Source: an uncultured bacterium
GTDB lineage: Bacteria > Acidobacteriota > HRBIN11 > JAKEFK01
Direction: 5' to 3'
NCBI GenBank assembly: GCA_963777505.1
Contig: CAVZQN010000011.1
Span: 64,001 to 128,000 of the forward strand
DNA: 64,000 bases
The notes beneath the pieces were generated by a model. That model was given only the letters and a program-made list of their open reading frames with translations. It was not told the origin of the DNA and did no database searches. This document shows positions 1 through 64,000 of the stretch, piece after piece. Positions within the stretch are counted from its first letter, which is position 1, and every line of letters begins with the position of its first letter. Position numbers and translations under genes: made by a program.

Positions 1-590
1 ATGCATCTGAAACCGTTCTCAGTTCGTACAAAAATCGAATTGAAAAAAGCTGGATCCGTGACGAACTATGGAAAGTGCGAAATTTTCATCAGCCATATGA
101 AAAAGGATTTTGGATCGGAATGGTGCACACTGCATTGCAGTTTGTGACAGGCGGTAGAGGTTTAATTGATCCATGGAAAGCAAAGGCTGGCCATGAAGAG
201 ATGAAAAAAATCTCGGAATATTATGGTTCGAATCCGCCAGATGCTTTTGCCTTAAAAGTAAAAGAAGACAAGCAGCTTACATTTGCAAAACTTACAGATG
301 TTTATTTTTCAGGCACGATTCATGAAGAAAATCAGCCAGTACATTTAAAAGTTAGGGATCTAAACATTTGTCATAATCAATGTGTTGTGGAATATGGAAA
401 TCCCTGTCAGCACTTTTGTCCGGCAAATGTTTATGAAATGGTGGAAGAAAAACCTGGCGAAGGGAAGCGTTTGCGAATCAATGCCAGCAACTGCGTTCAT
501 TGCAAAACGTGTGACATCATGGATCCGTATGCGATTATTGATTGGGTGACACCCGAAGGCGGCGGCGGACCGAATTATAAAAACCTGTAA
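1..590 (+). CDS. Electron transfer flavoprotein-ubiquinone oxidoreductase (ETF-QO/FixCX-like), 5'-partial
   Basis: Frame open from base 3. C-terminal ETF-QO motifs: H-EENQPVHL, CQHFCPANVYE, NCVHCKTCDIMDP, WVTPEGGGGPNY. Confidence 0.9.
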   Translation, partial: ASETVLSSYKNRIEKSWIRDELWKVRNFHQPYEKGFWIGMVHTALQFVTGGRGLIDPWKAKAGHEEMKKISEYYGSNPPDAFALKVKEDKQLTFAKLTDVYFSGTIHEENQPVHLKVRDLNICHNQCVVEYGNPCQHFCPANVYEMVEEKPGEGKRLRINASNCVHCKTCDIMDPYAIIDWVTPEGGGGPNYKNL

Positions 591-595
591 ACGAT

Positions 596-710
596 TTTTT
601 TTAACGCAGAGTACGCCGAGTAATTTTTGGATTTATCTCAGCGTACTCGGCGTTAAAAAAGTGCGCCTACAAACACAAAGGACGCAGAATTTCTTCTGCG
701 TCCCTTGTTG
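596..710. repeat. Two imperfect hairpins between convergent genes (REP-like / bidirectional terminator)
   Basis: ttttttaacgcagagtacgccgag...ctcagcgtactcggcgttaaaaaa and aggacgcagaa-tttc-ttctgcgtccc. The core cgcagagtacgccgag recurs at about 16114. Confidence 0.65.
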
Positions 711-745
711 AATCCCCCCTAATTACTAGTTCCAAACGTGGAGCT

Positions 746-1171
746 TTAACTATTCCGAAACAAATTCTGAATTGTATCTAGTATAGCTTGCATGGTAACA
801 GGCTTTATCAATGTGGAATTTATGAATGAAGATTGTTCGATTTCTTCACTACCCATTCCTGTTAGCAAAATGATCTTTGCTTCAGGATTCATTTCCCGGA
901 GCTTCTCAGCAAGTTCATGGCCTTTCATATCCGGCATTAAATTATCTGTAATGACCAGATCTACTTCATTGGACTGATACATTTTTACAGCGTCAGCCCC
1001 TCGAGCTGCTGCGAACGTGGTATGCCCGAACCATGCGAGAATCGCTACCATCGCTTCGCGAATTGTATCGTCATCATCTACAAATAAAATCCGCAGCGGT
1101 GATATCGTTTTCTGCTCAAAATCTTCCTGATCCGCATTTGATGACACTGAATAGGTTGTTTGTACCTGCAT
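746..1171 (-). CDS. Stand-alone response regulator receiver protein
   Basis: ILFVDDD, DLVITDNLMPDMKG, LLTG, IKP. Start placed at MQVQ (1171), just after the upstream ORF stop. Confidence 0.85.
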   Translation of the reverse strand: MQVQTTYSVSSNADQEDFEQKTISPLRILFVDDDDTIREAMVAILAWFGHTTFAAARGADAVKMYQSNEVDLVITDNLMPDMKGHELAEKLREMNPEAKIILLTGMGSEEIEQSSFINSTLIKPVTMQAILDTIQNLFRNS

Positions 1172-1173
1172 AA

Positions 1174-1380
1174 TTATCCCTGTTGCTCCTGTCGCACTAC
1201 CGCGGTCCATGTTTCACCTGCCAATTCTGCTTCTGCTTCCTTCACAATTGCTTCCATGGCAGCTGCTAATGTCATTCGATCCCAAGTTACTGAACCATCT
1301 TCAACCGATACAACCCGAAATTGTTTTTCCAGCTCATATGCGGCTTTTAACTTCTGCATTTCCATCTTCCTCCTCTCCAA
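1174..1380 (-). CDS. Small hypothetical protein; start may be the ATG near 1365
   Basis: 68-aa ORF between a sigma-54 promoter and the receiver gene. GGAGAGGAGG RBS-like sequence precedes MEMQK. Confidence 0.55.
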   Translation of the reverse strand: MERRKMEMQKLKAAYELEKQFRVVSVEDGSVTWDRMTLAAAMEAIVKEAEAELAGETWTAVVRQEQQG

Positions 1381-1394
1381 TCAATATTCCCTTT

Positions 1395-1410
1395 AGCAAG
1401 AGGTATGCCA
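1395..1410 (-). promoter_or_regulatory. Sigma-54 (-24/-12) promoter
   Basis: Minus strand reads TGGCATACCTCTTGCT, exact GG-N10-GC spacing. TGT-N11-ACA site upstream at 1526-1542. Confidence 0.8.
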
Positions 1411-1553
1411 GGGATTCCAATCGGTGTATATCGTCGATACGTTGTATGTGAACGGGAAGAGATCAGCGTATTGAAAAGCAACAGATGCAGCGTAAGTCTA
1501 TATGGGTCAGCTAATTACAGGTAGATGTATAAAAAACGAACAGGCAACTGGGG

Positions 1554-2231
1554 TTAGTTTTTGAGAAACTTCAAGTCAGGTTGCGGCCAGGTGATTACGA
1601 GACCACGGCCAACACCGGCTGCGACTTTTTCGCCGTACAGCAAATGGACTAAATACATTGCGACATCATAGCTTTTCGCGCCGCCTTGTGAGGTAAGAAA
1701 TTTACCGTCCTGCACAAAGGAATAATTTTCCAGCGTTAACACTTTTGGAAAGTGTTTGCGAAATGCTTCTACATCAGCGGGGAATGTCGTTGCCTTTTTT
1801 CCATTCAATAGACCTGTATTGGCAACGATGAAAGCGCCATCACAGAGTGTCACAACATATTGAGCTTTTTCGGAAGTATCTTTAACCCATTGTTTCAGTT
1901 CATCGTTTTTCAGATCGGAACTCATGTTGTGTTCTGCGCTCGGAACCACAAGGACATCAATCTGAGGAGCATTTCGTATGCTGTAGTGAGTTTCCAAACG
2001 CAGACCTTCAAATGTCGTGACAGGTTGGCCATTCAGAGAAACAGTAAAGACACGCATGCCAGGTTTTGTATGAAAGACAGTGTGATGAAAGATGTCATAT
2101 GGGGCCACTAGTTCTGAGTTGTAAACATGATCTAAAACCAAAAACCCTACTTGCATCGGCTGTTTTTCTGCAGCAAAACCGCTCATGCAAAACAGCATTA
2201 ACAAAATGGAAAAGACGAATCTCTGCGTCAT
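1554..2231 (-). CDS. DJ-1/PfpI family protein with signal peptide
   Basis: N-terminal hydrophobic signal, ELVAPYDIF, nucleophile elbow TLCDGAF, GKKATT. Confidence 0.85.
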   Translation of the reverse strand: MTQRFVFSILLMLFCMSGFAAEKQPMQVGFLVLDHVYNSELVAPYDIFHHTVFHTKPGMRVFTVSLNGQPVTTFEGLRLETHYSIRNAPQIDVLVVPSAEHNMSSDLKNDELKQWVKDTSEKAQYVVTLCDGAFIVANTGLLNGKKATTFPADVEAFRKHFPKVLTLENYSFVQDGKFLTSQGGAKSYDVAMYLVHLLYGEKVAAGVGRGLVITWPQPDLKFLKN

Positions 2232-3229
2232 TGCGGTTCAGCGGACCGTAAAAATTCAGTTGCTTCTTCCGGCGGAACGGGATTGATATAAAATCCGGTT
2301 CCCCATTCAAATCCAGCAACGTTGGACAATTTCGGAATAATCTCAATATGCCAGTGAAAATACTCGCCTGTATTTTCATAAAAAGGAGAGGAATGAATCA
2401 TCATGTTGTATGCAGGCACCTCAAGCGTCCTATCCATTTTCGATAAGACTGATTTCAAGAGTTTCGCAAGCTGCTCAAATTGTTGTTTCTGTCCATCCTC
2501 AAAAAAAGCACTATGTTGTTTTGGCAGAATGATCATTTCAAAAGGAAAGCGTGAAGCAAAAGGAGCAAGCGCTATAAATGAATTATTCTCTTCGATAATT
2601 CTTGAACCCTCTTCTTTTTCTTGTTGAATGATGTCGCAATATACACATCGTTCCTTGTAATTGAAATATCCTTTTGCACCGGAAATCATTTCTGCAGTTC
2701 TTTTTGGCACAATTGGGAGTGCAATCAGCTGCGAATGGGTATGTTCGAGCGATGCTCCTGCCGCTTCTCCTTCATTTTTAAAGATCATAATGTAACGCAA
2801 CCGCTTATCTTTCTTTAAATCCAAAACGCGATCACGATAGGCCCAAAATACGTTTTCAATATCTTGATCCGACATTTTTGAAAGTGTCATGTCGTGTTGT
2901 GGAGATTCTACGATCACTTCATGTGCGCCGATGCCGCTCATGCGGTCGTAAATTCCTTCGCCTTCACGGCTAAGCGTACCTTCGATTTGAAGCGCCGGAT
3001 ATTTATTGGGCACTACGCGAAGCGTCCAACCGGCCGCATCTTTTGCAGAACCATTGTTGCGGTATGCAAGCACTTCGGAAGGTGTGTGTGTTTCATTCCC
3101 TTCGCAAAAAGGGCAGAAGCCTCCTTTGCGCTCAACATCATACTTTCCATTTGCAAGCGGACGCTTTCCTCGTTCTGTAGAGATGATCACCCAGCGCCCT
3201 AACACAGGATCTTTTCGTAACTCAGGCAT
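2228..3229 (-). CDS. galT: Galactose-1-phosphate uridylyltransferase (GalT/HIT family)
   Basis: MPELRKDPVLGRWVII, CPFCEGNE, VVPNKYPAL, GASLEHTHSQ (HxHxQ), GFEWGTG. Start trimmed to MPEL. Confidence 0.92.
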   Translation of the reverse strand: MPELRKDPVLGRWVIISTERGKRPLANGKYDVERKGGFCPFCEGNETHTPSEVLAYRNNGSAKDAAGWTLRVVPNKYPALQIEGTLSREGEGIYDRMSGIGAHEVIVESPQHDMTLSKMSDQDIENVFWAYRDRVLDLKKDKRLRYIMIFKNEGEAAGASLEHTHSQLIALPIVPKRTAEMISGAKGYFNYKERCVYCDIIQQEKEEGSRIIEENNSFIALAPFASRFPFEMIILPKQHSAFFEDGQKQQFEQLAKLLKSVLSKMDRTLEVPAYNMMIHSSPFYENTGEYFHWHIEIIPKLSNVAGFEWGTGFYINPVPPEEATEFLRSAEPQ

Positions 3230-3281
3230 AACTACCTTTCCCCCAAATATACCTTCTAATATGTCGCGTATCAGCATCTCA

Positions 3282-3310
3282 GTAGGGGCGGGTCTAAGAC
3301 CCGCCAGTAC
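3282..3310. repeat. GTAG-type REP palindrome
   Basis: gtaggggcgggtctaagacccgcc. Related copies at 11941, 42223 and 58575. Confidence 0.7.
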
Positions 3311-3678
3311 TAAAATGCATGGCGGATCCATTCAATTTCTGCTTTCATCGCGTCGTCAAGAACAATACTGATCACATCAAAACGGATTTCTCTTCCGCTG
3401 AACCTGCGATGCTGAATGTACTGACGCGCAGCCACCTTTAGGTTCTTTCGTTTTTTGAACCGTACGTTTTCCCAGGGCTGAGCGTAGTTTGAATCGCTTC
3501 TGGTCTTTACTTCAACAAAGATAAGAAAATTCTTATCCTCAGCAACAATATCAATTTCTCCACCGCGAACAGAATAATTCCGATCCAGGATCTTTAGTTT
3601 TTGTTTTTTTAAGAAATGGCAAGCCTGATCTTCTCCAAAACGGCTCAAATCGAAAGGCTCAACTAGACTTTTTTCCAT
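3310..3678 (-). CDS. yraN: YraN family (UPF0102) endonuclease-like protein
   Basis: GEDQA, RNY...GEIDIVA, FVEVKTR, RFDVISI. Confidence 0.9.
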   Translation of the reverse strand: MEKSLVEPFDLSRFGEDQACHFLKKQKLKILDRNYSVRGGEIDIVAEDKNFLIFVEVKTRSDSNYAQPWENVRFKKRKNLKVAARQYIQHRRFSGREIRFDVISIVLDDAMKAEIEWIRHAF

Positions 3679-5048
3679 CGGGTTCCGGAAGGAGTATCTT
3701 CTAAGACAATTCCCTGATTTCTTAGCATATCTCGGATTTCATCGGAAGTCTTAAAGTCCTTCCGCCTTCTTGCTTCATTCCTTTTTTCAATCCAACTTTC
3801 GACTTCGTCCGAAACGGAATCTTCTGGAAAACTAACGACATCAAGAATCTGATCCATTTTCCGAATTGTGGCACGGATTAAATTCGCATCATCTGCCAAA
3901 AGTGAGCCTGAATCGGCAAGTTTATTCACATCTCGGATCAATTCAAATAATGAGGCAAGAGCCCCGGATACATTCAGGTCATCATCCAATGCAGATTCAA
4001 AATTACGGATGGCATTTTGTGTAAGTGTTTCAACTTCTGGAGATTTGCCTGCAGAGAATGAATCATTTTTAAGACGATAGAGAAAATCGCGCAGACGGCT
4101 CAATGATCCAGTCGCTTGCTGAAGTGTGGCCTCTCCGAAGCTGAGTTGTTTCCGGTAATGAACAGAGATCAACATGTAACGCAAAACAAGTGGATCATGA
4201 CCTTCTTCAATTAAGTCTCGAACGGTGTAGAAGTTTCCTTTTGACTTGGCCATTTTTTCGCCTTCTACAATCAAGTGTGCGCTATGCAGCCAATAATTTG
4301 AGAAAGGCCCTTCCAGATAACTTTCACTCTGTGCGATCTCATTTTCATGGTGCGGAAAAATGTTATCGACTCCACCTGCATGGATATCCAGCGGATGTCC
4401 CAAATACTTTACGGACATTGCTGAACATTCGATGTGCCATCCAGGACGTCCATCGCCAAAAGGTGAAGGCCAGAAATCTTCGCCTTCTTTGCGTCCTTTC
4501 CAAAGCACAAAATCTTTTGGACTTTCTTTGCTATAGTCATCTGAATCCACACGATATCCATCAATCAGACCTGAAGCGTCGATACCTGAAAGTTTTCCAT
4601 AACCTGGAAAAGAAGTAATTCTGAAATAAACCGAATCATGAGCTTGATACGCATGCCCCTTTTCTAAAAGTTTTTGAGTGATTTCGATCATTTCCGGAAC
4701 ATGATCAGTTGCGCGTGGATATTCCTGTGCAGGAACAATTTTCAAAATGTCTCGATCTTCAAAAAATGCTTGAGTATAAATATCGGTATATTCGCGCAAG
4801 CTTAATCCCTGTTTACGTGCTTTCAGAATTGTCTTGTCATCAATATCCGTGATGTTCATAACGTGATGAACATCAAAACCTTTATACGCGAGATATCGCC
4901 TTAAAATGTCTTCAAAAAGAAACGTTCGAAAGTTACCAATATGGGCACGATCATGAACAGTAGGCCCGCAAGTGTACAAGCGCACTTTTTGCGGTTCAAC
5001 TGGTTTGAATTCTTGTAATTGCTGACCGAGCGTATTAAAAAGCTGCAT
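3663..5048 (-). CDS. cysS: Cysteine--tRNA ligase
   Basis: CGPTV, HIGN, NITDIDDK, GRPGWHIECSAM, FPHHENE, KMAKS. Confidence 0.97.
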   Translation of the reverse strand: MQLFNTLGQQLQEFKPVEPQKVRLYTCGPTVHDRAHIGNFRTFLFEDILRRYLAYKGFDVHHVMNITDIDDKTILKARKQGLSLREYTDIYTQAFFEDRDILKIVPAQEYPRATDHVPEMIEITQKLLEKGHAYQAHDSVYFRITSFPGYGKLSGIDASGLIDGYRVDSDDYSKESPKDFVLWKGRKEGEDFWPSPFGDGRPGWHIECSAMSVKYLGHPLDIHAGGVDNIFPHHENEIAQSESYLEGPFSNYWLHSAHLIVEGEKMAKSKGNFYTVRDLIEEGHDPLVLRYMLISVHYRKQLSFGEATLQQATGSLSRLRDFLYRLKNDSFSAGKSPEVETLTQNAIRNFESALDDDLNVSGALASLFELIRDVNKLADSGSLLADDANLIRATIRKMDQILDVVSFPEDSVSDEVESWIEKRNEARRRKDFKTSDEIRDMLRNQGIVLEDTPSGTRWKKV

Positions 5049-6222
5049 TTTCTTGATAACTAAAATTGTGGCTCAGAAGCTTTTCGTAAATCGAAATCAC
5101 TCGTGGCCATGTGTAATATTTTTCAACATATTTTTGCCCATTCACGCCTAAAAGGTGATGGACATGCGGATGAGTGAGCATGTAGTCAATCGATGCAGAA
5201 AATTCATCGTAGTCATTATAAAAGAGTCCCGCATTGCTTTTAATGCAATGATCTTTTAATACTGCACTGTTTTCTCTGACAAGTACTGGAGTTTTGGCGG
5301 CAAAACTCTCCAGCAATAATAAGGAAAGACTTTCCATCACTGAAGGAATAATCGTAAGACTGGCGCCCATCAAAGCTTCCCATTTTTCTTGTTCACTCAA
5401 ATAACCAAGATAAATAATGGATCGGTCACGCGGAAGTTCCATACTTAAATGTCCTGATAGGATCAATAAAGGGAAATCCGGATCATTTCGTTTTTTCCGT
5501 AAATAGAAATCGATGAGCTCATGGCATCCTTTGCCTGCGTCGATTCTCCCGCCATAGTAAAAATAGCTTTCCATCAGGCCTTGCTTCCGTTTGAAAACAC
5601 GTTTGTTGATGTGTGCAGGCGGTTCCACTCCGACACCTGCAACATCTTGAAGCTGTGTTGGTTGAAACATGTTGTGAACGAACTGTCTTTCGCCTTCAGT
5701 GTTATAGATCAACGCGTATGGTTTGGAGAATACCTCGCGGAAAATACCAAGGCGGATTGCCGGTTCATCGTGCGCTGTTGGAACAAGTACGCTCTTCTCC
5801 GGGGCAATTTGAAGTCCATGGTATGCAGGGTAGTACAAATATGTGAAGAAAAGGAGTCTGTCGTAAGAGCGATGCTGTGTCTTCAAAAAATCGATAAGGC
5901 CAGGCGCGAAAGGTCCCTGGTCTTCAAGCCACTTCAGTTCATCGTTAATCGTATGAGGTTTGTAGTAGATTTCTTCCGAAAATTTATTAAACGATTCCAG
6001 ATCGCGAGTCCGTATCGTTGGAAAACGATAGACCGTGACATTGTTAATTGTGCTCCGGCCCTGTGGATATTCATTTTTCCATGAAATGTAATCTTTGGCA
6101 CACGTGGTTAAGATATCGATTTCGTGTCTTCGTGCGAGCCGTTCTGCGATCATACGGCAAAGATGTTCCGAACCACCTGTGATCTCTGGGCCGTATCGTT
6201 GAACGACTATTCCAATTTTCAT
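5035..6222 (-). CDS. GT4 glycosyltransferase (paralog of 8672..9841)
   Basis: VVQRYG...GGSE, GRID.GKG, PSVMESLSLLLLE (E-x7-E). Confidence 0.88.
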   Translation of the reverse strand: MKIGIVVQRYGPEITGGSEHLCRMIAERLARRHEIDILTTCAKDYISWKNEYPQGRSTINNVTVYRFPTIRTRDLESFNKFSEEIYYKPHTINDELKWLEDQGPFAPGLIDFLKTQHRSYDRLLFFTYLYYPAYHGLQIAPEKSVLVPTAHDEPAIRLGIFREVFSKPYALIYNTEGERQFVHNMFQPTQLQDVAGVGVEPPAHINKRVFKRKQGLMESYFYYGGRIDAGKGCHELIDFYLRKKRNDPDFPLLILSGHLSMELPRDRSIIYLGYLSEQEKWEALMGASLTIIPSVMESLSLLLLESFAAKTPVLVRENSAVLKDHCIKSNAGLFYNDYDEFSASIDYMLTHPHVHHLLGVNGQKYVEKYYTWPRVISIYEKLLSHNFSYQENAAF

Positions 6223-6249
6223 AAATTATTCACCACAGTGACGCAAAGT

Positions 6250-7318
6250 TTACAACAAAGGTGAAAGAAATTCTTGAATCGAGTTTTCAATTTCTACGCG
6301 GCTAAAGTCTTTCAGTCGTTCTTTTTGATTTTGAATGATTGCGTCGCGGAATGCAGTATCAGTATCTAGACGATTGCAGATTGCAGCAATATCGCTGTAG
6401 TCTTTCTTTTCAAATTGTATCCCCGCTTTCCCCAGCGTATACGGTACTGCAGTCGCAGCATATGCGACGATCGGCGTCTCACAAATCATAGCCTCAACAA
6501 GAGGAACACAAAATCCTTCATGTTCACTCATGGAGACAAAAACATGCGAGCTCTTATAGTACGCGACCAACTCCGGCCAATCAACATGACCTGCAAAATA
6601 AAACGTCTTCCGGCATCAAGCCAAGCGACATTCGAATTGTAGTCAGTGACGCATAATACTCGGGAATTACATTTGTTTTACCAACCAAAACCAATCGCGC
6701 AGGTTTAATGAAATATTTTTTGTAAAAATAAAGCAGCTTCAGAAGATCTTCTATCTTTTTGTTCGGTGCGATTCTTCCAACAAAAAGGATATTAAAACAT
6801 TCATCATTCATCCTATCCAGAACCATCTGCGATGATGCAACCTGGTATCGTTCTTGTTTTACGTAAATTGGAAGTACGCATGTATTTCGGAAATGCAAAT
6901 TTTCAATTTCCTGGCGATTGTATTCCGAGTCTCCGGCGGATCTTTCTATAAATGGTGCGAGGCTCTCCAGCTCCTTTCTGCCTGCATATGCAAGATGCAG
7001 CAGGGAAGGGTCATACCGAATCCAATAGTGGGCAGGGGTTATGTTGTGATAGATCAGTGCTTTCTTACACGATGCACGTTTGATGAAGTCTGTCATTCCT
7101 GATGGAAGAGCAAAATGATAGATCAGAATGTCGTTGCTGTTTGTTTCAGGCCTTGAATCATTGAAGTTGATCGCTTCACCGGCAAGCGAATCATCAATCG
7201 TATATGCATAGATTTCTGAGGAATGTCCTTGAGTTTGCAGAAAGCGCCGCATTGCGCGCGCGCTATCACCGATCGCGTCGCCATCATGCAATGCGGGAAC
7301 AAGTTGGTGGATCTGCAT
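6250..7318 (-). CDS. GT4 glycosyltransferase, split by a frameshift near 6590 (ORFs 6581..7318 and 6250..6570)
   Basis: N-part has GDAIG, YHNITP, VGRIAPNK. C-part has SEHEGFCVPLVEAM. Together they are colinear with paralog 7329..8492. Confidence 0.85.
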
Positions 7319-7328
7319 TTACAATTTC

Positions 7329-8492
7329 TTACGTTGGTGTTTTGACAGCAGAATTGACTTTGGATTGTTTTGCAAATATTGAAAGCGGCTTTACAACATC
7401 TTTTGTGTAAATTGCCTTTGTGTTTTTCAATAATTCAAGCGCATCGAGAAGCGTTTTTTCAAACGGGAAATTTGCCATGTTATTGAGGCGTTCCAATTGC
7501 GATGTCACTATCTTCTGCCGCAACTCCTTGTTGGAAACAAGTTGGTGGATCATTTCACCGAGAGCGGCAAAATCTTTTTGTTCGTTCGCAATACAACCGC
7601 CTTCGCCGGCAGTATATGGAATTGCGCAATCGCCCCAGGCAAGAACCGGTACTTTCATATGGAATGCTTCCAATAATGGCACACAGAAACCTTCATGTTC
7701 GCTCAAAATCAGCAGGATGTCTGCAAGCCTGTAATATGCGAGCAGTTCTTCAAAAGTGACATGGCCTGTATAAACGACATCTCTTAAACCCAGACGGTTC
7801 GTCATTTCGCGAAGACCATAATAATAACGATCGAAACCATTCCAAAGTCCTACAAAGATCAACCTGCTTACAGGGTTGATATATTTATGGTAGTAAGCAA
7901 AAGCCTTTAAGCTGTCTTCCAGTTTCTTGTTGGGGATGACCCGGCCGACTACTATAATGTTAGTACGATTATCATCGTACTGGCGCACAGTAATGGGGTC
8001 GGATTCCGAGTCAAATTTGTCGAAGTGAAGCTGGATTGGAAGCACGCCTGTGTTTGTGTATCCGGTTTGTTCAAGCTCCTGTCTGTTGTACTCGGAATCG
8101 GCGAGGGAAACAGGACAATAATCCCGCAGCATTTGTAATTGCTGACGCCCCAGCAAACACTGATATGCAAGGATTGTATTGACATCCACAAACCACCTGT
8201 GAGGCGTTATGTTGTGGTAAATCATCAACTTTTTTCCTTTCAGGTGTGGAATCAAATCCCCAAGCGCCGAGCCGATTGAGAAATGGACAATCATCAGAAC
8301 GTTGTCATCTTGTCTTAATGCATATTCATGAATCCCTTTTACATATTTCGCCATTCTGGGGTGAACTACTTCAGAAAAAATCTCGGATTCGTAACCGTTG
8401 GCTCTTAGGATTTTTTGAATCTCAAGTGTGTAGTCCCCGATGGCATCGCCATAACTTAGTGCTGTTAAGAATTGATGTGCTTGAGGTTTCAT
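7329..8492 (-). CDS. GT4 glycosyltransferase
   Basis: GDAIG, YHNITP, DSEYN, VGRVIPNK, SEHEGFCVPLLEA. Confidence 0.9.
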   Translation of the reverse strand: MKPQAHQFLTALSYGDAIGDYTLEIQKILRANGYESEIFSEVVHPRMAKYVKGIHEYALRQDDNVLMIVHFSIGSALGDLIPHLKGKKLMIYHNITPHRWFVDVNTILAYQCLLGRQQLQMLRDYCPVSLADSEYNRQELEQTGYTNTGVLPIQLHFDKFDSESDPITVRQYDDNRTNIIVVGRVIPNKKLEDSLKAFAYYHKYINPVSRLIFVGLWNGFDRYYYGLREMTNRLGLRDVVYTGHVTFEELLAYYRLADILLILSEHEGFCVPLLEAFHMKVPVLAWGDCAIPYTAGEGGCIANEQKDFAALGEMIHQLVSNKELRQKIVTSQLERLNNMANFPFEKTLLDALELLKNTKAIYTKDVVKPLSIFAKQSKVNSAVKTPT

Positions 8493-8509
8493 TCTTTGCG
8501 TCTTCGAAT

Positions 8510-8667
8510 TAGCCCCCGGCGTAAGCCGGGGGTTAAATATGCATTTAGTGATCTAGCCCGCCCGAAGGAGCGGGCGTAAGAGTGTTCATAATAACTGTCT
8601 TTCGCCCGCTTTGAAGCGGGCTGGTTCATTTACTCAATCCATTACCCCCGGCTTACGCCGGGGGCTA
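8510..8667. repeat. ~155-bp nested palindromic element (REPIN/MITE-like), copy 1
   Basis: Terminal hairpins agcccccggcgtaagccgggggt / acccccggcttacgccgggggct enclose inner agcccgcc...gcgggcgtaagagtgttca...cgcccgct.tgaagcgggctggttc. Second copy at 23660. Confidence 0.85.
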
Positions 8668-8671
8668 GCGG

Positions 8672-9841
8672 TTAATTTTTTACTGCGTTCATTAAGTTCA
8701 AGTATTTTTGCTCTATGATTTCCCAGCGATAATTTTCCTGATAAAAGCGGTTCCCATTTCTTCCGAGCCGGGTACGCAGATCCGGATACTTTCGCAAATA
8801 GTCCAAGGAACGTTTAAATTCCTGATAGTCCGTATAAAAAAGGCCGGCATTGCTTCGAATGCTTTGTCCCATTAATACCGGACAATTCGCGTTAGCAAGT
8901 GTTGGTTTGCTCATGCCCCATGCTTCCAGCATCACCATTGATAGACTCTCAAAAAAAGAAGGCATCATGAGAAGTTCACAACCCGCAAGTGCATTAAATT
9001 TGTCATGATCTTCAAGAACTCCGGCTTGAATCACTGAAGGATGATCCGGAAGCTTCATGATTGGAGCTCCGATCAACACCAGTTTTACACTCGATTTGCT
9101 TTCAAGAATGTATCGCGTAAAAAAATCAAACAATTGTTTGCAGCCTTTGTTTTCATCGATTCGACCGATATAGAGCAGGTAAGGGCCATCCAGTTTGAAC
9201 TTTCTACGAAAAGCTTCACCATCTGCTGAAGCCGGCACTTCAGATCCAACTCCAACGACTTCTCCGGGGATGTGATAATTCGAACTTAAGGATTGAATCA
9301 TCCTTCGTTCTTCAACAGAGTTGTAGACAAAAGCGCGAGGAAGGTTAAAAAGATTCTTAAAAATAGAAAATTGCACAATTGCATCTTCTTCTGCTGTTGG
9401 AACAAGCAGGCTTTTATGTGGAACAGTCTGAAGGCCGAAGTAGCTATGATAATAACGGTACGAAAAAAAGATAAAGAAATCATACACATCACGCGAACGC
9501 CGTATATGGCGGATCAATTCCGGCGAATTCGGGCCTTGTTCATCAACCCATCGCAGTTCATCTTCATCTGTATGAGCGTATCTCAACAGTTCTTCTTGAA
9601 GTCTGCCGAAACTCAAAGGGTTCCTTTCTTTTTCAACACGGAAGCGTTTGACTGAAACACCATTAATTTTTTCATTCCCTTCCGGATAATGATTCCGCCA
9701 ACGAATGTAATCTGTGGCACATGTTGTCAGTACGTCCACTTCGGCATGTTTTAAAAGACGTTCAGCTACATAACGGCAATGGAGTTCTGCTCCGCCGCTA
9801 ATATCGAGTCCATAACGTTGTACTACGAATGCAATTTTCAT
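8672..9841 (-). CDS. GT4 glycosyltransferase
   Basis: VVQRYG..ISGGAE, YIGRIDENKG, PSFFESLSMVMLE. Confidence 0.9.
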   Translation of the reverse strand: MKIAFVVQRYGLDISGGAELHCRYVAERLLKHAEVDVLTTCATDYIRWRNHYPEGNEKINGVSVKRFRVEKERNPLSFGRLQEELLRYAHTDEDELRWVDEQGPNSPELIRHIRRSRDVYDFFIFFSYRYYHSYFGLQTVPHKSLLVPTAEEDAIVQFSIFKNLFNLPRAFVYNSVEERRMIQSLSSNYHIPGEVVGVGSEVPASADGEAFRRKFKLDGPYLLYIGRIDENKGCKQLFDFFTRYILESKSSVKLVLIGAPIMKLPDHPSVIQAGVLEDHDKFNALAGCELLMMPSFFESLSMVMLEAWGMSKPTLANANCPVLMGQSIRSNAGLFYTDYQEFKRSLDYLRKYPDLRTRLGRNGNRFYQENYRWEIIEQKYLNLMNAVKN

Positions 9842-9911
9842 TTTGTGTGTATGAGATAAAAACGGGGGCGGTCAATTCGCCGCCCCCAGAAATTCTGGCT
9901 GGAATGCTTAT

Positions 9912-10502
9912 TTATGCCTGCGGCTCCTCCGCGACAGGCGTTCTGGAACCCGGACGTGGGTGCCTGCTTCGCATTTCTCCGGACTGCTCGCGCCGCGGAT
10001 GGCGGGTACGCCGGAAATTTTGATGATTGGCACGTGCATGATCCCGGCTATGCTGAGGTCCTGATCTTCGTTTTATCTGATGCATCTCAACCCGAAGAGC
10101 AGCATTCTTGCCGATTAAATCCTGAATCGACTTCAGGTAAAAATTGTTGAGCAACGAAAGCCGGTTAACCTCATGGGCCAGTGGATCCAGATTAATGAAA
10201 AGTTTGGTGATCGGCTTCAAAATTTTTCGAATTAAGCCGATCAGGCTTCCAACTCCCGGACGGGAGGAGGAATAGAGGGTACGTGGATCATACGGTTCAA
10301 ATACCGTGTGTTGTCGGATTTCATCCACGGTGGAGTCAGGAATTTGAGCTGCTTGTGCAAGTGAAATCAGTTCACTTTTTGCTTCCCTTCTCACTTTCTC
10401 TTCAAGTGTCAATTCGGTGCGGTTACTTGAAGCCGACTGCCGAATTTTCTTCATGATCTCTACCACATCAACTTGATGGGAAGGGATCTTGTTATCCTTC
10501 AT
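9912..10502 (-). CDS. Hypothetical protein with coiled coil and Arg-rich tail, in glycosylation cluster
   Basis: 196-aa ORF with RBS (GAGGAG), co-oriented in the operon. Confidence 0.7.
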   Translation of the reverse strand: MKDNKIPSHQVDVVEIMKKIRQSASSNRTELTLEEKVRREAKSELISLAQAAQIPDSTVDEIRQHTVFEPYDPRTLYSSSRPGVGSLIGLIRKILKPITKLFINLDPLAHEVNRLSLLNNFYLKSIQDLIGKNAALRVEMHQIKRRSGPQHSRDHARANHQNFRRTRHPRREQSGEMRSRHPRPGSRTPVAEEPQA

Positions 10503-10529
10503 AGGGTCTCCTCGTTTAGCCCTTCACTT

Positions 10530-11483
10530 CTAATCAAATAATCCGCGTAAAACAGGGAAATAGATGATACCCACACATGTCAAAATCCAAAAAATAATTG
10601 AAATCAGCAATGGCTTGTCCGACACAAGATGCCGACTGGGTATCCCTCCACCTTGTTCCCTGTGAATCAAATAGAGATAGCGAAAAATTCCAAAAATCAC
10701 AAATGGAACCGTGAAATAGAGTTTATCTGTATGGAATTTTGCTATCGTTTCCGATGATACTGTGTACTGAGTATAAGACAGCACACAGGAGGCTGTAACA
10801 ACGCCTATCATTTGATCTAGAAGGTACGGGCTGTATTGCGCCAGATTTGAACGATGTTTTGCAGCATCCGCTGATAGAAACACCAGTTCATGGCGCCGTT
10901 TACTAAGCGCTAAAAATAGCGCTAACAAAAATGTACAGAGCAGCAGCCAGAAAGAAGCATCCGCCCCTATTGCTTTACTTCCTGCAATTGCTCTCAAAAC
11001 AAATCCGATTGAAATCGCAAACACATCCAGGATTGCGATTTTCTTAAAGTAAAACGTATAACCAACTGTTACCGCTGTGTAGAGTAAAGCCATCTGCAAG
11101 AATCCATTTCCAATCAGGTAAGCCAATACCAGAGCTGTAATGTAAAGAACGACTCCAGCTGTCGTGGCAACACTCCGGCTTAATCTTCCACTCGCGACTG
11201 GCCTGGTCCGTTTTTCAGGATGAAAACGGTCCTGTTCATAATCAATGACATCATTGATGAGATAAACGGCGCCAGATAACAAACAGAAATCTAAGAAAGC
11301 TGCAACTGAAAACAAAACCGACTTTGTATCCCAAAGACGATTCGCAAAAACAAGCGCAGCAAAAACGACAAGATTCTTAGTCCATTGTTCTGGCCGGAGG
11401 GATAATAGAAAATCTTTCAAAGACGCTGAATTCTTTGTTTCAATGAGCTGCTCAGGTACTGCTGTAGCTGCGGTTTCCTTCAT
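10530..11483 (-). CDS. UbiA-family prenyltransferase, decaprenyl-phosphate phosphoribosyltransferase-like
   Basis: LRPEQWTKN, YLINDVID...DRFHPEKRTRPVASG, LALSKRRHE, multiple TM helices. Confidence 0.9.
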   Translation of the reverse strand: MKETAATAVPEQLIETKNSASLKDFLLSLRPEQWTKNLVVFAALVFANRLWDTKSVLFSVAAFLDFCLLSGAVYLINDVIDYEQDRFHPEKRTRPVASGRLSRSVATTAGVVLYITALVLAYLIGNGFLQMALLYTAVTVGYTFYFKKIAILDVFAISIGFVLRAIAGSKAIGADASFWLLLCTFLLALFLALSKRRHELVFLSADAAKHRSNLAQYSPYLLDQMIGVVTASCVLSYTQYTVSSETIAKFHTDKLYFTVPFVIFGIFRYLYLIHREQGGGIPSRHLVSDKPLLISIIFWILTCVGIIYFPVLRGLFD

Positions 11484-11587
11484 TCGAAAAGATCAAATTC
11501 TTGTAGCGGTAACAGCTCATTATATGACAGAAGCCGTTTGGATGTCAAAGGAAACTGCCTAAAATCAATATGTTAGAGGCAAGATAA

Positions 11588-11618
11588 ATGCGGAGTGCGG
11601 AATTCGGAATGCGGAATG
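11588..11618. repeat. Short degenerate heptamer tandem repeat (ATGCGGA-type, about 4 units)
   Basis: atgcgga gtgcgga attcgga atgcgga atg. Confidence 0.7.
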
Positions 11619-11634
11619 AGACCAGATCCCCGTC

Positions 11635-11907
11635 TTATTTGTTGGTTGCTGCCCGATGATCATCCATTATTTTCTGAACAATTTCCTTAGACTGGAGCAG
11701 CCCTTCCATAATCATCTGCATATCCAGGCTGGGTTCTTCAGGTTTTTGTTTGTTTCTGCAATAAATTCCGTGTTTTCCTGCAACAATTAAGGAATCGGTA
11801 AGCAAATCGAGCAAAACCGCAAGTTTGCCCTGTGTAGGACCCATCATCATTTCATGTTCTTCTATTTTTTCGCTATGGACTTCAAAAACCGAGCGTTTCT
11901 TGTTCAT
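11635..11907 (-). CDS. Hypothetical protein
   Basis: 90-aa helical ORF filling the intergenic space. Confidence 0.6.
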   Translation of the reverse strand: MNKKRSVFEVHSEKIEEHEMMMGPTQGKLAVLLDLLTDSLIVAGKHGIYCRNKQKPEEPSLDMQMIMEGLLQSKEIVQKIMDDHRAATNK

Positions 11908-11940
11908 GGGATCTAAATTACATCAGGATAGAGTTCTATG

Positions 11941-12016
11941 GTAGTGGCAGGTCTAAGACCCGCCCGAATGTGTTAAAAATTGATTTTGACGGGCGGGTCT
12001 GTAGACCCGCCCCTAC
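11941..12016. repeat. GTAG-type REP doublet (inverted pair)
   Basis: gtagtggcaggtctaagacccgccc ... gggcgggtctgtagacccgcccctac. Confidence 0.8.
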
Positions 12017-12171
12017 GCGATTTGCTCGCAAGTGGTTGACACTACTATATTTCAGTGATATATTTTCAACGCGTTTTGGTATGTGTCTATAAATGGTTGT
12101 GCTATAAAGACATAGTTTGAGTCTATCGAATAGCATAGATTTGAGGTTTACAAAAAAAAAATAGTTAGGAG

Positions 12172-13659
12172 ATGAGGATGAACAAAGGAAAGCCCAGCGT
12201 TCTTCTAATCAATCCCACCTTCAACGTGCACGAGCACTATGGAAAGCTTAGCGATGCGGCATCTCTCTTGTTGCCCGTTTCTCTTCTATATCTCGGAGGC
12301 ATGTTAGAAGCCGAGGGGATTGAAGTTCGGATTATGGATGGTCAATGTGATGACCTTTCCGAAGCAGAACTTTGTAAGAATATTAAAGAGATGAACCCCT
12401 TATTTGTCGGCATTACAATGCTGACTCCTACGGCGTTTGATTCTTATAAATTAGCAGCACTCGTTAAAAAGAATTTTCCCAAAGTGTATGTACTGGCCGG
12501 CGGAACTCATCCGACGGTTCTTCCTGATGAAGTCATGGAAGATCGCAACATTGATTTGATTGCGATCAGCGAAGCAGAACACACGATGATTGACGTTTAT
12601 AACGTTCTTTCAGAGGGTTGGGATGCTTCGGCACTGAAAAACATTCCGGGAATTGTTTTCCGTGATGGCGATGAAGTTGTAAAAACAGCGGATCGTCCGT
12701 TATTTTCAGATCTGGATAAATTGCCTATGCCGATGTGGCATGGTGTAAAGATGGATCTGTATCACCAGGTTCCTGATAGCCAGTTTGCGCGTCCGATGCG
12801 CGTCATGATGTCTTCACGTGGATGCCCCTTTAAATGCATCTTCTGTTCAGCGCGTCAGGTGTCGGGATTTAAATATCGTGCACATTCGGCTGAGCGTGTT
12901 GTGGATGAAATGGAAATACTTCACAACAAGTATCAAGCGCGGCAGATCATCTTCCTGGATGATAATTTCATCATCAGTAAAAAGCGTGTTTTCGAAATCT
13001 GCGAAAGAATCCAGCAGAAAGGTTTACACAAGAAACTGTTGTGGACCGCTGCAGGCCGTGCCGATGAAGTAACTGAGCCTTTATTAAAGGCGATGAAAGA
13101 TGCGAATTGCAAAATGATTTCATTCGGTATCGAAAGTGGTTCACCACGCTTACTTGAACTGATGAAAAAAGGTGAAAAGAAAGAGCACATCGTAAAAGCT
13201 GTTGCAATGGCTCGCAAAGCTAAATTGAAAACTCGTGGAACTCTCATCCTTGGTTTCCCAACGGAAACGCGCGATGAGTCCCTCGAAACGATTCAATTTG
13301 CAAAAGACCTGGGATTGGATTTTGCGAAATTCTCGCTTGCAACTCCATATCCAGGAACAGCTCTTTATAATATTGCGCTGGAGCGCGGATTAATCAGTGG
13401 TAGAGATTGGTCCCGTTTCAATTCTCAAGCCGGATACTCGACTTATGATCCGGTCTTCATTCCTGAAGGCCGTACCGGCAAAGAGATGAAAGAACTTCAG
13501 CGTTATGCAACGAAGTCGTTTTATCTCCGCCCCAGACAGATTGCCGAACTGGTGACTCATATCACTGGATGGGCAGACATTAAACTGTATCTGGAAGTCG
13601 TGAGGGAGATTATTACGGCTAGACGGACTCAAACAGGAGAGGCTTTCCTCAACCATTAA
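12172..13659 (+). CDS. Cobalamin-binding radical SAM protein (class B methyltransferase-like)
   Basis: N-terminal B12-binding domain (GGTHPT), SRGCPFKCIFC (CxxxCxxC), FGIESGS, TPYPGT. Confidence 0.92.
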   Translation: MRMNKGKPSVLLINPTFNVHEHYGKLSDAASLLLPVSLLYLGGMLEAEGIEVRIMDGQCDDLSEAELCKNIKEMNPLFVGITMLTPTAFDSYKLAALVKKNFPKVYVLAGGTHPTVLPDEVMEDRNIDLIAISEAEHTMIDVYNVLSEGWDASALKNIPGIVFRDGDEVVKTADRPLFSDLDKLPMPMWHGVKMDLYHQVPDSQFARPMRVMMSSRGCPFKCIFCSARQVSGFKYRAHSAERVVDEMEILHNKYQARQIIFLDDNFIISKKRVFEICERIQQKGLHKKLLWTAAGRADEVTEPLLKAMKDANCKMISFGIESGSPRLLELMKKGEKKEHIVKAVAMARKAKLKTRGTLILGFPTETRDESLETIQFAKDLGLDFAKFSLATPYPGTALYNIALERGLISGRDWSRFNSQAGYSTYDPVFIPEGRTGKEMKELQRYATKSFYLRPRQIAELVTHITGWADIKLYLEVVREIITARRTQTGEAFLNH

Positions 13660-13677
13660 AAAACGCGATATATTCCA

Positions 13678-13708
13678 AAGCCCGGTCTTTGTGCCGGGCT
13701 TTTTTTTT
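13678..13708 (+). terminator. Rho-independent terminator
   Basis: agcccgg-tctttgtg-ccgggct followed by a T run. Confidence 0.8.
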
Positions 13709-13793
13709 GATCCGTAAACTCTGTGGTAAGATGATTGTCTCGCCAGGAGAGTTTCGGAAGTTTTACGTTATACTCCTTGGACCAATAACAACA

Positions 13794-16112
13794 GTGACCA
13801 CAGAAAACCCTAATACTATTGATGTAGAAAAAGCGCTCGCGGGCAAATATAAGATTATTTCCCGAATTGGCAGCGGTGGTTTTGCCGATGTCTTCCTTGG
13901 GGAACAATTATTGTTGTCCCGAAAAGTCGCGATCAAAATCCTTCATGCCCATTATGCACGTCAACCTGATCTACTAAAGCGATTTCAGAGAGAAGCCAAA
14001 TCGGCCGCATCACTTTCACATCCGAATATCATCGACGTCTATGACGTAGGCGAGGCGGAAGGCGTTCATTACATCGTAATGAAATACATTGAAGGTGAAA
14101 CTTTACATTCAAGGATTCATCGCGAGGTACGGATATCCTCGGCTGCCGCAGTTCATATTATCCGTCAGCTGGCTGAAGCTCTGGATTATGCGCATGCAAA
14201 CAATGTAATCCATCGTGATATCAAACCGGCGAATGTGATGATGGATAACTATAGCAGGCCGATGCTAATGGATTTTGGAGTCGCGCGCGTTCAATTCGAA
14301 GGCAATCTTACAAAAACAGGTACAGTCCTTGGAACTCCACATTATTTACCGCCAGAACAACCTCTCGGTAAACCAACGGATGCGCGCAGCGATATCTATA
14401 GTCTTGGAATCATGTTTTATGAAATGCTTGCAGGCCATCTTCCATTTACCGATGAAAATGCAGTAGCTGTGCTGTTCAAACACATTAATGAACCCGCTCA
14501 ACAATTAAGCATAGTATTGCCTGACATTCATCCGGAGTTGGAAAACCTTGTTCATAAAATGATCGCAAAGGAGCCGGCGAAAAGGCCTCAGTCCGCTGCC
14601 GAAGTTGCCGACACGTTGCAGCTGCTCAGCGTGGTGTATCCTGCGCCTACCCCTGTCGCTGCGCGAAAGAGCCTACCTGGTATAAGTGAAAATACCGAAC
14701 AGCTTTTCTTGCTAGCACGTGAACACGTTGACCAAAATAAATTAGATAAAGCCTTAGAACTTTATACGGTAATCACACAGAGACAACCGCAAAATACAAC
14801 TGCGAAGTCCGAGATTAGCAAAATTCTTAGAGTAGTGTTTACGCGGATTCAGGAACATTCTTCAAAGCAAGAATTTAATGAAGCTCAGAATCTCTTGCGT
14901 TCGCTTAAACCCATGGTCCATAACAACGACCGTTTCGAAAATTTACGGGCAATGGTTGATCTTGAAGAAAGATTGTGGGCAGAAAAGCAAGGAACCATGC
15001 AAAGTATGGATTCTGATGTAATCAATCAGATGATTAATGACGAAGCGGATAAAAGGCAACAAGAAGCTCCGGCATCGATTCCGCCAACATCCATTAATCA
15101 ACCGATGCAGCCACCGCCTTCCGTTGTAACCACAACGAAGCCAAAATCGTCAATGTTTCGTCTGGGTGCTTTAGTCGTGGCAGGATTAGTATTGCTCGGT
15201 GCCACTTTATTTTTGGTACGGATGAAGTCAGGTTCCAACGAAAACGACGGCAATGAGCAGATCGATCATTTACGTCGCCTTAATGAAAAGAAGATGAGTG
15301 AACAACCTACTCCCTCCGCAGTGCCTGTGCTGGGCCAAATTAACGTGACTTCCGAGCCAGCTGGTGCGACTGTATTCGTTGGTGATGAGAAAAAAGGTGT
15401 AACTCCCGTTCAACTTACTCAATTAGCGATCGGTCCATATTCAGTTCAATTAAAGCTTGAAGGGTATGAAGACTTTAAGCAGGATGTTCAGTTAACCGCA
15501 GAACAAACAAGCATCGATCTGCCTGTAGTCTTAAAAGCCGCCAAGCCGGTTGAGGCGCGTGGCACTCTTAACCTTGTTTCAGTGCCTGACGGTGCTGAAG
15601 TATCGCTGAATGGCAAAGTTCTGGGCAAAACTCCATTCCGCTGGCGAAATGCTCCAGTTGGACAACATGCACTCTTATTCAAAAAAGAAGGTTATCTGGA
15701 TCGTACGCTAACGGTACCTGTGTTGGAAGGGAAGACAGCATCTTTTGAAACTCAATTAATGGAGATTCCAAAAGAAGTTGTGCCAGAAGTTCCAGTTGCC
15801 CCTGTGATTACGCCAGGGACTCTTGTTGAATTAGGATCGCCTGGAGTCGTTCCGCCAAAAATTTTGAAGAGAAATATTGCTGAATTCTCGGCCGCGATGA
15901 AGAAATTAAAACGTGAAGGAAGCGTTCGATTAAATCTTTTGATTTCTGAAACAGGACAAGTCATTGCAGTAAAAGTTCTTGAATCATCACACCCTGTACT
16001 TGACACGGCTGCAACGAAACTTGTGAAAGATTGGACTTATACTCCCGCAACTAAAGATGGTGTCCCTGTACGCGTTTGGTACCCTGCCTCTATTAATTTC
16101 AAGAAAGATTAA
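13794..16112 (+). CDS. Membrane Ser/Thr kinase: Hanks kinase - TPR-like - TM - 2xPEGA - TonB C-terminal domain
   Basis: GSGGFA, VAIK, HRDIKPAN, DFG, GTPHYLPPE. TM at LGALVVAGLVLLGATLFLV. PEGA repeats SEPAGATVFV and SVPDGAEVSL. TonB_C EGSVRLNLLISETGQV...WTYTPATKDGVPV. Start (GTG 13794) is approximate. Confidence 0.9.
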   Translation: MTTENPNTIDVEKALAGKYKIISRIGSGGFADVFLGEQLLLSRKVAIKILHAHYARQPDLLKRFQREAKSAASLSHPNIIDVYDVGEAEGVHYIVMKYIEGETLHSRIHREVRISSAAAVHIIRQLAEALDYAHANNVIHRDIKPANVMMDNYSRPMLMDFGVARVQFEGNLTKTGTVLGTPHYLPPEQPLGKPTDARSDIYSLGIMFYEMLAGHLPFTDENAVAVLFKHINEPAQQLSIVLPDIHPELENLVHKMIAKEPAKRPQSAAEVADTLQLLSVVYPAPTPVAARKSLPGISENTEQLFLLAREHVDQNKLDKALELYTVITQRQPQNTTAKSEISKILRVVFTRIQEHSSKQEFNEAQNLLRSLKPMVHNNDRFENLRAMVDLEERLWAEKQGTMQSMDSDVINQMINDEADKRQQEAPASIPPTSINQPMQPPPSVVTTTKPKSSMFRLGALVVAGLVLLGATLFLVRMKSGSNENDGNEQIDHLRRLNEKKMSEQPTPSAVPVLGQINVTSEPAGATVFVGDEKKGVTPVQLTQLAIGPYSVQLKLEGYEDFKQDVQLTAEQTSIDLPVVLKAAKPVEARGTLNLVSVPDGAEVSLNGKVLGKTPFRWRNAPVGQHALLFKKEGYLDRTLTVPVLEGKTASFETQLMEIPKEVVPEVPVAPVITPGTLVELGSPGVVPPKILKRNIAEFSAAMKKLKREGSVRLNLLISETGQVIAVKVLESSHPVLDTAATKLVKDWTYTPATKDGVPVRVWYPASINFKKD

Positions 16113-16185
16113 CCGCAGAGTACGCCGAGGTCGCAGAGATTTGTTAAGGGCCGAATCCGATCGAACTCGACCCTTATTATTCAAT

Positions 16186-16563
16186 CTATTTCATTGAGTG
16201 AAGTCCGATTCTGTTTCCTTCTGAATCTTTAAAGATCCCGATGAAACCATGCTCACCTATGCCGTTTTTCCCTTCAATGGTTTTACCGCCACTTTTTTCA
16301 ACATTCTTCAGTACGGCTTCAATATCGTCTACTGAAAAATAGACTAATGTTCCATTCTCTGACGGTGCATACCCTTCTGCTTTCAGGAGTGAACCGCCTG
16401 CACCAGCGCCTTCTTTGTCCATCGGGAACATGGCCATTTTTGTGGGGCCCATTTCATTGAGCGTAAGCTCAACTCCGAAGGTTGACTCATAGAATTTTGT
16501 TGCTCTGCTGAGATCATTTACTGGAATTTCGAACCAGTTAATTGGGTTTGGTTTCAGTGCCAT
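16186..16563 (-). CDS. VOC/glyoxalase family protein
   Basis: NWFEIPVNDLSRATKFY, VYFSVDDIE, FKDSEGNRIGL. Confidence 0.9.
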   Translation of the reverse strand: MALKPNPINWFEIPVNDLSRATKFYESTFGVELTLNEMGPTKMAMFPMDKEGAGAGGSLLKAEGYAPSENGTLVYFSVDDIEAVLKNVEKSGGKTIEGKNGIGEHGFIGIFKDSEGNRIGLHSMK

Positions 16564-16618
16564 ATTAATTCTCCTTATGTTGAGGGGTTATTCTGAGTTA
16601 AGTTCATATTTAGATATA

Positions 16619-16646
16619 GAACGAATAGGAACTAAGGAATTCGACA
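16619..16646 (-). promoter_or_regulatory. Candidate ECF sigma promoter (TGTCGA-N17-CGTTC) upstream of the VOC gene
   Basis: Minus strand TGTCGAattccttagttcctattCGTTC resembles ECF41/ECF42-type promoter motifs (recalled, not scanned). Confidence 0.4.
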
Positions 16647-16738
16647 TCCTTATTAATATAAATATAAGACTTCCTGTTCGCCTTTTGGGACTCATGGGAT
16701 TTGTCAGGGGATGAGCAGTCAATGTTATGATCAAGTTA

Positions 16739-17179
16739 ATGAATGAATCGTGGAAGTTCTGCATCGAAGAGCGGGTTCGATGGGGAGATGTGGATGCTGC
16801 ACGTATTATTTTCTATGGTGCATACATTCGTTTTTTTGAGTTTGCAGAAACTGAATTATTTCGTTCAGTCGGTTTTCCCTACAGCGTAATCTTCGATCAA
16901 CTGGATGTCTGGCTGCCGCGGGCTCACATTGAATGCGACTTTCTAAAAGCTGCACAATTGGATGATCTCTTGCGGGTCTGCGTGTTTGTGGGGCATGTTG
17001 GTACTAAATCCCTTCGCTTGAATTTTGAAGTTCGAAGAAAAGGTGAAGTTGATCTTATTGCGAAGGCTCACTTTATTTTAGTTTCTGTGCGAAGGGACAC
17101 ATTTGAAACAGTTTCCGTTCCCGAAATGCTGATTGAGAAGCTTGAGCCTTATACAGACCCCTCTTTTAAACGTAAGTAA
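16739..17179 (+). CDS. Acyl-CoA thioesterase (4HBT/YbgC hot-dog fold)
   Basis: RVRWGDVDAARIIFYGAYIRFFE. Start at MNES lies 7 nt after an extended -10 (TGtTATGAT). Confidence 0.88.
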   Translation: MNESWKFCIEERVRWGDVDAARIIFYGAYIRFFEFAETELFRSVGFPYSVIFDQLDVWLPRAHIECDFLKAAQLDDLLRVCVFVGHVGTKSLRLNFEVRRKGEVDLIAKAHFILVSVRRDTFETVSVPEMLIEKLEPYTDPSFKRK

Positions 17180-17207
17180 CTACTCTTTTGGTCTGTGGTA
17201 GGGTTTA

Positions 17208-17293
17208 TGCCGAGGGCCGGACTCGAACCGGCACAGGCCTTGCGGCCCGCGGGATTTTAAGTCCCGTGTGTCTACCAATTCCACCACCCCGGC
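17208..17293 (-). tRNA. tRNA-Leu (anticodon TAA)
   Basis: GCCGGGGTGGTGGAATTGGTAGAC...GGGACTTAAAATCCC, long variable arm, GGTTCGAGTCC...CTCGGCA. CCA not encoded. Confidence 0.95.
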
Positions 17294-17411
17294 TATTCAA
17301 TTTTTCAAAGTATGGCGGATACAGAAGGTATTTATAATAGCCTTATTTATGTGTAGGAGTCGAGACCTCGCGTGATTGTATGAAAAATACATTTTTGGTA
17401 AAAAGTTTCTG

Positions 17412-18419
17412 ATGCGAGTCCTGGAAATTCGTGAACCATTCGGGATTGATTCCGTCGTCTTTACTACACGTCCGGATCCTGTTGCCGGGCCGCACGATGT
17501 GATCGTGCAAATCAAGGCGCTTTCGCTGAATTATCGCGACAATTTAGTTATCGATGGCATGAATCGTTGGCGACCCACCGGACCACGCATTCCTGTTTCT
17601 GATGGCGTCGGAGTGGTTGTTGATATTGGCTCCGCTGTAACACGCTTCAAGAACGGAGATCGAGTTGCTCCTATTTTTTATCCAAAGTGGATCGATGGTC
17701 AACCAACTCCTGAGAAAATGCAGGGTGCGCTTGGCGGCGCAGCAGCCGACGGCCTTTGCGCCGAATACGCAGTCATTGATGAATCTGCATTAGTGTTAGT
17801 GCCTTCGCATCTGAGCGATGAAGAAGCATCGACACTTCCATGCGCAGCGGTGACCGCATGGAACGGAATCGCAGAAGGCATTCCAGCAAAGGAAGGGGAC
17901 ACAATCGTTGTTCTTGGCACAGGCGGCGTTGCGTTATTCGCTTTGCAGTTCGCGAAACTCTTCGGTGCACGCGTGATCATTACTTCAAGCAGTGATTTGA
18001 AACTCGAACGCGCACGCAAGCTAGGCGCAGACGCCTGCATCAATTACCGCACAACGCCAAACTGGCCACGCGCGTTGCGCGACCAAACAGATGGCCGCGG
18101 CGCAGACATTGTTATCGACACTGCAGGAGTGCTGAATGAAGCAATCGATGCCGTTTGTGTTGGCGGAACGATTGCGTTCATCGGACTCCTTCTTGGGACG
18201 CATTCGGATATCGATCTGGTGAAACTCATGGGAAGCAGCGCTACGATCAGGGCGATCGATGTTGGCTCGCGTGCCATGTTCGAATCAATGAACCGTGCGA
18301 TCGAATTAGCAAAGCTACGACCAGTGATCGATCGAACGTTTTCCTTCGATGAATTCCATGAAGCCTGCCGATACTTCCGCAGCGGCTCTCACTTCGGTAA
18401 AGTGTGCATTCGCGCATGA
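17412..18419 (+). CDS. NAD(P)-dependent MDR-family oxidoreductase (Zn-independent ADH/QOR-like)
   Basis: SLNYRD, PVSDGVG, LPCAAVTAW, GTGGVA, HFGKVCI. Confidence 0.9.
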   Translation: MRVLEIREPFGIDSVVFTTRPDPVAGPHDVIVQIKALSLNYRDNLVIDGMNRWRPTGPRIPVSDGVGVVVDIGSAVTRFKNGDRVAPIFYPKWIDGQPTPEKMQGALGGAAADGLCAEYAVIDESALVLVPSHLSDEEASTLPCAAVTAWNGIAEGIPAKEGDTIVVLGTGGVALFALQFAKLFGARVIITSSSDLKLERARKLGADACINYRTTPNWPRALRDQTDGRGADIVIDTAGVLNEAIDAVCVGGTIAFIGLLLGTHSDIDLVKLMGSSATIRAIDVGSRAMFESMNRAIELAKLRPVIDRTFSFDEFHEACRYFRSGSHFGKVCIRA

Positions 18420-18455
18420 CTGCGGCTCTCGCAAGATGCGATATAATTCGCGCGA

Positions 18456-19669
18456 ATGAAGTCGCGCCGCTTTCCTTTTGAATACTTCCTCATTGTTTTA
18501 GTTCCTCTCTCTTTGTTTTGCGGCGCAAGGTTCGTAAAGGAAATCACAAAGTATCCATGGGAAACAGTTTCCTGCGAAATCAAAAGAGGTTACATCGAAC
18601 CGAATACAGAAAGTACTGCCACCAAACTTCCACATCGTGCCGAAATCGTTTATAGCTGTGACAATCCATCAGTCGGCATCTTTATGTGGGACGATTTCGC
18701 CACTGAACAAGAGGCTCAGGGTTTTCTCGATCGCTATAAACCTGGAAGCACAGTTACTGGCTACAAGTCGGGTAGTGAAATAAAACTCATTCGCAAGCCG
18801 GTGTGGTTACTGCCTGCGTATTTGATTCCAATTTTCTTAATGTTTTTTGTTGCAGCGAAGTTGAAGAAAAAAGAATTACAAATACAAAGTGAGGTTGCTT
18901 CACAAGCTCTGGTAGCTACTCAGAAGAAGAAGGAACAAATTTCCCGCTTGCCAAAAATGTCAAAACCTTCGATCAAACCTCAGCAACTCCATTGGAGAAC
19001 AGGTCAGGCACTGAAGAGTGGAAGGAAATGTTGGGCACTGATCAAAATAGAAGTGCATTAAAACCACGTCGCGCACAACTGATGCAGTTTGTTGGAATGC
19101 TTGTCATGCTGGTGATTCTATTGGGCCTTACGTTATGGGCATCTTTTTCTGCTTATAAAACATGGAAAGCCGGTCTACAACCTGGTTGCGGTCTAGCTGC
19201 GGCACCTTTTCTGGCTTTTGCTTGTGCCAGGGTTTTAATTAATGTCGTTCGACAATTACTCGGATTGGTGAATCCACGGCCTGATGTGAAGCTAAGTTCT
19301 GCATCAACATGGCCTGGCGGATCCATGGATTTATCCTGGCGTTACGAAGGGAAAATTGGCGGAGCAAAAAAGATTATTTTCATTCTTGTTGGACGCGAAT
19401 ACGGAATTGAACAACAGACAACCAAAGGAAAAACACGATACACCAGCAAGCAAGTAGATTCAGTAATACTTCCGATTTATGAGACTGTTCAAATTTTCGA
19501 AATTCGTGACGGAAGAACAAGAATCAAAATACCGGACAACCTGATGCATTCGTTCTTCTTCGGTTATTCAAAAATAGAATGGCTGCTCAGAGTAGAAGTG
19601 AAAATTGGTGGTTGGGCCGATGTGCATGAAGAATATCCAATCGTAATTCAACCATCACCGATCTCATAA
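18456..19669 (+). CDS. DUF3592-like membrane protein, probably one gene split by a frameshift near 18955
   Basis: TM - beta domain - TM, then overlapping ORF 18992..19669 with two TMs and a beta-sandwich (IPDNLMHSF...IEWLLRVEVKIGGWAD). Confidence 0.55.
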
Positions 19670-19677
19670 GAAGGAAT

Positions 19678-20079
19678 ATGAAAGACATAGAAGACGAAAT
19701 AGAAGAAACTGATGATGAATATTTATATGTAGACTTTCCGCGAGATTCCTACAAACCCGGGGAAGTGATTGATGGAACGGTTCGTTGGAAGTTTGAAGAA
19801 CCAGCAGGGGATATCGATGTATCTTTGATGTTGGAAGTTTCCAATAAAGTTCAAACGGACCCACTGTACCCAGCAGGACTTCGCTGGTCCAACCTTCCTG
19901 AAGAAGGCGTTATCAGTTTTTCTTTTAAACTGCCTGAAGGTCCGTATACATATGAGGGAAAAGGCTTTCAAGTCCATTGGTATGTGGAAGCCAAATGTCC
20001 GGAATTTGATTGGACCGATGAAGCAGGATTTACTCTTTCGCCAACAGGAAATGCTTTCACGCTAAGCCTTATTGTTTAA
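19678..20079 (+). CDS. Hypothetical acidic beta-sandwich (arrestin/SpoOM-like) protein
   Basis: YKPGEVIDGTVRW, FSFKLPEGPYTYEG...VHWYVEA. Confidence 0.65.
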   Translation: MKDIEDEIEETDDEYLYVDFPRDSYKPGEVIDGTVRWKFEEPAGDIDVSLMLEVSNKVQTDPLYPAGLRWSNLPEEGVISFSFKLPEGPYTYEGKGFQVHWYVEAKCPEFDWTDEAGFTLSPTGNAFTLSLIV

Positions 20080-20081
20080 AT

Positions 20082-20303
20082 ATGACAAACGATGAAGTTC
20101 GCCAATTGTTATTGGCAGGGAAGAAGATTGAAGCCATCAAGCTTTATCGTGAAGCGAGCGGACTCGGCTTGAAGGAATCCAAAGATGCAGTGGAAGCTGT
20201 TGAAAGTGAATTACGGAAGACTGGTTTGCTTCCACAAAAATCTTCGGGTTGTTTAAGTTTGCTCTTACTTTTTTCCGGTCTCCTCTGGTTTATCTTTGGT
20301 TAA
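20082..20303 (+). CDS. Small membrane-anchored protein with a ribosomal L7/L12 C-terminal-like motif
   Basis: GKKIEAIKLYREASGLGLKESKDAVE plus a C-terminal hydrophobic helix. Confidence 0.75.
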   Translation: MTNDEVRQLLLAGKKIEAIKLYREASGLGLKESKDAVEAVESELRKTGLLPQKSSGCLSLLLLFSGLLWFIFG

Positions 20304-21437
20304 GTGTTTGAAATAAAACTCAAGCCAATCAGCCGGATACCCGCCTTTTTCTGCAAGTGCTTTCGATTCTTCAAAATTTTTTCCTTGCTGAATTTGATTT
20401 TGAACAAAAACGTACATGGACTCCGTCTTATCATAAATCGCGCGCAGATCGGCAATCGGGACCGGTTTGGCGTGACCGCTCAGGACAATCGTATTTTCAG
20501 GCAGAGATTTAATAAACGGACCGAAAACATCAAAATATTCTTTTATGCTTTCACCGGGATACAAATATCTCGGTCCTCCTGGAAAGTAGTTATCTCCCAT
20601 ATGCAGGACATGTGAACTCGCGAAATACACTATCGAATCACCTTCTGAATGCGCCGGAAGTCCAATCACCCGAACTTCTTCACCATTAAAGTAGAGGGTG
20701 AGTTCATCATCAAATACCACGTCCGGCCATTGATTTTCAGGCATTCCAGGAATTGAAAAATCCGAAAAGTATTCAGACGGCTTTTGAATCGCAGGCCTTA
20801 CCTTTGCATGTGCGATGACGACGGCATCTTTGCGCATTCCTGCATTTCCACCGACATGATCCATATGTTCGTGTGTGTTGATAATGCGTCGGACAATTTT
20901 ATTTCCGGATTTAGCATTTAATGCAGATTGAATTTGAGAATTCAATTGTGGATAGCCGCTATCCACAAGTAAAACGCCATCCGTTCCGATCGAAGCTGCG
21001 AGATAACAGCCAGCTCCTTCAATGAGAAAAATATTTTCTGTGACAGGAGTTAGCGTAACTACGTGCGTTTCGTTTTTCTTTTGAATTTTTTGAAATGCCG
21101 GATCGTTTAGGTACTTTTTGAAGGCAGGATCATCAACTGCAATAAAAATCATTGGAGCTTCTATCCCTTCACTGTAGAGAGTCTCCAACGTCTGAAGTGA
21201 TTCTGGAAGTTGATCATTATAAGCATAGGCACGCGCAAGTCCATATTGATAAAAGGGACGGCTGACTTTGTCTGGTTGAAGTTCAACTGCGCGTTTCATG
21301 TGGCTTAAATATGCTTTGTAATCTTTTTTGCCGAGCGCCTCATTCGCTTTTCCCATTTCGGAGCGGTATGTATCTTCGGAAAAAGCGATTCCAACAATAA
21401 AAATCAGAAGTGTGAATGCCCGAAAAAAATGTTTCAT
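20265..21437 (-). CDS. Secreted TPR-like + MBL-fold metallo-hydrolase
   Basis: Signal peptide, TPR-like helices, THEHMDHVGGN (HxHxDH), AHSEGD, MGD, SGH. Confidence 0.85.
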   Translation of the reverse strand: MKHFFRAFTLLIFIVGIAFSEDTYRSEMGKANEALGKKDYKAYLSHMKRAVELQPDKVSRPFYQYGLARAYAYNDQLPESLQTLETLYSEGIEAPMIFIAVDDPAFKKYLNDPAFQKIQKKNETHVVTLTPVTENIFLIEGAGCYLAASIGTDGVLLVDSGYPQLNSQIQSALNAKSGNKIVRRIINTHEHMDHVGGNAGMRKDAVVIAHAKVRPAIQKPSEYFSDFSIPGMPENQWPDVVFDDELTLYFNGEEVRVIGLPAHSEGDSIVYFASSHVLHMGDNYFPGGPRYLYPGESIKEYFDVFGPFIKSLPENTIVLSGHAKPVPIADLRAIYDKTESMYVFVQNQIQQGKNFEESKALAEKGGYPADWLEFYFKHLTKDKPEETGKK

Positions 21438-21572
21438 AATTTCGTCCTTTGATTTTGTGATTGTTTATCTTGCGATGTTTCACTACGATTCACAACTGGT
21501 TTGGGGACGAGTGGGACTTTAACGGGAACTGGCCGCAATTAATTAGGATTAGCCCGGAATATGAGTGAAGAG

Positions 21573-21644
21573 AGGCGGCGGTCGGAATTGAACCGACGTA
21601 TAAAGGTTTTGCAGACCTCTGCCTTACCGCTTGGCTACGCCGCC
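21573..21644 (-). tRNA. tRNA-Cys (anticodon GCA)
   Basis: GGCGGCGTAGCCAAGCGGTAAGGC AGAGGTCTGCAAAACCTT ... GGTTCAATTCC GACCGCCGCCT. Confidence 0.95.
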
Positions 21645-21670
21645 ATATTTGTGTCTTTGAGGTGTGTAAA

Positions 21671-21745
<75 letters not shown>

Positions 21746-21828
21746 CCGAAAACGAAAGCCTGAATATAACAAAATCCCTATAGGGTGTCAAAGTTTGGCG
21801 AGAATACTTTGTGTCTTTGTGGTTGAGG

Positions 21829-22446
21829 CTAGGCGGGTTGGGTTTTCTTATGTTTTTTATAAAAGCGTCGCCATTTAGCGCGATTGCCGCAGGTTTTCAT
21901 GTCGCACCAGCGGCGTGTCCGATTTTTACTTCGATCTAGAAACATCCAGGTACAGGTTTGCGATCCACATTCCCTAACCAGTTTACGTTCTTCAGAGGTG
22001 AGTAGTTCCGCGGCCGAGTGTACGATCGGCCACATGAGCCGCTCAAGATTCTGATGATCATCTCTCCAGGCCCATTCCATAGCTTTTCCATTTTTGCGAA
22101 GTCTCAGATTCTGCATAATTCGGGCAAGTTGTTGATTCAATAGATCGAGGTCTTTGTTCAATGGAGACTTCGCATGAGCAATCGCTGCGAAAATGCGATG
22201 CATTAAAAGTCGAAATTCTCGCGCCATTGTAAGTGTTTTACCTGCCATAGCTGGATTGGCCGTAGCGCGCTCAGAAAGCACTGTTGCTTCCTTCTGTGTG
22301 ATTGCACCTGTCTGTGTTCCGAAAGCGATAAGGTCACTTAAGTTGTGCAGCTCTTCTTTTGGATCAACCGCACCATACTCATGAATCGTATTCAGAAAAT
22401 CCAGGCAAAGGGATCCACCAAGCAGCTCAAATTGCTGTTTCGACAT
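21829..22446 (-). CDS. ABATE/CGNR zinc-finger protein
   Basis: GGSLCLDFLNT, REC...C.WMFLDRSKNRTRRWCDMKTCGNRAK. Confidence 0.92.
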   Translation of the reverse strand: MSKQQFELLGGSLCLDFLNTIHEYGAVDPKEELHNLSDLIAFGTQTGAITQKEATVLSERATANPAMAGKTLTMAREFRLLMHRIFAAIAHAKSPLNKDLDLLNQQLARIMQNLRLRKNGKAMEWAWRDDHQNLERLMWPIVHSAAELLTSEERKLVRECGSQTCTWMFLDRSKNRTRRWCDMKTCGNRAKWRRFYKKHKKTQPA

Positions 22447-22544
22447 AGCTTCTAGTTTAGTCTGCTAACCTTCAAAATGCAATTGACTAGTTAGTTAAAA
22501 TTGAATAGTATCAAACCATCAAAAGACGATTATGGAGGTTTGCT

Positions 22545-23760
22545 ATGGTTATCGAGCGATTTGAAATTCGTGTTGCTGAAGTCTGTACTAAGCGATTTAC
22601 ACGAAAGGATTGCGCGCACAAGATGGCCCAAAACAGTGCGTGACTCAGGCTGGGATTACGGCACGGACATCAATGTATTGCGAAAGCTTGTCGATTATTG
22701 GCAGGAGAAGTTTGATTGGCGAGCGGAGGAGAGCAGGATTAATTCATTTCCGCAATACCGATTGAAAGTGGATGACCTTCACATCCATTTCGTTCATCTC
22801 CAAAGCAAAAATCCTCAGGCAGTTCCCCTGATCATCACTCATGGATGGCCTGGTTCATTTCTGGAACTATTAAAAATCGCACCGCTACTTCAAGATTCGT
22901 TCCATATTGTCATTCCTTCACTTCCAGGATACGGATTTTCTGATGCGTCAGATATTGCCGGAATGAATCCGAGACGAATCGCAAAACTCTGGGTGAAGCT
23001 GATGGAGGCTTTGGGATACAAAAAATTCATTTCACAGGGTGGAGATTGGGGAGCTACTGTATCCACATGGATCGGTCTGGATTCACCGGAATCCCTGAAC
23101 GGCATTCATTTGAACTACATTCCAGGTTCTTATAAGCCGAGTCTCACAGAAAAAGACAAATTGACTGATCAGGAAAAGAACTTCCTAAAGGATCAGGAAG
23201 AATGGATTCAAAAAGAAGGCGCTTACGGAGCAATTCAGGCGACTAAACCTCAAACGCTTTCGTACGCAATCCACGATTCTCCAGTTGGTCTTGCAGCATG
23301 GATTCTGGAAAAATCTCACGGGTGGAGTCATTCTGGGAAAAATGTTTTGGAACACTTTACTTATGAAGAGTTACTAAGCAACATCATGCTTTATTGGGTA
23401 ACTGAAACCTTTGGTTCATCGATCAGGCTTTATTACGAAGCGAGAAAGTCTCCTGTCCATTTGCAGCCCGGTCAACGTGTCAACGTTCCTTGCGCGATCG
23501 CGCGATTTGCAAAGGAAGAACCGATGCCGCCGCGCGAATGGGTAGAGCGTGGATATAATGTTCGTCGCTGGACTGAATTTCCGGTAGGGAGCCATTTTGC
23601 TGCATTGGAAGTTCCCGAATTGCTCGCAAATGACATAATAGAATCGGCGGATGAATTTTTAACCCCCGGCGTGAGCCGGGGGAACAGTATGTATATGAGA
23701 ATCCAGCCCGCCAAAGGCGGGCGTAAGAGTGTTCAGAGTAATGGTCTTACGCCCGCTTGA
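22545..23760 (+). CDS. Epoxide hydrolase (EHN + alpha/beta hydrolase); frameshift near 22580
   Basis: RBS GGAGG then MVIERFEIRVAE, shifting into SVLSDLHERIARTRWP. HGWPGSF, QGGDWG, SHFAALE. The 3' end reads into a palindromic repeat; the real stop may be at about 23662. Confidence 0.88.
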
Positions 23761-23812
23761 AGCGGGCTGGTTCGTTCTCAATTCTTTTACCCCCGGCTTG
23801 CGCCGGGGGCTA
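23660..23812. repeat. ~155-bp nested palindromic element, copy 2
   Basis: Same four-hairpin layout and shared gcgggcgtaagagtgttca / gaagcgggctggttc segments as 8510..8667. Confidence 0.85.
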
Positions 23813-23834
23813 GTTCATCTAAGGAGCGAATAAT

Positions 23835-24221
23835 ATGAAAGATCTCGCAATCTTATTGGAGAATCGCCCGGGTGCTTTAGCAGAAATGGGTGAAGCGCTT
23901 GGTAAAGCTGGCGTTAGCATCGAAGGCGGCGGGGGATTTGTATTTGAAGGCAAAGGTATCGTGCACTTCTTAGTTGAAAATGGATCAGAAGCGCGCCGTG
24001 CTTTGAATGAAGCGGGAATTAAAGTGTTGGACGAACGTGAAGTTTTAGTACAACGTTTGAAGCAAGATCAACCGGGTCAACTCGGTAAAATTTCACGCAG
24101 AATGGCGGAAGCCGGAGTCAACATTGAAGTGATTTATAGTGATCATCAAAATCAACTGATTCTTGTTGTTGATGATTTTGAGAAAGGGAAGCGAGTTTCA
24201 GAAGCCTGGAAGAGTGAATGA
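23835..24221 (+). CDS. Tandem ACT-domain protein
   Basis: LENRPGALAEMGEALGKAGVSIE and DQPGQLGKISRRMAEAGVNIEVIYS. Confidence 0.88.
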   Translation: MKDLAILLENRPGALAEMGEALGKAGVSIEGGGGFVFEGKGIVHFLVENGSEARRALNEAGIKVLDEREVLVQRLKQDQPGQLGKISRRMAEAGVNIEVIYSDHQNQLILVVDDFEKGKRVSEAWKSE

Positions 24222-24689
24222 TTATTTCTTAACTCCAACTGCCGCATCATAAACAAGATAACCACCTAGATAACCTTGAAGTCCAAGAACGATTCCGCCA
24301 ATCAAAAAGAGGACCAGGAATAAAGGAATCACTTTTCCACCAGGCCGTTTATATGCGATGAATCCCCATAAACTCAGAATCGTGAAAATGCCTGCAACAC
24401 CCCATCCGAGCTTTTCGTGCAATTCAACAAATTCGTGGACAGGTCCACTATGTTGTACGGCATGTTCCGCTAAAATACCGGAATAAAGCGCTCCGTACGA
24501 AAGAAGCGTTCCTGTAATTAGATTGGAAAGTGCTGCAAGCTCAGCACCTTTACTTTTTTTTGCCGCAGCAAAAAGGTAAAACACAAGAGAAATGAACAAA
24601 AGTCCAATTGGAAAATGTACTAATAGCGGATGAAGTTTATGGATCTCAAAATGAAGCGGTAGTTTTGAAAGGGTTTCCAGATATTCCAT
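24222..24689 (-). CDS. DUF2231 family membrane protein
   Basis: LHPLLVHFPIGLL, HE..G, GYLGGYLVY, four TMs. Confidence 0.85.
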   Translation of the reverse strand: MEYLETLSKLPLHFEIHKLHPLLVHFPIGLLFISLVFYLFAAAKKSKGAELAALSNLITGTLLSYGALYSGILAEHAVQHSGPVHEFVELHEKLGWGVAGIFTILSLWGFIAYKRPGGKVIPLFLVLFLIGGIVLGLQGYLGGYLVYDAAVGVKK

Positions 24690-24696
24690 AGCATCC

Positions 24697-25086
24697 TCAA
24701 GGCTTCTTCATAATCGAATCGGTAATCATTGCAAAAACTTTTTGTTGTTCAGGTTCATTCTTATCCATGACTGCAAGACATTCAGAGAGTTGGAATTTTT
24801 CGTGTAGGATTTCAGCACTTTGGAAGCTTGCAATAATGATTCTTTTGCGGTCTATGCCTTTTTGCCGGGCAAAATGAAGAAATTTTTTCCCATCAATCAT
24901 CGGCATTTCTAAGTCGACGATTAACAAATCGAGGTCAGGCACCAAACCGGTCAATCCTTTTAATGGATCGGTATACGTTTCAACTTTAACTTTATCCCCG
25001 TACCGCTCTTTGAAGAATTGAGCCATTTTGTTGCAAAACAGCGCATTGTCGTCCACAACGACGATTAGTTTCTGTGGCCGAGCCAT
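24697..25086 (-). CDS. Stand-alone receiver-domain protein
   Basis: VVVDDN, LLIVDLEMPMIDG. Confidence 0.85.
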   Translation of the reverse strand: MARPQKLIVVVDDNALFCNKMAQFFKERYGDKVKVETYTDPLKGLTGLVPDLDLLIVDLEMPMIDGKKFLHFARQKGIDRKRIIIASFQSAEILHEKFQLSECLAVMDKNEPEQQKVFAMITDSIMKKP

Positions 25087-25165
25087 AGTCGTTTATTCTA
25101 TCACGCGGTTTCTTGCTTCACTGCTAAGCATTCGATTACAATGACGGTGAGGTATCTGACCAAAT

Positions 25166-26728
25166 TTGAACGCTCAGCAGAAGTGGGGGGCTGCTGGCCC
25201 TTCGGGTTCAACTTCGGCTAGCGCGGCGTTGATGGATCTGCAGGGATGCATAGCCCGCCTTAGCAGACAAATATTAAATCCAGTTGATTTGTATCAAGCC
25301 GTCTGCGAAGAAGCCCTTAAAATTTTTGGCGCTGAATCTGCAGTTGTACTTTCTTGTTCTGCAGAATCGCGAACCGGCTTTTCTGTAAAGGCACAATCCG
25401 GAGGTGGATTGCCTGGTCCGCTTCCATCCAATCAAACGATGCTTGCTTCGGCATTCCGTGAACTTGAAAGTGGAATATCGAATGTTCGAATGGAAGAGGG
25501 GACCGATCCTGCGGTTTTAATTCCACTTCCTCAGCGTGGATCACCTCATGCGCTGCTTGTATTGCGCGGGCGATCGCCACAATTTGCAACAGATCCTGGC
25601 AGGCTTCAGATTGCAAAAATCTTTGGCGATCTGGTTTCGATTGCTCTTGAAAATGCCGACATGTTTGAACGTGTCTCAAGTAGTCAGCGCGAATGGGAGA
25701 ATACGTTCGATTCGATCGCTGATCCAATTTACATTGTTGATAATGAATATCGCTTGAAAAAGATGAACAAGAGTCTTGCAAGCTATGCGATGCAAAGTAT
25801 CAAACTACCGGAAGGGCAATTCTGTTATCAGCACATTTATCATCGTAATACGATTTGTCCGTGGTGCCCTGTCCCGAAAATGATGCAAACAGGTCTAGCT
25901 GTTACAGTCGAAGCTCCAGTATTTGCGGATGGATTGTGGCAAATTCAAGCATTTCCATTTACAGACAAATCTGGGATCCGTGTCGGGTCAATCAATGTTT
26001 TGCGCGATATGACTCTGTTGAAGCGGATGCAGGAACAATTAATTGAAAGTGAAAAGATGGCTTCAACCGGTAAATTAATTTCAGGTGTTGCTCATGAAGT
26101 CAGGAATCCACTATTCGGAATATCAACAACTGCACGTGCACTTGCAAATGAACTGCAAAACAAAGAAGAGATCAAACCATTTCTAGACATTATTACTAAT
26201 GAGACGGGCAGGTTGAACCGTTTGATGGAAGATTTGCTAAACTATGCACGGCCTGTCAAGATCGATAAGAATGCATCGGATATTGTTCAAGTTGTTCAAG
26301 AAGTGATTGATCACTACAAGAAAACGCCGCAGTACAAAGATGTTGCTATTACACTATATTGTAATGAAATTATCCCGCCAATTTATTTGGATCGAAACAA
26401 GATCAATCAAGTGTTGGTGAATCTGTTTGAGAATGGAATCCAGCATGCGCGCGGCCCAGCAAAGATAGATGTATTTCTGCAATATATGTCGTTGTCAGAT
26501 CCGCATGAGATTCATGTTGTTGTTAAAGACAATGGAATTGGAATCAGTGGGGAATCGTTGCAGCGCATTTTTGATCCATTTTTTACAACCAGACAAAGGG
26601 GTACAGGATTAGGCCTTTCAATCGTCCGAAAAGTGATTCATGATCATGGAGGACGTATTTCAGTGGAATCGCATCAGGGGATAGGCACGACGTTTCGAAT
26701 CAGTCTGCCTGTGGTGGGGGCACCATGA
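25166..26728 (+). CDS. Cytoplasmic GAF-PAS histidine kinase
   Basis: EWENTFDSI, Cys-rich PAS (CY...CPWCP), AHEVRNPL, DNGIG, FDPFFTT, GTGLGL. Start uncertain. Confidence 0.92.
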   Translation: MNAQQKWGAAGPSGSTSASAALMDLQGCIARLSRQILNPVDLYQAVCEEALKIFGAESAVVLSCSAESRTGFSVKAQSGGGLPGPLPSNQTMLASAFRELESGISNVRMEEGTDPAVLIPLPQRGSPHALLVLRGRSPQFATDPGRLQIAKIFGDLVSIALENADMFERVSSSQREWENTFDSIADPIYIVDNEYRLKKMNKSLASYAMQSIKLPEGQFCYQHIYHRNTICPWCPVPKMMQTGLAVTVEAPVFADGLWQIQAFPFTDKSGIRVGSINVLRDMTLLKRMQEQLIESEKMASTGKLISGVAHEVRNPLFGISTTARALANELQNKEEIKPFLDIITNETGRLNRLMEDLLNYARPVKIDKNASDIVQVVQEVIDHYKKTPQYKDVAITLYCNEIIPPIYLDRNKINQVLVNLFENGIQHARGPAKIDVFLQYMSLSDPHEIHVVVKDNGIGISGESLQRIFDPFFTTRQRGTGLGLSIVRKVIHDHGGRISVESHQGIGTTFRISLPVVGAP

Positions 26729-28080
26729 AAGAACAAGTTTTAGTAATTGATGATGAAGAATCAATCCGTTTTGGCCTGACCCGGCTCTTACAGCAAGGTG
26801 GTTACTCTTGCATAACAGCAGGGACGGCAGGGGAAGGCTTTCAGCTTTTTACAACACACAATCCTGCAGTCGTTTTGCTTGATTTGCGCCTTCCTGACAT
26901 GGAAGGGCTTGAGTTCATGAAGAAACTAAAAGAAACGGATAAGTACGTTTCCATCATCATCATGACGGCATATGGAACGATTGAAACAGCGGTTAACGCT
27001 TTAAAATTGGGCGCTGAAAACTTTTTAACAAAGCCGATCGATCCTGATGGTCTTCTTGTATTGCTGCGAAAGACACTTGAAATTAATGAAATTAAAAGAC
27101 GCAGTGATTATTTACAAGTCCAGGAAGAGGCGAAAGCTGCCGATTATTATGTGGGGAAGAGCGAAAAACTGAGAAAGATTCATGAAGTGATTCAGCTCCT
27201 TTCTCAGAATGATACGACTATTTTGATTCTGGGTGAAACCGGAACAGGGAAAGGTCTTTACGCACGATTAATTCACACTCTGAGCAATCGTTCCAGCCAC
27301 AACTTTGTTGAAATTAATTGCGCTGGATTTTCGAAAGAGTTACTTGAATCTGAATTGTTTGGTTATGACAAAGGTGCATTTACAGGAGCTGTCGCAAATA
27401 AGACCGGATTGTTTGAATTGGCCAATGGCGGCACTTTATTCTTAGATGAAATTGGCGAAATGCAAATTGACGTTCAGGCCAAGTTGTTAAAGGTCATTGA
27501 AGACAAACGATTTCGAAGACTGGGCGGCATTCAAGAAAAAGTCGTAGATGTTCGTGTGATTGCAGCATCAAATCGAAATCTTGCAAAAGAAGTAAAGATG
27601 AAGAGCTTCCGTGAGGATTTGTTTTACAGATTGAATGTCATGCCAATCATGATTCCATCATTGCGTGAACTTCGCGAAGATATTCTTCCGTTGTCTGAGC
27701 ATATTCTTCAGATGATCAGCCATAAGGTAGCCAAGAAAATTCTTGGTTTTTCTTCAGCTGCGCAACAAGCAATGTCGAATTACGCATGGCCTGGAAATGT
27801 TCGTGAAATGATCAACCTTGTTGAACGGAGCATGATTCTGTGTCAGGGACCTTACATTGAAGCGAGTGATTTAGGTTTGCCTACCGCATCAAAATCTGCA
27901 ATGCGTCTCACAGAAGAAGATACAGGACTTTCTTCTTTGGAAGAGCTGGAGAAGGAACACATTCGAAAAGTAATTTCAGCCAGCGGTAAAAATCTGAGCA
28001 CCGCTGCCAGGATCCTTGGAATTACACGCTCCACACTCTACAGCAAAATCAAAAAGTACGAACTCGAAGCCGCCGAGTAG
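26725..28080 (+). CDS. Sigma-54-dependent response regulator (NtrC/AtoC family)
   Basis: REC domain, [27 protein letters not shown], Fis-type HTH. 4-bp overlap with the kinase gene. Confidence 0.95.
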
Positions 28081-28576
28081 TTGATCGCTACACGTACAGC
28101 GAAGCGTTAAATTTTGCAGGTTCTGCGTCTGGCAGCATAATAATTACAAGTTGGGCGGCTGGATCTGAGACCCAAATAAGAATTGGACAATGCGTAAATA
28201 TTTCACCCCAGCTTCAGTCCGGACATTGAAGAATTTGCAATATTCGAATACTGTGTTAGTTGCTGAGGATTTGTAGGCGTTACGTTTACAGCCAATGTGA
28301 TCCAATTGAACGTGATTCAAACGCATGGCTGATTTCGATTCACTACCCTGTTGAGCCCACCGTCCATGGTGACTGCTGGTAACGCAGTGATTGTCAGTTG
28401 TGCAGACATCGTACGCATTCACCAACACATAACCGAAATTAGAAGTTAGATTTAGCGGTCGCCCGACTAGTCATTCCGAGTAATGGGCACGTTCGCAGGC
28501 ACTGTTCAGCGGTGATACTCAACGTTGCAGATAGTCTTTCGAGTTGATTTCGGTTAATTGATATCAAGGAGTAATT

Positions 28577-28951
28577 GTGAAAACTCAACCACCGAAAACC
28601 ATCGATGAATATATCGCGGGCTTTCCATCTGATGTTCAAAAGATTCTACAAAAGATTCGGTTGACGATTAGAAAAGCTGCTCCGGGTGCCGAAGAAGCAA
28701 TCAAGTATCAAATTCCTACCTTCGTCTTAAAAGGAAATTTGATTAGTTTCGCTGGGTACAAAAATCATATTGGGATATATCCTGCACCTGCCGGAACACA
28801 AAAATTCAACAAAGAGCTGTCTGTGTATAGAACCTCAAAGGCAACTGTAAGATTCCCACTGGATAAGCCAATTCCATACGACTTGATAATGCAGATTGTA
28901 AAATTTAGATTGGAGAAGATAAACGCGGATGCAAAATCGAAGAAAAAGTAA
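28577..28951 (+). CDS. DUF1801 (YdhG-like) protein
   Basis: TIDEYIAGF, AEEAIKYQIPTF, HIGIYP, VRFPLDKPIPYDLI. Confidence 0.9.
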   Translation: MKTQPPKTIDEYIAGFPSDVQKILQKIRLTIRKAAPGAEEAIKYQIPTFVLKGNLISFAGYKNHIGIYPAPAGTQKFNKELSVYRTSKATVRFPLDKPIPYDLIMQIVKFRLEKINADAKSKKK

Positions 28952-28960
28952 TTGGAAAGG

Positions 28961-29875
28961 ATGATGAAAAGACTTGAAGGCAAGATCGCACTAGTTGCAG
29001 GCGCAACGCGAGGTGCGGGTCGCGGGATTGCGATCGAATTAGGCGCTGCTGGCGCGACGGTGTACGTTACTGGCCGTACAACGCGAACACAACGTTCTGA
29101 GTTGAACCGTCCTGAAACGATTGAAGAAACCGCCGAGCTTGTGCAGCAAGCTGGCGGCAAGGCAATCGCTGTCCAGGTCGATCATCTGGATCCAGTGCAG
29201 GTTGAAAAATTGATTGCTAGAATCCAGCGCGAACAAAATCGTCTTGATATTTTAGTAAACGATGTTTGGGGTGCGGATTTCCTGATCCAATGGAATGTCC
29301 CGGTATGGGAACATTCACTCGAAAAAGGTTTACGGATGTTGCGGCTTGCGATTGACACTCACATCATCACGAGTCATTTCGCGTTACCTTTGATGATCAA
29401 GAATCCAGGTGGACTTGTGATTGAGATGACCGATGGTACGGCTGAATACAACAATGAAAAGTACCGATTGTCGCTGTTTTATGATCTTGCAAAGACTTCG
29501 GTCGTTCGCATGGCATGGTCACTAGCGCATGAACTTCGTCCGCATCAGTGCACTGCAATTGCGCTCACTCCGGGATGGTTGCGTTCCGAACAAATGTTGG
29601 ATAACTACGGTGTGAGCGAATCGAACTGGCGCGATGCAATTGCAAAGCAACCGCACTTTGTTATTACTGAAACACCGCATTATGTAGGCAGAGCCGTTGC
29701 GCATCTTGCCGCAGATCCGGAAGTGATACGATGGAGCGGTCAATCTCTTTCGAGCGGACAGCTCGCAAAAGTGTACGGCTTCAAGGATCTTGATGGTTCA
29801 CAACCAGATGCCTGGCGCTACGTTCGTGAAGTTCAGGATCCAGGCAAACCGGCCGATGCAACAGGATACAGGTAA
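28961..29875 (+). CDS. SDR family oxidoreductase
   Basis: AGATRGAGRGIA, VNDVWG, YDLAK. Confidence 0.9.
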   Translation: MMKRLEGKIALVAGATRGAGRGIAIELGAAGATVYVTGRTTRTQRSELNRPETIEETAELVQQAGGKAIAVQVDHLDPVQVEKLIARIQREQNRLDILVNDVWGADFLIQWNVPVWEHSLEKGLRMLRLAIDTHIITSHFALPLMIKNPGGLVIEMTDGTAEYNNEKYRLSLFYDLAKTSVVRMAWSLAHELRPHQCTAIALTPGWLRSEQMLDNYGVSESNWRDAIAKQPHFVITETPHYVGRAVAHLAADPEVIRWSGQSLSSGQLAKVYGFKDLDGSQPDAWRYVREVQDPGKPADATGYR

Positions 29876-29879
29876 TCAA

Positions 29880-30233
29880 ATGATGAGCGAAAACAAAAGA
29901 ACGATTGAAAAATACATCGATGGCTTCAGGAAATCCGATCATGAACAAATCCTATCTTGCTTAACCGATGATGTTGAGTGGGAAATACCAGGCATGTTTC
30001 TTCTTGCTGGTAAGGATTCATTCGATAAAGAAATAGAAAATGATGCATTTGAAGGTAAGCCTAATCTAACGATTACCCGAATGATCGAAGAAAATGATGT
30101 TGTTGTTGCCGAAGGATCTGTTCAATCAAAGAAAAGAGGTGGAGATATTTTCAAGGCCGTATTCTGTGATGTTTTTGTCATGCGCAATGGAAAAATAAAA
30201 CGACTAACTTCATACTTGAACGAAGTGAAATAA
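29880..30233 (+). CDS. SnoaL/NTF2-like protein
   Basis: CLTDDVEWEIPG, VVVAEG, FCDVFVMRNGKIKRLTSY. Confidence 0.85.
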   Translation: MMSENKRTIEKYIDGFRKSDHEQILSCLTDDVEWEIPGMFLLAGKDSFDKEIENDAFEGKPNLTITRMIEENDVVVAEGSVQSKKRGGDIFKAVFCDVFVMRNGKIKRLTSYLNEVK

Positions 30234-30244
30234 GCTGCGTTAGC

Positions 30245-31045
30245 ATGATTATCGCTTTAGCTTCACCACGTATTGCTTCATCAATTGATGATGGATTAGA
30301 CAAAATCAAGCAACTCCTATCCAAATCATCCGATCAAGCTGCAGATATTGTTTGTTTTCCTGAGGCTTATCTACCTGGTTTGCGCGGGCAGGATTTTGAA
30401 GTGCCACCCTATGATCGAAAGAACCAGGAAATGGTTGAACATACTGTGGCAGAGTGGTCACGAATGTATAAAGTGGCAACCATCCTGGGAATGGAAAGAG
30501 TTACGGAAAGCGGCAGGCAAATCGTTGCCTTAGTGATCGACTCCGATGGGCAAATTCAGGGATATCAAACAAAAAATCAATTAGATCCAACGGAAGATCA
30601 ATTCTATGTGCCGGGAAATTCGCGTCAGCTTTTTGAAATCAAGGGAATGAAGTTTGGAATAGCGATTTGTCATGAAGGCTGGCGCTATCCCGAAACAGTG
30701 CGATGGGCTGCGACACGCGGTGCCAAAATCGTTTTTCATCCGCAACTCACCGGAAGCGATCGAGAAGGTGTTCACTTAACACAATGGGGCTCCTCCAGTG
30801 CTCCTTACTATGAGAAGGCGATGATGATGCGCAGCATTGAAAATACAATTTATTTTGCGAGTGTTAACTATGCTTTGCGCTTTCAAGAGTCGGCAACAAG
30901 CATCATCACGCCGTCAGGCCAGTGCATGGCTTACTTACCCTATGGGCAAGAAGGGGTTTTGGTGCAGGACATCAACGTCGAAGAAGCAACTGGATTGTTA
31001 GCTAATCGATATGCGCCAGAACGTCATCAGGCAAAAGAAGGCTAA
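30245..31045 (+). CDS. Carbon-nitrogen hydrolase (nitrilase superfamily)
   Basis: E-K-C triad: FPEAY, TKNQL, ICHEG. Confidence 0.9.
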   Translation: MIIALASPRIASSIDDGLDKIKQLLSKSSDQAADIVCFPEAYLPGLRGQDFEVPPYDRKNQEMVEHTVAEWSRMYKVATILGMERVTESGRQIVALVIDSDGQIQGYQTKNQLDPTEDQFYVPGNSRQLFEIKGMKFGIAICHEGWRYPETVRWAATRGAKIVFHPQLTGSDREGVHLTQWGSSSAPYYEKAMMMRSIENTIYFASVNYALRFQESATSIITPSGQCMAYLPYGQEGVLVQDINVEEATGLLANRYAPERHQAKEG

Positions 31046-31170
31046 TGCAAGCAAATAACGTGGCTTGATCGTTATTTTTGCAGCTCAACAAAAGGCAGGG
31101 GAGAAAGGGTGAAAGGGAGCAGGGGGAGATCCAAAGGGCTAGCCGCCTAAACTTTGTACAATAAAAGCGC

Positions 31171-31297
31171 TGTCTGAAACTCAGACAACATCTCGTAAAT
31201 TCAATATTATCAGTAACTTACATTTATGGGCTGTATGGTTAATATACAGCCGTCCAAAATAGGCCTCGACGAGAGGCTATGTGGCATACCCTTTGCT
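31171..31297 (+). promoter_or_regulatory. Sigma-54 promoter (31282-31297) with upstream TGT-N11-ACA sites (31171-31187, 31232-31248)
   Basis: TGGCATACCCTTTGCT (GG-N10-GC). Perfect inverted repeat TGTCTGA-aac-TCAGACA and TGTATggttaatATACA. Confidence 0.8.
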
Positions 31298-31320
31298 TCT
31301 TAATGGGTGGGGACAACGAA

Positions 31321-31710
31321 ATGACTGGAAAAAAACAGATCTTAATTTTAGACGACGAACCGAGTATCACGTTCAGTTTGTCGCGATGCTTACAATCGGA
31401 TTCAGTACATGTCATCAGTTGTAATGATTCACAATCAGCACGCAGCGTAATTGCAGGGGACGGAATTGATGCGATCATTGCTGACATTCGACTGTCTGCT
31501 GTGAATTCCAGAGAATCCCTTGATTTTATTCAGTTCGTAAGATCTCGCAGTAATGAAATGCCTCTAATCATGATGTCGGGCAACGAGGATTTGATGAACG
31601 AGGCAATGCAGGAAGGAGCTAATTACTTCTTCCACAAGCCCGTTGATGTTGACGAGTTGATCCACCTCCTTCAGGGGTTGGGGTTAGAAGTGGGTCAGAA
31701 GCATGTCTGA
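31321..31710 (+). CDS. Stand-alone receiver-domain protein
   Basis: ILILDDE, IIADIRL, MMSG, FHKPVD. Confidence 0.88.
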   Translation: MTGKKQILILDDEPSITFSLSRCLQSDSVHVISCNDSQSARSVIAGDGIDAIIADIRLSAVNSRESLDFIQFVRSRSNEMPLIMMSGNEDLMNEAMQEGANYFFHKPVDVDELIHLLQGLGLEVGQKHV

Positions 31711-31998
31711 GGATTTGGATGGGGGCGTATAAGGAGTTTCGATAGAGGCGACGTAAGTCGCCTGGCAGGGCAAACGTCCGATCGGGGGGTCGGGCGTTTG
31801 TTCCGGAAATAATAAGGGAATTTTGGGGAGTCTATAAGGGGTTTTTGAATAGGGAGTTTTGGGAGTTTATAAGGGAGTTTTAAAGAGGTTAGGGGTTTAA
31901 TAATACGATTGGGGTCGTATTATAGGGATCTTGTAGGGGGATGTATTTCACCAAGTTGGTGAAGGGTTTACAATTCACTGTTAGCACCTCCAAGGAAA

Positions 31999-32035
31999 AG
32001 GCCCTCTTGGCGAAAGCCGGAGGGCTCTTTTTTTT
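31999..32035 (+). terminator. Rho-independent terminator
   Basis: gccctcttggc-gaaa-gccggagggc followed by a T run. Confidence 0.8.
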
Positions 32036-32103
32036 GCCATAAAAGAAATCCAATTTTTCGTTCCTATCATATTTTTTGGAACGAAAGATTCGGACTTCCC
32101 GCC

Positions 32104-33523
32104 TTATGGAAAGATTCCTAATTCCAGGTACGATACCGCAACTTTATTGATTGCATTAACAAATGCTGCAGTACGCAGATTCGGAATGGTTTTGCTCTTG
32201 ACCTTAATATCGCGGATCTGATGGTAGGCTGCTAACATCGTTTCTTCCAAACCTGAATTTACCAGATCCTCTTCATCAGCTCCCTTCGCTAGAAGTTTCT
32301 TTTCTTCATCTGAAATCTTGGTACCTGTGGTTTTTTCAATGGCTCCCAGCAGCCTGGTTGCGGCTCATTTCATCAAACCGTTTTCCCATCCTTCCGAAGC
32401 GTACATGTGACAGATTTTTCAGCCATTCAAAATAAGAAACTGTAACGCCACCTGCATTCAAATACAGATCCGGCACAATCAGAACTTTTTTCTCTTTAAG
32501 GATCTGATCGGCTTCAAATGTTGTTGGGCCATTCGCGCCTTCGGCAATGATCCGTGCTTGAATTCTTGGTGCATTTTGAGCCGTGATTACATTTTCTAAC
32601 GCAGCAGGAATCAGAATATCGCAAGGCTGTTCGAGCGCGTCTTTACTGTTTGGAATATTTGTGGCGCCTGGATAATTTAAGATTGAGCCAGTCTCTTTGC
32701 GATGTTGTACAACCTTTTCAAGATCCAGGCCTTTTTCGTTGTAAATCGCGCCTTCATATTCAGCAAGTCCAACTAGAACGGAGCCGGCTTCCTGAAAGAA
32801 CTTGGAGCAGTAATAGCCGACATTTCCAAGTCCCTGTACAATTACTTTTTTACCAGTGAGCCCTGGATCCATTCCAAGAGCTGTCATGTCCTCTTTGATG
32901 GAGATACATTCACGAATTCCGAAAAATATTCCACGCCCTGTAGCTTCTTTTCTGCCACGAATTCCGCCTTGAGTGATCGGCTTTCCTGTGACGCAGCCAA
33001 GTGCATCGATATGTCCTGGATGAAATGAAGCATACGTATCAGCAATCCACGCCATTTCGCGCGGACCGGTTCCATAGTCAGGCGCCGGAACATCGATACC
33101 TGGACCAATAAAGTGTTTTTTTACGAGTTCTGCCGTGTAACGCCGTGTAATCCGTTCAAGTTGTTCATCCGAATACTTTTTAGGATTGATTTTGATGGCG
33201 CCTTTAGCTCCGCCAAAAGGAACATCAACAATTGCACATTTGTAAGTCATCAAAGATGCAAGCGCTTTCACTTCATCTTCATCAACAAGTTCCGCAAATC
33301 GAATGCCGCCTTTAACGGGAAGCTTATGGTGGCTATGTTCAACACGCCATGCATAAATAACTTCGTAGGTATCCCCCATTCTGACAGGGAATTTAAAGTG
33401 ATAAACGCTATTGCAAATTTTGATTTGATCCAGAAGTCCACGCGGATAATTTAGATGTGGAGCAGCGTTTTCAAAATAACGATCGACAGTGTCCAGGAAG
33501 GAAGAATTGGATGCATCAGACAT
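32104..33523 (-). CDS. gdhA: Glutamate dehydrogenase (Glu/Leu/Phe/Val family); frameshift near 32355
   Basis: [41 protein letters not shown]-terminus ([11 protein letters not shown]...LGIFP) continues in another frame to 32104. Confidence 0.9.
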
Positions 33524-33579
33524 TTCATTTCTCCTCTGAAATTGATCATACTCGAGCCTCGACTATTTGCAAAGCTTTA

Positions 33580-33684
33580 CGGAGCGCAGGCTTCCAGCCT
33601 GCATTACGGGTCGCGGACTTCCAGTCCGCTCATGCAGGCAAGGATGCCTGCGGCCCTTAATGCGGACAAGATGTCCGCGCTCCG
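33580..33684. repeat. Cluster of four GGAG/GGGT-type REP hairpins
   Basis: gcaggcttccagcctgc, gcggacttccagtccgc, gcaggcaaggatgcctgc, gcggacaagatgtccgc, with outer ggagcgc...gcgctcc. Confidence 0.8.
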
Positions 33685-33702
33685 ATATGTTATATTACAT
33701 CC

Positions 33703-34086
33703 ATGAAGGGAGCAGGTGGGACTCCGGGGGGCGTCAAAGTTTTCGTCGTCGGCACGATTATGGCCGTAATCGGCGGTTATCTTCTACTAAACCAGGTACG
33801 CGTACACTCCGGATTCTGGCGCTTCTTCAGCTACGGGAATTTTGGAATTGCGTTGCTTCCATTCCTGTTTGGAGTTGGTTTCCTCTTCTTCAATGGAAGG
33901 TCGATTCCCGGATGGATTCTCACAGTTGTGGGACTCTTGATTATTTTTACAGGCATCATTGCGAATCTGGAGATCTACTTTATTCCAACCAGTTTATTCA
34001 ATACGTTGCTGATGCTTGTGCTGCTTGTTGGAGGGATCGCCCTGGTTTTTCGATCGCTTCAATCTCAGGATAAATCGCAAACCTAA
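33703..34086 (+). CDS. Conserved 4-TM hypothetical membrane protein
   Basis: GAGGTPGG start, four hydrophobic segments. Confidence 0.75.
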   Translation: MKGAGGTPGGVKVFVVGTIMAVIGGYLLLNQVRVHSGFWRFFSYGNFGIALLPFLFGVGFLFFNGRSIPGWILTVVGLLIIFTGIIANLEIYFIPTSLFNTLLMLVLLVGGIALVFRSLQSQDKSQT

Positions 34087-34877
34087 TCGAGCAATTTCAA
34101 TTCTTCTTTAAAAAATTCAGGGCTTGGCGAACTTAGTGTCTCCAGTGGTTCGAAGCGGATCCGAAATTTGCGATCTGCACTCTCTTTAACTTTTGAAAAT
34201 TTCATGCTTCCAACAGGTTGCCAATCGATCCAATCAAAGCTTCCTTTCTCTTTATCTTCCAATTCGAAATCCCAATGATCCATCAATTTTGTGGTTTTGT
34301 TGATGTGCGCCCAGTATTGATCGCCTGGAGTTTCGCCGACTTTATTAAAAGAAAGATGCAAAATATCGCGTCCATTTTTTTCGCCATCATATTTTAGATT
34401 GACGCCGCTATCCATAAGTTTAAGAGGCATAATCAGCCAGTAGGTATCATTGATCCAGCGGCTAAAGGCCCAATCGAGTGCCTTTTGTAGTTTTTCACCT
34501 TCAAGTTTTTGTCCATCTTCCCACGCAGCACCCGTTTTATTTGTAAGATTCACCCATGCAACCTGCACTTTTCCTTCACGAGTTTTGCCTTCGACATGAT
34601 CACGATTATTTTTGCGATCCCATAAATGCTTCACTGCTCTGGTTTCTTGACCTTCCGGTGCAACTACGAAATTAAAGCGGATTGCGGCTGTATTCTTCCA
34701 GGCGTCCATTCCGCCCATCGCTTTAATGGTTTCTTCTGCCAGTTTTACGGCTTTTGGATCTTTGTTATCCTGCGCAATTGCTTTATCAAAGTAAACCAGC
34801 ATGACGATCATTAAAACGAAAAACAAAACAAAAAGAGGCCAATTGATTTTTTTTGAATATCGAATGTCTTCAATCAT
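34083..34877 (-). CDS. Secreted/periplasmic hypothetical protein
   Basis: Signal/TM, AMGG..AW, WINDTYWLIMPLKL.D.GV, VGETPGDQYW. Confidence 0.75.
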   Translation of the reverse strand: MIEDIRYSKKINWPLFVLFFVLMIVMLVYFDKAIAQDNKDPKAVKLAEETIKAMGGMDAWKNTAAIRFNFVVAPEGQETRAVKHLWDRKNNRDHVEGKTREGKVQVAWVNLTNKTGAAWEDGQKLEGEKLQKALDWAFSRWINDTYWLIMPLKLMDSGVNLKYDGEKNGRDILHLSFNKVGETPGDQYWAHINKTTKLMDHWDFELEDKEKGSFDWIDWQPVGSMKFSKVKESADRKFRIRFEPLETLSSPSPEFFKEELKLLD

Positions 34878-34904
34878 GAGAATTCCTCCGGGACATGCGC
34901 GATT

Positions 34905-35477
34905 TTATTGCGTATTGGATTGCAATAAATCGAGCAAAGTTTTAACGATGCGGCCGGTGAGCCCCCAAATTGTATGGGAACGCCATTCGTAATAGTAAAC
35001 GGGGTACAGTTTTTGATCAATCACCCTTTCTTCCTGACGAAAAATTGCCGGATCTCTTAACTCACGCAATGGTACTTCCAGTAACTCTGCAACTTCTTCC
35101 GGATTTGCCCGAAACTCAGTTGCCGGAGACAACATTCCTATATACGGAACCACGAGAAAAGAACTACTGACCGTGCGCCAGTGTTCGAGCCGTCCTAAAA
35201 TTTCAACCCGTTCCGCCGGTACATCAACTTCTTCCTTCAATTCCCTTAAGGCTGTTGCCATCAAATCTGTGTCAATCGATTCCATGGTTCCGCCTGGAAA
35301 TGAGATTTCGCTGCTGTGATGCTGAAGATTTTCACTCCTGTGTGTGAACAGCAGATGCCATTCTCCATTCCGTTCAAAAAATGGAACAAGTACAGCTGCT
35401 AATGCACGACCTGGATCAGACAATTCTCCTGGAGGTTCTTGAATCAATTTCTGTCGCAAAAGTGAAGGCAATTCCAT
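34905..35477 (-). CDS. Nudix CoA pyrophosphatase
   Basis: AAVLVP, LFTHRS..L..H..EISFPGG, Nudix box ALRELKEEV, IWGLTG. Confidence 0.9.
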   Translation of the reverse strand: MELPSLLRQKLIQEPPGELSDPGRALAAVLVPFFERNGEWHLLFTHRSENLQHHSSEISFPGGTMESIDTDLMATALRELKEEVDVPAERVEILGRLEHWRTVSSSFLVVPYIGMLSPATEFRANPEEVAELLEVPLRELRDPAIFRQEERVIDQKLYPVYYYEWRSHTIWGLTGRIVKTLLDLLQSNTQ

Positions 35478-35487
35478 ATTGATTTGT

Positions 35488-35592
35488 TGAAGGCCCGGCC
35501 TTGCGGTAGTGGGGAGCGAAGGCCGGGCCTTTACACGTTCAATTTTGAGGCCGGGCTTTCGAACCCCACAGCCGCAAAGCCCGGCCTCGATT
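35488..35592. repeat. REP-like pair of GC-rich hairpins
   Basis: aaggcccggcctt...aaggccgggcctt and gaggccgggcttt...aaagcccggcctc. Confidence 0.65.
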
Positions 35593-35612
35593 AAGATTAC
35601 TATAGGAATGTG

Positions 35613-36618
35613 ATGAACATAACGCAAAAGCTCAAGCAGAAAGCTCTGGAGATCGGATTTTCGCGTGTTGGTATCTGTTCTGTCGGACCCGGAGACGAAG
35701 TAGGAAATTTACGCGATTGGATTTCCAAAGGCTTTCACGGGCAGATGAAGTATATGGAAAATTCCAAACGCATCTCACCACGCGAAGTCTTGCCATGGCT
35801 GTAATACTATGATAGTAGTACTATTAAATTACCGATGGACCGAGGGCGCGGATCAATCCCAGGAAGGCATGATCAGCAAATATGCATGGGCAACGGATTA
35901 TCATCGCGTTATGCTGCCGATGCTAGAGCAGCTTTCGGATTTTCTGCTGGAATTGGCTCCGCAAGCGGTGACAAAGGCGTATGTAGACACTGGCCCAATC
36001 TCAGAAAAATATTGGGCCCAGAAAGCTGGAGTCGGCTGGATTGGAAAACATACAAACGTTTTGAATCAAGAGGGCAGCTCCTGGTTTTTTATAGGCGTGA
36101 TTTTAACCGATCTTCAACTTGAACCGGATGCTCCGGCTGAAGATCACTGCGGAACCTGTGAACGTTGTATTGAGGCATGTCCGACGCGTGCGATCGTTGC
36201 GCCATATGTTCTTGATTCCCGTCTTTGCATTTCTTATCTAACAATTGAACTTCGTGAATCAATTCCTGTTGAATTGCGTTCTTTAATCGGACACCGGATT
36301 TTTGGCTGTGATGATTGTCAGGATGTTTGTCCCTGGAATCGATTTGCGTATGCTGGTGACCCGCGCTTTAATCCGCGTCCGGAAATCCTTGCTGCGACTT
36401 TAACTGAATATTTACGGATGTCACCCGAAGAGTTTCGGGATCGTTTTCAAGGAACAAATGTTTTGCGCGCAAAATATCGAGGTTTTATTCGAAATTGTCT
36501 TGTAGCAGCAGGAAATTCAAAGCGTCCTGAACTTCGAAATGAAATTGCGAAACATTTGGAATCGCAGGATGAAATGATACGTGAGCATGCGGAATGGGCG
36601 ATTGCCCAGTTGCTTTAA
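35613..36618 (+). CDS. queG: tRNA epoxyqueuosine reductase; frameshift near 35795
   Basis: G.M.YME, ISKYAW..DYH, VDTGPISEK, CGTCERCIEACPT, CISYLTIE, FGCDDCQDVCPWN. Confidence 0.93.
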
Positions 36619-36636
36619 CCGCTGAGTCTCAGAGTG

Positions 36637-36960
36637 TTAATTGCCGGAGCGTTGTTCAAGATCAGGGTTGGCATTCTGAAAGAAGGCGCGCATCTGTTGA
36701 ACAAGAGCTTCATTTTTTATGCCTTGATGCTCTGCAGGATACCGGTCCAGATAGACACATGCGGTTCCGCAAACTTTATCGGCACCTTTTCTATTGCCTC
36801 GCTGTAGATGTGCAAGCGCCACAGCGCATTGAATCAAACCTTTATAAAAGTCCTTATCTTCGCCTACAGTCTCCAGCCAGAGCTGTTCTAAGACTTCATG
36901 CGCCTCATAAAACTCTTTTCTATTGAACAACGAAATAAACTCTTCTAATTCTGGTTCCAT
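36637..36960 (-). CDS. DUF309 protein
   Basis: LFN..EFYEAHEVLEQLW, YKGLIQ.AVAL.H..RGN. Confidence 0.9.
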   Translation of the reverse strand: MEPELEEFISLFNRKEFYEAHEVLEQLWLETVGEDKDFYKGLIQCAVALAHLQRGNRKGADKVCGTACVYLDRYPAEHQGIKNEALVQQMRAFFQNANPDLEQRSGN

Positions 36961-37009
36961 GGTAAGTTCTTAGTATAGTAATAGAAGTCGGTTTTTACTG
37001 GAATAAAGA

Positions 37010-39115
37010 GTGACAGACGAAGCCAAACCTCAAAGTTCCGATCAAGTCCGTTCATTTTGGCTTTATCCGCAATGGTGGAAACGAAGGCGCAGTTTTGATA
37101 CACGTCCTGTACTGTTATTGCTTGCTGCACTTGTTGGGGGTCTTGGCGGTCTTGCAGCAGTCCTGTTCAAAGATTTATCCAACACTGTGCAAGATGTGAT
37201 TATCGGATCGCAGCCTTCTTTCCTTGAAGCTTGTCTACGGCTGCCATGGTATTTGCGTTTACTGATTCCGACTGCCGGAGGATTACTCGCTGGTGGTGTC
37301 CTGTATCTTTTGCCAAAGGAAGGAAAGGGACATGGAATTTCAGAAGTTATGGAAGCGGTCAGTATTAGAGGGGGAGTGCTCAGTTTTCGCGTTGCAATCA
37401 TCCGTTCCTTTTCATCTTTGATGAGCATTGCAACAGGTGCATCGATCGGACGCGAAGGTCCCATTGTTCAGATTGCTGCAATGCTTGGTTCAAAAACCGG
37501 ACAATTCTTCCGCATCCAAAAAGAAAACATTAGCATTCTTGTCGGCTGTGGTGTTGCCGCAGGAATCGCTGCAGCGTATAACGTTCCGATTGCTGCATCG
37601 TTCTTTGTAATGGAAATTATCATTGGCAACTTCGCGATTGAAATTTTTGCACCACTTGTCGTTTCATCGATTGTTGCAACTCTTGTATACCGCCGCATTT
37701 TCGGAAATGAACCAGTTTATGGCACGCCTCATTTCAGTCTCGTGTCAGAATGGGAGCTCATTGCCTATGTTGTTTTAGGAATTCTTGCTGGAATCGCTGC
37801 AGCACTTCTGAGGGAATCATTAAAGCTTTCCGAACGTGAATTCGGCAGACGAAATGTTCCACTCATCGTGAAAAGCGGACTCGGTGGTTTGTTGATCGGC
37901 ATCATTGGCTTAGGCTGGCCGCATGTTTGGGGGAATGGTTATAACGCGATTAACACAATGCTTTTAAGCCAGATGGGTTTCAGTCTAATGCTTCTGCTTT
38001 TTTACCTGAAAATTATGGCAACAAGTATCAGCGTTGGATCGGGAGCATCTGGCGGTGTTTTTACACCGACTCAATTTATCGGAGCAGCGCTGGGGGGCTT
38101 TGTTGGATTTGCAGCGCATGAAGCTTTTCCAAATCATGTTGCGTTTTCAAGCGCGTATGCCCTTGTTGGTATGGGTTGTTTGATGGCCGGCACTACATAT
38201 GCGCCCATTATGTCGATTCTTATGGTTTTTGAAATGACGTTGGATTACGAAATTATTCTGCCGCTCATGCTGTCCTGCATCGTAAGCAGCATGGTGGCTC
38301 GTCAATTTCACCGGGATTCGATTTACACAGAAAAACTTCGCAAAAAAGGGATCCGTTTTGATCTTACGTTTGAAGAAAATGCGATGCGTGGAATCCGAGT
38401 GGAAGATATCTTGCGCAAGGAAGTTCCATTCATTCCAGGGAAAAAACATTTGAATGATGTTCTGAATCATTTCTTGCGATCTAGGACAAATCTTCTTTAT
38501 GTTGTAAATGACGATGGACGTTTGATTGGTTCAATCGATCTTCATGATCTGAAAGAGTTTTTTAATGAGAAGGATTTGTATTCTTTTGTAAATGCCCAAG
38601 ATGTTGCAACCCCCGTTACAGCAGTTTTTCCGGGGCAATCTTTAATCGATGTGATGGATACGCTCTACTTAACAGACGCGGATCAGATTCCTGTTGTGGA
38701 TAACAAAGACGACAATAAATTTTTAGGTGTGATCACCCGGCGTGACATTATCGGCGCTTATAACCGCGAAGTGTTGAAGAAAAAAATCCTGGCCACAAAG
38801 TTCATTACTCGTAAAAAGGAAAAAGAAGGTATCGACTACGTTGAAATGCCAGCCGGTTACAGGCTTGGTAAGATTGCAGTCCCTGAAGAACTGGAAAACA
38901 AGACTTTAGGCGAAGTAAATTTCCGCACGAAATATCATTTTCAAGTGCTTGCTCTGCTCCGCCAGTCTGGGGATGGAAAGAGCCAGCGGTTAATCGCCGA
39001 GCCACAATTAAGGTTGAACCGCGGAGATGAAATGATCGTCATTGGTACCGAGGACGATTTCGAACGCTTTCAGAAGAAAGAGATTAGTGTACTTTGTGTC
39101 TTTGTGGTGAAATAA
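37010..39115 (+). CDS. ClC chloride channel/transporter with CBS pair and TrkA-C (RCK_C) domain
   Basis: GHGISEV, GREGP, GGVFTP, IYT..L, CBS domains, C-terminal RCK_C-like domain. Confidence 0.92.
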   Translation: MTDEAKPQSSDQVRSFWLYPQWWKRRRSFDTRPVLLLLAALVGGLGGLAAVLFKDLSNTVQDVIIGSQPSFLEACLRLPWYLRLLIPTAGGLLAGGVLYLLPKEGKGHGISEVMEAVSIRGGVLSFRVAIIRSFSSLMSIATGASIGREGPIVQIAAMLGSKTGQFFRIQKENISILVGCGVAAGIAAAYNVPIAASFFVMEIIIGNFAIEIFAPLVVSSIVATLVYRRIFGNEPVYGTPHFSLVSEWELIAYVVLGILAGIAAALLRESLKLSEREFGRRNVPLIVKSGLGGLLIGIIGLGWPHVWGNGYNAINTMLLSQMGFSLMLLLFYLKIMATSISVGSGASGGVFTPTQFIGAALGGFVGFAAHEAFPNHVAFSSAYALVGMGCLMAGTTYAPIMSILMVFEMTLDYEIILPLMLSCIVSSMVARQFHRDSIYTEKLRKKGIRFDLTFEENAMRGIRVEDILRKEVPFIPGKKHLNDVLNHFLRSRTNLLYVVNDDGRLIGSIDLHDLKEFFNEKDLYSFVNAQDVATPVTAVFPGQSLIDVMDTLYLTDADQIPVVDNKDDNKFLGVITRRDIIGAYNREVLKKKILATKFITRKKEKEGIDYVEMPAGYRLGKIAVPEELENKTLGEVNFRTKYHFQVLALLRQSGDGKSQRLIAEPQLRLNRGDEMIVIGTEDDFERFQKKEISVLCVFVVK

Positions 39116-39124
39116 TTTGCAGAA

Positions 39125-39686
39125 CATGAAAAAGAAACAACTTCCGGTTAAGCAAACAAAACCGACGAAAAAGATCAAACTGGAGATCAATACGGATCGG
39201 CTTGAAGAAAGTGTTCGTCAAGCCGTTGATAAAGTTCAGTATTGGTATGGCCAGGGAATGATCCACAAGGTGAGACTCAAGTATCGCGGGAAGGCAATTC
39301 TTCCGGATATTCCGCTTTCGTATTTTATGCTTGTTCAAGTTGCTACTTTTTTTCTTACCGGTGTCGTGCGAGCTCTTGCAATCTCACTTGGAACACGAGT
39401 TTTTTTCGAAGTTGAATTAATTAATGATGCAGAAGAGCTGTTTAAGCGAGCGAAGGAAATTTATCTCGATGGTGAGCTCGATGATGCAGAAGCCCTTTTG
39501 GAAGACGTTCTAAAACTTGATAAACACTATGCAGAAGCTCATCTTTATCTTGGCATTATTAGCAAAATTAAACAGGATCGTGCGAAAGCATCACGTCACT
39601 TCTTGCAAGCACAGAAATTGGATCCGACAGGCAAGACTGGTACAGAAGCTGGCAAGAATTTAAAGAAGTTGATGCCGCCTGAGTGA
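39125..39686 (+). CDS. TPR-containing hypothetical protein
   Basis: C-terminal TPRs (YAEAHLYLGII). N-terminal DUF4342-like segment. Confidence 0.7.
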
Positions 39687-39696
39687 AGGTATTTGA

Positions 39697-40677
39697 ATGA
39701 AAGTTCTGGTTACCGGGGGGGCTGGATACATCGGCAGCGTTGTTGTTGAAGAGTTGATTCAAGAAAAGCACGAGCCGGTAGTATTCGATAATCTTTCCGA
39801 AGGACATCGCGAAGCAGTCCCATCTCAAATTCCGCTCATTCAGGGCGATTTGCGCGATGGCAAGCAACTGCGAGAGGTATTGAAGGATCAGAAGATTGAG
39901 GCAGTCATTCACATGGCAGCTTCTGCGCTTGTTGGGGAATCTGTTTCGAAGCCGCGAGAGTATTACGATAACAATCTTCAGGCAGGCCTGTCTCTTTTAA
40001 ATGCGATGTTGGATACGGGCGTTCAACGTATCGTGTTTTCTTCGACCGCTGCGGTTTATGGGGAACCTGCCCATACTCCGATTTTGGAATCAGAACCAAC
40101 TTACCCTGAAAATCCGTACGGTGAAACAAAATTGGCCATGGAAAAAGCTTTGCGTTGGTACGGTGATGCATATGGATTTCAATTTGCGGTGCTTCGATAC
40201 TTTAATGCGGCAGGTGCGACAGAAAGATGCGGCGAAATACATAATCCGGAGACGCACTTAATTCCAATCGTGTTACAGGCTGCAACAGGAAAACGGCCGT
40301 TCGTTGAAATTTATGGTGACAATTGGCCGACGCGAGACGGTAGTTGTGTTCGTGATTACATTCATGTTACAGATCTCGCCCGAGCGCATATTCTCGCCAT
40401 GGCGAAATTCGATCAAGGCAATCGAATTTATAATCTCGGTTGTGGCGGTGATGGTTACACTGTCAGAGAAGTTATTCAGGCTGCGCGTGAAGTTACCGGC
40501 CGGGATATAGAGGCGCGAATCGCACGCCGGCGTCCGGGAGATCCGGCCACTCTCATCGCAAGTTCTGCAAAAATTCAACGAGAATTAGGCTGGAAACCCA
40601 GCTTTCAAAGTCTAAAGGCGATTCTTGGCTCGGCATGGGATTGGCTCCAACGCCACCCCAACGGATACGCCAGTTAG
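39697..40677 (+). CDS. galE: UDP-glucose 4-epimerase
   Basis: TGGAGYIGS, FSSTAAVYG, YGETK, LRYFNAAGA, RDYIHV. Confidence 0.96.
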   Translation: MKVLVTGGAGYIGSVVVEELIQEKHEPVVFDNLSEGHREAVPSQIPLIQGDLRDGKQLREVLKDQKIEAVIHMAASALVGESVSKPREYYDNNLQAGLSLLNAMLDTGVQRIVFSSTAAVYGEPAHTPILESEPTYPENPYGETKLAMEKALRWYGDAYGFQFAVLRYFNAAGATERCGEIHNPETHLIPIVLQAATGKRPFVEIYGDNWPTRDGSCVRDYIHVTDLARAHILAMAKFDQGNRIYNLGCGGDGYTVREVIQAAREVTGRDIEARIARRRPGDPATLIASSAKIQRELGWKPSFQSLKAILGSAWDWLQRHPNGYAS

Positions 40678-40723
40678 TCTTTACGCTTTTGTGGTTTATA
40701 ATTCCATGTTTTAGGTGAGATAT

Positions 40724-42226
40724 ATGTCACAAAATGTTCGCTTACAATTAAGTGCTTTACCGCCCGCTAAAGAAGAGTCGGATGCGCTTGTCGTTTTTGT
40801 TCCCCAGGGGGAAGTAACATCATCAGAGTTTAAAGACTTGGATAAACAGCTTGGCGGCGCCCTTTCAAAAGTTTTAAAACAGGAAAAGTTTCAGGGAAAG
40901 ATCGGAGATCAAATTCTGTATCATTCTCCAAATACTTTGAAGGCACGGCGGGTTGTAGTTGCCGGCTTAGGGAAGAAAGAAAATTTTTCTGAAGAGAGTT
41001 TTCGCCGTGCTTCGGCAACCGCCGCAATCGCTGCTAGAAATGCGGCTTGTTCTAAAGTTTCATACATAATGCCTTCAAAGACAAAGATCGCGGAAGAAAA
41101 AGTTGTTCGTGCCATTGCTGAAGGCGCCATTTTAGGTAGCTATCGATATACGAAATACAAAACGCGTGAAGAAGATCTTGATCGCGCAAAAGTCATAAAT
41201 ACAGTAAGTATCCTCGCTTCAAAAAAAGCTTCATTTCAAAAAGCGCTTGATATTGCAAAGTTAATGACGGATGCCACCTGTTTTGCTCGCGACCTTGTAA
41301 ATGAACCACCGAATACTCTGCATCCTGCAGCGCTTGAAGAAATTGCGCGGAAAGCTGCGCAGGAAGGCAAACTGAAATTTCGCGTACTGCAGGCCCCTGA
41401 ATTGAAGAAGCTTGGAGCAGGCGCAATCCTTGGTGTTGGAAGTGGATCTTCAGTGCCGCCACGGCTGATTGAAATTTCCTATAGCAGCGGCAAAAAAGGT
41501 GCGCGAAAAATTGCACTCGTTGGAAAAGGAATAACTTTTGACAGTGGTGGACTTTCACTGAAGCCTTCAAAATCTATGGAGACCATGAAGTGTGATATGG
41601 CCGGTGCTGCTGCTGTCCTTGCAACGATGCGCACATTATCTGTGCTTCGGCCGAAATTTGATGTCATCGGTATTCTTTGTGCCGCTGAAAACATGCCCAG
41701 CGGATCTGCCATACGGCCTGGTGATGTTTTGCGAGCGATGAATGGCAAAACAATCGAGGTCATCAATACCGATGCGGAAGGACGATTGGTGCTTGCTGAC
41801 GGCATCTCATGGGCAGTTAGACAAGGCGCAACCGAAATCATTGATTTAGCCACATTGACTGGCGCTTGCATCATCGGACTGGGACCATATGTTGCTGGAG
41901 CGATGACCAATGATCTTCCTTTAACAAAACGCGTAATTGAAGCAGGACGTCTAGCCGGCGAACCGATCTGGCAGCTTCCAGTTTTGGAAGAATATGAGTA
42001 CATGATAAAAAGCGAGATCGCTGATATTAAAAACCTCGCCCCAAACAGTGAAGCCGGTGCAATTCAAGGTGCACTATTTTTGAAAGAATTTATAGGAAAT
42101 GCAAAATGGGTCCATTTAGATATTGCTGGACCAGCATGGCTCGAAAAAGATTTTTTCCATACGCCTAAGAATGGGACAGGTTTCGGCGTACGCACTCTTT
42201 TGCAATTCTTAACCGAATCCAAGTAG
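40724..42226 (+). CDS. pepA: Leucyl aminopeptidase (M17)
   Basis: VGKGITFDSGG, MKCDMAGAA, NTDAEGRL, ATLTGA, HLDIAG. Confidence 0.96.
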   Translation: MSQNVRLQLSALPPAKEESDALVVFVPQGEVTSSEFKDLDKQLGGALSKVLKQEKFQGKIGDQILYHSPNTLKARRVVVAGLGKKENFSEESFRRASATAAIAARNAACSKVSYIMPSKTKIAEEKVVRAIAEGAILGSYRYTKYKTREEDLDRAKVINTVSILASKKASFQKALDIAKLMTDATCFARDLVNEPPNTLHPAALEEIARKAAQEGKLKFRVLQAPELKKLGAGAILGVGSGSSVPPRLIEISYSSGKKGARKIALVGKGITFDSGGLSLKPSKSMETMKCDMAGAAAVLATMRTLSVLRPKFDVIGILCAAENMPSGSAIRPGDVLRAMNGKTIEVINTDAEGRLVLADGISWAVRQGATEIIDLATLTGACIIGLGPYVAGAMTNDLPLTKRVIEAGRLAGEPIWQLPVLEEYEYMIKSEIADIKNLAPNSEAGAIQGALFLKEFIGNAKWVHLDIAGPAWLEKDFFHTPKNGTGFGVRTLLQFLTESK

Positions 42227-42248
42227 GGATGGGTCTAAGGCCCGCCCG
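42223..42248. repeat. Degenerate GTAG-type REP
   Basis: gtagggatgggtctaaggcccgccc. Confidence 0.6.
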
Positions 42249-42266
42249 GAGCTGAATAGGAACCAT

Positions 42267-43262
42267 ATGTATAACATCACTTTAATTCCCGGAGACGGTA
42301 TCGGCCCCGAAATTTCTGAAGCTGTGCGGCGTGTTATTGAAGCTGTGGGGATAAAAGTTAATTGGGAAGTCTATGAAGCAGGGGCAAGTGCACAAGTAAA
42401 ATATGGCACAGTTTTGCCCGGTGAAGTTCTGGATTCAATCATCCGAAACAAAGTTGCATTAAAAGGTCCACTTACAACTCCTATCGGTGAAGGTTTTCAA
42501 AGTATCAATGTTACGTTACGCAAAACGTTAACGCTGTATGCAAACGTTCGTCCGATTCAGAATATTCCAGGTGTTAAAGCAAAGTATGAAAATGTCGACA
42601 TAATTATTGTTCGCGAAAACACCGAAGATTTGTATGCCGGACTAGAACATATAGTCATTCCAGGCGTTGTTGAAAGTTTGAAAATCATTACAGAGGCAGC
42701 CTCTACGCGGATCGCGCGGTATGCGTTTGAATTAGCCCGCAAGCAGCATCGCAAGAAAATTGTTGCGATCCATAAAGCCAACATTATGAAACTTTCTGAT
42801 GGCTTGTTTTTGGAAAGTATACGAAAAGTGCGGCGCGAATATCCGGAAATCGATTATGCCGAAATGATCGTAGATAATTGCGCAATGCAGATGGTTCTCA
42901 ATCCGCGTCAATTCGATGTAATGCTGTTACCAAATCTCTACGGAGATATCATTTCTGACTTAGGAGCAGGTTTAATAGGCGGATTGGGTCTTGCACCGAG
43001 CGGAAATATCGGCGAGCATGCTGCGCTATTTGAAGCGGTTCATGGAAGCGCACCTGATATTGCAGGGAAAAATATTGCCAATCCAACTGCATTAATGCTC
43101 TCTTCCGCATTGATGCTTCAGCATATCGGTGAACTGGAAGCTGCGACTCGAATCTTTAATGCTATAACAAGCGTTTTCGGTGAACAGAAAATTTTTACTC
43201 CTGATCTTGGCGGCACTGCAACAACTCAAAGCTTTACGGATGCTGTAATCAGCGCTCTCTAA
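42267..43262 (+). CDS. Isocitrate/isopropylmalate dehydrogenase family, probably NAD-dependent IDH
   Basis: PGDGIGPEI, RENTEDLY, HKANIMK, NLYGDI, HGSAPDIAG. Confidence 0.9.
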   Translation: MYNITLIPGDGIGPEISEAVRRVIEAVGIKVNWEVYEAGASAQVKYGTVLPGEVLDSIIRNKVALKGPLTTPIGEGFQSINVTLRKTLTLYANVRPIQNIPGVKAKYENVDIIIVRENTEDLYAGLEHIVIPGVVESLKIITEAASTRIARYAFELARKQHRKKIVAIHKANIMKLSDGLFLESIRKVRREYPEIDYAEMIVDNCAMQMVLNPRQFDVMLLPNLYGDIISDLGAGLIGGLGLAPSGNIGEHAALFEAVHGSAPDIAGKNIANPTALMLSSALMLQHIGELEAATRIFNAITSVFGEQKIFTPDLGGTATTQSFTDAVISAL

Positions 43263-43264
43263 TC

Positions 43265-44572
43265 ATGTACGAAGATTACGAAAAAATACTCACACGACAT
43301 ATTGATGATTTGAGCCAGCCTCATATCGATGGTTACGAAAGAAACGGCGGGTATCAGGCATGGAAAAGAATTGTGACTGAAATGACGCCGGATCAAATTA
43401 CCGAAGAGGTAAAGAAGTCATCACTGCGTGGACGCGGCGGCGCAGGTTTTCCTACCGGACAAAAATGGAGTTTTGTACCAAAAAATACAGGTAAGCCAAC
43501 CTATCTATGCTGCAATGCAGATGAGAGTGAACCACTCACCTTTAAAGACAGGTTGATTATTGAAAAGGATCCACATCAGTTAATCGAAGGAATTTGCATC
43601 GCATCGTATGCACTGGGATGTGATAATGCATTCATCTATATCCGTGGGGAATTCGGATATGGTGCTCAGCAGCTCGATATTGCAATTCGTCAGGCGCGAG
43701 CAAAAAAATATCTTGGTAACAATCTTTTTGGAAAGAATGTAAATCTGAACATTACACTTTTCCGCGGCGCCGGAGCGTACATCTGCGGCGAAGAAACTGC
43801 GTTGATGGAATCATTGGAAGGAAAACGCGGGCAACCTCGCTTGAAACCTCCATTTCCTGCAGTCGTTGGACTATACGGATGTCCAACTGTTATCAATAAT
43901 GTTGAAACCCTCGCCAATCTTCCACATATCATCAATCGCGGTTCGGATTGGTATACGACACTGGGTCCGAAAAATAATCATGGACCTAAATTGTTTTGCC
44001 TCAGTGGATCAGTGGTAAAGCCCGGCGTTTATGAATATCCGATGGGGATGTCGCTTCGTGAAATGATCGACAAAGCCGGTGGTGTCACACCAGGACATAC
44101 GATTAAGGGAGTTATTCCCGGAGGCTCATCCGTTCCAGTCTTGCCTCCATCACTTCTTGATACATCAATGGATTTTGATTCACTTGTGAAAGCCGGCAGT
44201 ATGTTGGGTTCTGCTGGAATTCTTGTCATGGATGAAACGATGTGCATTGTGCGGCTAGCAATGATAACCGCACGTTTTTATGCGCATGAAACTTGCGGAC
44301 AATGTTCACAATGCCGCGAAGGCACACACTGGCTTTATCGGATTTTGCATCGCATCGAAGAAGGCGAAGGCTTGATGACAGATTTGGATGTTCTCACCAA
44401 CGCAAGCGAAAACATGATGGGACGAACAATCTGTGTACTATCTGATGCTGCTGCGATGCCTACACTCGGATTCTTAAAGCATTTTCGCGATGAATTCGAG
44501 CAGCATATTCGCGAGAAACGCTGTCCCCTTCCACGCATCCGCCAATTCGCGCAAGCACTAACTACTGTCTAG
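43265..44572 (+). CDS. nuoF: NADH-quinone oxidoreductase subunit F
   Basis: LRGRGGAGF, NADESEP, GAGAYICGEETAL, ETCGQCSQCREG, TIC. Confidence 0.95.
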   Translation: MYEDYEKILTRHIDDLSQPHIDGYERNGGYQAWKRIVTEMTPDQITEEVKKSSLRGRGGAGFPTGQKWSFVPKNTGKPTYLCCNADESEPLTFKDRLIIEKDPHQLIEGICIASYALGCDNAFIYIRGEFGYGAQQLDIAIRQARAKKYLGNNLFGKNVNLNITLFRGAGAYICGEETALMESLEGKRGQPRLKPPFPAVVGLYGCPTVINNVETLANLPHIINRGSDWYTTLGPKNNHGPKLFCLSGSVVKPGVYEYPMGMSLREMIDKAGGVTPGHTIKGVIPGGSSVPVLPPSLLDTSMDFDSLVKAGSMLGSAGILVMDETMCIVRLAMITARFYAHETCGQCSQCREGTHWLYRILHRIEEGEGLMTDLDVLTNASENMMGRTICVLSDAAAMPTLGFLKHFRDEFEQHIREKRCPLPRIRQFAQALTTV

Positions 44573-44592
44573 GAACTTTGCGTCTGCGGTTG

Positions 44593-44630
44593 CCTTACTA
44601 TCTTGTAAGGAAGTATACTTAATGGTAAGG
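44593..44630 (+). promoter_or_regulatory. TA promoter/operator
   Basis: Perfect inverted repeat CCTTAC-tatctt-GTAAGG, -10 TATACT at 44614, second GTAAGG half-site. Confidence 0.6.
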
Positions 44631-44635
44631 AAGCA

Positions 44636-44880
44636 ATGCAAGAACAACACTAACGAGTAAAGGTCAAATTACACTCCCGAAAGATATCAGGCAGAAGCTT
44701 GAATTGGAGGCGGGCGATCAAATTGATTTTATTATCATGCCTGATGGCGATGTGTTCCTAAGACCTGCAAAATACGACATTCTGAAATTGGAAGGATCGC
44801 TTCAAAGCAAAAAAAGAAAACCGGTTACGATTGAGCAAATGAATGTTGCCGTCCGGGAGAGGATGAAGAAGTTTCGATGA
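44636..44880 (+). CDS. AbrB/MazE/SpoVT-family antitoxin; absent from the ORF track because of a 1-bp shift just after the ATG
   Basis: Hand translation: TTLTSKGQITLPKDIRQKLELEAGDQIDFII...KPVTIEQMNVAVRERMKKFR*. ATGA overlap with the PIN gene. Confidence 0.85.
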
Positions 44881-45265
44881 TAGGGCTGGATACGAATGTC
44901 ATAATCCGGTTTTTAGTTATGGATGATCCCACGCAAGCCAAGAAGGCATCGACACTGGTTCGAACGGCTCTTAAGAATCAAGAGGAATTGTTTATCGATT
45001 CCGTTGTTCTTTGTGAAATGGTTTGGGTACTTGAGGGAGCTATGAATTTGCGAAAGATGAAATCGCGGATGTATTGGAAAAAATAATGACTGAGCTGATC
45101 GCAATACAAGATCGTGATGAAGCCTGGCTGCATTGAATGACTATCGGCAAGGGCGGGCTGACTTTTCGATTATTACATTGGCAGGATCAACAAAAATTCC
45201 GGAGCGATTACACCGTGACTTTTGATCAGGAATTAAAAGAAAGCGACCTTTTTGTTCTGTTATGA
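44877..45265 (+). CDS. vapC: PIN-domain (VapC) toxin with several frameshifts
   Basis: IGLDTNVIIRFL..DD, VLCEMVWVLE, then in shifted frames GRADFFDYYIG...TVTFDQEL...FVLL*. Confidence 0.85.
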
Positions 45266-45809
45266 ACTTTGCGCCTCTGCGGTTAAGGAATAGAACGGCA
45301 CCGCACCCGTTTTTTCTCAGGGTCCACACAAAAACACCAGCATCGACATCCTCTTTTGTTGGATCCAATACCATAGCAATGTGATGCTTATCATTGAAAT
45401 AATGCTCATCAATAAATTGGTCCGCAGAAGATAAAAACACTCCATAACCAGGATGTGTATGAAACCAACCGACAACTTTTTTGTCAGGAAACTGCGCAGT
45501 TAGATCATCGTGTATTTGTGCTTGCGCCTCATTGTTAAATTCGAATGATGCGCGGCGCGAAACACCTTTACGAGCCGGAATAAAATCATGAATCTCAACA
45601 AACCATCTTCGTGAAGCTCGCGCGATCCGTCCTACAAGCACTCCTCCCAATTCATAGCTTGTATCAGATGATGCATATTCGCGGATTCGATCCAGAGCAT
45701 TTTGGACGATGTAAACGACCAGCAGTTTCATCGGGTATTCGCGATCCACTTTTGATGGAAGCCGGCTTCGTTCTGTCTTTTGTTTTATTCGCCGGATCTT
45801 GATTTCCAT
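45141..45809 (-). CDS. JAB/MPN+ (JAMM) metallopeptidase, Rpn11/CSN5-like; real 3' end probably near 45280
   Basis: E53 (YELGGVLVG) and VVGWFHTHPGYGVFLSSAD (H117, H119, S127, D130), AMVLDP. The ORF tail overlaps the opposite-strand VapC, so it is probably an indel artefact. Confidence 0.92.
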   Translation of the reverse strand: MEIKIRRIKQKTERSRLPSKVDREYPMKLLVVYIVQNALDRIREYASSDTSYELGGVLVGRIARASRRWFVEIHDFIPARKGVSRRASFEFNNEAQAQIHDDLTAQFPDKKVVGWFHTHPGYGVFLSSADQFIDEHYFNDKHHIAMVLDPTKEDVDAGVFVWTLRKNGCGAVLFLNRRGAKFITEQKGRFLLIPDQKSRCNRSGIFVDPANVIIEKSARPCR

Positions 45810-46324
45810 TACTTCGCTTCCTTGCTGTCTTTATGAAGAATCTTAATAACCACTTTTCCAGCCTTATCACGAATCGGACGCGAATCGAGAGGAAACATGT
45901 GCAAATTAAAACGTGCCCATTCCGCCGCTTTTTTATCTAATGGCGATTGAAGATTGTATTTAACATAACGTGCCATATCAGCAAGCTCTGATACAAATTC
46001 GGCTAATGACCAGCTTGGCGCCCACTGTCCGCTGTGACAAACAGCTTGTAACTTAATGTTCGGATGAAAGATCGGACTTAACCACGTCACATCTGGCGGT
46101 TGAGATGGATATTGCGCGCCTAATACAATTTGACACTTGTGTTCTTGAATAATCGCTGGCTTTCCCGATCCATCAGACATAATTCCTGGACAAATAAAAC
46201 GGATCTGATATTGATTCGGGGGATTTCCTGATGCCGAAAAATCGATGATCGATGATTCAGTTTTCAGACGCAGCATCTCTTCAAAATCATTTTTCATCCG
46301 GATCTGTCTGCGATTCATTTTCAT
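45809..46324 (-). CDS. Ubiquitin-conjugating enzyme E2 (UBC fold)
   Basis: Helix 1 RRQIRMKNDFEEM, YPSQPPDV.W.SPIFHPNI, catalytic C96, WAPSWSL, YNLQSPLDKKAAEW. Confidence 0.92.
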   Translation of the reverse strand: MKMNRRQIRMKNDFEEMLRLKTESSIIDFSASGNPPNQYQIRFICPGIMSDGSGKPAIIQEHKCQIVLGAQYPSQPPDVTWLSPIFHPNIKLQAVCHSGQWAPSWSLAEFVSELADMARYVKYNLQSPLDKKAAEWARFNLHMFPLDSRPIRDKAGKVVIKILHKDSKEAK

Positions 46325-46369
46325 TTCGTGAAGTAAAACGCCAATTATTTTGTTTGGTGTCTTTATCTT

Positions 46370-46651
46370 TTAGCGGTTGAGTTTTCCGGCAACAAACGTG
46401 GACGTCAACAAAAGTAAATCTCCGTTCTTTGTTGCGTATTCACCAAGTGTTTTGTTTTGCTTTAACTCCTGGCTGGTTCGTTTGTTTGAAAGCTGGTACG
46501 AGATCCGATTACCATCCGGTCCGACAAGAGGAAGCCCAAGTTGTTGCACCAACTGAGGCAACAAATCATCCAGCTTTGCGTCATCCGGCAATTCGACTTC
46601 GTATTCTTGATTTGTATCGGCGCGAACAACTGTAACGGTTATTTGTGACAT
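46370..46651 (-). CDS. Ubiquitin-like (beta-grasp, EsaB/YukD-like) protein
   Basis: ITVTV...YEVELPDD..LDDLL, YQL, L...KTLGEY...NGDLLLL (cf. ubiquitin TLxDY..xxx.L.L). Tail FVAG-KLNR. Confidence 0.88.
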   Translation of the reverse strand: MSQITVTVVRADTNQEYEVELPDDAKLDDLLPQLVQQLGLPLVGPDGNRISYQLSNKRTSQELKQNKTLGEYATKNGDLLLLTSTFVAGKLNR

Positions 46652-46691
46652 AGACGTTCAATGTATCATTTTTTACCGAAGAGTCACAGAG

Positions 46692-47828
46692 TTAATCCAA
46701 GACAAAAAATATTCGATCATTTTGAGTCTCAGCACAATAGATATGCTCCGATGGAAATCCCAATTCCCGAAAACTCTTGTTTCCCCAGCTTTCTGTACCT
46801 TCATAGGCAACAGCAATCTGAGGTTTGAAAACGCCTCCGCAATCGCAAAACGCCGAACCATTGTATAAGGATTGCGTTCCTGTAAATTCTTCATTTTTAC
46901 CGCATTGAATACACATTAAAGATGTCAGCAAATTTCGATCAAAGTCCCAGATCAATCGATCGGCATTCCATTCTTGTTTTGCAGCTTGAAGAACAGTTTG
47001 AATAGGATCACTTTGACGCACTCTCAATTGTTTTATTTCCCCAATCGGATCTGCGGATGCATGCAGTCCACAGTCTTCTGAAATTTCCAATGCTATGTCA
47101 AAGAAAACATCGCTTAAACCGTAAAGGCCAAGCCTTTTACCTGCGGGAACCTGCAATCCATGCAACTGCCTGACTCCAATCTGTACCTGAAGTGCTCCAA
47201 TAATGGATGCAATGGTTGGAGCAGTTGGTACATGTTGCTTAATTTCCGGATCCGTACTTTTTAGACATGAGATCCGTTTTTGAAGTTCCGCTCGATCGAC
47301 TCCGCTCAGAGTGCACTCATAACATGCCGTCGCCGGCGGCATAAATACCGAAACGGATCCATTTAGAGTGTCCAGGCCCCCGTCGATGAAAGGTTTTTTC
47401 AGAAAATATGCATATCGATTCATTGCATATCTCGCTTCACGATTGTCCAAACAGCCCAGGATTAAATCCATTTGCGATAAGAATCCGAATCCGAGATCGT
47501 AACGAACATCAATTCTTAACGGAACAAACGATGAATCGGGATTCATTTCAGAGGCACGAGCGGCAAGAACATCCGTTTTCCATTTTCCAACGTCATCGGC
47601 TCTAAAGAGTGCTGAGCGTGTCAGGTTTGTGGTCTCTATGCGGTCAAAGTCGACAATCCAAACTTTGCCAATTCCAAGCAGCGCAAGGTTTTTGACGACT
47701 TCATTTCCAAGAGCTCCAGCACCGACAACCAGAACGCGTGCGTGCTTTAGTTTTTCCTGATCCCACCAGCGAATTAATTTGAGCCGCTGATATCGATCCG
47801 TTTCAGGATCCGTTAGACGCAGCGTCAT
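46692..47828 (-). CDS. E1-like activating enzyme (ThiF/UBA family) with C-terminal extension
   Basis: VLVVGAGALGNEVVKNLAL, DFDRIETTNLTR, CLDNREAR, ACYEC, putative catalytic C188, CGLH, extra CxxC...CxC zinc ribbon. Confidence 0.93.
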   Translation of the reverse strand: MTLRLTDPETDRYQRLKLIRWWDQEKLKHARVLVVGAGALGNEVVKNLALLGIGKVWIVDFDRIETTNLTRSALFRADDVGKWKTDVLAARASEMNPDSSFVPLRIDVRYDLGFGFLSQMDLILGCLDNREARYAMNRYAYFLKKPFIDGGLDTLNGSVSVFMPPATACYECTLSGVDRAELQKRISCLKSTDPEIKQHVPTAPTIASIIGALQVQIGVRQLHGLQVPAGKRLGLYGLSDVFFDIALEISEDCGLHASADPIGEIKQLRVRQSDPIQTVLQAAKQEWNADRLIWDFDRNLLTSLMCIQCGKNEEFTGTQSLYNGSAFCDCGGVFKPQIAVAYEGTESWGNKSFRELGFPSEHIYCAETQNDRIFFVLD

Positions 47829-48631
47829 AGCTGTGATTCTACCTGCTTTCGGACTTCATGTATTTCAGCTTCCATCGCTGAAAAACGTTGCTTAATTTTT
47901 TCCAAAGTAGCAGTTAGCTCATCCTCGCGCATACGAAAGTAGGTGTGATAATCGCGGCAGCATTCGTGCAGATCATGATCAATTTGAAACAGAAAATCGG
48001 AAAAAAGAATTCGGCCTGCAGGATTCCGTTTGTAAAAACTTTCAACAATTCTGTGGCCAATGAGTACAGTCTCAACCCATTTCAAACGCATGGCTGGACT
48101 TTGCAGTAATTTTGATACTGCGCGAACTTCCGATTGCGTAGAAGGAGACAAGAAAAAGGGAAGTGGTGCACCGGATTTAAATAGAGATGGTTTCGGTTTT
48201 CGAGTCAGCTTTTTTTTCTCATCTGGCTTAGTTTGAATCTCTGCCTCAACTTTTTCTGCAAGCAATACTTCCTTCCAATGCTGCAAAATAGAAGGATCGG
48301 TTTGCTCAATCATGGTCCAGGGTAGAGAGTGAAAAGCTTTCAGGTAGTCGTAATCCTTTCTTCCTGTCAGCGCTTGAAGTATGGACGCTACTTCTCCTAG
48401 ACGTCCCTCTGGAATTGAAAGGATCTTCAAATACGCAAGAGTCGGTTTTATCGCGGAAACTTCTCCAAGACACTGAGGGCAGTACCAATGATGTGCATGA
48501 TAACGATTGTGACAACTCTTGCAAGCAAATACTTGTATTTCACGGACTTCAATTGGAGGAGGTTCAACGGGCGATGTGCGGTTTGTAGAACGGCGTTTAA
48601 TGCGGACTTTAATACGATTCAAAAAACTCAT
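47825..48631 (-). CDS. Uncharacterised zinc-ribbon protein with L7/L12-CTD-like middle domain and helical C-terminus
   Basis: CKSC...CPQC. Start trimmed to MSFLNR to avoid overlap with the macrodomain gene. Its stop overlaps the E1 start (ATGA). Confidence 0.75.
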   Translation of the reverse strand: MSFLNRIKVRIKRRSTNRTSPVEPPPIEVREIQVFACKSCHNRYHAHHWYCPQCLGEVSAIKPTLAYLKILSIPEGRLGEVASILQALTGRKDYDYLKAFHSLPWTMIEQTDPSILQHWKEVLLAEKVEAEIQTKPDEKKKLTRKPKPSLFKSGAPLPFFLSPSTQSEVRAVSKLLQSPAMRLKWVETVLIGHRIVESFYKRNPAGRILFSDFLFQIDHDLHECCRDYHTYFRMREDELTATLEKIKQRFSAMEAEIHEVRKQVESQL

Positions 48632-48638
48632 CGATATT

Positions 48639-49175
48639 TTACGAAGCTGCCTTAAAAATCCGCATTGCAGTTGTATTAAAAATTTTCTCGGCGGACTCAT
48701 CGAACAAACAAAATCGTATTTCTTGAAGCTTCGTTTCACCCTCACAATATTGATGAACGACTTGCAGCATAATTTCTGCACAGCGTTCCATAGGATAGCC
48801 GAATATTCCTGTGCTGATTGCTGGAAAACTAATAGTATGAATTGCTTCACTATCGGCTAAACGTAAGCTGTTTGAAGTGGCATTCCGAAGTTTTTCATCT
48901 TCATCCCCTTCGCCCATTCTTGGTCCAACCGCATGAATGATGTAAGGTGCTTTTAAATCTCCTCCGGTGGTTATGGCAGCACTCCCAACAGGAACGAATC
49001 CGACCCTGTCTGATTCATCCTGAATGATTTTACCCCCTTTACGAACAATGGCGGCTGCAACACCTCCGCCATGCTGAAGTTGAGAATTTGCAGCATTAAC
49101 GATGGCTCCAGTGTCTTCTTCAGTGATATCTGCACGCTTTACTATAATTGTAGTATTACCAGCCTGATAATTCAC
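48639..49175 (-). CDS. Macrodomain protein (MacroD/YmdB-like ADP-ribose hydrolase)
   Basis: ADIT, IVNAANSQLQHGGGVAAAI, IHAVGP, FPAISTGIFGYP. Confidence 0.95.
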   Translation of the reverse strand: MNYQAGNTTIIVKRADITEEDTGAIVNAANSQLQHGGGVAAAIVRKGGKIIQDESDRVGFVPVGSAAITTGGDLKAPYIIHAVGPRMGEGDEDEKLRNATSNSLRLADSEAIHTISFPAISTGIFGYPMERCAEIMLQVVHQYCEGETKLQEIRFCLFDESAEKIFNTTAMRIFKAAS

Positions 49176-49195
49176 GAAAAAAAACCACCTTTCCC

Positions 49196-49885
49196 TTATC
49201 CTAACATAACTCTTTTTTTGCTCTTTTGTAGGTCTTTTGGGGCAATAAGTTGATCCAGCCGCAATCGGATCCGTTCAAGAGCCGTAACAGGAGTTTCCTG
49301 CAGATCCAACGATATGGCAGATTCAGGAATTTGAATTTTAGGATGATCGGATGTGCCTTTCTTTTTATTCAGGATAATGAAATTGGCTCCGTTCAGGATT
49401 TGTTCAGCATTATCTTTCCAACGCGATGGTGGAATGTTGTTTGCTGCAACATAAAACATCAGATCGGGTTTGCATATCGATGTAACTGTGCTTCCTTCCA
49501 TGATGGTCAAGGCATTTTTGGGAAGGTGTTCAATGAGATGTTGAAACGCTTCAGCAAGATATGATTTTCTGGAAATGATCCAAACCACTTCCTTTGCGCC
49601 TGCCGCAGCAAGTCGTTGCGTGTTTTTTCCTGATTGCATCAAAACTGCAGGATCGCGAACAATACGGAAGCGATCGGATAAATCGCAAACTGTACATGGT
49701 GCCCCGCGTGGACACGGAGATGGAATATCGGTGGTGGTTGTAAACTTTACCGCATACACGGGAATATTCTGGTCAGCGAAGTATCGGATTAATTGCTCCG
49801 CGAGCAAAGTTTTTCCAGCGCGGCTCGTTGCACCCGCAACGCTGATGATCCGAATGTCTTTGCGATTGTAGAGTTATTAGCTCAT
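49196..49885 (-). CDS. MobB-like P-loop protein; 5' end disrupted
   Basis: Reading upstream of the called ORF in the same frame gives IISVAGATSRAGKTLLAEQ (Walker A). Also AVK, CPRGAPCTVC, GKNTQRLAAAGA, MEG. ATG at 49885 is followed by AGC TAA TAA. Confidence 0.65.
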
Positions 49886-49998
49886 GGCGTTACCGGGGTG
49901 TCGATTTGAGTTCTTAGAGATACTGCCGAGGAGCTGGCGCAGCAGAGGTGCGGGCTGTAATTGTTTCATAATGCTTCTACCCTCAGCTTCGCTCGGCA

Positions 49999-50289
49999 CT
50001 ATTGCTCAGCAATAAATCTGAACCGTTGTCCTGATTCAGCGCCATGAATACTCTTTAACAATCCTTTCAATATGTTTCCACCGATCTGTTTTGCATGTCC
50101 TAGATCAAGGGGAACTTCCTGCGAATCTACAAAGAGCCGCAAGTCATTTTCTTCCAACAAGAATTCGATACGCTTTCCATCAGCGGCCTTTAAGGACTTC
50201 GCTAATGCAAGAATAATGTTTCCAGTCAGGTTTGACATAAATGGATTCAATTTTACCGGCTTGTCGTCAACAGAAATGGAAACATTCAT
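49999..50289 (-). CDS. Small protein made of two repeats resembling the MobB C-terminal extension
   Basis: VSISVDDKPVKLNPFMSNL..NII..L.KSLK and LRLFVDSQEVPL....KQI..NIL..LLKSIH. Confidence 0.6.
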   Translation of the reverse strand: MNVSISVDDKPVKLNPFMSNLTGNIILALAKSLKAADGKRIEFLLEENDLRLFVDSQEVPLDLGHAKQIGGNILKGLLKSIHGAESGQRFRFIAEQ

Positions 50290-50372
50290 TCTTTGATTTT
50301 ATATCACTTGTGATTGAACAACGAGGCAGAGAATGCCCCGCTAACACGTCCGGTTTTCTGTTGGGCCCTGAT

Positions 50373-51671
50373 TCAGTTAAAACATGAGGAGCGATTAGAA
50401 TGAATTTCGGAATTTTTCTCTGAAGATATTACTGAAATCTCAACCGATTCCAGCTTTTGCAGATTCTTGAGCACTTCTGCCCAATCATCCGGATCCTCAT
50501 ACGTTAAACCATTTGCTTTTTTGTTACTAAAAAAATTCAAGATATCTTTTCTTAATTTCACGGTAAGACCTTCAAAATTCTTTCCGGCGAGCCTTTCGAC
50601 TAATTCTGCGTATGTTTTATCTGCGAGTTGATATTCACCAAATTGCGTTAGCTCTCCTGTATCGAGATTTCTGTTTTCCAATTCTAAGGTTCCATTTCTT
50701 ACTTGTTTCAGCAGAGTGCGATAACGCTTTACAGTGATGGCAAAACTTTCTAGAAACATCTTTTCTACTTCGGGTGTAGGTATTTTAACCGCGAGAGCTT
50801 TCAATGGGCCAATTTTAGGAACAATCTTGATAAAGAAGGTCAGGACCCTGGTACACAAACCAGGTTTTTTATATTCTTTTCCCCATTCTTTTTCGAAATC
50901 TTTCCGCGGCATGAAATAAAAGAATTCTGACTTCTTGATTCCGGGTCTGAGTTTCTGGATGTCATCCTCTTTTGATTTCCACGCGACCTTAGTCAATTCT
51001 GGAATTAAATCCCTGATTGCAAATCGAAAGGTGCCTTCAGCAAGATCAAAATTCGTCACAATATCTTTTAGCTCTAACGTATAAACTTCTGAAAATGATC
51101 TTTCGAGCAATTCTTCGCTCAGATTAAAACCGATAAAGTCATGGTACGACTCAGGTGCGTAATTGCCTGAAGCTACTTGAAGAACATCGAAACCGAATTC
51201 GGCTCTGATATGTGCGGAGGGCTTTTCGTCAAAAGTAATGATATCTCCATGCTTTTTTCGAAGTTTGGGAAATAGGACCGGCACAGCACGGTTTGTGGCC
51301 AGAGCATGACCAGAGGAGTCGGATGGATAATGTGAAAGAATCCCGAGAGCAAAAGCGTATTCATTCAAATTTTGTGATTTTCGAATCATTGTCTCTATGA
51401 ATTCCCCTGTTCTGACGTAATGAATCAAATCCGAAAACATTTTGTTTCCGAAAGGGTAATACCCCATATCCTGGATTAATGACCCTCCGTATGCATAGCT
51501 TCTTGCTTCCTGGAGTTGATCTGAAGTTGAACCCGGGTATCGCAGCAGTAGTAGAGGCTCTAAAGAGTCTTCCCAGACCGAATCGATGAGTGCCTCATGG
51601 GTGAGAACGGAATAGGCGAAGCCTCCGGAATGGCAGAGAAGTAACACACCTAGACCAAGGATAAGTTTCAC
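50373..51671 (-). CDS. Secreted zinc-dependent phospholipase C-family protein
   Basis: Signal peptide, YSVLTHEA, QDMGYYPFG, SDLIHY, SHY.SD..GH, HIRAEFGFD. Confidence 0.8.
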   Translation of the reverse strand: MKLILGLGVLLLCHSGGFAYSVLTHEALIDSVWEDSLEPLLLLRYPGSTSDQLQEARSYAYGGSLIQDMGYYPFGNKMFSDLIHYVRTGEFIETMIRKSQNLNEYAFALGILSHYPSDSSGHALATNRAVPVLFPKLRKKHGDIITFDEKPSAHIRAEFGFDVLQVASGNYAPESYHDFIGFNLSEELLERSFSEVYTLELKDIVTNFDLAEGTFRFAIRDLIPELTKVAWKSKEDDIQKLRPGIKKSEFFYFMPRKDFEKEWGKEYKKPGLCTRVLTFFIKIVPKIGPLKALAVKIPTPEVEKMFLESFAITVKRYRTLLKQVRNGTLELENRNLDTGELTQFGEYQLADKTYAELVERLAGKNFEGLTVKLRKDILNFFSNKKANGLTYEDPDDWAEVLKNLQKLESVEISVISSEKNSEIHSNRSSCFN

Positions 51672-51805
51672 AACAGGAAACTATTCTGAAACATCCGGAA
51701 ATCAAGCACCCGAAACTGTAACCTTTCAAAAATGTAATGTTGCCGGAAGAGGTTTGTAATGGTTGATGAATTATGTTTGGAGAGTTAGTTGAAGGAGAAA
51801 ACACC

Positions 51806-52513
51806 ATGAAAATAGTTGCCTTAGTTTTAGTGCTTTTCTTATTTGTTCCAGTGATTCTATTTGCACACTCTCCAGGATTTACGCAACAATTCTTTACTGA
51901 GCGATGTAATTTTTCTTCCACAGGAAGAAATCCTTATTTTATTCTTGAACCTGGATATGAATTAGTCCTTGAAGGTGACGATGAAGGTGAAGAAGTGAGG
52001 GTAGTGATTACAGTTCTGGATGAGACCAAAGTAGTAAATGGTGTCGAGACGAGAGTCGTTCGGGAAAGAGAAACGATCGATGGCGAGCTTGTTGAAATAT
52101 CAAGGAATTATTTTGCGATATGCAGACCGTCGAACAGTGTGTTTTATTTTGGTGAGGATGTAAATATATATGAGAACGGCGTAATCGTTTCCCACGAAGG
52201 TGCCTGGCTTGCAGGAGTCAATGAAGCCAGAGAAGGTATGATTATGCCAGGTACTGTCTTGATTGGAGCCCGGTATTTTCAAGAAATTGCGCCGGAAATA
52301 GCATTGGATAGAGCGGAAGTTGTTAAGCTAGATGCAACGGTGGAGACTCCTTTCAGAACTTTTACAAATGCTTTATTTACAAGGGAAACAACACCACTTG
52401 AACCGGGCAGTACTTCACTTAAGTATTACGCTCCCGGAATAGGTCTTATAAAGGATGGCCCCGTTGAACTTGTAAGGATTAACACTTCAACCGCTGAGTT
52501 CTATGGTGACTAA
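51806..52513 (+). CDS. Secreted hypothetical beta-rich protein
   Basis: RBS AAGGAG, signal peptide, NPYF.LEPG, YFGEDV, KYYAPGIGL. Confidence 0.75.
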   Translation: MKIVALVLVLFLFVPVILFAHSPGFTQQFFTERCNFSSTGRNPYFILEPGYELVLEGDDEGEEVRVVITVLDETKVVNGVETRVVRERETIDGELVEISRNYFAICRPSNSVFYFGEDVNIYENGVIVSHEGAWLAGVNEAREGMIMPGTVLIGARYFQEIAPEIALDRAEVVKLDATVETPFRTFTNALFTRETTPLEPGSTSLKYYAPGIGLIKDGPVELVRINTSTAEFYGD

Positions 52514-52560
52514 TTTTGATCGCAATGGCGTTAATTTTTCTGATTAGGTCGTATTAATCC

Positions 52561-53235
52561 ATGAGAATTTTGGTAGTGGAGGATGATGAAAAGATTGCAT
52601 TGTTCATAGTGAAAGGTTTACAGCAGGCCGGCATGGTTGTTGATCGAGTTTCCGATGGACTTGAGGGATTCAACTATGCAACATCCGGAAATTACGATGC
52701 CGCTGTAGTTGATATCATGCTTCCACAAATGGATGGATTAAATATGATCCGCCGGATGCGAGAGAAGAAAATTAAAACACCTGTCATCATTCTTAGCGCA
52801 AGACGTTCGGTTGATGACAGAGTCACTGGACTGCAATCTGGTGGAGACGACTATCTTGTAAAGCCTTTTGCGTTTTCTGAATTACTCGCACGTGTGCAAG
52901 CTTTGATTCGGCGTAGCAGTAATGTTCCGGAGACGCATGCGCTTTCTGTTGGTGATTTGAATTTGGATCTGCTGACTCGCGAAGTGAAACGTGGTAAGAC
53001 TAACATTGAACTTCAGCCTCGCGAATATTCATTGCTTGAATATTTGATGCGAAACTCCGGCCGCGTAGTCTCGAAAACCATGATCCTGGAACAGGTTTGG
53101 GATTACAGTTTTGATCCTCAAACAAATGTGGTGGACGTTCTTGTATGCCGGCTCAGAAATAAAATTGACAAGGATTTCGATGAAAAGTTGATTCATACAA
53201 TCCGGGGCGTTGGATATGTCCTTAAGAAATCTTAG
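52561..53235 (+). CDS. OmpR-family response regulator (CusR/CzcR-like)
   Basis: VVEDD, DIMLP, GDDYLVKPF, TNVVDV, HTIRGVGY. Confidence 0.93.
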   Translation: MRILVVEDDEKIALFIVKGLQQAGMVVDRVSDGLEGFNYATSGNYDAAVVDIMLPQMDGLNMIRRMREKKIKTPVIILSARRSVDDRVTGLQSGGDDYLVKPFAFSELLARVQALIRRSSNVPETHALSVGDLNLDLLTREVKRGKTNIELQPREYSLLEYLMRNSGRVVSKTMILEQVWDYSFDPQTNVVDVLVCRLRNKIDKDFDEKLIHTIRGVGYVLKKS

Positions 53236-54637
53236 CCGTGCTTCGAAGAAAATCGGATTCCAGATTTCTATTCGTTACACCACAATATTAATTCTCTGCG
53301 CGCTTCTCATGTTTCTTGCATCTCACTTTACTCTTTCCGCAATTTTTGCTGATAAAGATAAAAAGTCGATTCAGCATACGATTGGTGTACTTTCAAAGAT
53401 CTATGAGAGAGAGGGACTGGATGCTGTCAAAAATGAAGTAGCCCGGACAAGAAAGGAAGATCTTCGTAAGAATTTTTTTGTTCGAGTTGCGTCACGCGAT
53501 AATTCTACATTGTATTCAACGGATCCTGCCGAGTTCGAAGATTTTGATGTTGAGACTGCTGTGAGCGAGGCAATTCCTGTGAATGGATGGGTCACGTTGA
53601 CAGAAAAAACTCCTGTAGATGAGATTGAGATTCTGAAGAAGTCAGAAATTCTTGAAATTGCGACCAGAAAAATGGCCGATGGATCCTTTCTTCAGGTAGG
53701 AAAAACTTCGGAATACAGGGAAGATTTTATGGGAAGCTTTCGGTGGATTCTGGCGCTTGCGATGATTCCGCTTGTTCTGGGTGCCAGTGCGTTGCTGTCC
53801 TTCCGAACTCTTCGTCCGGTTCAGTCATTGATTTCAACGCTTAAGGAAATTGAACGCGGGAAAATGGAAACACGTGTTCCTGTGACAGGTAGCGGAGATG
53901 AACTTGATGAACTCGCGAAACTTTTTAACAACATGCTGGAACGCATAGAGACTCTGATCTTAGGAATGCGAAGTTCGCTCGATAATGTAGCGCATGATTT
54001 AAGAACGCCGATTACACGATTTCGTGCGATCGCAGAATCTGCATTGCAGTCGGACCAGAACGGTAATTCTCACAGGGAAGCTTTGGCCGATTGTCTCGAA
54101 GAATCGGAAAGAATTGTCGCGATGCTGGACACCTTAATGGATATTTCCGAAGCCGAAACAGGATCGATGAGGCTCAATCTTGAAGTGATCGATGTCTTAA
54201 AGCTGATGCAGGAAACGGTAGATCTCTATCGATACGTCGCGGAGGATAAACAAATTTCAATCAACGTCAGTTGTGATGAACAGATCAAAATTAAAGCTGA
54301 CCGTAATCGCATGCGTCAGGTTCTTGCCAACCTGCTGGACAATGCAATTAAGTACACCGATGCGTACGGCAAAATCGAGTTGAGTGCTCAATCAATTTCT
54401 GGTGAGATCGTTATTCTTATCAAGGATACCGGTACAGGAATTCTAGTTGAAGAACTTCCCAGAATTTGGGAGCGTCTTTATCGCAGCGATGCAAGCCGTT
54501 CAAAACGAGGGCTTGGCTTAGGGCTCAGTCTTGTACGCGCGGTTGTTCATACCCATGGTGGACGTGTTGAAGCTCATAGCGAAGGCTTGGGATCTGGTTC
54601 AATGTTTATGATCAGCTTCCCAGAAGTCATTTTGTAG
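53216..54637 (+). CDS. Membrane sensor histidine kinase (HAMP)
   Basis: Two TMs, HAMP, AHDLRTP, NLLDNAIKY, DTGTG, GLGLGL. Confidence 0.93.
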   Translation: MSLRNLSRASKKIGFQISIRYTTILILCALLMFLASHFTLSAIFADKDKKSIQHTIGVLSKIYEREGLDAVKNEVARTRKEDLRKNFFVRVASRDNSTLYSTDPAEFEDFDVETAVSEAIPVNGWVTLTEKTPVDEIEILKKSEILEIATRKMADGSFLQVGKTSEYREDFMGSFRWILALAMIPLVLGASALLSFRTLRPVQSLISTLKEIERGKMETRVPVTGSGDELDELAKLFNNMLERIETLILGMRSSLDNVAHDLRTPITRFRAIAESALQSDQNGNSHREALADCLEESERIVAMLDTLMDISEAETGSMRLNLEVIDVLKLMQETVDLYRYVAEDKQISINVSCDEQIKIKADRNRMRQVLANLLDNAIKYTDAYGKIELSAQSISGEIVILIKDTGTGILVEELPRIWERLYRSDASRSKRGLGLGLSLVRAVVHTHGGRVEAHSEGLGSGSMFMISFPEVIL

Positions 54638-54741
54638 TAAGGCACGCAGCGGAGCGCATGCGACGCAGTGCCGTCAAACCATTTTATAGGAACGGTACTG
54701 CCTCATCCGCCTTCGGCGGATTCGCCTGCGTACCTAACTAC
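54634..54741. repeat. GTAG...CTAC-bounded imperfect palindrome between convergent genes
   Basis: gtagtaaggcacgcag ... ctgcgtacctaactac, internal atccgccttcggcggat hairpin. Confidence 0.65.
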
Positions 54742-57700
54742 AAACTTTTTAGTTCGCGCAAGTCTGCCGCATATCTTCGTGACAGGCCAGGATTCAGGCG
54801 AAGCGCTTCCTGAAACGATTCTTCAGCGGATCGAGCGATGGTTCGTTTTTCCGATTCTGTGCGGGATGCTTTTGCTTTAAGAACCAAAAGTTTGCCTTTG
54901 AGAATATGGCCATTCGCTGCGCGTGGATTTTCAGCAAGCATTGTCTCTGTACTCTTCAGTCCGCGCTGTATTTCTTCCAGAGCCAGCTTTTGTTGGCCTT
55001 GAGCAATTTTCCAGCGCTGCTGAAGCGGCTTCGATTTCTGCTTTCGCGGCATGAACCTCCGGCATTGTCGGAGCGAGTTCATCCGCTTTCTTTAGCGCCT
55101 CACGTGCACCTTCAAGATAGGATGACGGATCACGTTTGCTTGCGGTTTCGTATTCAGCTTGAATCGAATACGCGTTCGCTTGTCTGATAAATCCATCAAC
55201 ATTTTGAGGGTTTACTTCGGTCCCTTTTTTTAAGTGTTTTATCGCATCATTCAAGAACGACGTCGGATCGGCACCTTTATCAATTTCACACAACGCTTGA
55301 AGTTTGTAAGTTTCGCCAAGAGTATTGTAGGCAAGAAAAAAATTAGAATTAAGTTCGATGGATTTATTTAAGCCGGCTCTTGATAATTCAATGAGTGGCT
55401 TTGGATCATTGCCTTTCTCGTATTCGGCTTGCGCTTTTTCAAAATAGATTTCGCCTAAATTGCTGTAGCCGGTTTCATAGCGTGGATCGAGCCGAACCGC
55501 TTCCTTAAATTCATGAATGGCTTCATCTTGAAGCTTGCTAGTGTCTCTTCCCATTTGTTTTTCGTAAGAAGCTTTTTGTGCGAGCGATGTTGCGAGATTA
55601 TTATGAAAGCCTGCATTGGCAAGATCCAAATTCAAGGCTTGCCTATAAGTCTCAATCGCTTGATCAAACGACGGGCCTGCATCCTGTCCGGTTTCCATTT
55701 TGTATGCGCCGAGCCTTGTATAAGCCACCGCCATATTGTTATACGCCGCAAAACGAACCCATTCCCATTTCAAGTGAACTTTTTGCAGCTTGAATGGCTT
55801 CATTGAAATAAAATGTTGGATCGAGTCCGCGGCCCATTTGATACATTCCCCAATTGCTCATCAGTGCACATTTGGCAATATACGCTTCGGGTCTGTCTGG
55901 ATTTACCTTGAGCGAATTGTTACAAGCTTCAACTGACTTTTTCAGTATTTGTTCGTCAGGAACACCAGTCGAATAGATCATCAACGTAGTCCAATCGTAT
56001 CCAAGCGCGCATAGGCTTCCGTAACCAAGAGCATAACTTGAGCCTTTCCGAAGTGCTTCATGATATGCAGTCTCAGCTTTTTCATAATGATCGATTGCTT
56101 TTTTCGTATCCCCGACTTCACGGCTTTCATTTGCCATAGCCCGCAAAATATCTGCTTCAAGTTTTTTTGCTTCGAAAAACCATGGCTGCCGCTGAAATGC
56201 GATTTGAGTTTTTTGCAGCGCCTCCGAATAGCGCTTATCAAGAAAACAAATTAAGCCTTCAACAAACTCAGGCGCTTCAATCGCAGAACTTCCTTCATTG
56301 ATTAACTGGAGCGCCGGTTGTTTGAATTCTTTATCGATTTCGGCTTTCTTCTGCTCTTTTGCTTGTTTATCAGGAATTCGATTCGCGCGGTCTATTTCTC
56401 TCGGATACATCAGACCCAATGTGAGTCCAAGTGCAAACGCAACGCGGGGAATACGATACTCGCTCCATGCTTTTTCAAGATGTGTTCTTGCTTCCGGATA
56501 GCGGTACAACGCCATGTAACCTCGACCCATCGCAAAGTTGCCAGGACCTTCGGCTGCACCTCCTGCTTCTTGAATGCGTTTTTCAATTGCGCTCAATCGT
56601 TGTTCAACAACAGCTTCTTCTTTGCGAATATCATGAAGCGGTTCGGTGTAGGCATGGCGGGCTGTATCTTCCATGTATCTGATTTCTTGCTCAAATTCAT
56701 TCGCGAGTTTTGCTTGTGATTGCGCTCGCAGCCAGGTCCATGCTGCAAACAATGCGATTGTGATAACGGCTACAAACGCTGCAGCAAGCAAGCCTGAAAT
56801 GATTGGATATTTCTTAACGCGTTTATACGCACGATGGCTCCAAGTTACCGGACGTGCGAGGATTGGTTCGCCTTCCAAAAATCGATTGAGATCTTGAGCT
56901 AGAGCTGCTGCGGTTTCATATCGTCTTGATGGTTCCTTTTGAAGACACTTCTGTACAATCGTTTCAAGTTCAACAGGAATTTGCGGATTATGATAGCGAA
57001 CCGGTTTTGCTTCTTCGTTGATTACCTTTACAAGAACATCAAGGGAGTTGTCGCCTTCAAAAGGAGGTTTACCTGCCAAAAATTCGTAAAGCGTTGCTCC
57101 AAGCGCATGAATATCGCATCGTGCATCCAGTATCCGAACATCTCCACGGGCTTGTTCCGGTGCCATATACCATGCGGTACCCATCACCATCCCCGTGGAT
57201 GTCATTCCAGGCGTAGTTAATTCCCGCGCGAGACCAAAGTCAGTAACGTACGGAACCAGCTCACCCGAGTCTGTAGGTGCTACTAATATGTTCGTAGGTT
57301 TAATGTCGCGGTGAATAACACCCATCTGATGAGCTGCGTGAACTGCTTCGGAAACATAAATCATGATTTGAACTTTTTGTTTAAGAGATAATCGCGATAC
57401 ATTCTCCACCATCGTCTTTCCGGTAACGAGCTGCATGGCAATGTACTGCTTGCCGTAAATTTCTCCGACTTCATAGACTTTGCAAATGTGGGGATGTTCC
57501 ATTCGACCCTGGACGCGCGCTTCAAGCAAGAATCTCTTACTCCAGATGGGGATCATTAACGTGTAGAAACTTCAATGCCACCTGGCGCTGTAGTTCAAGA
57601 TCTATAGCCTTATAAACTGTTCCCATTCCGCCACGGCCAATCAATTCAACGATTTGATACCGTTTAACAAGAACATCGCCAGGATTGAATTCTTCAGTAT

Positions 57701-57935
57701 GGACTCCCGGTCCGATTCCTTGAGTTGCATCCGGAGCGGCGCCTTTTGTGAGAATTCCTTGCTTTGAATTTTCTGTCGCAAGCAATTCATTGATCTCTGT
57801 ACGCAATTCGACATCAGAGCCGCATGCTTCTTTTAAATAAGTTTCACGTTCAGATGGATCTTTTTCTCTTGCTTCGTGGAAGATTTCCCAAAGACGATCC
57901 CAGCGTTCTTGATTGCTGTTCTCTGAAGAACTCAT
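54738..57935 (-). CDS. Ser/Thr kinase with TM and long TPR array; one gene split into four ORFs by frameshifts
   Basis: N-term ERWDRL.EIF..A...ER..YL..ACG.D (ECF-associated kinase signature), GRGGMG, VALK | [18 protein letters not shown] | TPRs. Shifts near 57545, 55770 and 55000. Confidence 0.88.
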
Positions 57936-58516
57936 TTTGATCCGCTATTTTTCTGCATTTCGCGGTATAGCCATGCGCGAGCTGCGGCCCATTGTCGATC
58001 AATCGTACGTGGCGCAATATTTAACATCTCTGCCGTTTCTTGAACGGTTAAACCAACGAAAAAACGCAATTTAAGAACATCACTCATTTCTTTATCATGC
58101 TTTTCTAGACGGCTTAAAGCTTCATCCAGCACAAGAAGTTCTTCGTCTTTGGGCTCTTGAATCATTAGAGTTTCGTCCAGATCGATTCTTTGCATGTTGC
58201 CTTGTCTTTTATTACGGCTTTTTCGTCTTGCATGTTCAATAAGGATCCGCCGCATGGCTTCTGCTGCGGCAGTAAAGAAATGAGCTTTATTTTGGAAACG
58301 GGATCCTTCATCCGCCATTAAGCGGATGTAAGCTTCATGAACGAGTGCGGTTGCCTGGAGTGTATGACCGGGTGACTCTCGCGCCATTTGACTCCGCGCC
58401 ATCTTTCGCAATTCATTGTAAACAAGTGTAAACAAATCCTGAGATGCTTCGATGTCGCCTTTATTGATGAGATCAAGAATCCTGGTGATTTTGTGAGACG
58501 CGGACGACCTTTCCAT
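57932..58516 (-). CDS. ECF-type sigma factor (STK-associated, TIGR02999-like)
   Basis: [47 protein letters not shown] overlap with the kinase gene. Confidence 0.92.
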
Positions 58517-58574
58517 CTACTTCCCCTGATTCAAATATTATGGCATGAATGAGTAGCGAAACTTACAGATGGTG

Positions 58575-58647
58575 GTAGGGGCGACCCTTGTGGTCGCCCT
58601 ATATCCGTGAACAGGATTCGCAGGGCGGCCACAAGGGCCGCCCCTAC
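58575..58647. repeat. GTAG-type REP doublet
   Basis: gtaggggcgacccttgtggtcgccct ... agggcggccacaagggccgcccctac. Confidence 0.8.
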
Positions 58648-60324
58648 TAAAACGTTATACGGATGTTTGCCCCGGGCTGATCGGTGAGAATATCTAACTT
58701 TCCGTCAATTTGTCTTACAAGTAAGTTAATCAACTTCCAACCAAGCGTTTTTGATTTTTCCAGCAGCTCTGTCGGCGGCAATCCGCAGCCATAATCACGC
58801 GCTAGCAATTCGATCTGGCCGTCTTGTCTAGATAGAGATAATTCCAGAATTCCGTTAGTGACATCGTTATATGCGTATTTAAGCGAATTTGTCAGAATTT
58901 CGTTGAGGATCAAACCAATCGGAACCGCTTTACTCAACTCAACCGTGATTGCATCGCCATGGAAGATGAATTCAATTTTCTTGCTACGGCCGCAAGTGTG
59001 AATAATTTCAGTTGCAAGAACTTTAATATAGGAAGTCAGATTCAACCCACCAGACTCATGTTCGGCGAATAGATTTTCATGAATCAGATGCCATCGCTTT
59101 AATACGCCTTCTGCTTTCTTCAAGTATATTGATCGCTTCAGATTCGACTAAATGTTGTGATTGAAGGCCTAATAAGCTGATGATGACTTGAAGATTGTTC
59201 TTGACGCGATGATGAATCTCTTGCAGGAGTATTTCCTTTTCTAGAAGGGAAGATCGTATTTTTTCTTCAGCCTGTTTCCGTAAAGTGATGTCCGTTGAAA
59301 TTCCGCAAATCGCATATGGTTTTCCTTGCTTATCAAATAAGGGAACCTTGACCGAAATGTATGTGTGCGGACCATCTATCTGAGAGTTCGATTCTTCAAA
59401 TTCTATGGGAGTGAGGCGCTCCAAGACTATTGCATTGTTTTCAGCAAAAGTTTTGGCAACATCATTTGGAAACAATTCGTAGAGCGATTTTCCAATAAGT
59501 TCTTTTTTTGTTTTACCCAAAAGTGTTTCAAAACTCTGATTCGCAAGCAATATCTTGTTGGATGTATCAACGATATAAACAAGAGCGGTTGTATTATCGA
59601 GAACTGCATGGAGCCGGTCGTCAAGTACCTCTAAAGCTTCCTCGGCGTGTCTCCGGTTCGTTATGTCGGTGATTGTCAAAACGAATCCATTTTCTCGTCC
59701 ACTAATATCCTGTACATCATTAAGAGCCATGTGGAAACAGCGGCTCTCGATGTGAAAATCTTGAGAACTTCTTTTTGGTGAGAAGTCCAATGATTTTCTC
59801 TGCAACAAGTCATTAATATCCGGTGCTTTAAGGTCTTCCTCTTTAAGTTGAAGCATATTTTCAAATGCTTTGTTGTATCTAAGGACTTCTTTTTCTAAAC
59901 CAAGCAGGCAAATGCCATCACCAATTGAATCAAAAGTTGTTTGCCATTGAACTTCCGCCTTTTTTGCGCGTAAGAAAGCATTGATCGTGGAGGTGAGTAC
60001 TGCCGGTTCGACAGGGTGGATCAAATAAGCATCTGCGGATCCTGCTGCCAAAGTTGTTGCAGGGTAGTCATTTTGGCTCGCGGTTATGCGAAGAATTGGG
60101 ATTGATGACGTTTCGGGATCATTTTTTAATCTCCGGCAAACTTCCAACCCGCTGATATCCGGAAGTGTGAAATTTAACAAAACCAAATCAGGATGGTTCC
60201 GTGCAAGATCCAGCGCCGTTTCACCATTCGTCGCTTCCCAAACGTCAAAACCAGAACGCTTTAACGCATTGCCGATGTTGTCCCTTGAAGTCTCGTTTGC
60301 ATCTACATTCAAGATTAATGGCAT
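58647..60324 (-). CDS. REC-PAS-PAS histidine kinase (HisKA_2); frameshift near 59090
   Basis: Degenerate REC, two PAS, EIHHRVKNNLQ | LIHE.L, GLILNEILTNSLKYA, DYGCG, LGWKLI. Confidence 0.9.
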
Positions 60325-60499
60325 TTGTTCCGAAACTCCTCAGAGACATGATTTTCTCTACTTATAACCTCGGCTCAGAGGCGGTGTTTTTCAAGAGCAA
60401 TCTCACTTTTTATGGTCGAAAGGCGTGTTTTTTATCGGTTTGACGCATGTATCTGTAGTGGAAATGAAGTTGAGCTTGTACAGAAGGAGGTACAAAACA

Positions 60500-61330
60500 A
60501 TGGAATCACTAACGTTACCTGGTAAAAAACATCTTAGGAATTCACAAGTCCGATCGCCTTGAAAACATGATCAGAGTTGCAATTGATAAGAAATTAGCAG
60601 GAAATGCGGGGGTGGCGGGCCATCTTTATGATGTATTCGCACCGATCTCTTCCGGAACATTCAGTAATTTCGCAAATGGATTGTCGCCATTTGGTTTTGT
60701 GCGGCTACCGTTTCAATCAGACAAACATGAATCAGCATATCGCTGCATTGTTGGAACGTTACGGCAGCCGAAGTGATCTCATTAATAGTCTGGCAGTATC
60801 TCTAGGAAACAGTGCAGTGATTCCAAATTTGAACCTGGATCAACAACTTGGCCAGATTTCTCAGCAACTGTTGGGGTCGTTGCAGGTTCTGATTCAAGAT
60901 AAATTGAATGCCATGAACCCAGCGATGAATGTTCCGATGATGAAAAAGAAGAAGAAGAAAAAAGGTCTTGGCGGCAAGCTGAAGAAAATGAAAAAAGGAT
61001 TCAAGAAGATTCGGCAAGATGGCAAAAGGGATCACGAAAATGGGCAAAAGCTTATTTAAAGGTGTACTCAAAGGAGTTGGAGGAATCTTTAAAGGCGGAC
61101 TGCTAACGGGACTTACCGGATTTTTTCAACTTGGTGGCGGACTCTTTGGCGGTCTTGCCGGCGGCCCAATCGGCTCAAAAATGCTCGGTCAGATTGCGGG
61201 GAAAAAAGGTGGCGCTAAGTTTTTTCAGATCTTCGGACAGATGAGCAAAATGTTTGGCGTCATTGGAAATATTCACAACGGCATGAACCAGTTCAATCTT
61301 CAAAACCTTTCCAAAATGATCCGCATATAA
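60500..61330 (+). CDS. Gly/Lys/Gln-rich amphipathic protein, probably one gene with several frameshifts
   Basis: RBS AGGAGG + ATG near 60500, then overlapping ORFs 60567, 60604 and 61019 that join into a poly-Lys, Gly-zipper protein. Confidence 0.55.
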
Positions 61331-61339
61331 AATCGCGAT

Positions 61340-63443
61340 TCAATCCTGATGGGGCGGGTTTTCCTTCAGCCCGCCTTCATTTAATAAAATCTCTTTCGCA
61401 GACTGCACTGCATCTTGAGTCCCAATCAAAGCCAGGATATCACCTTCACGAAGTTTCTCGCTCCCACCCGGTACAACAACGCCTACAGTTTGCCTGATGA
61501 TTGTAATTACGGTTGCTCCAGTGAGGCTATGAAGATTTAACTCCGCCAGGGTCTTTCCTACTGAACTGGATGATGAATTCAATTCGACTTGATGAATCGA
61601 TCCTAATCCCGGCAGCAGTTCCTGAAGTTGTCCAACCACATCTGTTTTCTTATCTGTGATGGTTTCTTCAGAGCGCAAGGATCTGATTCTGGATTGTTTT
61701 GCCAGAGTTTCTAAAATGATCTCTCCGCCTGCCCGCACATGACCCTGCAAATTGGAAGCTCTTTGCCAAAAAACAAGACCAGCGATAACAGCAATTCCTA
61801 AAACTAAAATTGCTGTTGCTATTGCTGGAAGAAATGGTTGTGTGGCCGAAAGAATTACAATTGTAAGAACAAATACCATTCCATACTCAAGCGTTATAGC
61901 CATCAGACTGCGTGGTGCTTCTGCCATATCAACTTTGTCGGTTTGCGCAGCAGGAAGGGCTTGCTCAGCCAAAAACAATCCTAACGCTCGAGCTGCTCTG
62001 ATCATTCCGATCAGGAAAGGGGCAGCAATCATGACATGCAAATGCAATCACAACCCATTTACTGTAAGACGGGTTAACGTTGATCAGTTTTTCAACAAGT
62101 TCGGTTAGTGGAGTCATACCAATTGAAGTTCCAATAATGACAAGAATGATAAAAAGCGTGTCGACCAATACAATGAGAATCAGCCTTCGGCGTTTCGAAG
62201 GGTTATGACTCCGCGTTCGCAGCTTTTCAATCCAGGATGCATAGAGTGTAACGAATGTCTGAATGGGTTGAGGTAGATGTTGATCAACGGAGGATGCAAT
62301 TTTGACAGACATTCGGATTAGCGCAGGCGTAATGAAAGTTGTAATCACTGATACTGCAATCGCCACCGGAAAGAGAAACTCGCGAATTGCACCGAGTGCG
62401 AGTCCGGCGCTTGCAATGATGAAAGAGAATTCACCGATTTGTGCCATGCTAAAACCAGCTTGAACCGAAGTGCGGACATCGTTTCCGGTCAGAAAAGCGC
62501 CGACGCTTACACTGAGAATTTTTCCGATCACAACTATGCCGGTTAATACAAGAATCGGAATCCAATATCGAAGTATGAGTGAAGGATCTACAAGCATTCC
62601 AATGGAAATAAAAAAGATTGCCGCGAAAAGATCTCTCACCGGTGCTAATAAATGTTCGAGTGTCTTTTCTTGCCCCGATTCTGCGACCAGTGCGCCCGCA
62701 AGAAATGATCCGAGAGCTACTGAATAGCCGACCTTTTGCGCAAGAAAAGCAAAACCCATGCAGACGCCTACTCCGAAAATAAGCAGCGTTTCTGCATCAT
62801 TTAGTTTTACGATTGAGCGTACGGAACGAGGCACCACAAAAAATCCGATCAAAACAAGCGCTGCAAGAAATGCGATGAGTTGTAAAGCTGTTCTAGGCAA
62901 AACTGTTGTAGCCGATTCGCTTGCGCCAGAAAACGCCGTGAGAATTGCGATGAGAAGCACCGCGACAAGGTCTTCAAAAATTAATACTCCAATAACAAGT
63001 TCTTTGACTCTTTGTCCGACGCCTTGTTCCGAAAAGGCCTTTGCAATAATCATCGTACTGGAGATCGCAAGCATGGCTCCTGTATAGAACGACTCACTGG
63101 CAGACCATCCGAAAGCCTGGCCAATCAAATAGCCGAGCCAAATCATCAGCGCAATTTGAATTAACGCGATAATCCCTGAAGTCGAAGCAAGGCGAAGCAT
63201 CTTTCGAAAACTAAACTCCAGGCCGATCGCAAACATGACGAAGATCACACCCAATTCTGAAAGAGCATGAATGCGGTCCATATCGGCAAAGAGTGGAATC
63301 GGAACAGATGGACCGACAATCGCACCTGCTATCAGGTAGCCAAGCACGACTGGCTGTCGCAGTTTTTTGCAGATTACAGTCGTGATCGCGGCAACTAAAA
63401 ATACAAGCGCCAGATCTTCGACGAAACCCCGAGCATGTTCCAT
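61340..63443 (-). CDS. CPA2 cation:proton antiporter (KefB/YbaL-like) with TrkA-C domain; frameshift near 62050
   Basis: QPVVLGYLIAG, ELGVIFVMFAIGLEFS, ISST, FED, QIGEFSFII, C-terminal GKTLAELNL...TGATVI. Confidence 0.9.
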
Positions 63444-63522
63444 AATGTTTTCAATTGTCTGATGCAGTTATTCTGAAAAAAATCGAGAGTCGATTGGATG
63501 ATAAGTTAAAAATCGAGAATCT

Positions 63523-64000
63523 TCACGTGATTATTTTATGAATGAAATTCACCATTGCATCATATGTAAGACTTTGTTGTTCTCTATGGGGCGTATGCTT
63601 ACAATCTTCAAGAACTAACGTTTCAACATTTCCTGAACATTGAGCTGCAATCGCTTCAACCTGCCGCAACGTTCCGAAGTTATCTTGCTTTCCTTGTATA
63701 ACAAGGACAGGGCAGTTCACGTTCGGTAAATATTCTTCAATGTTCCAGGATCGAAAAGCAGGATCGAGCCAAACTCTATTCCAACCCCAAAATGCATTGT
63801 CCACATTCTTGCCATGATAACGTTCAAGACGTGATCTGAGTGTGCCGTTCCGGTATTCTTCACCAGACTCGAAAATACTCTGTACTGTAATGTCTTCAAC
63901 AAATACATGAGGCGCTTCCAGGATCAACGCTGGAACTTTGTTTTGGTGATTCGTCGCTGTATAGATAAGCGAAATTGAACCTCCATCACTATGGCCAATT
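63523..64000 (-). CDS. Alpha/beta hydrolase, 5'-partial
   Basis: GHSDGGSI at the window edge, LEAPHVFVE, IQG..D..GT, H.PH. Confidence 0.88.
   Translation of the reverse strand, partial: IGHSDGGSISLIYTATNHQNKVPALILEAPHVFVEDITVQSIFESGEEYRNGTLRSRLERYHGKNVDNAFWGWNRVWLDPAFRSWNIEEYLPNVNCPVLVIQGKQDNFGTLRQVEAIAAQCSGNVETLVLEDCKHTPHREQQSLTYDAMVNFIHKIIT

What the first reader, a model, noticed from the sequence alone, without database searches (positions are those of the whole stretch)
45280..49175. Compact eukaryote-like ubiquitination operon: E1 + Ubl + HPN-type E2 + Rpn11-like JAB, with two extra coupled genes
Seen: six co-oriented, tightly spaced genes, macrodomain -(7 bp)- Zn-ribbon protein -(ATGA overlap)- E1 -(40 bp)- Ubl -(45 bp)- E2 -(TAATG overlap)- JAB. 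All catalytic motifs look intact. E1 has GAGALG, D-x-D-x-I-x3-NLxR, CYEC and Cys188. E2 has YP..PP, HPN and Cys96. JAB has E53 and H-x-H-x7-S-x2-D in GWFHTHPGYGVFLSSAD. Known: an E2 rules out ordinary ThiF/MoeB sulfur-carrier chemistry. Bacterial E1-E2-Ubl-JAB operons are described (Bil anti-phage systems, Bub operons, E1-E2 Cap2/Cap3 of CBASS). Inference: these enzymes read as close to eukaryotic Uba2/Uba3, UBC and Rpn11/CSN5. No RING E3, CD-NTase or other known effector is adjacent, and the operon sits among housekeeping genes. The macrodomain + Zn-ribbon configuration may be an undescribed subtype that conjugates the Ubl to proteins.
Basis: partly seen in the sequence, partly recalled or inferred. 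Interest (0 to 1): 0.93.

Follow-up and report, generated by a model that had tools for sequence, protein, structure and literature searches.

The report
Ubiquitin-like conjugation operon with macrodomain, Acidobacteriota
An uncultured soil bacterium carries an intact eukaryote-style ubiquitin-like tagging operon (E1, small tag protein, E2, trimming protease) plus an ADP-ribose-binding macrodomain and a lineage-specific zinc protein, and every sequenced member of its family keeps it, which looks like a cell-own function, not a mobile phage defence.

Summary
Six co-oriented minus-strand genes sit at 45141-49175: macrodomain, zinc-ribbon protein (ZnR), E1, Ubl, E2 and JAB. The stated spacings and all catalytic motifs are there. 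The core is a thioester-type Ubl conjugation set. E2 is a classical HPN/Cys UQ_con enzyme. E1 is a single-domain ThiF enzyme with a conserved crossover-loop Cys188. The Ubl is YukD-like; it is invariant up to ...VAG and then carries a variable 0-18 aa tail, so it is a pro-form.

It does not match Bil, Bub or CBASS. It fits best the classical-E2 prokaryotic operons known from Caldiarchaeum and reported for Planctomycetes and Acidobacteria, but it has no RING E3.

New here:
- The system is in 7 of 7 genomes of one acidobacterial family, beside nuoF-icd, and in 0 of 6 sister-family genomes.
- The Ubl evolves more slowly than NuoF.
- Macro-ZnR-E1 stay together when the operon splits.
- Full-length ZnR matches occur only in this family.
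- A seventh gene, up2, travels with macro.

Verdict: a new variant of a known kind. It is probably an endogenous protein-tagging system. The roles of macro and ZnR are unresolved.

The parts
49999..50289 (-). up2: 96-aa small alpha/beta protein of unknown family. A possible accessory gene that travels with macro-ZnR-E1.
   Evidence: No Pfam, PADLOC or NCBIfam hit. The AF2 model has pLDDT 90.6 and no PDB fold match (best TM below 0.36). It is syntenic in 7 of 7 family genomes. It stays directly upstream of macro in the split arrangement of genus g2, and abuts or overlaps macro by 1 nt on contigs L061 and L065. One remote homologue sits beside a MobB gene in G397, so its membership in the system is uncertain.
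49196..49807 (-). up1: MobB-like P-loop protein with a CxxxxxCxxC motif. Optional neighbour, probably not core.
   Evidence: No Pfam hit at E<=0.01; weak MobB match at E=0.1; Atlas lead to MobB in 13% of one cluster at score 0.89. G041 and G144 orthologues carry an N-terminal GATSRAGKT Walker A motif. In the window that motif is encoded in frame upstream of the TTG, with no ATG/GTG/TTG start before it. The gene is missing between up2 and macro in genus g2 and on contigs L061, L065 and L066.
48639..49175 (-). MacroD-type macrodomain (178 aa): predicted ADP-ribose binder or hydrolase.
   Evidence: Pfam Macro 1.2e-37. NCBIfam ADP-ribose-binding and O-acetyl-ADP-ribose deacetylase models reach up to 2.8e-54, but all are below their curated cut-offs. 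PDB hits: PARP14 macro 1.4e-36, O-acetyl-ADP-ribose deacetylase entries 5cb3/5cb5 at 5e-29 to 9e-29, MacroD1 1.9e-28. NAANSxLxHGGGVA is conserved in 5 of 7 family sequences, with single substitutions in G071 (HGAGVA) and G155 (NAANN); STGIFGYP is conserved in 7 of 7. Directly upstream of ZnR in 11 of 11 assessable metagenome contigs.
47825..48631 (-). ZnR: 268-aa lineage-specific protein. It has a basic N-terminal tail, a C4 zinc ribbon (C37, C40, C51, C54), a small alpha/beta domain (66-133), a Lys-rich linker and a C-terminal helical bundle. Candidate adaptor or E3-like factor, or an E1 cofactor.
   Evidence: No Pfam, NCBIfam or PADLOC family. Only 27 representatives in 1.84 billion proteins. 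In 401 phylum genomes, full-length matches occur only in the own family, 7 genomes. Invariant residues: C37 C40 N42 Y44 C51 P52 Q53 C54 W119 P158 R207 F210 D212. AF2 pLDDT 88.4. Foldseek gave no significant match; the middle domain weakly resembles the L7/L12 C-terminal domain and ClpS (TM by target 0.73-0.82, E about 1-5). Its stop overlaps the E1 start (ATGA). It remains next to E1 after the operon split.
46692..47828 (-). E1: 378-aa single-domain ThiF-type adenylating enzyme with catalytic Cys188 in a short crossover loop and a Cys-rich C-terminal domain.
   Evidence: Pfam ThiF 6.5e-51, one stretch at residues 16-227. Invariant in 12 sequences, three of them only 35-37% identical: G36-A-G-A-L-G-N-E43, D60, D62, N68, R71, C169, C172, C188, C253, H256, C306, C309, C328, C330. 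PDB best hits: UBA7/UBA1 active adenylation domain 2.5e-30, MoeB 1.2e-22, Cap2 4e-8.
46370..46651 (-). Pro-Ubl: 93-aa beta-grasp protein. Predicted mature form is residues 1-89 ending Ala-Gly (coding 46385-46651); the KLNR tail (46373-46384) is predicted to be removed.
   Evidence: Pfam YukD 2.8e-12; no PF00240 hit even at E<=10. In 7 family genomes the sequence is 90-96% identical up to ...LLLLTSTFVAG and then diverges in tails of 1-18 aa. The copy on contig L062 stops right after AG, at 89 aa. It has the lowest dN of all genes compared (0.05-0.09).
45809..46324 (-). E2: 171-aa classical ubiquitin-conjugating enzyme fold with HPN (H87, N89) and catalytic Cys96.
   Evidence: Pfam UQ_con 1.4e-09, above its cut-off. 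It is the only UQ_con match in the genome. H87, N89, C96, W101, Y72-P73 and P77 are invariant in 20 sequences down to 36% identity. All listed PDB hits (best 60) are E2 or E2-derived entries and the best are eukaryotic (best 2e-6). No PADLOC model matches even at E<=10.
45141..45809 (-). JAB/JAMM metalloprotease, Rpn11-like, with E53, H117, H119, S127 and D130. Predicted to mature the pro-Ubl and to deconjugate. The C-terminus beyond about residue 165 is out of frame relative to homologues.
   Evidence: Pfam JAB 3.4e-10 and Prok-JAB 1.5e-07. PDB: Rpn11 3.3e-9, Rpn11-like 6fjv 4.8e-9, CSN5 about 1e-5. Its start overlaps the E2 stop (TAATG). C-terminal frame changes shown.

Best explanation
This is a functional, thioester-based ubiquitin-like protein conjugation system that became fixed in the chromosome of one uncultured acidobacterial family.

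Proposed mechanism, step by step:
1. Inferred from the alignment: the Ubl is made as a precursor, and the JAB protease removes the variable tail after Ala88-Gly89.
2. Motifs shown, chemistry inferred: the E1 adenylates Gly89 and takes the Ubl onto Cys188 in its short crossover loop.
3. Motifs shown, chemistry inferred: the Ubl passes to Cys96 of the HPN-type E2 and then to lysines of target proteins.
4. Inferred: the JAB also reverses conjugation.

The operon has two modules, [up2-(up1)-macro-ZnR-E1] and [Ubl-E2-JAB]. No RING E3 is present. The lineage-specific ZnR protein is translationally coupled to E1 and is the best candidate for the targeting or adaptor factor. The MacroD-type macrodomain ties the pathway to ADP-ribose, either by reading or removing ADP-ribosyl marks on targets or by acting on pathway components.

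I read it as an endogenous regulatory or quality-control tagging system, not a mobile anti-phage system. The reasons are that every genome of the family has it at the same chromosomal site and that its Ubl evolves more slowly than the neighbouring respiratory gene.
For: - Domains and catalytic residues are intact and stay invariant in distant homologues. For E1, C188 and the ATP motifs are invariant in 12 sequences down to 35% identity. For E2, H87, N89 and C96 are invariant in 20 sequences down to 36%.
- Pro-Ubl signature: 7 genomes are invariant to ...VAG and then carry tails of 1-18 aa. One metagenome copy ends exactly at AG. A related acidobacterial YukD-like Ubl also ends ...ITAG.
- Distribution: E2 is in 7 of 7 family genomes and 3 of 3 genera; in 7 of 13 genomes of the class, with 0 of 6 in the two sister families; and in 24 of 401 genomes of the phylum, the other 17 being only 26-36% identical.
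- Same site beside nuoF-icd in G041, G108, G144, G071 and G155. GC is 0.44, like the flanks.
- dN against four relatives: Ubl 0.05-0.09; NuoF 0.09-0.17; Icd 0.11-0.18; E2 0.06-0.18.
- Module structure: in genus g2 (3 genomes) up2-macro-ZnR-E1 lies on one contig and Ubl-E2-JAB beside nuoF-icd on another. G041 and G144 carry unrelated membrane-protein genes inserted at exactly the E1|Ubl junction.
- On metagenome contigs, ZnR has macro upstream in 11 of 11 and E1 downstream in 7 of 7 assessable cases.
- No PADLOC model matches E2, ZnR, macro or up2. No E2 homologue was found in 50,697 phage records.
Against: - No biochemical or expression data exist, and no RNA run was listed, so nothing can be said about expression.
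- All experimentally characterised bacterial E1-E2-Ubl-JAB operons (Bil, Bub, type II CBASS) are anti-phage systems (10.1101/2024.11.21.623953, sections 3 and 5 read).
- Related acidobacterial E1/E2/JAB loci carry TIR and FHA domains, which are typical of conflict systems.
- A 39%-identical E1 with the same E1-Ubl-E2-JAB order sits on a mobilizable cyanobacterial plasmid.
- The nearest E1 clade outside the family is in Planctomycetota (43-48% identity). The system was therefore probably acquired horizontally before it became fixed.
- The family sample is small: 7 species-level MAGs that are not independent of each other.
- The JAB C-terminus is out of frame in this assembly.
- Nothing shows what ZnR or macro do. 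dS is saturated, so dN/dS could not be computed.
Confidence: 0.6

Rival explanations
1. It is an anti-phage or conflict system that works like Bil. The Ubl would be conjugated to invader proteins, with macro countering or sensing phage ADP-ribosylation. It merely happens to be retained across a small, closely related family.
For: - All characterised bacterial E1-E2-Ubl-JAB operons are defence systems (10.1101/2024.11.21.623953, sections 3 and 5; 10.1101/2024.11.21.623966, section 3).
- Related acidobacterial loci carry a TIR-Ubl fusion (L030) and an FHA protein (L029).
- A homologous operon lies on a mobilizable plasmid.
- The E1 matches CBASS E1-E2 models at up to 1.3e-20 and BilD at 1.5e-7.
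- A VapBC-like remnant sits next to the JAB.
- ZnR evolves fast (38-71% identity, dN up to 0.58), as expected of a component that faces a changing target.
Against: - Present in 7 of 7 family genomes at one syntenic site beside nuoF-icd, unlike the sparse, sporadic distribution described for Bil, Bub and CBASS.
- The Ubl and E2 evolve as slowly as, or more slowly than, the flanking housekeeping genes.
- No other defence gene or integrase was seen in the flanks examined.
- E2, Ubl (BilA only at 0.015), ZnR, macro and up2 match no PADLOC model.
- The PADLOC E1 hits cover only the shared Rossmann part.
Confidence: 0.25
2. It is mainly a sulfur-carrier or cofactor pathway (MoaD/ThiS-, SAMP- or TtuB-like). 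The Ubl would be thiocarboxylated by a MoeB-like E1, with the neighbouring MobB-like gene pointing to molybdenum cofactor work. Conjugation would be secondary or absent.
For: - The E1 has MoeB/ThiF architecture: one domain, CxxC, and a crossover-loop Cys. NCBIfam ThiF scores 1.6e-36 and MoeB 1.3e-34, although both fall far below their cut-offs.
- The Ubl ends in Gly.
- up1 is MobB-like, and an up2 homologue sits beside a MobB gene elsewhere.
Against: - A catalytically intact classical E2 is conserved and evolves slowly.
- The Ubl is made as a precursor with a variable tail and is paired with an Rpn11-like JAB.
- No rhodanese domain, MoaE or ThiG was found in the Pfam scans of the 16 window genes at 42267-54637.
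- Family genomes hold a second, separate E1-like gene that could serve cofactor synthesis (33-36% identity).
- up1 is missing from the genus g2 arrangement.
Confidence: 0.08
3. It is a decaying remnant of a once-mobile system and no longer works.
For: - The JAB C-terminus is out of frame relative to homologues.
- up1 has no ordinary start codon before its P-loop.
- The PIN gene next door is truncated to 69 aa.
- G155 shows split ZnR, E1 and JAB hits.
Against: - All catalytic motifs are intact.
- dN is low while dS is saturated across three genera, which means long-term purifying selection.
- The frame problems sit at homopolymer runs and occur in MAGs with few, long contigs, where I suspect assembly indels (recalled knowledge, not tested).
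Confidence: 0.05

Closest known systems
Caldiarchaeum subterraneum / Asgard-type operon: Ub, E1-like, E2-like, small RING finger, Rpn11-like JAMM (PMC5654768 passages read; PMC3082918 seen in a search listing only)
   Same: - Separate small E1, classical E2, a single-domain pro-Ubl trimmed by an Rpn11-like JAMM, and a compact operon.
- The window's JAB matches the solved Rpn11-like protein 6fjv at 4.8e-9. That 6fjv is from Caldiarchaeum is my recollection.
- E1 and E2 match eukaryotic enzymes better than they match Bil or CBASS models.
   Different: - No RING/srfp E3: ZnR has four Cys, so one zinc site, and matches no RING family.
- The Ubl is YukD-like and ends AG, not ubiquitin-family GG.
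- Macro, ZnR and up2 are additions.
- I could not compare sequences directly or build a tree, because no archaeal sequences were available from the tools.
Bacterial relatives of that operon reported in Actinobacteria, Planctomycetes and Acidobacteria (cited in PMC4197634, passage read; the primary paper, Burroughs et al. 2011, PMC5938088, is not held)
   Same: - Same phylum and same kind of classical-E2 system.
- The nearest E1 clade outside the family is from Planctomycetota (43-48% identity; 7 of the 9 named rows).
- Another acidobacterial locus (L030) has a weak Prok-RING_1-like gene (E 2e-4, below cut-off) overlapping the E1 start, in the same position that ZnR holds here.
   Different: - Those operons are described as sporadic and often missing from close relatives (PMC4197634). 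This one is in 7 of 7 family genomes at one site.
- ZnR shows no detectable homology to the L030 RING-like protein (hhalign probability 0.95%).
- I could not check whether the 2011 paper lists a macro-containing variant.
Type I/II Bil (BilA-D) anti-phage systems
   Same: Four separate genes for Ubl, E2, JAB and E1; thioester chemistry; no E3 gene.
   Different: [quoted passage not shown] This E1 has one ThiF stretch, and the BilD model matches only 111 residues at 1.5e-7.
- No BilB or BilC model matches; BilA matches only at 0.015.
- The E2 keeps the classical HPN histidine. Class 6d of Iyer et al. 2006 (PMC1779556, table passage) lacks it; that class 6d corresponds to Bil is my recollection.
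Type I/II Bub (6E/DUF6527) operons
   Same: E1, E2, Ubl and a peptidase are encoded together.
   Different: - Bub uses oxyester intermediates, with an E1 Tyr and an E2 Ser and no catalytic Cys.
- Bub has fused proteins (Ubl-E2 with JAB-E1, or E2-E1) and a DUF6527 serine protease (10.1101/2024.11.21.623953, abstract and sections 3 and 5).
- Here both Cys are conserved, the genes are separate, and no DUF6527 hit was seen.
Crinalium epipsammum PCC 9333 plasmid pCRI9333.03 operon (NC_019754.1; annotated only, not characterised)
   Same: Gene order E1-Ubl-Ubl-E2-JAB. The E1 is 39% identical over 307 residues, including the crossover Cys. The Ubl is 29% identical. The E2 is 30% identical.
   Different: It lies on a mobilizable plasmid. 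It has two Ubl paralogues, one ending GGY. It has no macro, ZnR or up2.
E2-free archaeal and bacterial Ubl systems (SAMP/UbaA/JAMM, TtuB/TtuC); recalled knowledge, not read here
   Same: A MoeB-like single-domain E1, a Gly-terminal beta-grasp modifier and a JAMM protease. The NCBIfam SAMP-activating E1 model matches at 4.1e-25, below its cut-off.
   Different: Those systems have no E2. This operon has a conserved, catalytically intact one.

Membership tests
Eukaryote-like prokaryotic Ub operon (Caldiarchaeum/Asgard type) | Stand-alone E1 with an adenylation domain and a catalytic Cys | tested here: met
   ThiF 6.5e-51. ATP motifs and C188 are invariant in 12 sequences.
Eukaryote-like prokaryotic Ub operon (Caldiarchaeum/Asgard type) | Classical E2 (UQ_con fold with HPN and a catalytic Cys) | tested here: met
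   UQ_con 38.1 bits against a cut-off of 27. H87, N89 and C96 are invariant. The best PDB hits are eukaryotic E2s.
Eukaryote-like prokaryotic Ub operon (Caldiarchaeum/Asgard type) | Ubiquitin-family modifier made as a precursor with a C-terminal GG | tested here: inconclusive
   The precursor pattern is present. However, the C-terminus is AG, the Pfam match is YukD and not PF00240, and no PDB sequence matches. The beta-grasp fold was not modelled.
Eukaryote-like prokaryotic Ub operon (Caldiarchaeum/Asgard type) | Small RING-finger E3 in the operon | tested here: not met
   No RING family was found in the eight minus-strand genes from JAB to up2 or the eight flanking genes scanned. ZnR has only four invariant Cys, no RING hit at E<=10 and no RING fold match.
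Eukaryote-like prokaryotic Ub operon (Caldiarchaeum/Asgard type) | Rpn11-like JAMM protease | tested here: met
   JAB 3.4e-10. Rpn11 3.3e-9 and 6fjv 4.8e-9. The E53, HxH, S and D motif is intact.
Bil (type I/II) | BilD-type E1 with IAD-AAD-CYS architecture | tested here: not met
   378 aa with one ThiF stretch at 16-227. The BilD model matches at 1.5e-7 over residues 31-141 only.
Bil (type I/II) | BilB-type E2 and BilA-type Ubl | tested here: not met
   No PADLOC model matches the E2 at E<=10. BilA matches at 0.015 over 37 residues.
Bub (type I/II) | E1 and E2 without catalytic Cys (oxyester), fused proteins, DUF6527 serine protease | tested here: not met
   C188 and C96 are conserved. The genes are separate. 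No DUF6527/PF20137 hit appeared in the Pfam scans.
Type II CBASS (Cap2/Cap3) | E2-E1 fusion with a CD-NTase and an effector | tested here: not met
   E1 and E2 are separate. No CD-NTase was found in the Pfam or PADLOC scans. The CBASS E1-E2 models match only the Rossmann part of the E1.
MacroD-type macrodomain | Macro fold with N-x6-GG-[VLI] and G-[IVA]-[FY]-G motifs (motif definitions recalled) | tested here: met
   Macro 1.2e-37. NAANSQLQHGGGV and GIFGYP are present: STGIFGYP in 7 of 7 family sequences, the first motif in 5 of 7 with single substitutions in the other two. PDB: MacroD1 1.9e-28 and O-acetyl-ADP-ribose deacetylase entries at 5e-29 to 9e-29. No NCBIfam equivalog cut-off was reached, so the exact substrate is open.
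ClpS / L7-L12 C-terminal domain fold (ZnR residues 66-133) | Significant structural or sequence match | tested here: inconclusive
   Foldseek TM by target 0.73-0.82, but E about 1-5 and probability 0.28-0.89. No sequence match in Pfam or PDB.

The most novel reading that the evidence does not exclude
This is a chromosomally fixed bacterial ubiquitin-like system that is wired to ADP-ribosylation. The MacroD-type macrodomain and the family-specific ZnR protein (zinc ribbon plus a ClpS/L12-like domain) would together act as the missing E3 or reader. They would either direct the Ubl to ADP-ribosylated or otherwise marked host proteins, or make and erase Ubl-ADP-ribose linkages. That would be a prokaryotic counterpart of the eukaryotic crosstalk between ubiquitin and ADP-ribose (PARP9/DTX3L, RNF146; recalled), serving housekeeping regulation, not phage defence.
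Probability: 0.12. Interest if true: 0.85.

Novelty: new variant of a known kind. Interest (0 to 1): 0.62.

Why it matters
All bacterial E1-E2-Ubl systems studied so far are sporadic, mobile anti-phage modules. This one has a classical eukaryote-type E2. It is inherited vertically by a whole bacterial family, and its modifier is conserved more strongly than a respiratory-chain subunit. It could therefore show what ubiquitin-like tagging does for a bacterium's own physiology.

It also offers a minimal, RING-free version of the cascade for study. The conserved macrodomain partner makes a link between Ubl conjugation and ADP-ribosylation in prokaryotes directly testable.

All the components are small and could be reconstituted in vitro, even though the host is uncultured.

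Tried and rejected
- Complex prediction with E1, E2 and ZnR as the partner: verdict 'no answer', score 0.00. It says nothing for or against binding.
- The look-up of sequencing runs: no RNA holder listed, and only two soil DNA runs with small shares (0.05-0.06).
- Foldseek of the ZnR and up2 models against the PDB gave no significant match.
- A profile search of ZnR against PDB sequences gave only a zinc-ribbon-level match to the LapB C-terminus (E 0.011) and a spurious match to a WD-repeat design.
- hhalign of ZnR against the Prok-RING_1-like protein of L030: no homology.
- The listing of cluster members for ten remote E2 relatives returned no names.
- The genome-contig scan found only three close relatives.
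- Promoter-like sites are no more frequent than in shuffles (11 against 14.5). Terminator-like sites were 14 against 6.6, and none lies in an intergenic gap inside the operon (the minus-strand ones within it sit inside coding sequence).
- dN/dS could not be computed because dS is saturated.
- I could not obtain Planctomycetota, archaeal or eukaryotic E1/E2 sequences or their gene contexts from the tools, so no tree was built and the neighbourhoods of the nearest outside clade stay unseen.
- Burroughs et al. 2011 and 2012 are not held. Supplementary tables are closed, namely Table S1 of the Bub preprint and the supplementary cluster figure of PMC5654768. These may list related bacterial operons, so 'not described' rests only on searches.
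- I considered and rejected the 341-aa GTG ORF (47825-48850) as the ZnR gene. It overlaps macro, and the homologues start at the ATG at 48631.

Full report
**Observation.** The region holds six co-oriented minus-strand ORFs:

| Gene | Coordinates | Length |
|---|---|---|
| macro | 48639-49175 | 178 aa |
| zinc-ribbon protein (ZnR) | 47825-48631 | 268 aa |
| E1 | 46692-47828 | 378 aa |
| Ubl | 46370-46651 | 93 aa |
| E2 | 45809-46324 | 171 aa |
| JAB | 45141-45809 | 222 aa as assembled |

Pfam gives Macro 1.2e-37, ThiF 6.5e-51, YukD 2.8e-12, UQ_con 1.4e-09 and JAB 3.4e-10, and nothing for ZnR.

Two corrections apply. First, the assembled JAB ORF ends at 45141, not 45280. Homologues stop at about 176 aa, and the window needs two frame changes near an A6 run to follow them, so the tail is probably an indel artefact or a recent frameshift outside the catalytic core. 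Second, two more co-oriented genes upstream belong to the conserved block: up2 (49999-50289) and up1 (49196-49807).

**Organism and distribution.** Close E2 and E1 homologues that carry an organism name are labelled Acidobacteriota.
- The E2 has a match in 24 of 401 sampled genomes of the phylum. All 6 other genomes of the window's own family match at 73-91% identity. The other 17 matches are only 26-36% identical and sit in different architectures.
- The family holds 7 species-level genomes in 3 genera, and 7 of 7 have the E2.
- In the class the count is 7 of 13, with 0 of 6 in the two sister families, whose genomes are 87-95% complete.
- UQ_con occurs only once in the window's genome.

**Synteny.** G041, G108 and G144 carry up2-up1-macro-ZnR-E1-Ubl-E2-JAB next to nuoF-icd, as in the window. 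G041 and G144 have an unrelated membrane-protein gene (227 aa and 527 aa) inserted exactly between E1 and Ubl.

In genus g2 (G071, G096, G155) the unit is split. Ubl-E2-JAB lies on one contig, which also holds nuoF-icd in G071 and G155. Another contig holds up2-macro-ZnR-E1, with the ZnR stop still touching the E1 start. This is one evolutionary event, not three. It still shows that macro, ZnR and up2 go with E1 and that the system has two modules.

Twelve metagenome contigs retrieved with the ZnR profile show macro upstream in 11 of 11 assessable cases, E1 downstream in 7 of 7, and Ubl-E2-JAB on the two contigs long enough to show them. GC content is flat across the region (0.44). The flanks are isocitrate/isopropylmalate dehydrogenase, NuoF, a phospholipase C-like gene and a two-component pair.

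**Rates.** Against four relatives dS is saturated, so only dN can be compared:

| Gene | dN |
|---|---|
| Ubl | 0.05-0.09 |
| NuoF | 0.09-0.17 |
| Icd | 0.11-0.18 |
| E2 | 0.06-0.18 |
| macro | 0.12-0.25 |
| E1 | 0.16-0.28 |
| JAB | 0.11-0.32 |
| up1 | 0.23-0.33 |
| up2 | 0.25-0.47 |
| ZnR | 0.18-0.58 |

The modifier is the slowest-evolving gene in the neighbourhood, and ZnR is the fastest.

**Core machinery.** In 12 E1 sequences, three of them only 35-37% identical, the following are invariant: the ATP-binding loop, D60, D62, N68, R71, C169, C172, C188 in the short crossover loop, C253, H256 and two further Cys pairs in the C-terminal domain. In 20 E2 sequences down to 36% identity, H87, N89, C96 and W101 are invariant.

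The Ubl of 7 genomes is identical in pattern up to ...LLLLTSTFVAG and then has unrelated tails of 1-18 residues. One metagenome copy ends at AG. A YukD-like Ubl in a related acidobacterial operon also ends ...ITAG. This is the signature of a precursor that is trimmed to a C-terminal glycine, and the co-encoded Rpn11-like JAB is the obvious protease.

Against solved structures:
- The E1 matches the active adenylation domain of UBA7/UBA1 best (2.5e-30), ahead of MoeB (1.2e-22) and Cap2 (4e-8).
- The E2 matches eukaryotic Ubc13 and Rad6-type enzymes best.
- The JAB matches Rpn11, an Rpn11-like protein (6fjv) and CSN5.
- The Ubl matches nothing.

So the enzymes are eukaryote-like in sequence. The E1 architecture, however, is minimal and MoeB/Uba5-like, and the Ubl is YukD-like and not ubiquitin-family.

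**Accessory genes.**
- Macro is MacroD-type. Its ADP-ribose-site motifs are kept across the family: STGIFGYP in 7 of 7 sequences and NAANSxLxHGGGVA in 5 of 7, with single substitutions in the other two. No NCBIfam equivalog cut-off is reached.
- ZnR has no family in Pfam, NCBIfam or PADLOC. It has only 27 representatives among 1.84 billion proteins. Among 401 phylum genomes, full-length matches occur only in this family.
- The ZnR model is confident (pLDDT 88.4). It shows a C4 zinc ribbon, a small alpha/beta domain, a Lys-rich linker and a helical bundle.
- Foldseek finds no significant match for ZnR. The alpha/beta domain weakly resembles the L7/L12 C-terminal domain and ClpS. I treat that as a lead only.
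- One database protein (P0075) reads ZnR straight into the E1 N-terminus.
- In another acidobacterial system (L030), the gene overlapping the E1 start is weakly Prok-RING_1-like but not detectably homologous to ZnR. That is a positional analogy and nothing more.
- up2 folds confidently (pLDDT 90.6) with no PDB match. Remote homologues exist outside the family, one of them next to a MobB gene. up1 is itself a MobB-like P-loop protein, so up2 and up1 may form a separate module that merely neighbours the system.

**Comparison with known systems.** Bil, Bub and type II CBASS are excluded by architecture and by models:
- The E1 has a single adenylation domain, unlike BilD.
- Both catalytic Cys are conserved and the genes are separate, unlike Bub.
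- There is no E2-E1 fusion and no CD-NTase, unlike CBASS.
- No PADLOC model matches the E2 even at E<=10 (10.1101/2024.11.21.623953, sections 3 and 5).

The closest kind is the classical-E2 operon of Caldiarchaeum and Asgard archaea, which has been reconstituted biochemically (PMC5654768, passages). A review says that related operons occur in Actinobacteria, Planctomycetes and Acidobacteria, sporadically and often missing from close relatives (PMC4197634, passage). The primary paper is not held.

Consistent with that picture, the nearest E1 clade outside the family is Planctomycetota at 43-48% identity (7 of the 9 named rows). A mobilizable cyanobacterial plasmid carries E1-Ubl-Ubl-E2-JAB with a 39%-identical E1. 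Against this kind, the defining RING E3 is not met here, and macro, ZnR and up2 are additions. No paper in the library combines a macrodomain with such operons.

**Interpretation.** The best-supported reading is a working thioester cascade: the JAB trims the Ubl, E1 Cys188 takes it, and E2 Cys96 conjugates it. The system was probably acquired horizontally and then fixed and kept under strong purifying selection in one acidobacterial family. That favours an endogenous role over mobile defence. This last point is an inference from distribution and rates in only seven related MAGs. The defence rival keeps about a quarter of the probability, because every characterised bacterial relative is a defence system and related acidobacterial loci carry TIR and FHA domains. 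What macro and ZnR do is unknown. The complex prediction gave no answer, and no RNA data were found.

**Verdict.** This is a new variant of a known kind, of moderate to high interest.

Noticed in passing
window 45141-45330 (-): The JAB C-terminus follows its homologues only if the frame changes twice (frame 0, then 2, then 1) near an A6 run. As assembled, the ORF gains an unrelated tail of about 50 aa. Homologues end ...RVPxFxx at about 176 aa.
   Followed up: partly
window 49808-49870 (-): The Walker A motif of up1 (GATSRAGKT in the G041 and G144 orthologues) is encoded in frame upstream of the TTG start, but no ATG, GTG or TTG follows the preceding stop. Either an unusual start codon is used or the assembly has an error.
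   Followed up: partly
window 44704-45086 (+): A small antitoxin-like ORF (58 aa) overlaps a truncated PIN-domain ORF (69 aa; PIN 6.7e-6, covering profile positions 3-47 of 120). This VapBC-like remnant lies between JAB and nuoF. It is shared with G041 and not found in G108 or G144.
   Followed up: partly
L024 7640-8323 (G041); L028 9287-10870 (G144): Unrelated membrane-protein ORFs (227 aa and 527 aa) are inserted exactly at the E1|Ubl junction. Genus g2 has the operon split at the same junction.
   Followed up: partly
L030 3977-9704 (G064): Another acidobacterial system: a weak Prok-RING_1-like protein overlapping the E1 start, then E1, a TIR-YukD-like Ubl fusion, a 228-aa unknown protein, a 301-aa protein with a C-terminal UQ_con domain, and a 398-aa ORF with no Pfam family that tblastn matches to the window's JAB at 26% identity (E 6e-9). 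It looks like a conflict-type relative.
   Followed up: partly
L029 6939-14788 (G051): A high-GC acidobacterial system: a YukD-like Ubl ending ...ITAG, an E1 (37% identical to the window's), a 473-aa JAB, an FHA-domain protein, and a 617-aa protein with a UQ_con domain.
   Followed up: partly
L075 6254-9731 (Crinalium plasmid NC_019754.1): A mobilizable cyanobacterial plasmid carries E1, two paralogous 82- and 85-aa Ubls (only one ends GGY), E2 and a 327-aa JAB, next to a type IV coupling protein gene.
   Followed up: partly
P0075 (432 aa): A database protein joins the first roughly 220 residues of a ZnR homologue to an E1 N-terminus. It is either a natural fusion or a frameshifted read-through of the overlapping genes.
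   Followed up: no
L085 1002-1788 (G397): A canonical MobB-like P-loop gene is overlapped by a 100-aa remote homologue of up2. This suggests that up2 and MobB-like proteins form a pair independent of the Ubl system.
   Followed up: no
G155 loci L027, L056: In this 73%-complete, 20-contig MAG the JAB, ZnR and E1 hits are each split into two frames. I suspect indel errors, not pseudogenes.
   Followed up: no

Follow-up and report, generated by a model that had tools for sequence, protein, structure and literature searches.

A ubiquitin-like modifier precursor with an unconserved C-terminal tail, probably trimmed by the adjacent JAB peptidase, in an acidobacterial operon

Described ubiquitin-like systems and the acidobacterial operon

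The ubiquitin-like (Ubl) system of Caldiarchaeum subterraneum has been described as a gene cluster in which an Rpn11-like JAMM peptidase accompanies a UQ_con-type E2 and a single-chain E1. Its single-domain modifier, CsUb, carries a short non-conserved propeptide of 9 aa, and the resulting pro-ubiquitin is refractory to its own E1 until the Rpn11 homologue cuts after Gly-Gly. The same peptidase, CsRpn11, is responsible for both CsUb maturation and deconjugation. In the type II BilABCD system (Ensifer aridi), which acts against phages, it has been reported that the JAB peptidase BilC pre-processes BilA at a universally conserved Gly by cutting between Gly97 and Ala98, and that it also cuts conjugates; Ala precedes the Gly, and up to nine non-conserved residues follow it in BilA homologues. 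Bil operons are described there as having the order Ubl-E2-DUB-E1 and an E1 composed of an inactive and an active adenylation domain with a CYS insertion. Bub (6E or DUF6527) operons are distinguished by BubE, a DUF6527 protease, together with proteins in which Ubl and E2, or E2 and E1, are fused. According to Zuin (2014), Burroughs et al. (2011, 2012) listed related operons in Actinobacteria, Planctomycetes and Acidobacteria; the operon catalogues of Chambers (2023) and Gong (2024) may include relatives of the operon considered here.

The stretch of 64,000 nt analysed here (the window) comes from a mesophilic-looking acidobacterial lineage and carries, on the minus strand, a tightly packed E1-Ubl-E2-JAB operon. 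The E1 (46692..47828; 378 aa; Pfam ThiF, 6.5e-51) has one ThiF-type adenylation domain, at residues 16–227 according to Pfam, and a short crossover insertion carrying Cys188; among solved structures, it is best matched by the active adenylation domains of UBA7 and UBA1 (2.5e-30). The GAGALGNE motif, D128 and cysteines 126, 169, 172, 188, 253, 306, 309, 328 and 330, among them the zinc cysteines, are invariant in 26/26 E1 sequences. Downstream of the Ubl gene, an unconserved spacer (46325..46369, delimited by DNA alignment) leads to the E2 (45809..46324; Pfam UQ_con, 1.4e-9), whose true start, judged from the sequence, is probably the second ATG, at 46318. The E2 residues H87-P88-N89 and Cys96 are invariant in 32/32 sequences, and eukaryotic Ubc13, Rad6 and Ubc12 are the best solved matches.

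The start of the JAB/JAMM peptidase gene overlaps the E2 stop by one base. Its conserved part (45294..45809, approximately residues 1–172; Pfam JAB, 3.4e-10) retains an intact JAMM motif, with E53, H117, H119, S127 and D130 invariant in 16/16 sequences, and the numbering of E53 and H117 used in the first-pass annotation agrees with the 222-aa ORF. Yeast Rpn11 (3.3e-9) and the Caldiarchaeum Rpn11-like protein 6fjv (4.8e-9) are the best solved matches. The ORF continues into a C-terminal extension of about 50 aa (45141..45293) that is found in the window only, being absent from 15/15 aligned orthologues; opposite the extension, on the other strand, is the 3′ part of a frameshifted vapC.

Upstream lies a zinc-ribbon protein gene (47825..48631), which shares four bases with the start of the E1 gene and encodes 268 aa if translation begins at the likely start MSFLN.... 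Only residues 73–341 of its long ORF are conserved in three close relatives (L001, L003 and L005), and the protein contains one CxxC...CxxC ribbon. Considered as a possible E3, it matched neither a RING nor any other family in a Pfam scan, and Atlas scores of at most 0.80 provide zinc-ribbon and L7/L12-like leads only. A Macro-domain protein (48639..49175; Pfam Macro, 1.2e-37), conserved upstream in the same three relatives, and a 203-aa protein matching no Pfam family (49196..49807; 60–67 % identity in these relatives) complete the conserved seven-gene block, of which the latter is the first gene. Using tblastn across 22 genome loci, the E1 was detected in 17, the E2 in 20 and the JAB in 16. 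The order E1-Ubl-E2-JAB is constant across these loci, four of which are cut by contig ends, and the E2 adjoins the Ubl in 11 of 19 further loci. The system was also found in all seven genomes of the host's family that were examined; on this comparative evidence, the operon is not a mobile island but is conserved in synteny within the genomes of the family. A search of the host genome with PF00227 returned one 180-aa match, which is probably HslV and no evidence for a 20S proteasome, since the same search also matches E. coli and B. subtilis.

The Caldiarchaeum system is matched in its short propeptide (4 aa here), its single-domain Ubl and its enzyme set; moreover, in structural searches the Ubl model matched CsUb best, and CsRpn11 was one of the highest-ranking sequence hits for the JAB. 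However, the Ubl described here ends in Ala-Gly and belongs to Pfam YukD, whereas CsUb belongs to the ubiquitin family and ends in Gly-Gly; no RING E3 was recognized by Pfam among the proteins here, and the genes are arranged as E1-Ubl-E2-JAB on one strand. The resemblance to type II Bil lies in the Ala-Gly end and the non-conserved residues beyond it. In contrast to the Bil arrangement, the window and its relatives share the order E1-Ubl-E2-JAB, and the E1 encoded in the window has a single ThiF domain. The PADLOC Bil models gave E 0.015 for BilA with no passing stretch, 1.5e-7 over 111 residues for BilD and nothing for the E2, and no Bil chain occurred among the matches of the JAB, E2 and E1 to solved structures. 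The genes here are separate, unlike the fused genes of Bub operons, and a Pfam scan of the seven operon proteins yielded no DUF6527 match. In view of the gene order and the E1 architecture, the operon is not assigned to Bil, Bub or CBASS; PADLOC reported only generic JAB and E1-E2 hits and marginal Bil hits.

A C-terminal extension or cargo that is removed to leave a bare terminal Gly is also familiar from eukaryotic ubiquitin, SUMO and NEDD8. Eukaryotic Ubl maturation depends mostly on cysteine-protease deubiquitinases, acting on tails and cargos that are conserved; the tails here, in contrast, show no constraint, and their trimming is assigned, from comparison and modelling, to a JAMM-type JAB. 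The Ubl shares Pfam family PF08817 with YukD/EccD of type VII secretion. To our knowledge, the Ubl domains of type VII secretion are not conjugated and are without a reactive terminal Gly; the protein described here, in contrast, has an invariant Ala-Gly and is surrounded by E1, E2, JAB, Macro-domain and zinc-ribbon protein genes.

The Ubl precursor and its conserved Ala-Gly end

The Ubl precursor gene (46370..46651, minus strand) encodes 93 aa followed by a TAA stop at 46370–46372. The minus-strand ORF, with its C-terminus ...LLLLTSTFVAG-KLNR, bears out the first-pass reading of a protein ending in Ala-Gly89 plus four residues. Ala88 is encoded at 46388–46390 and Gly89 (GGA) at 46385–46387, so that the predicted mature part, residues 1–89, occupies 46385..46651 and the predicted propeptide, K90–R93, occupies 46373..46384. 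The beta-grasp assignment likewise holds: the Pfam YukD match is clear (E 2.8e-12; 47.7 bits versus a cut-off of 27), and the AlphaFold2 model (mean pLDDT 84.5) has the element order strand-strand-helix-strand-strand, with residues 91–93 of the tail at a mean pLDDT of 46. In a Foldseek search, the best match of the model was Caldiarchaeum ubiquitin (6fno_D, 1.4e-6), SUMO1 was within the top 10 and BilA (8tyx_A) ranked seventh; the nearest folds are thus conjugatable Ubls, namely CsUb, SUMO1, ubiquitin variants and BilA, with EccD5 Ubl domains at ranks 34, 46 and 47. A sequence search of solved structures returned no ubiquitin among its matches.

The sequence search yielded 69 Ubl homologues at E ≤ 1.1e-22, and the first alignment comprised 69 full-length rows, that is, the window and 68 homologues. 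Ala-Gly stood at the same column in all 69, followed by 0 to 75 aa that were unrelated between rows. In a wider search, among the 116 representatives of 50 % clusters whose match extended to the end of the core, 114 had Ala-Gly and the other two GG and SS. Based on sequence comparison, this pattern is far beyond chance, and the alignment check proposed in the first-pass annotation gave the pattern anticipated there, with Ala-Gly kept while the tails vary. Over all sources, the 108 family rows contained 82 unique tails of 0 to 176 aa with no conservation, and 12 rows had the stop directly after Gly. At the DNA level, similarity to five close relatives (L001–L005) stops exactly at the Gly89 codon and returns only at the E2 start, ATGAAYCG. 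Identical 89-aa cores were found with unrelated tails, and tail length differed in 7 of 11 groups sharing an identical core. Tails of operon copies reach at most 18 aa; they are present in 24/31 copies, while in 7/31 the stop directly follows Gly, and the JAB is retained in six of these seven tail-less copies.

When 74 unique tails were compared with a single geometric distribution of length, as pure read-through would give, the fit failed (chi-square P 0.001) because long tails are in excess. No single neutral process is therefore claimed; the short tails of operon copies are treated apart from long cargo tails, and the excess is attributed to a separate class of cargo fusions. Pro was never the first tail residue (0/81, expected 3.9; P about 0.018 when relatedness is ignored), although it was found at P2′ in 6/74 tails. 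Pro at P1′ blocks deubiquitinases, and its lack at this position would fit a need for cleavability, although the statistic is weak. In a sister subfamily, the Ubl domain also ends in Ala-Gly (...LQPEITAG) and is fused to zinc-ribbon and membrane segments. The zinc-ribbon cargos of this subfamily have no significant similarity to the zinc-ribbon protein of the operon (best blastp E 0.7). Known YukD-like domains, EccD for one, stay permanently joined to larger proteins; considered with the fused subfamily, this means that conservation of Ala-Gly does not by itself prove a cleavage site.

Processing of the tail and competing readings

From the observed anatomy, conservation and intact catalytic motifs, we infer cleavage, adenylation, conjugation and neutrality of the tail in a single model, for which we estimate a probability of about 0.78. 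The Ubl gene would encode a precursor that matures into a conjugatable modifier with Gly89 (...TSTFVAG) as its reactive C-terminus, and the KLNR tail would block adenylation until the adjacent Rpn11-like JAB metallopeptidase cuts at Gly89|Lys90. The single-domain E1 would then adenylate Gly89 and hand the Ubl via a thioester to the HPN-Cys E2, which would join it to target amines, and the JAB would probably reverse the conjugates as well. The tail is proposed to have no function of its own. With any sequence after Gly89 removed by the JAB, the stop codon would be free to drift into the unconstrained spacer between Ubl and E2, which would account for the zero to 18 tail residues found in related genomes. 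Trimming by the JAB before E1 adenylation is the best reading of the sequence comparisons, the modelling and the described analogues, and the most likely one.

The first-pass annotation had already proposed that Gly89 is reactive and that the neighbouring JAB removes KLNR and may also deconjugate. Comparison supports this part of its reading well, in that Ala-Gly is invariant while the tails vary, the JAMM motif is intact in 16/16 sequences, and the gene order, the predicted complex and the Caldiarchaeum and type II Bil precedents all point in the same direction. The predicted JAB-Ubl complex scored 0.81, versus 0.01 for the best of three controls, and brought JAB residues 53, 117, 119 and 127–130 together with Ubl residues 83–91; the runs had 93 % or more of their contacts in common, with a partner pLDDT of at least 89. 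Of 80 solved complexes, 58 attain the mark for such scores, as do 2 of 110 mismatched pairs; these counts hold only roughly for a complex run with its own alignments. As like complexes have been solved (6fno and 8tyx), the prediction may mirror memorized homologous structures, and its pass thus indicates likeness only. The terminal Ala-Gly counts against trimming, since it differs from the Gly-Gly preferred by the characterized Rpn11 homologue. As trimming is already established for CsUb by CsRpn11 and for BilA by BilC, processing here would be one more instance of an established kind; though real, the feature is ordinary, adding a well-documented example and no new principle.

The tail could alternatively be a selected regulatory cap that keeps the Ubl inactive until the JAB is activated, as in the licensing on/off switch envisaged in the first-pass annotation. 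Precursor processing can in principle gate conjugation, since full-length Caldiarchaeum pro-ubiquitin is reported to be inert to its E1; most operon copies have some tail, and Pro is never its first residue. Nevertheless, neither the length, charge nor sequence of the tail is conserved, its DNA behaves like intergenic spacer, identical cores bear unrelated tails, and 7/31 operon copies lack a tail, six of the seven with the JAB kept. Moreover, JAB and Ubl are neighbours transcribed together, with the JAB start overlapping the E2 stop by one base, which gives no sign that the peptidase is controlled separately. The cap thus seems to be tolerated as a by-product and not to be maintained by selection as a control, and the switch role, the weak part of the earlier reading, is unlikely. 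Somewhat less probable still is removal of the tail by another protease, e.g. a general carboxypeptidase, with the JAB acting as a deconjugase only. The retention of the JAB in tail-less operons does imply that maturation cannot be its sole role, and exopeptidases could nibble tails of 1–4 residues. However, exopeptidases would overrun Gly89, with no exact stop there, and the tails of operon copies extend to 18 aa; furthermore, Gly89 and Lys90 lie at the JAMM site in the predicted complex, and in the two characterized homologous systems it is the JAB that matures the Ubl.

That the Ubl is a non-conjugated YukD-like adaptor in the style of type VII secretion, with a C-terminus that is never activated and an irrelevant tail, appears very improbable. 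YukD is indeed its sole significant Pfam family, the sequence search of solved structures gave no ubiquitin, and YukD-like domains are permanent N-terminal modules of larger proteins. On the other hand, the gene lies between an E1 and an E2 with invariant catalytic residues and is followed by a JAB, its terminal Gly is invariant, the closest folds of its model are conjugatable Ubls, and a Pfam scan of the seven operon ORFs identified no secretion-system family. Least credible of all is that KLNR is an assembly or sequencing artefact and that the real gene ends directly after Gly89. The source genome is metagenome-assembled, in 14 contigs, and no run with the window's own reads was found: among the public runs listed, none contained over 7 % of the sampled words, and none was an RNA run. 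Against an artefact, a 266-nt Logan contig of public run X3 spans 46324–46589 with two synonymous differences and no indel, repeating the tail, stop and spacer of the window, although its independence is not certain, as it may come from the window's own source sample. Coverage by run X1 is confined to the 5′ end of the Ubl gene, and runs X2 and X4 gave no contig matching the Ubl gene region; the seven nucleotide differences listed over the gene in two public contigs are all synonymous. A tail is, moreover, present in 96 of the 108 family rows across independent assemblies, and the conclusion on Gly89 is independent of the KLNR tail itself.

With trimming by the JAB at Gly89 as the preferred reading, the remnant expected on targets can be specified. 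The last Lys or Arg before the mature C-terminus is K75, and trypsin would therefore leave the 14-residue NGDLLLLTSTFVAG on a target lysine, in place of the AG-type remnant predicted in the first-pass annotation; its warning that diGly enrichment would miss the conjugates applies equally to the longer remnant. An AG remnant was available to the Bil authors for mass spectrometry only once they had engineered V95K. For expression, residues 1–89 should be used, and mass spectrometry should be planned for the 14-residue tryptic remnant or an engineered Lys. The mature end is thereby set at ...TSTFVAG for an uncharacterized eukaryote-like Ubl family of Acidobacteriota and Planctomycetota. This family also provides an unusually clean natural experiment, in which the presence of a trimming peptidase would render the position of the stop codon neutral.

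Cargo fusions on virus-like contigs

On virus-like contigs, the same Ubl is fused at the AG junction to diverse cargo. This class of relatives parallels the eukaryotic Ub-L40 and Ub-S27a fusions and provides a testable lead to the biological role of the Ubl operons. If all sequence beyond Gly89 is erased by the JAB, the Ubl gene would be open to fusion at its 3′ end, which may tentatively be regarded as a free landing pad exploited by virus-like elements without their own E1, E2 or JAB. In variants of this speculative reading, which is less likely than not to hold, the host JAB would free the cargo on infection, or the fusion would act as a mimic that soaks up or jams the host E1, E2 and JAB. 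If true, it would be the phage equivalent of what eukaryotic viruses do with ubiquitin fusions and ubiquitin mimics, and it would hint that the operon acts against, or serves, phages.

A JAB-profile search found none in the IMG/VR record containing L024 (32 % complete) or in the L021 genome, incomplete records from which absence does not follow. A literature search by titles and terms, which does not prove absence, gave nothing on point for phage-encoded Ubl decoys. Three PHROG matches were obtained among the scanned cargo tails, namely phrog_3908 (equivalent to Pfam DUF7417, the cargo of fusion L025, for which a text search found no literature), phrog_2207 and phrog_4068; the remaining scanned tails matched no Pfam or PHROG family. 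In fusions of the planctomycete sister clade, the Ubl is nearly indistinguishable from the host operon copy and joins, at a ...TSTFVAG junction, cargo of 61–205 aa.

Conservation of the Ubl end at Gly89

The Ubl of the window (46651..46370, minus strand; 93 aa) ends in GDLLLLTSTFVAG89-KLNR-stop, which ORF reading confirmed exactly as the first-pass annotation had it. A homologue search yielded 69 proteins (E ≤ 1.1e-22; one of them a 53-aa fragment), and A-G occupies one alignment column in all 69 full-length rows (window plus 68), with the ten residues LLLTSTFVAG identical in 60. The A-G that had been taken for the functional end is thus kept while the tail varies, since the residues that follow number from none (5/69 rows) to 75 and lack conservation. 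With a further 21 genome loci, one viral locus and 17 metagenome loci bearing the motif, the set grew to 108 rows, among which 82 distinct tails were found and the stop follows the glycine immediately in 12. When 1.84 billion cluster representatives were searched with a profile, 690 proteins matched at E ≤ 0.001 (139 at E ≤ 1e-10); among the best 150 matches, 140 were new, and 116 of these 140 align through the end of the core (residues 1-89), with A-G in 114 of the 116, GG in one and SS in one.

The same boundary is apparent at the DNA level, where five acidobacterial relatives match the window up to the Gly89 codon, lose similarity beyond it, and match again from the start codon of E2. In a tree of 105 cores, tail length varies in 7 of the 11 groups sharing an identical 89-residue core, one such core being followed by tails of 29, 43 and 1 residues. 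Proline is absent as the first tail residue from all 81 unique non-empty tails (3.9 expected; P ~0.018, uncorrected for relatedness) and ordinary at the second position (6/74). A contig from a public sequencing run, possibly of the same sample, covers 46324-46589, where it shows no indel and differs from the window by two synonymous changes; the KLNR codons, stop and spacer are therefore reproduced.

A distant, large YukD-like subfamily (cluster representatives P0089-P0209, e.g. P0094, P0097, P0101, P0102 and P0149) ends in LQPEITAG, and the A-G end is therefore a hallmark of the wider superfamily. In this subfamily a double zinc ribbon (CPxCG...CxxCG) often follows immediately, as do predicted membrane segments, and the arrangement may be a permanent, EccD-like domain fusion; the A-G end may not always mark a cleavage site.

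An AlphaFold2 model of the Ubl (70 sequences) is a beta-grasp with a mean pLDDT of 84.5, the final three residues averaging 46. Its top Foldseek match is Caldiarchaeum ubiquitin complexed with its Rpn11 homologue (6fno_D, 1.4e-6), followed by SUMO1, ubiquitin variants and bacterial BilA (8tyx_A, rank 7); a sequence search of the Ubl against solved structures gave no match.

The operon and a proposed trimming reaction

The Ubl gene (Pfam YukD, 2.8e-12) lies within seven closely packed minus-strand genes, which begin with a 203-aa protein of unknown family (49807..49196), a Macro-domain protein (49175..48639; Macro, 1.2e-37) and a 268-aa zinc-ribbon protein (likely 48631..47825), the last overlapping the start of E1 (47828..46692; ThiF, 6.5e-51) by four bases. 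Downstream of the Ubl are E2 (46324..45809; UQ_con, 1.4e-9) and the JAB peptidase (45809..45141; JAB, 3.4e-10), whose start overlaps the E2 stop by one base. The E2 ORF opens with ATGAAAATGAAT (46318-46324); the true start is probably 46318, because the alignment with relatives begins only at the second ATG (ATGAAYCG).

The gene order E1-Ubl-E2-JAB is also seen in metagenome-assembled genomes that carry the labels Acidobacteriota, Planctomycetota and Myxococcales. Over 22 loci, four of which run into contig ends, tblastn located E1 in 17, E2 in 20 and JAB in 16, and the order was found again in 11 of 19 additional loci. The three closely spaced genes ahead of E1 (47825-49807) keep their order in the acidobacterial relatives L001, L003 and L005, and none was detected in the planctomycete loci. 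The Macro domain beside the cascade hints at a tie to ADP-ribosylation, and a role as target adaptor is conceivable for the zinc-ribbon protein. The E1-to-Ubl gap is 0.8 kb and 1.7 kb in two close relatives (L001:4200-5000 and L003:3336-5000, the latter locus also holding a masked run), compared with 40 bases in the window; the 5 kb preceding the Ubl in L004 (1-5000) yielded no E1. Directly after JAB, planctomycete relatives have a gene for a Ser/Thr protein kinase (L009:6332-7630, L012:6356-7633, L015:6063-7667, L013:6403-8679, L006:3418-5418), with an N-terminal FHA domain in three loci and TPR repeats in one; the window lacks such a gene after JAB.

The residues expected of competent enzymes are invariant throughout, namely JAMM residues E53, H117, H119, S127 and D130 in 16/16 JAB sequences, His87-Pro88-Asn89 and Cys96 in 32/32 E2 sequences, and the nucleotide-binding glycines, Asp128, Cys188 and four cysteine pairs in 26/26 E1 sequences. 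By sequence, the nearest solved relatives of JAB are yeast Rpn11 (3.3e-9) and a Caldiarchaeum Rpn11-like protein (4.8e-9), those of E2 are eukaryotic Ubc13, Rad6 and Ubc12, and those of E1 are the active adenylation domains of UBA7 and UBA1 (2.5e-30); no Bil chain was among the solved-structure matches of the three. The PF00227 (proteasome) search gave no indication of a 20S alpha/beta pair that would accompany the Rpn11-like JAB, its sole match in the genome being one 180-aa ORF (G000:C6:123988-124506), probably HslV, since the same search also matches in E. coli and B. subtilis.

When JAB residues 27-175 were paired with the Ubl, complex prediction gave scores of 0.81, 0.81 and 0.80 (best control 0.01), with at least 93% of contacts agreeing among runs and a partner pLDDT of at least 89. 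Of 80 solved complexes 58 passed the score mark, as did 2 of 110 mismatched pairs; these counts apply only roughly, since the prediction was run on custom alignments. The predicted interface places JAB 53, 117, 119, 127-130 and the 87-97 strand against Ubl 83-91. Because homologous complexes have already been solved, the prediction shows likeness to known complexes rather than binding.

The precursor Ubl would not be adenylated before tail removal, because the Gly89 carboxylate is tied up in a peptide bond. JAB would cut Gly89|Lys90, E1 would adenylate Gly89 and then form a thioester via Cys188, and E2 would accept the Ubl on Cys96 and transfer it to target amines; JAB would probably also undo the conjugates. 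We infer trimming, charging, transfer and reversal for this family by analogy, every step being matched by a direct precedent in other systems. The pro-ubiquitin of Caldiarchaeum, whose nine-residue propeptide was already remarked in PMC3082918, is reported to be refractory to E1 until the Rpn11 homologue cleaves after Gly-Gly, and the same enzyme cleaves conjugates (PMC5654768, PMC6043591). In the Type II Bil system, BilC is described as cutting BilA between Gly97 and Ala98, in the E1 structure uncleaved Ala98 obstructs the binding of ATP, and homologues of BilA carry up to nine non-conserved residues beyond the glycine (PMC10557695). Iyer et al. (2006) are cited as predicting that operon JAB peptidases process the Ubl and remove it. 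The first-pass proposal that JAB would mature the Ubl by removing KLNR is well supported by such comparison and precedent.

Short tails in operons and cargo on orphan copies

The further suggestion that the tail acts as an on/off switch is not supported. In the 31 operon copies adjoining an E2 (window, L001-L020 and ten metagenome loci), the tail spans 0-18 residues and never more. It is missing from seven, six of which retain JAB (the seventh locus ends just past E2). Since loss of the tail can leave the peptidase in place and tail sequence is never retained, the tail is better read as a tolerated by-product: given a trimming peptidase, the stop codon would be free to sit anywhere in the spacer. 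The conserved job of JAB is likely deconjugation, with maturation incidental. Nor would conjugates carry the AG-type remnant that diGly proteomics had been expected to miss; because Lys75 is the basic residue closest to the mature end, tryptic digestion would instead leave a branch of 14 residues. The Bil study reports engineering V95K to obtain an A-G remnant (PMC10557695).

The cargo fusions are a more interesting lead than tail trimming, itself already known elsewhere. Eight Ubl loci lack E1, E2 and JAB in the fetched flanks, and in all eight the in-frame ORF continues past TSTFVAG for 61-176 residues of unrelated cargo (L021:2079-2771; L024:6001-6492, on an IMG/VR viral contig; L025:5366-5815; L026, identical to L025 over the gene; L028:2855-3505; L029:6001-6498; L038:1424-2218; L042:1-366). 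Neighbours in L024, L025 and L038 match PHROG families, including a Cas4-like exonuclease, phrog_5931 (1.9e-60) and thymidylate synthase, and three cargos match phage families (phrog_3908, equivalent to Pfam DUF7417, 4.7e-23; phrog_2207; phrog_4068). Among the best 150 profile matches, 12 of the 15 new representatives nearest the core (E < 1e-30) have 40-205 residues beyond A-G. On the core tree, which rests on 89 columns and leaves many forks without resolution, 14 of 15 fusion rows fall in the planctomycete clade mixed among operon copies, at least three label changes are required, and the L038 fusion clusters with two operon copies (support 95/88). Operon copies carry short tails and orphan, virus-like copies carry long cargo, a clean division which suggests that processing takes place in trans at the A-G junction; the orphan fusions could equally be mimics that interfere with the host system.

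Relation to known systems and inheritance

The system would work like those of Caldiarchaeum and Bil, yet it falls outside both as they are defined. Bil operons are described with the order Ubl-E2-DUB-E1 and an E1 of two adenylation domains, unlike the E1-Ubl-E2-JAB order of the window. Bil membership was rejected on gene order and E1 architecture, and PADLOC Bil profiles barely register on the operon proteins. Bub systems are described with DUF6527 and fused enzymes, neither of which was seen by Pfam in the window operon. A ubiquitin ending in Gly-Gly and a RING E3 characterise the Caldiarchaeum type, whereas the window Ubl has an A-G end and belongs to Pfam family YukD, and Pfam found no RING E3 in the window operon. 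A review citing Burroughs et al. (2011) mentions related operons in Actinobacteria, Planctomycetes and Acidobacteria; literature searches found no experimental work on this A-G Ubl family.

The Ubl is single-copy in the genome of the window and occurs once per genome in 7/7 genomes of its family, which make up the whole order as sampled, and four relatives have the same nuoF-like gene next to the operon block. The block thus behaves like an inherited part of the chromosome rather than a mobile island. The window JAB ORF extends about 50 aa (45141-45293) beyond the stop point of all 15 aligned orthologues, antisense to the 3' part of a plus-strand vapC (PIN) gene (44877-45290). The vapC gene is frameshifted with internal stops, and its first 69 aa match only positions 3-47 of the 120-position PIN profile; a small upstream ORF (44704-44880) resembles the partner antitoxin and has no Pfam match. 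A decayed toxin-antitoxin insertion between JAB and nuoF has probably replaced the JAB stop.
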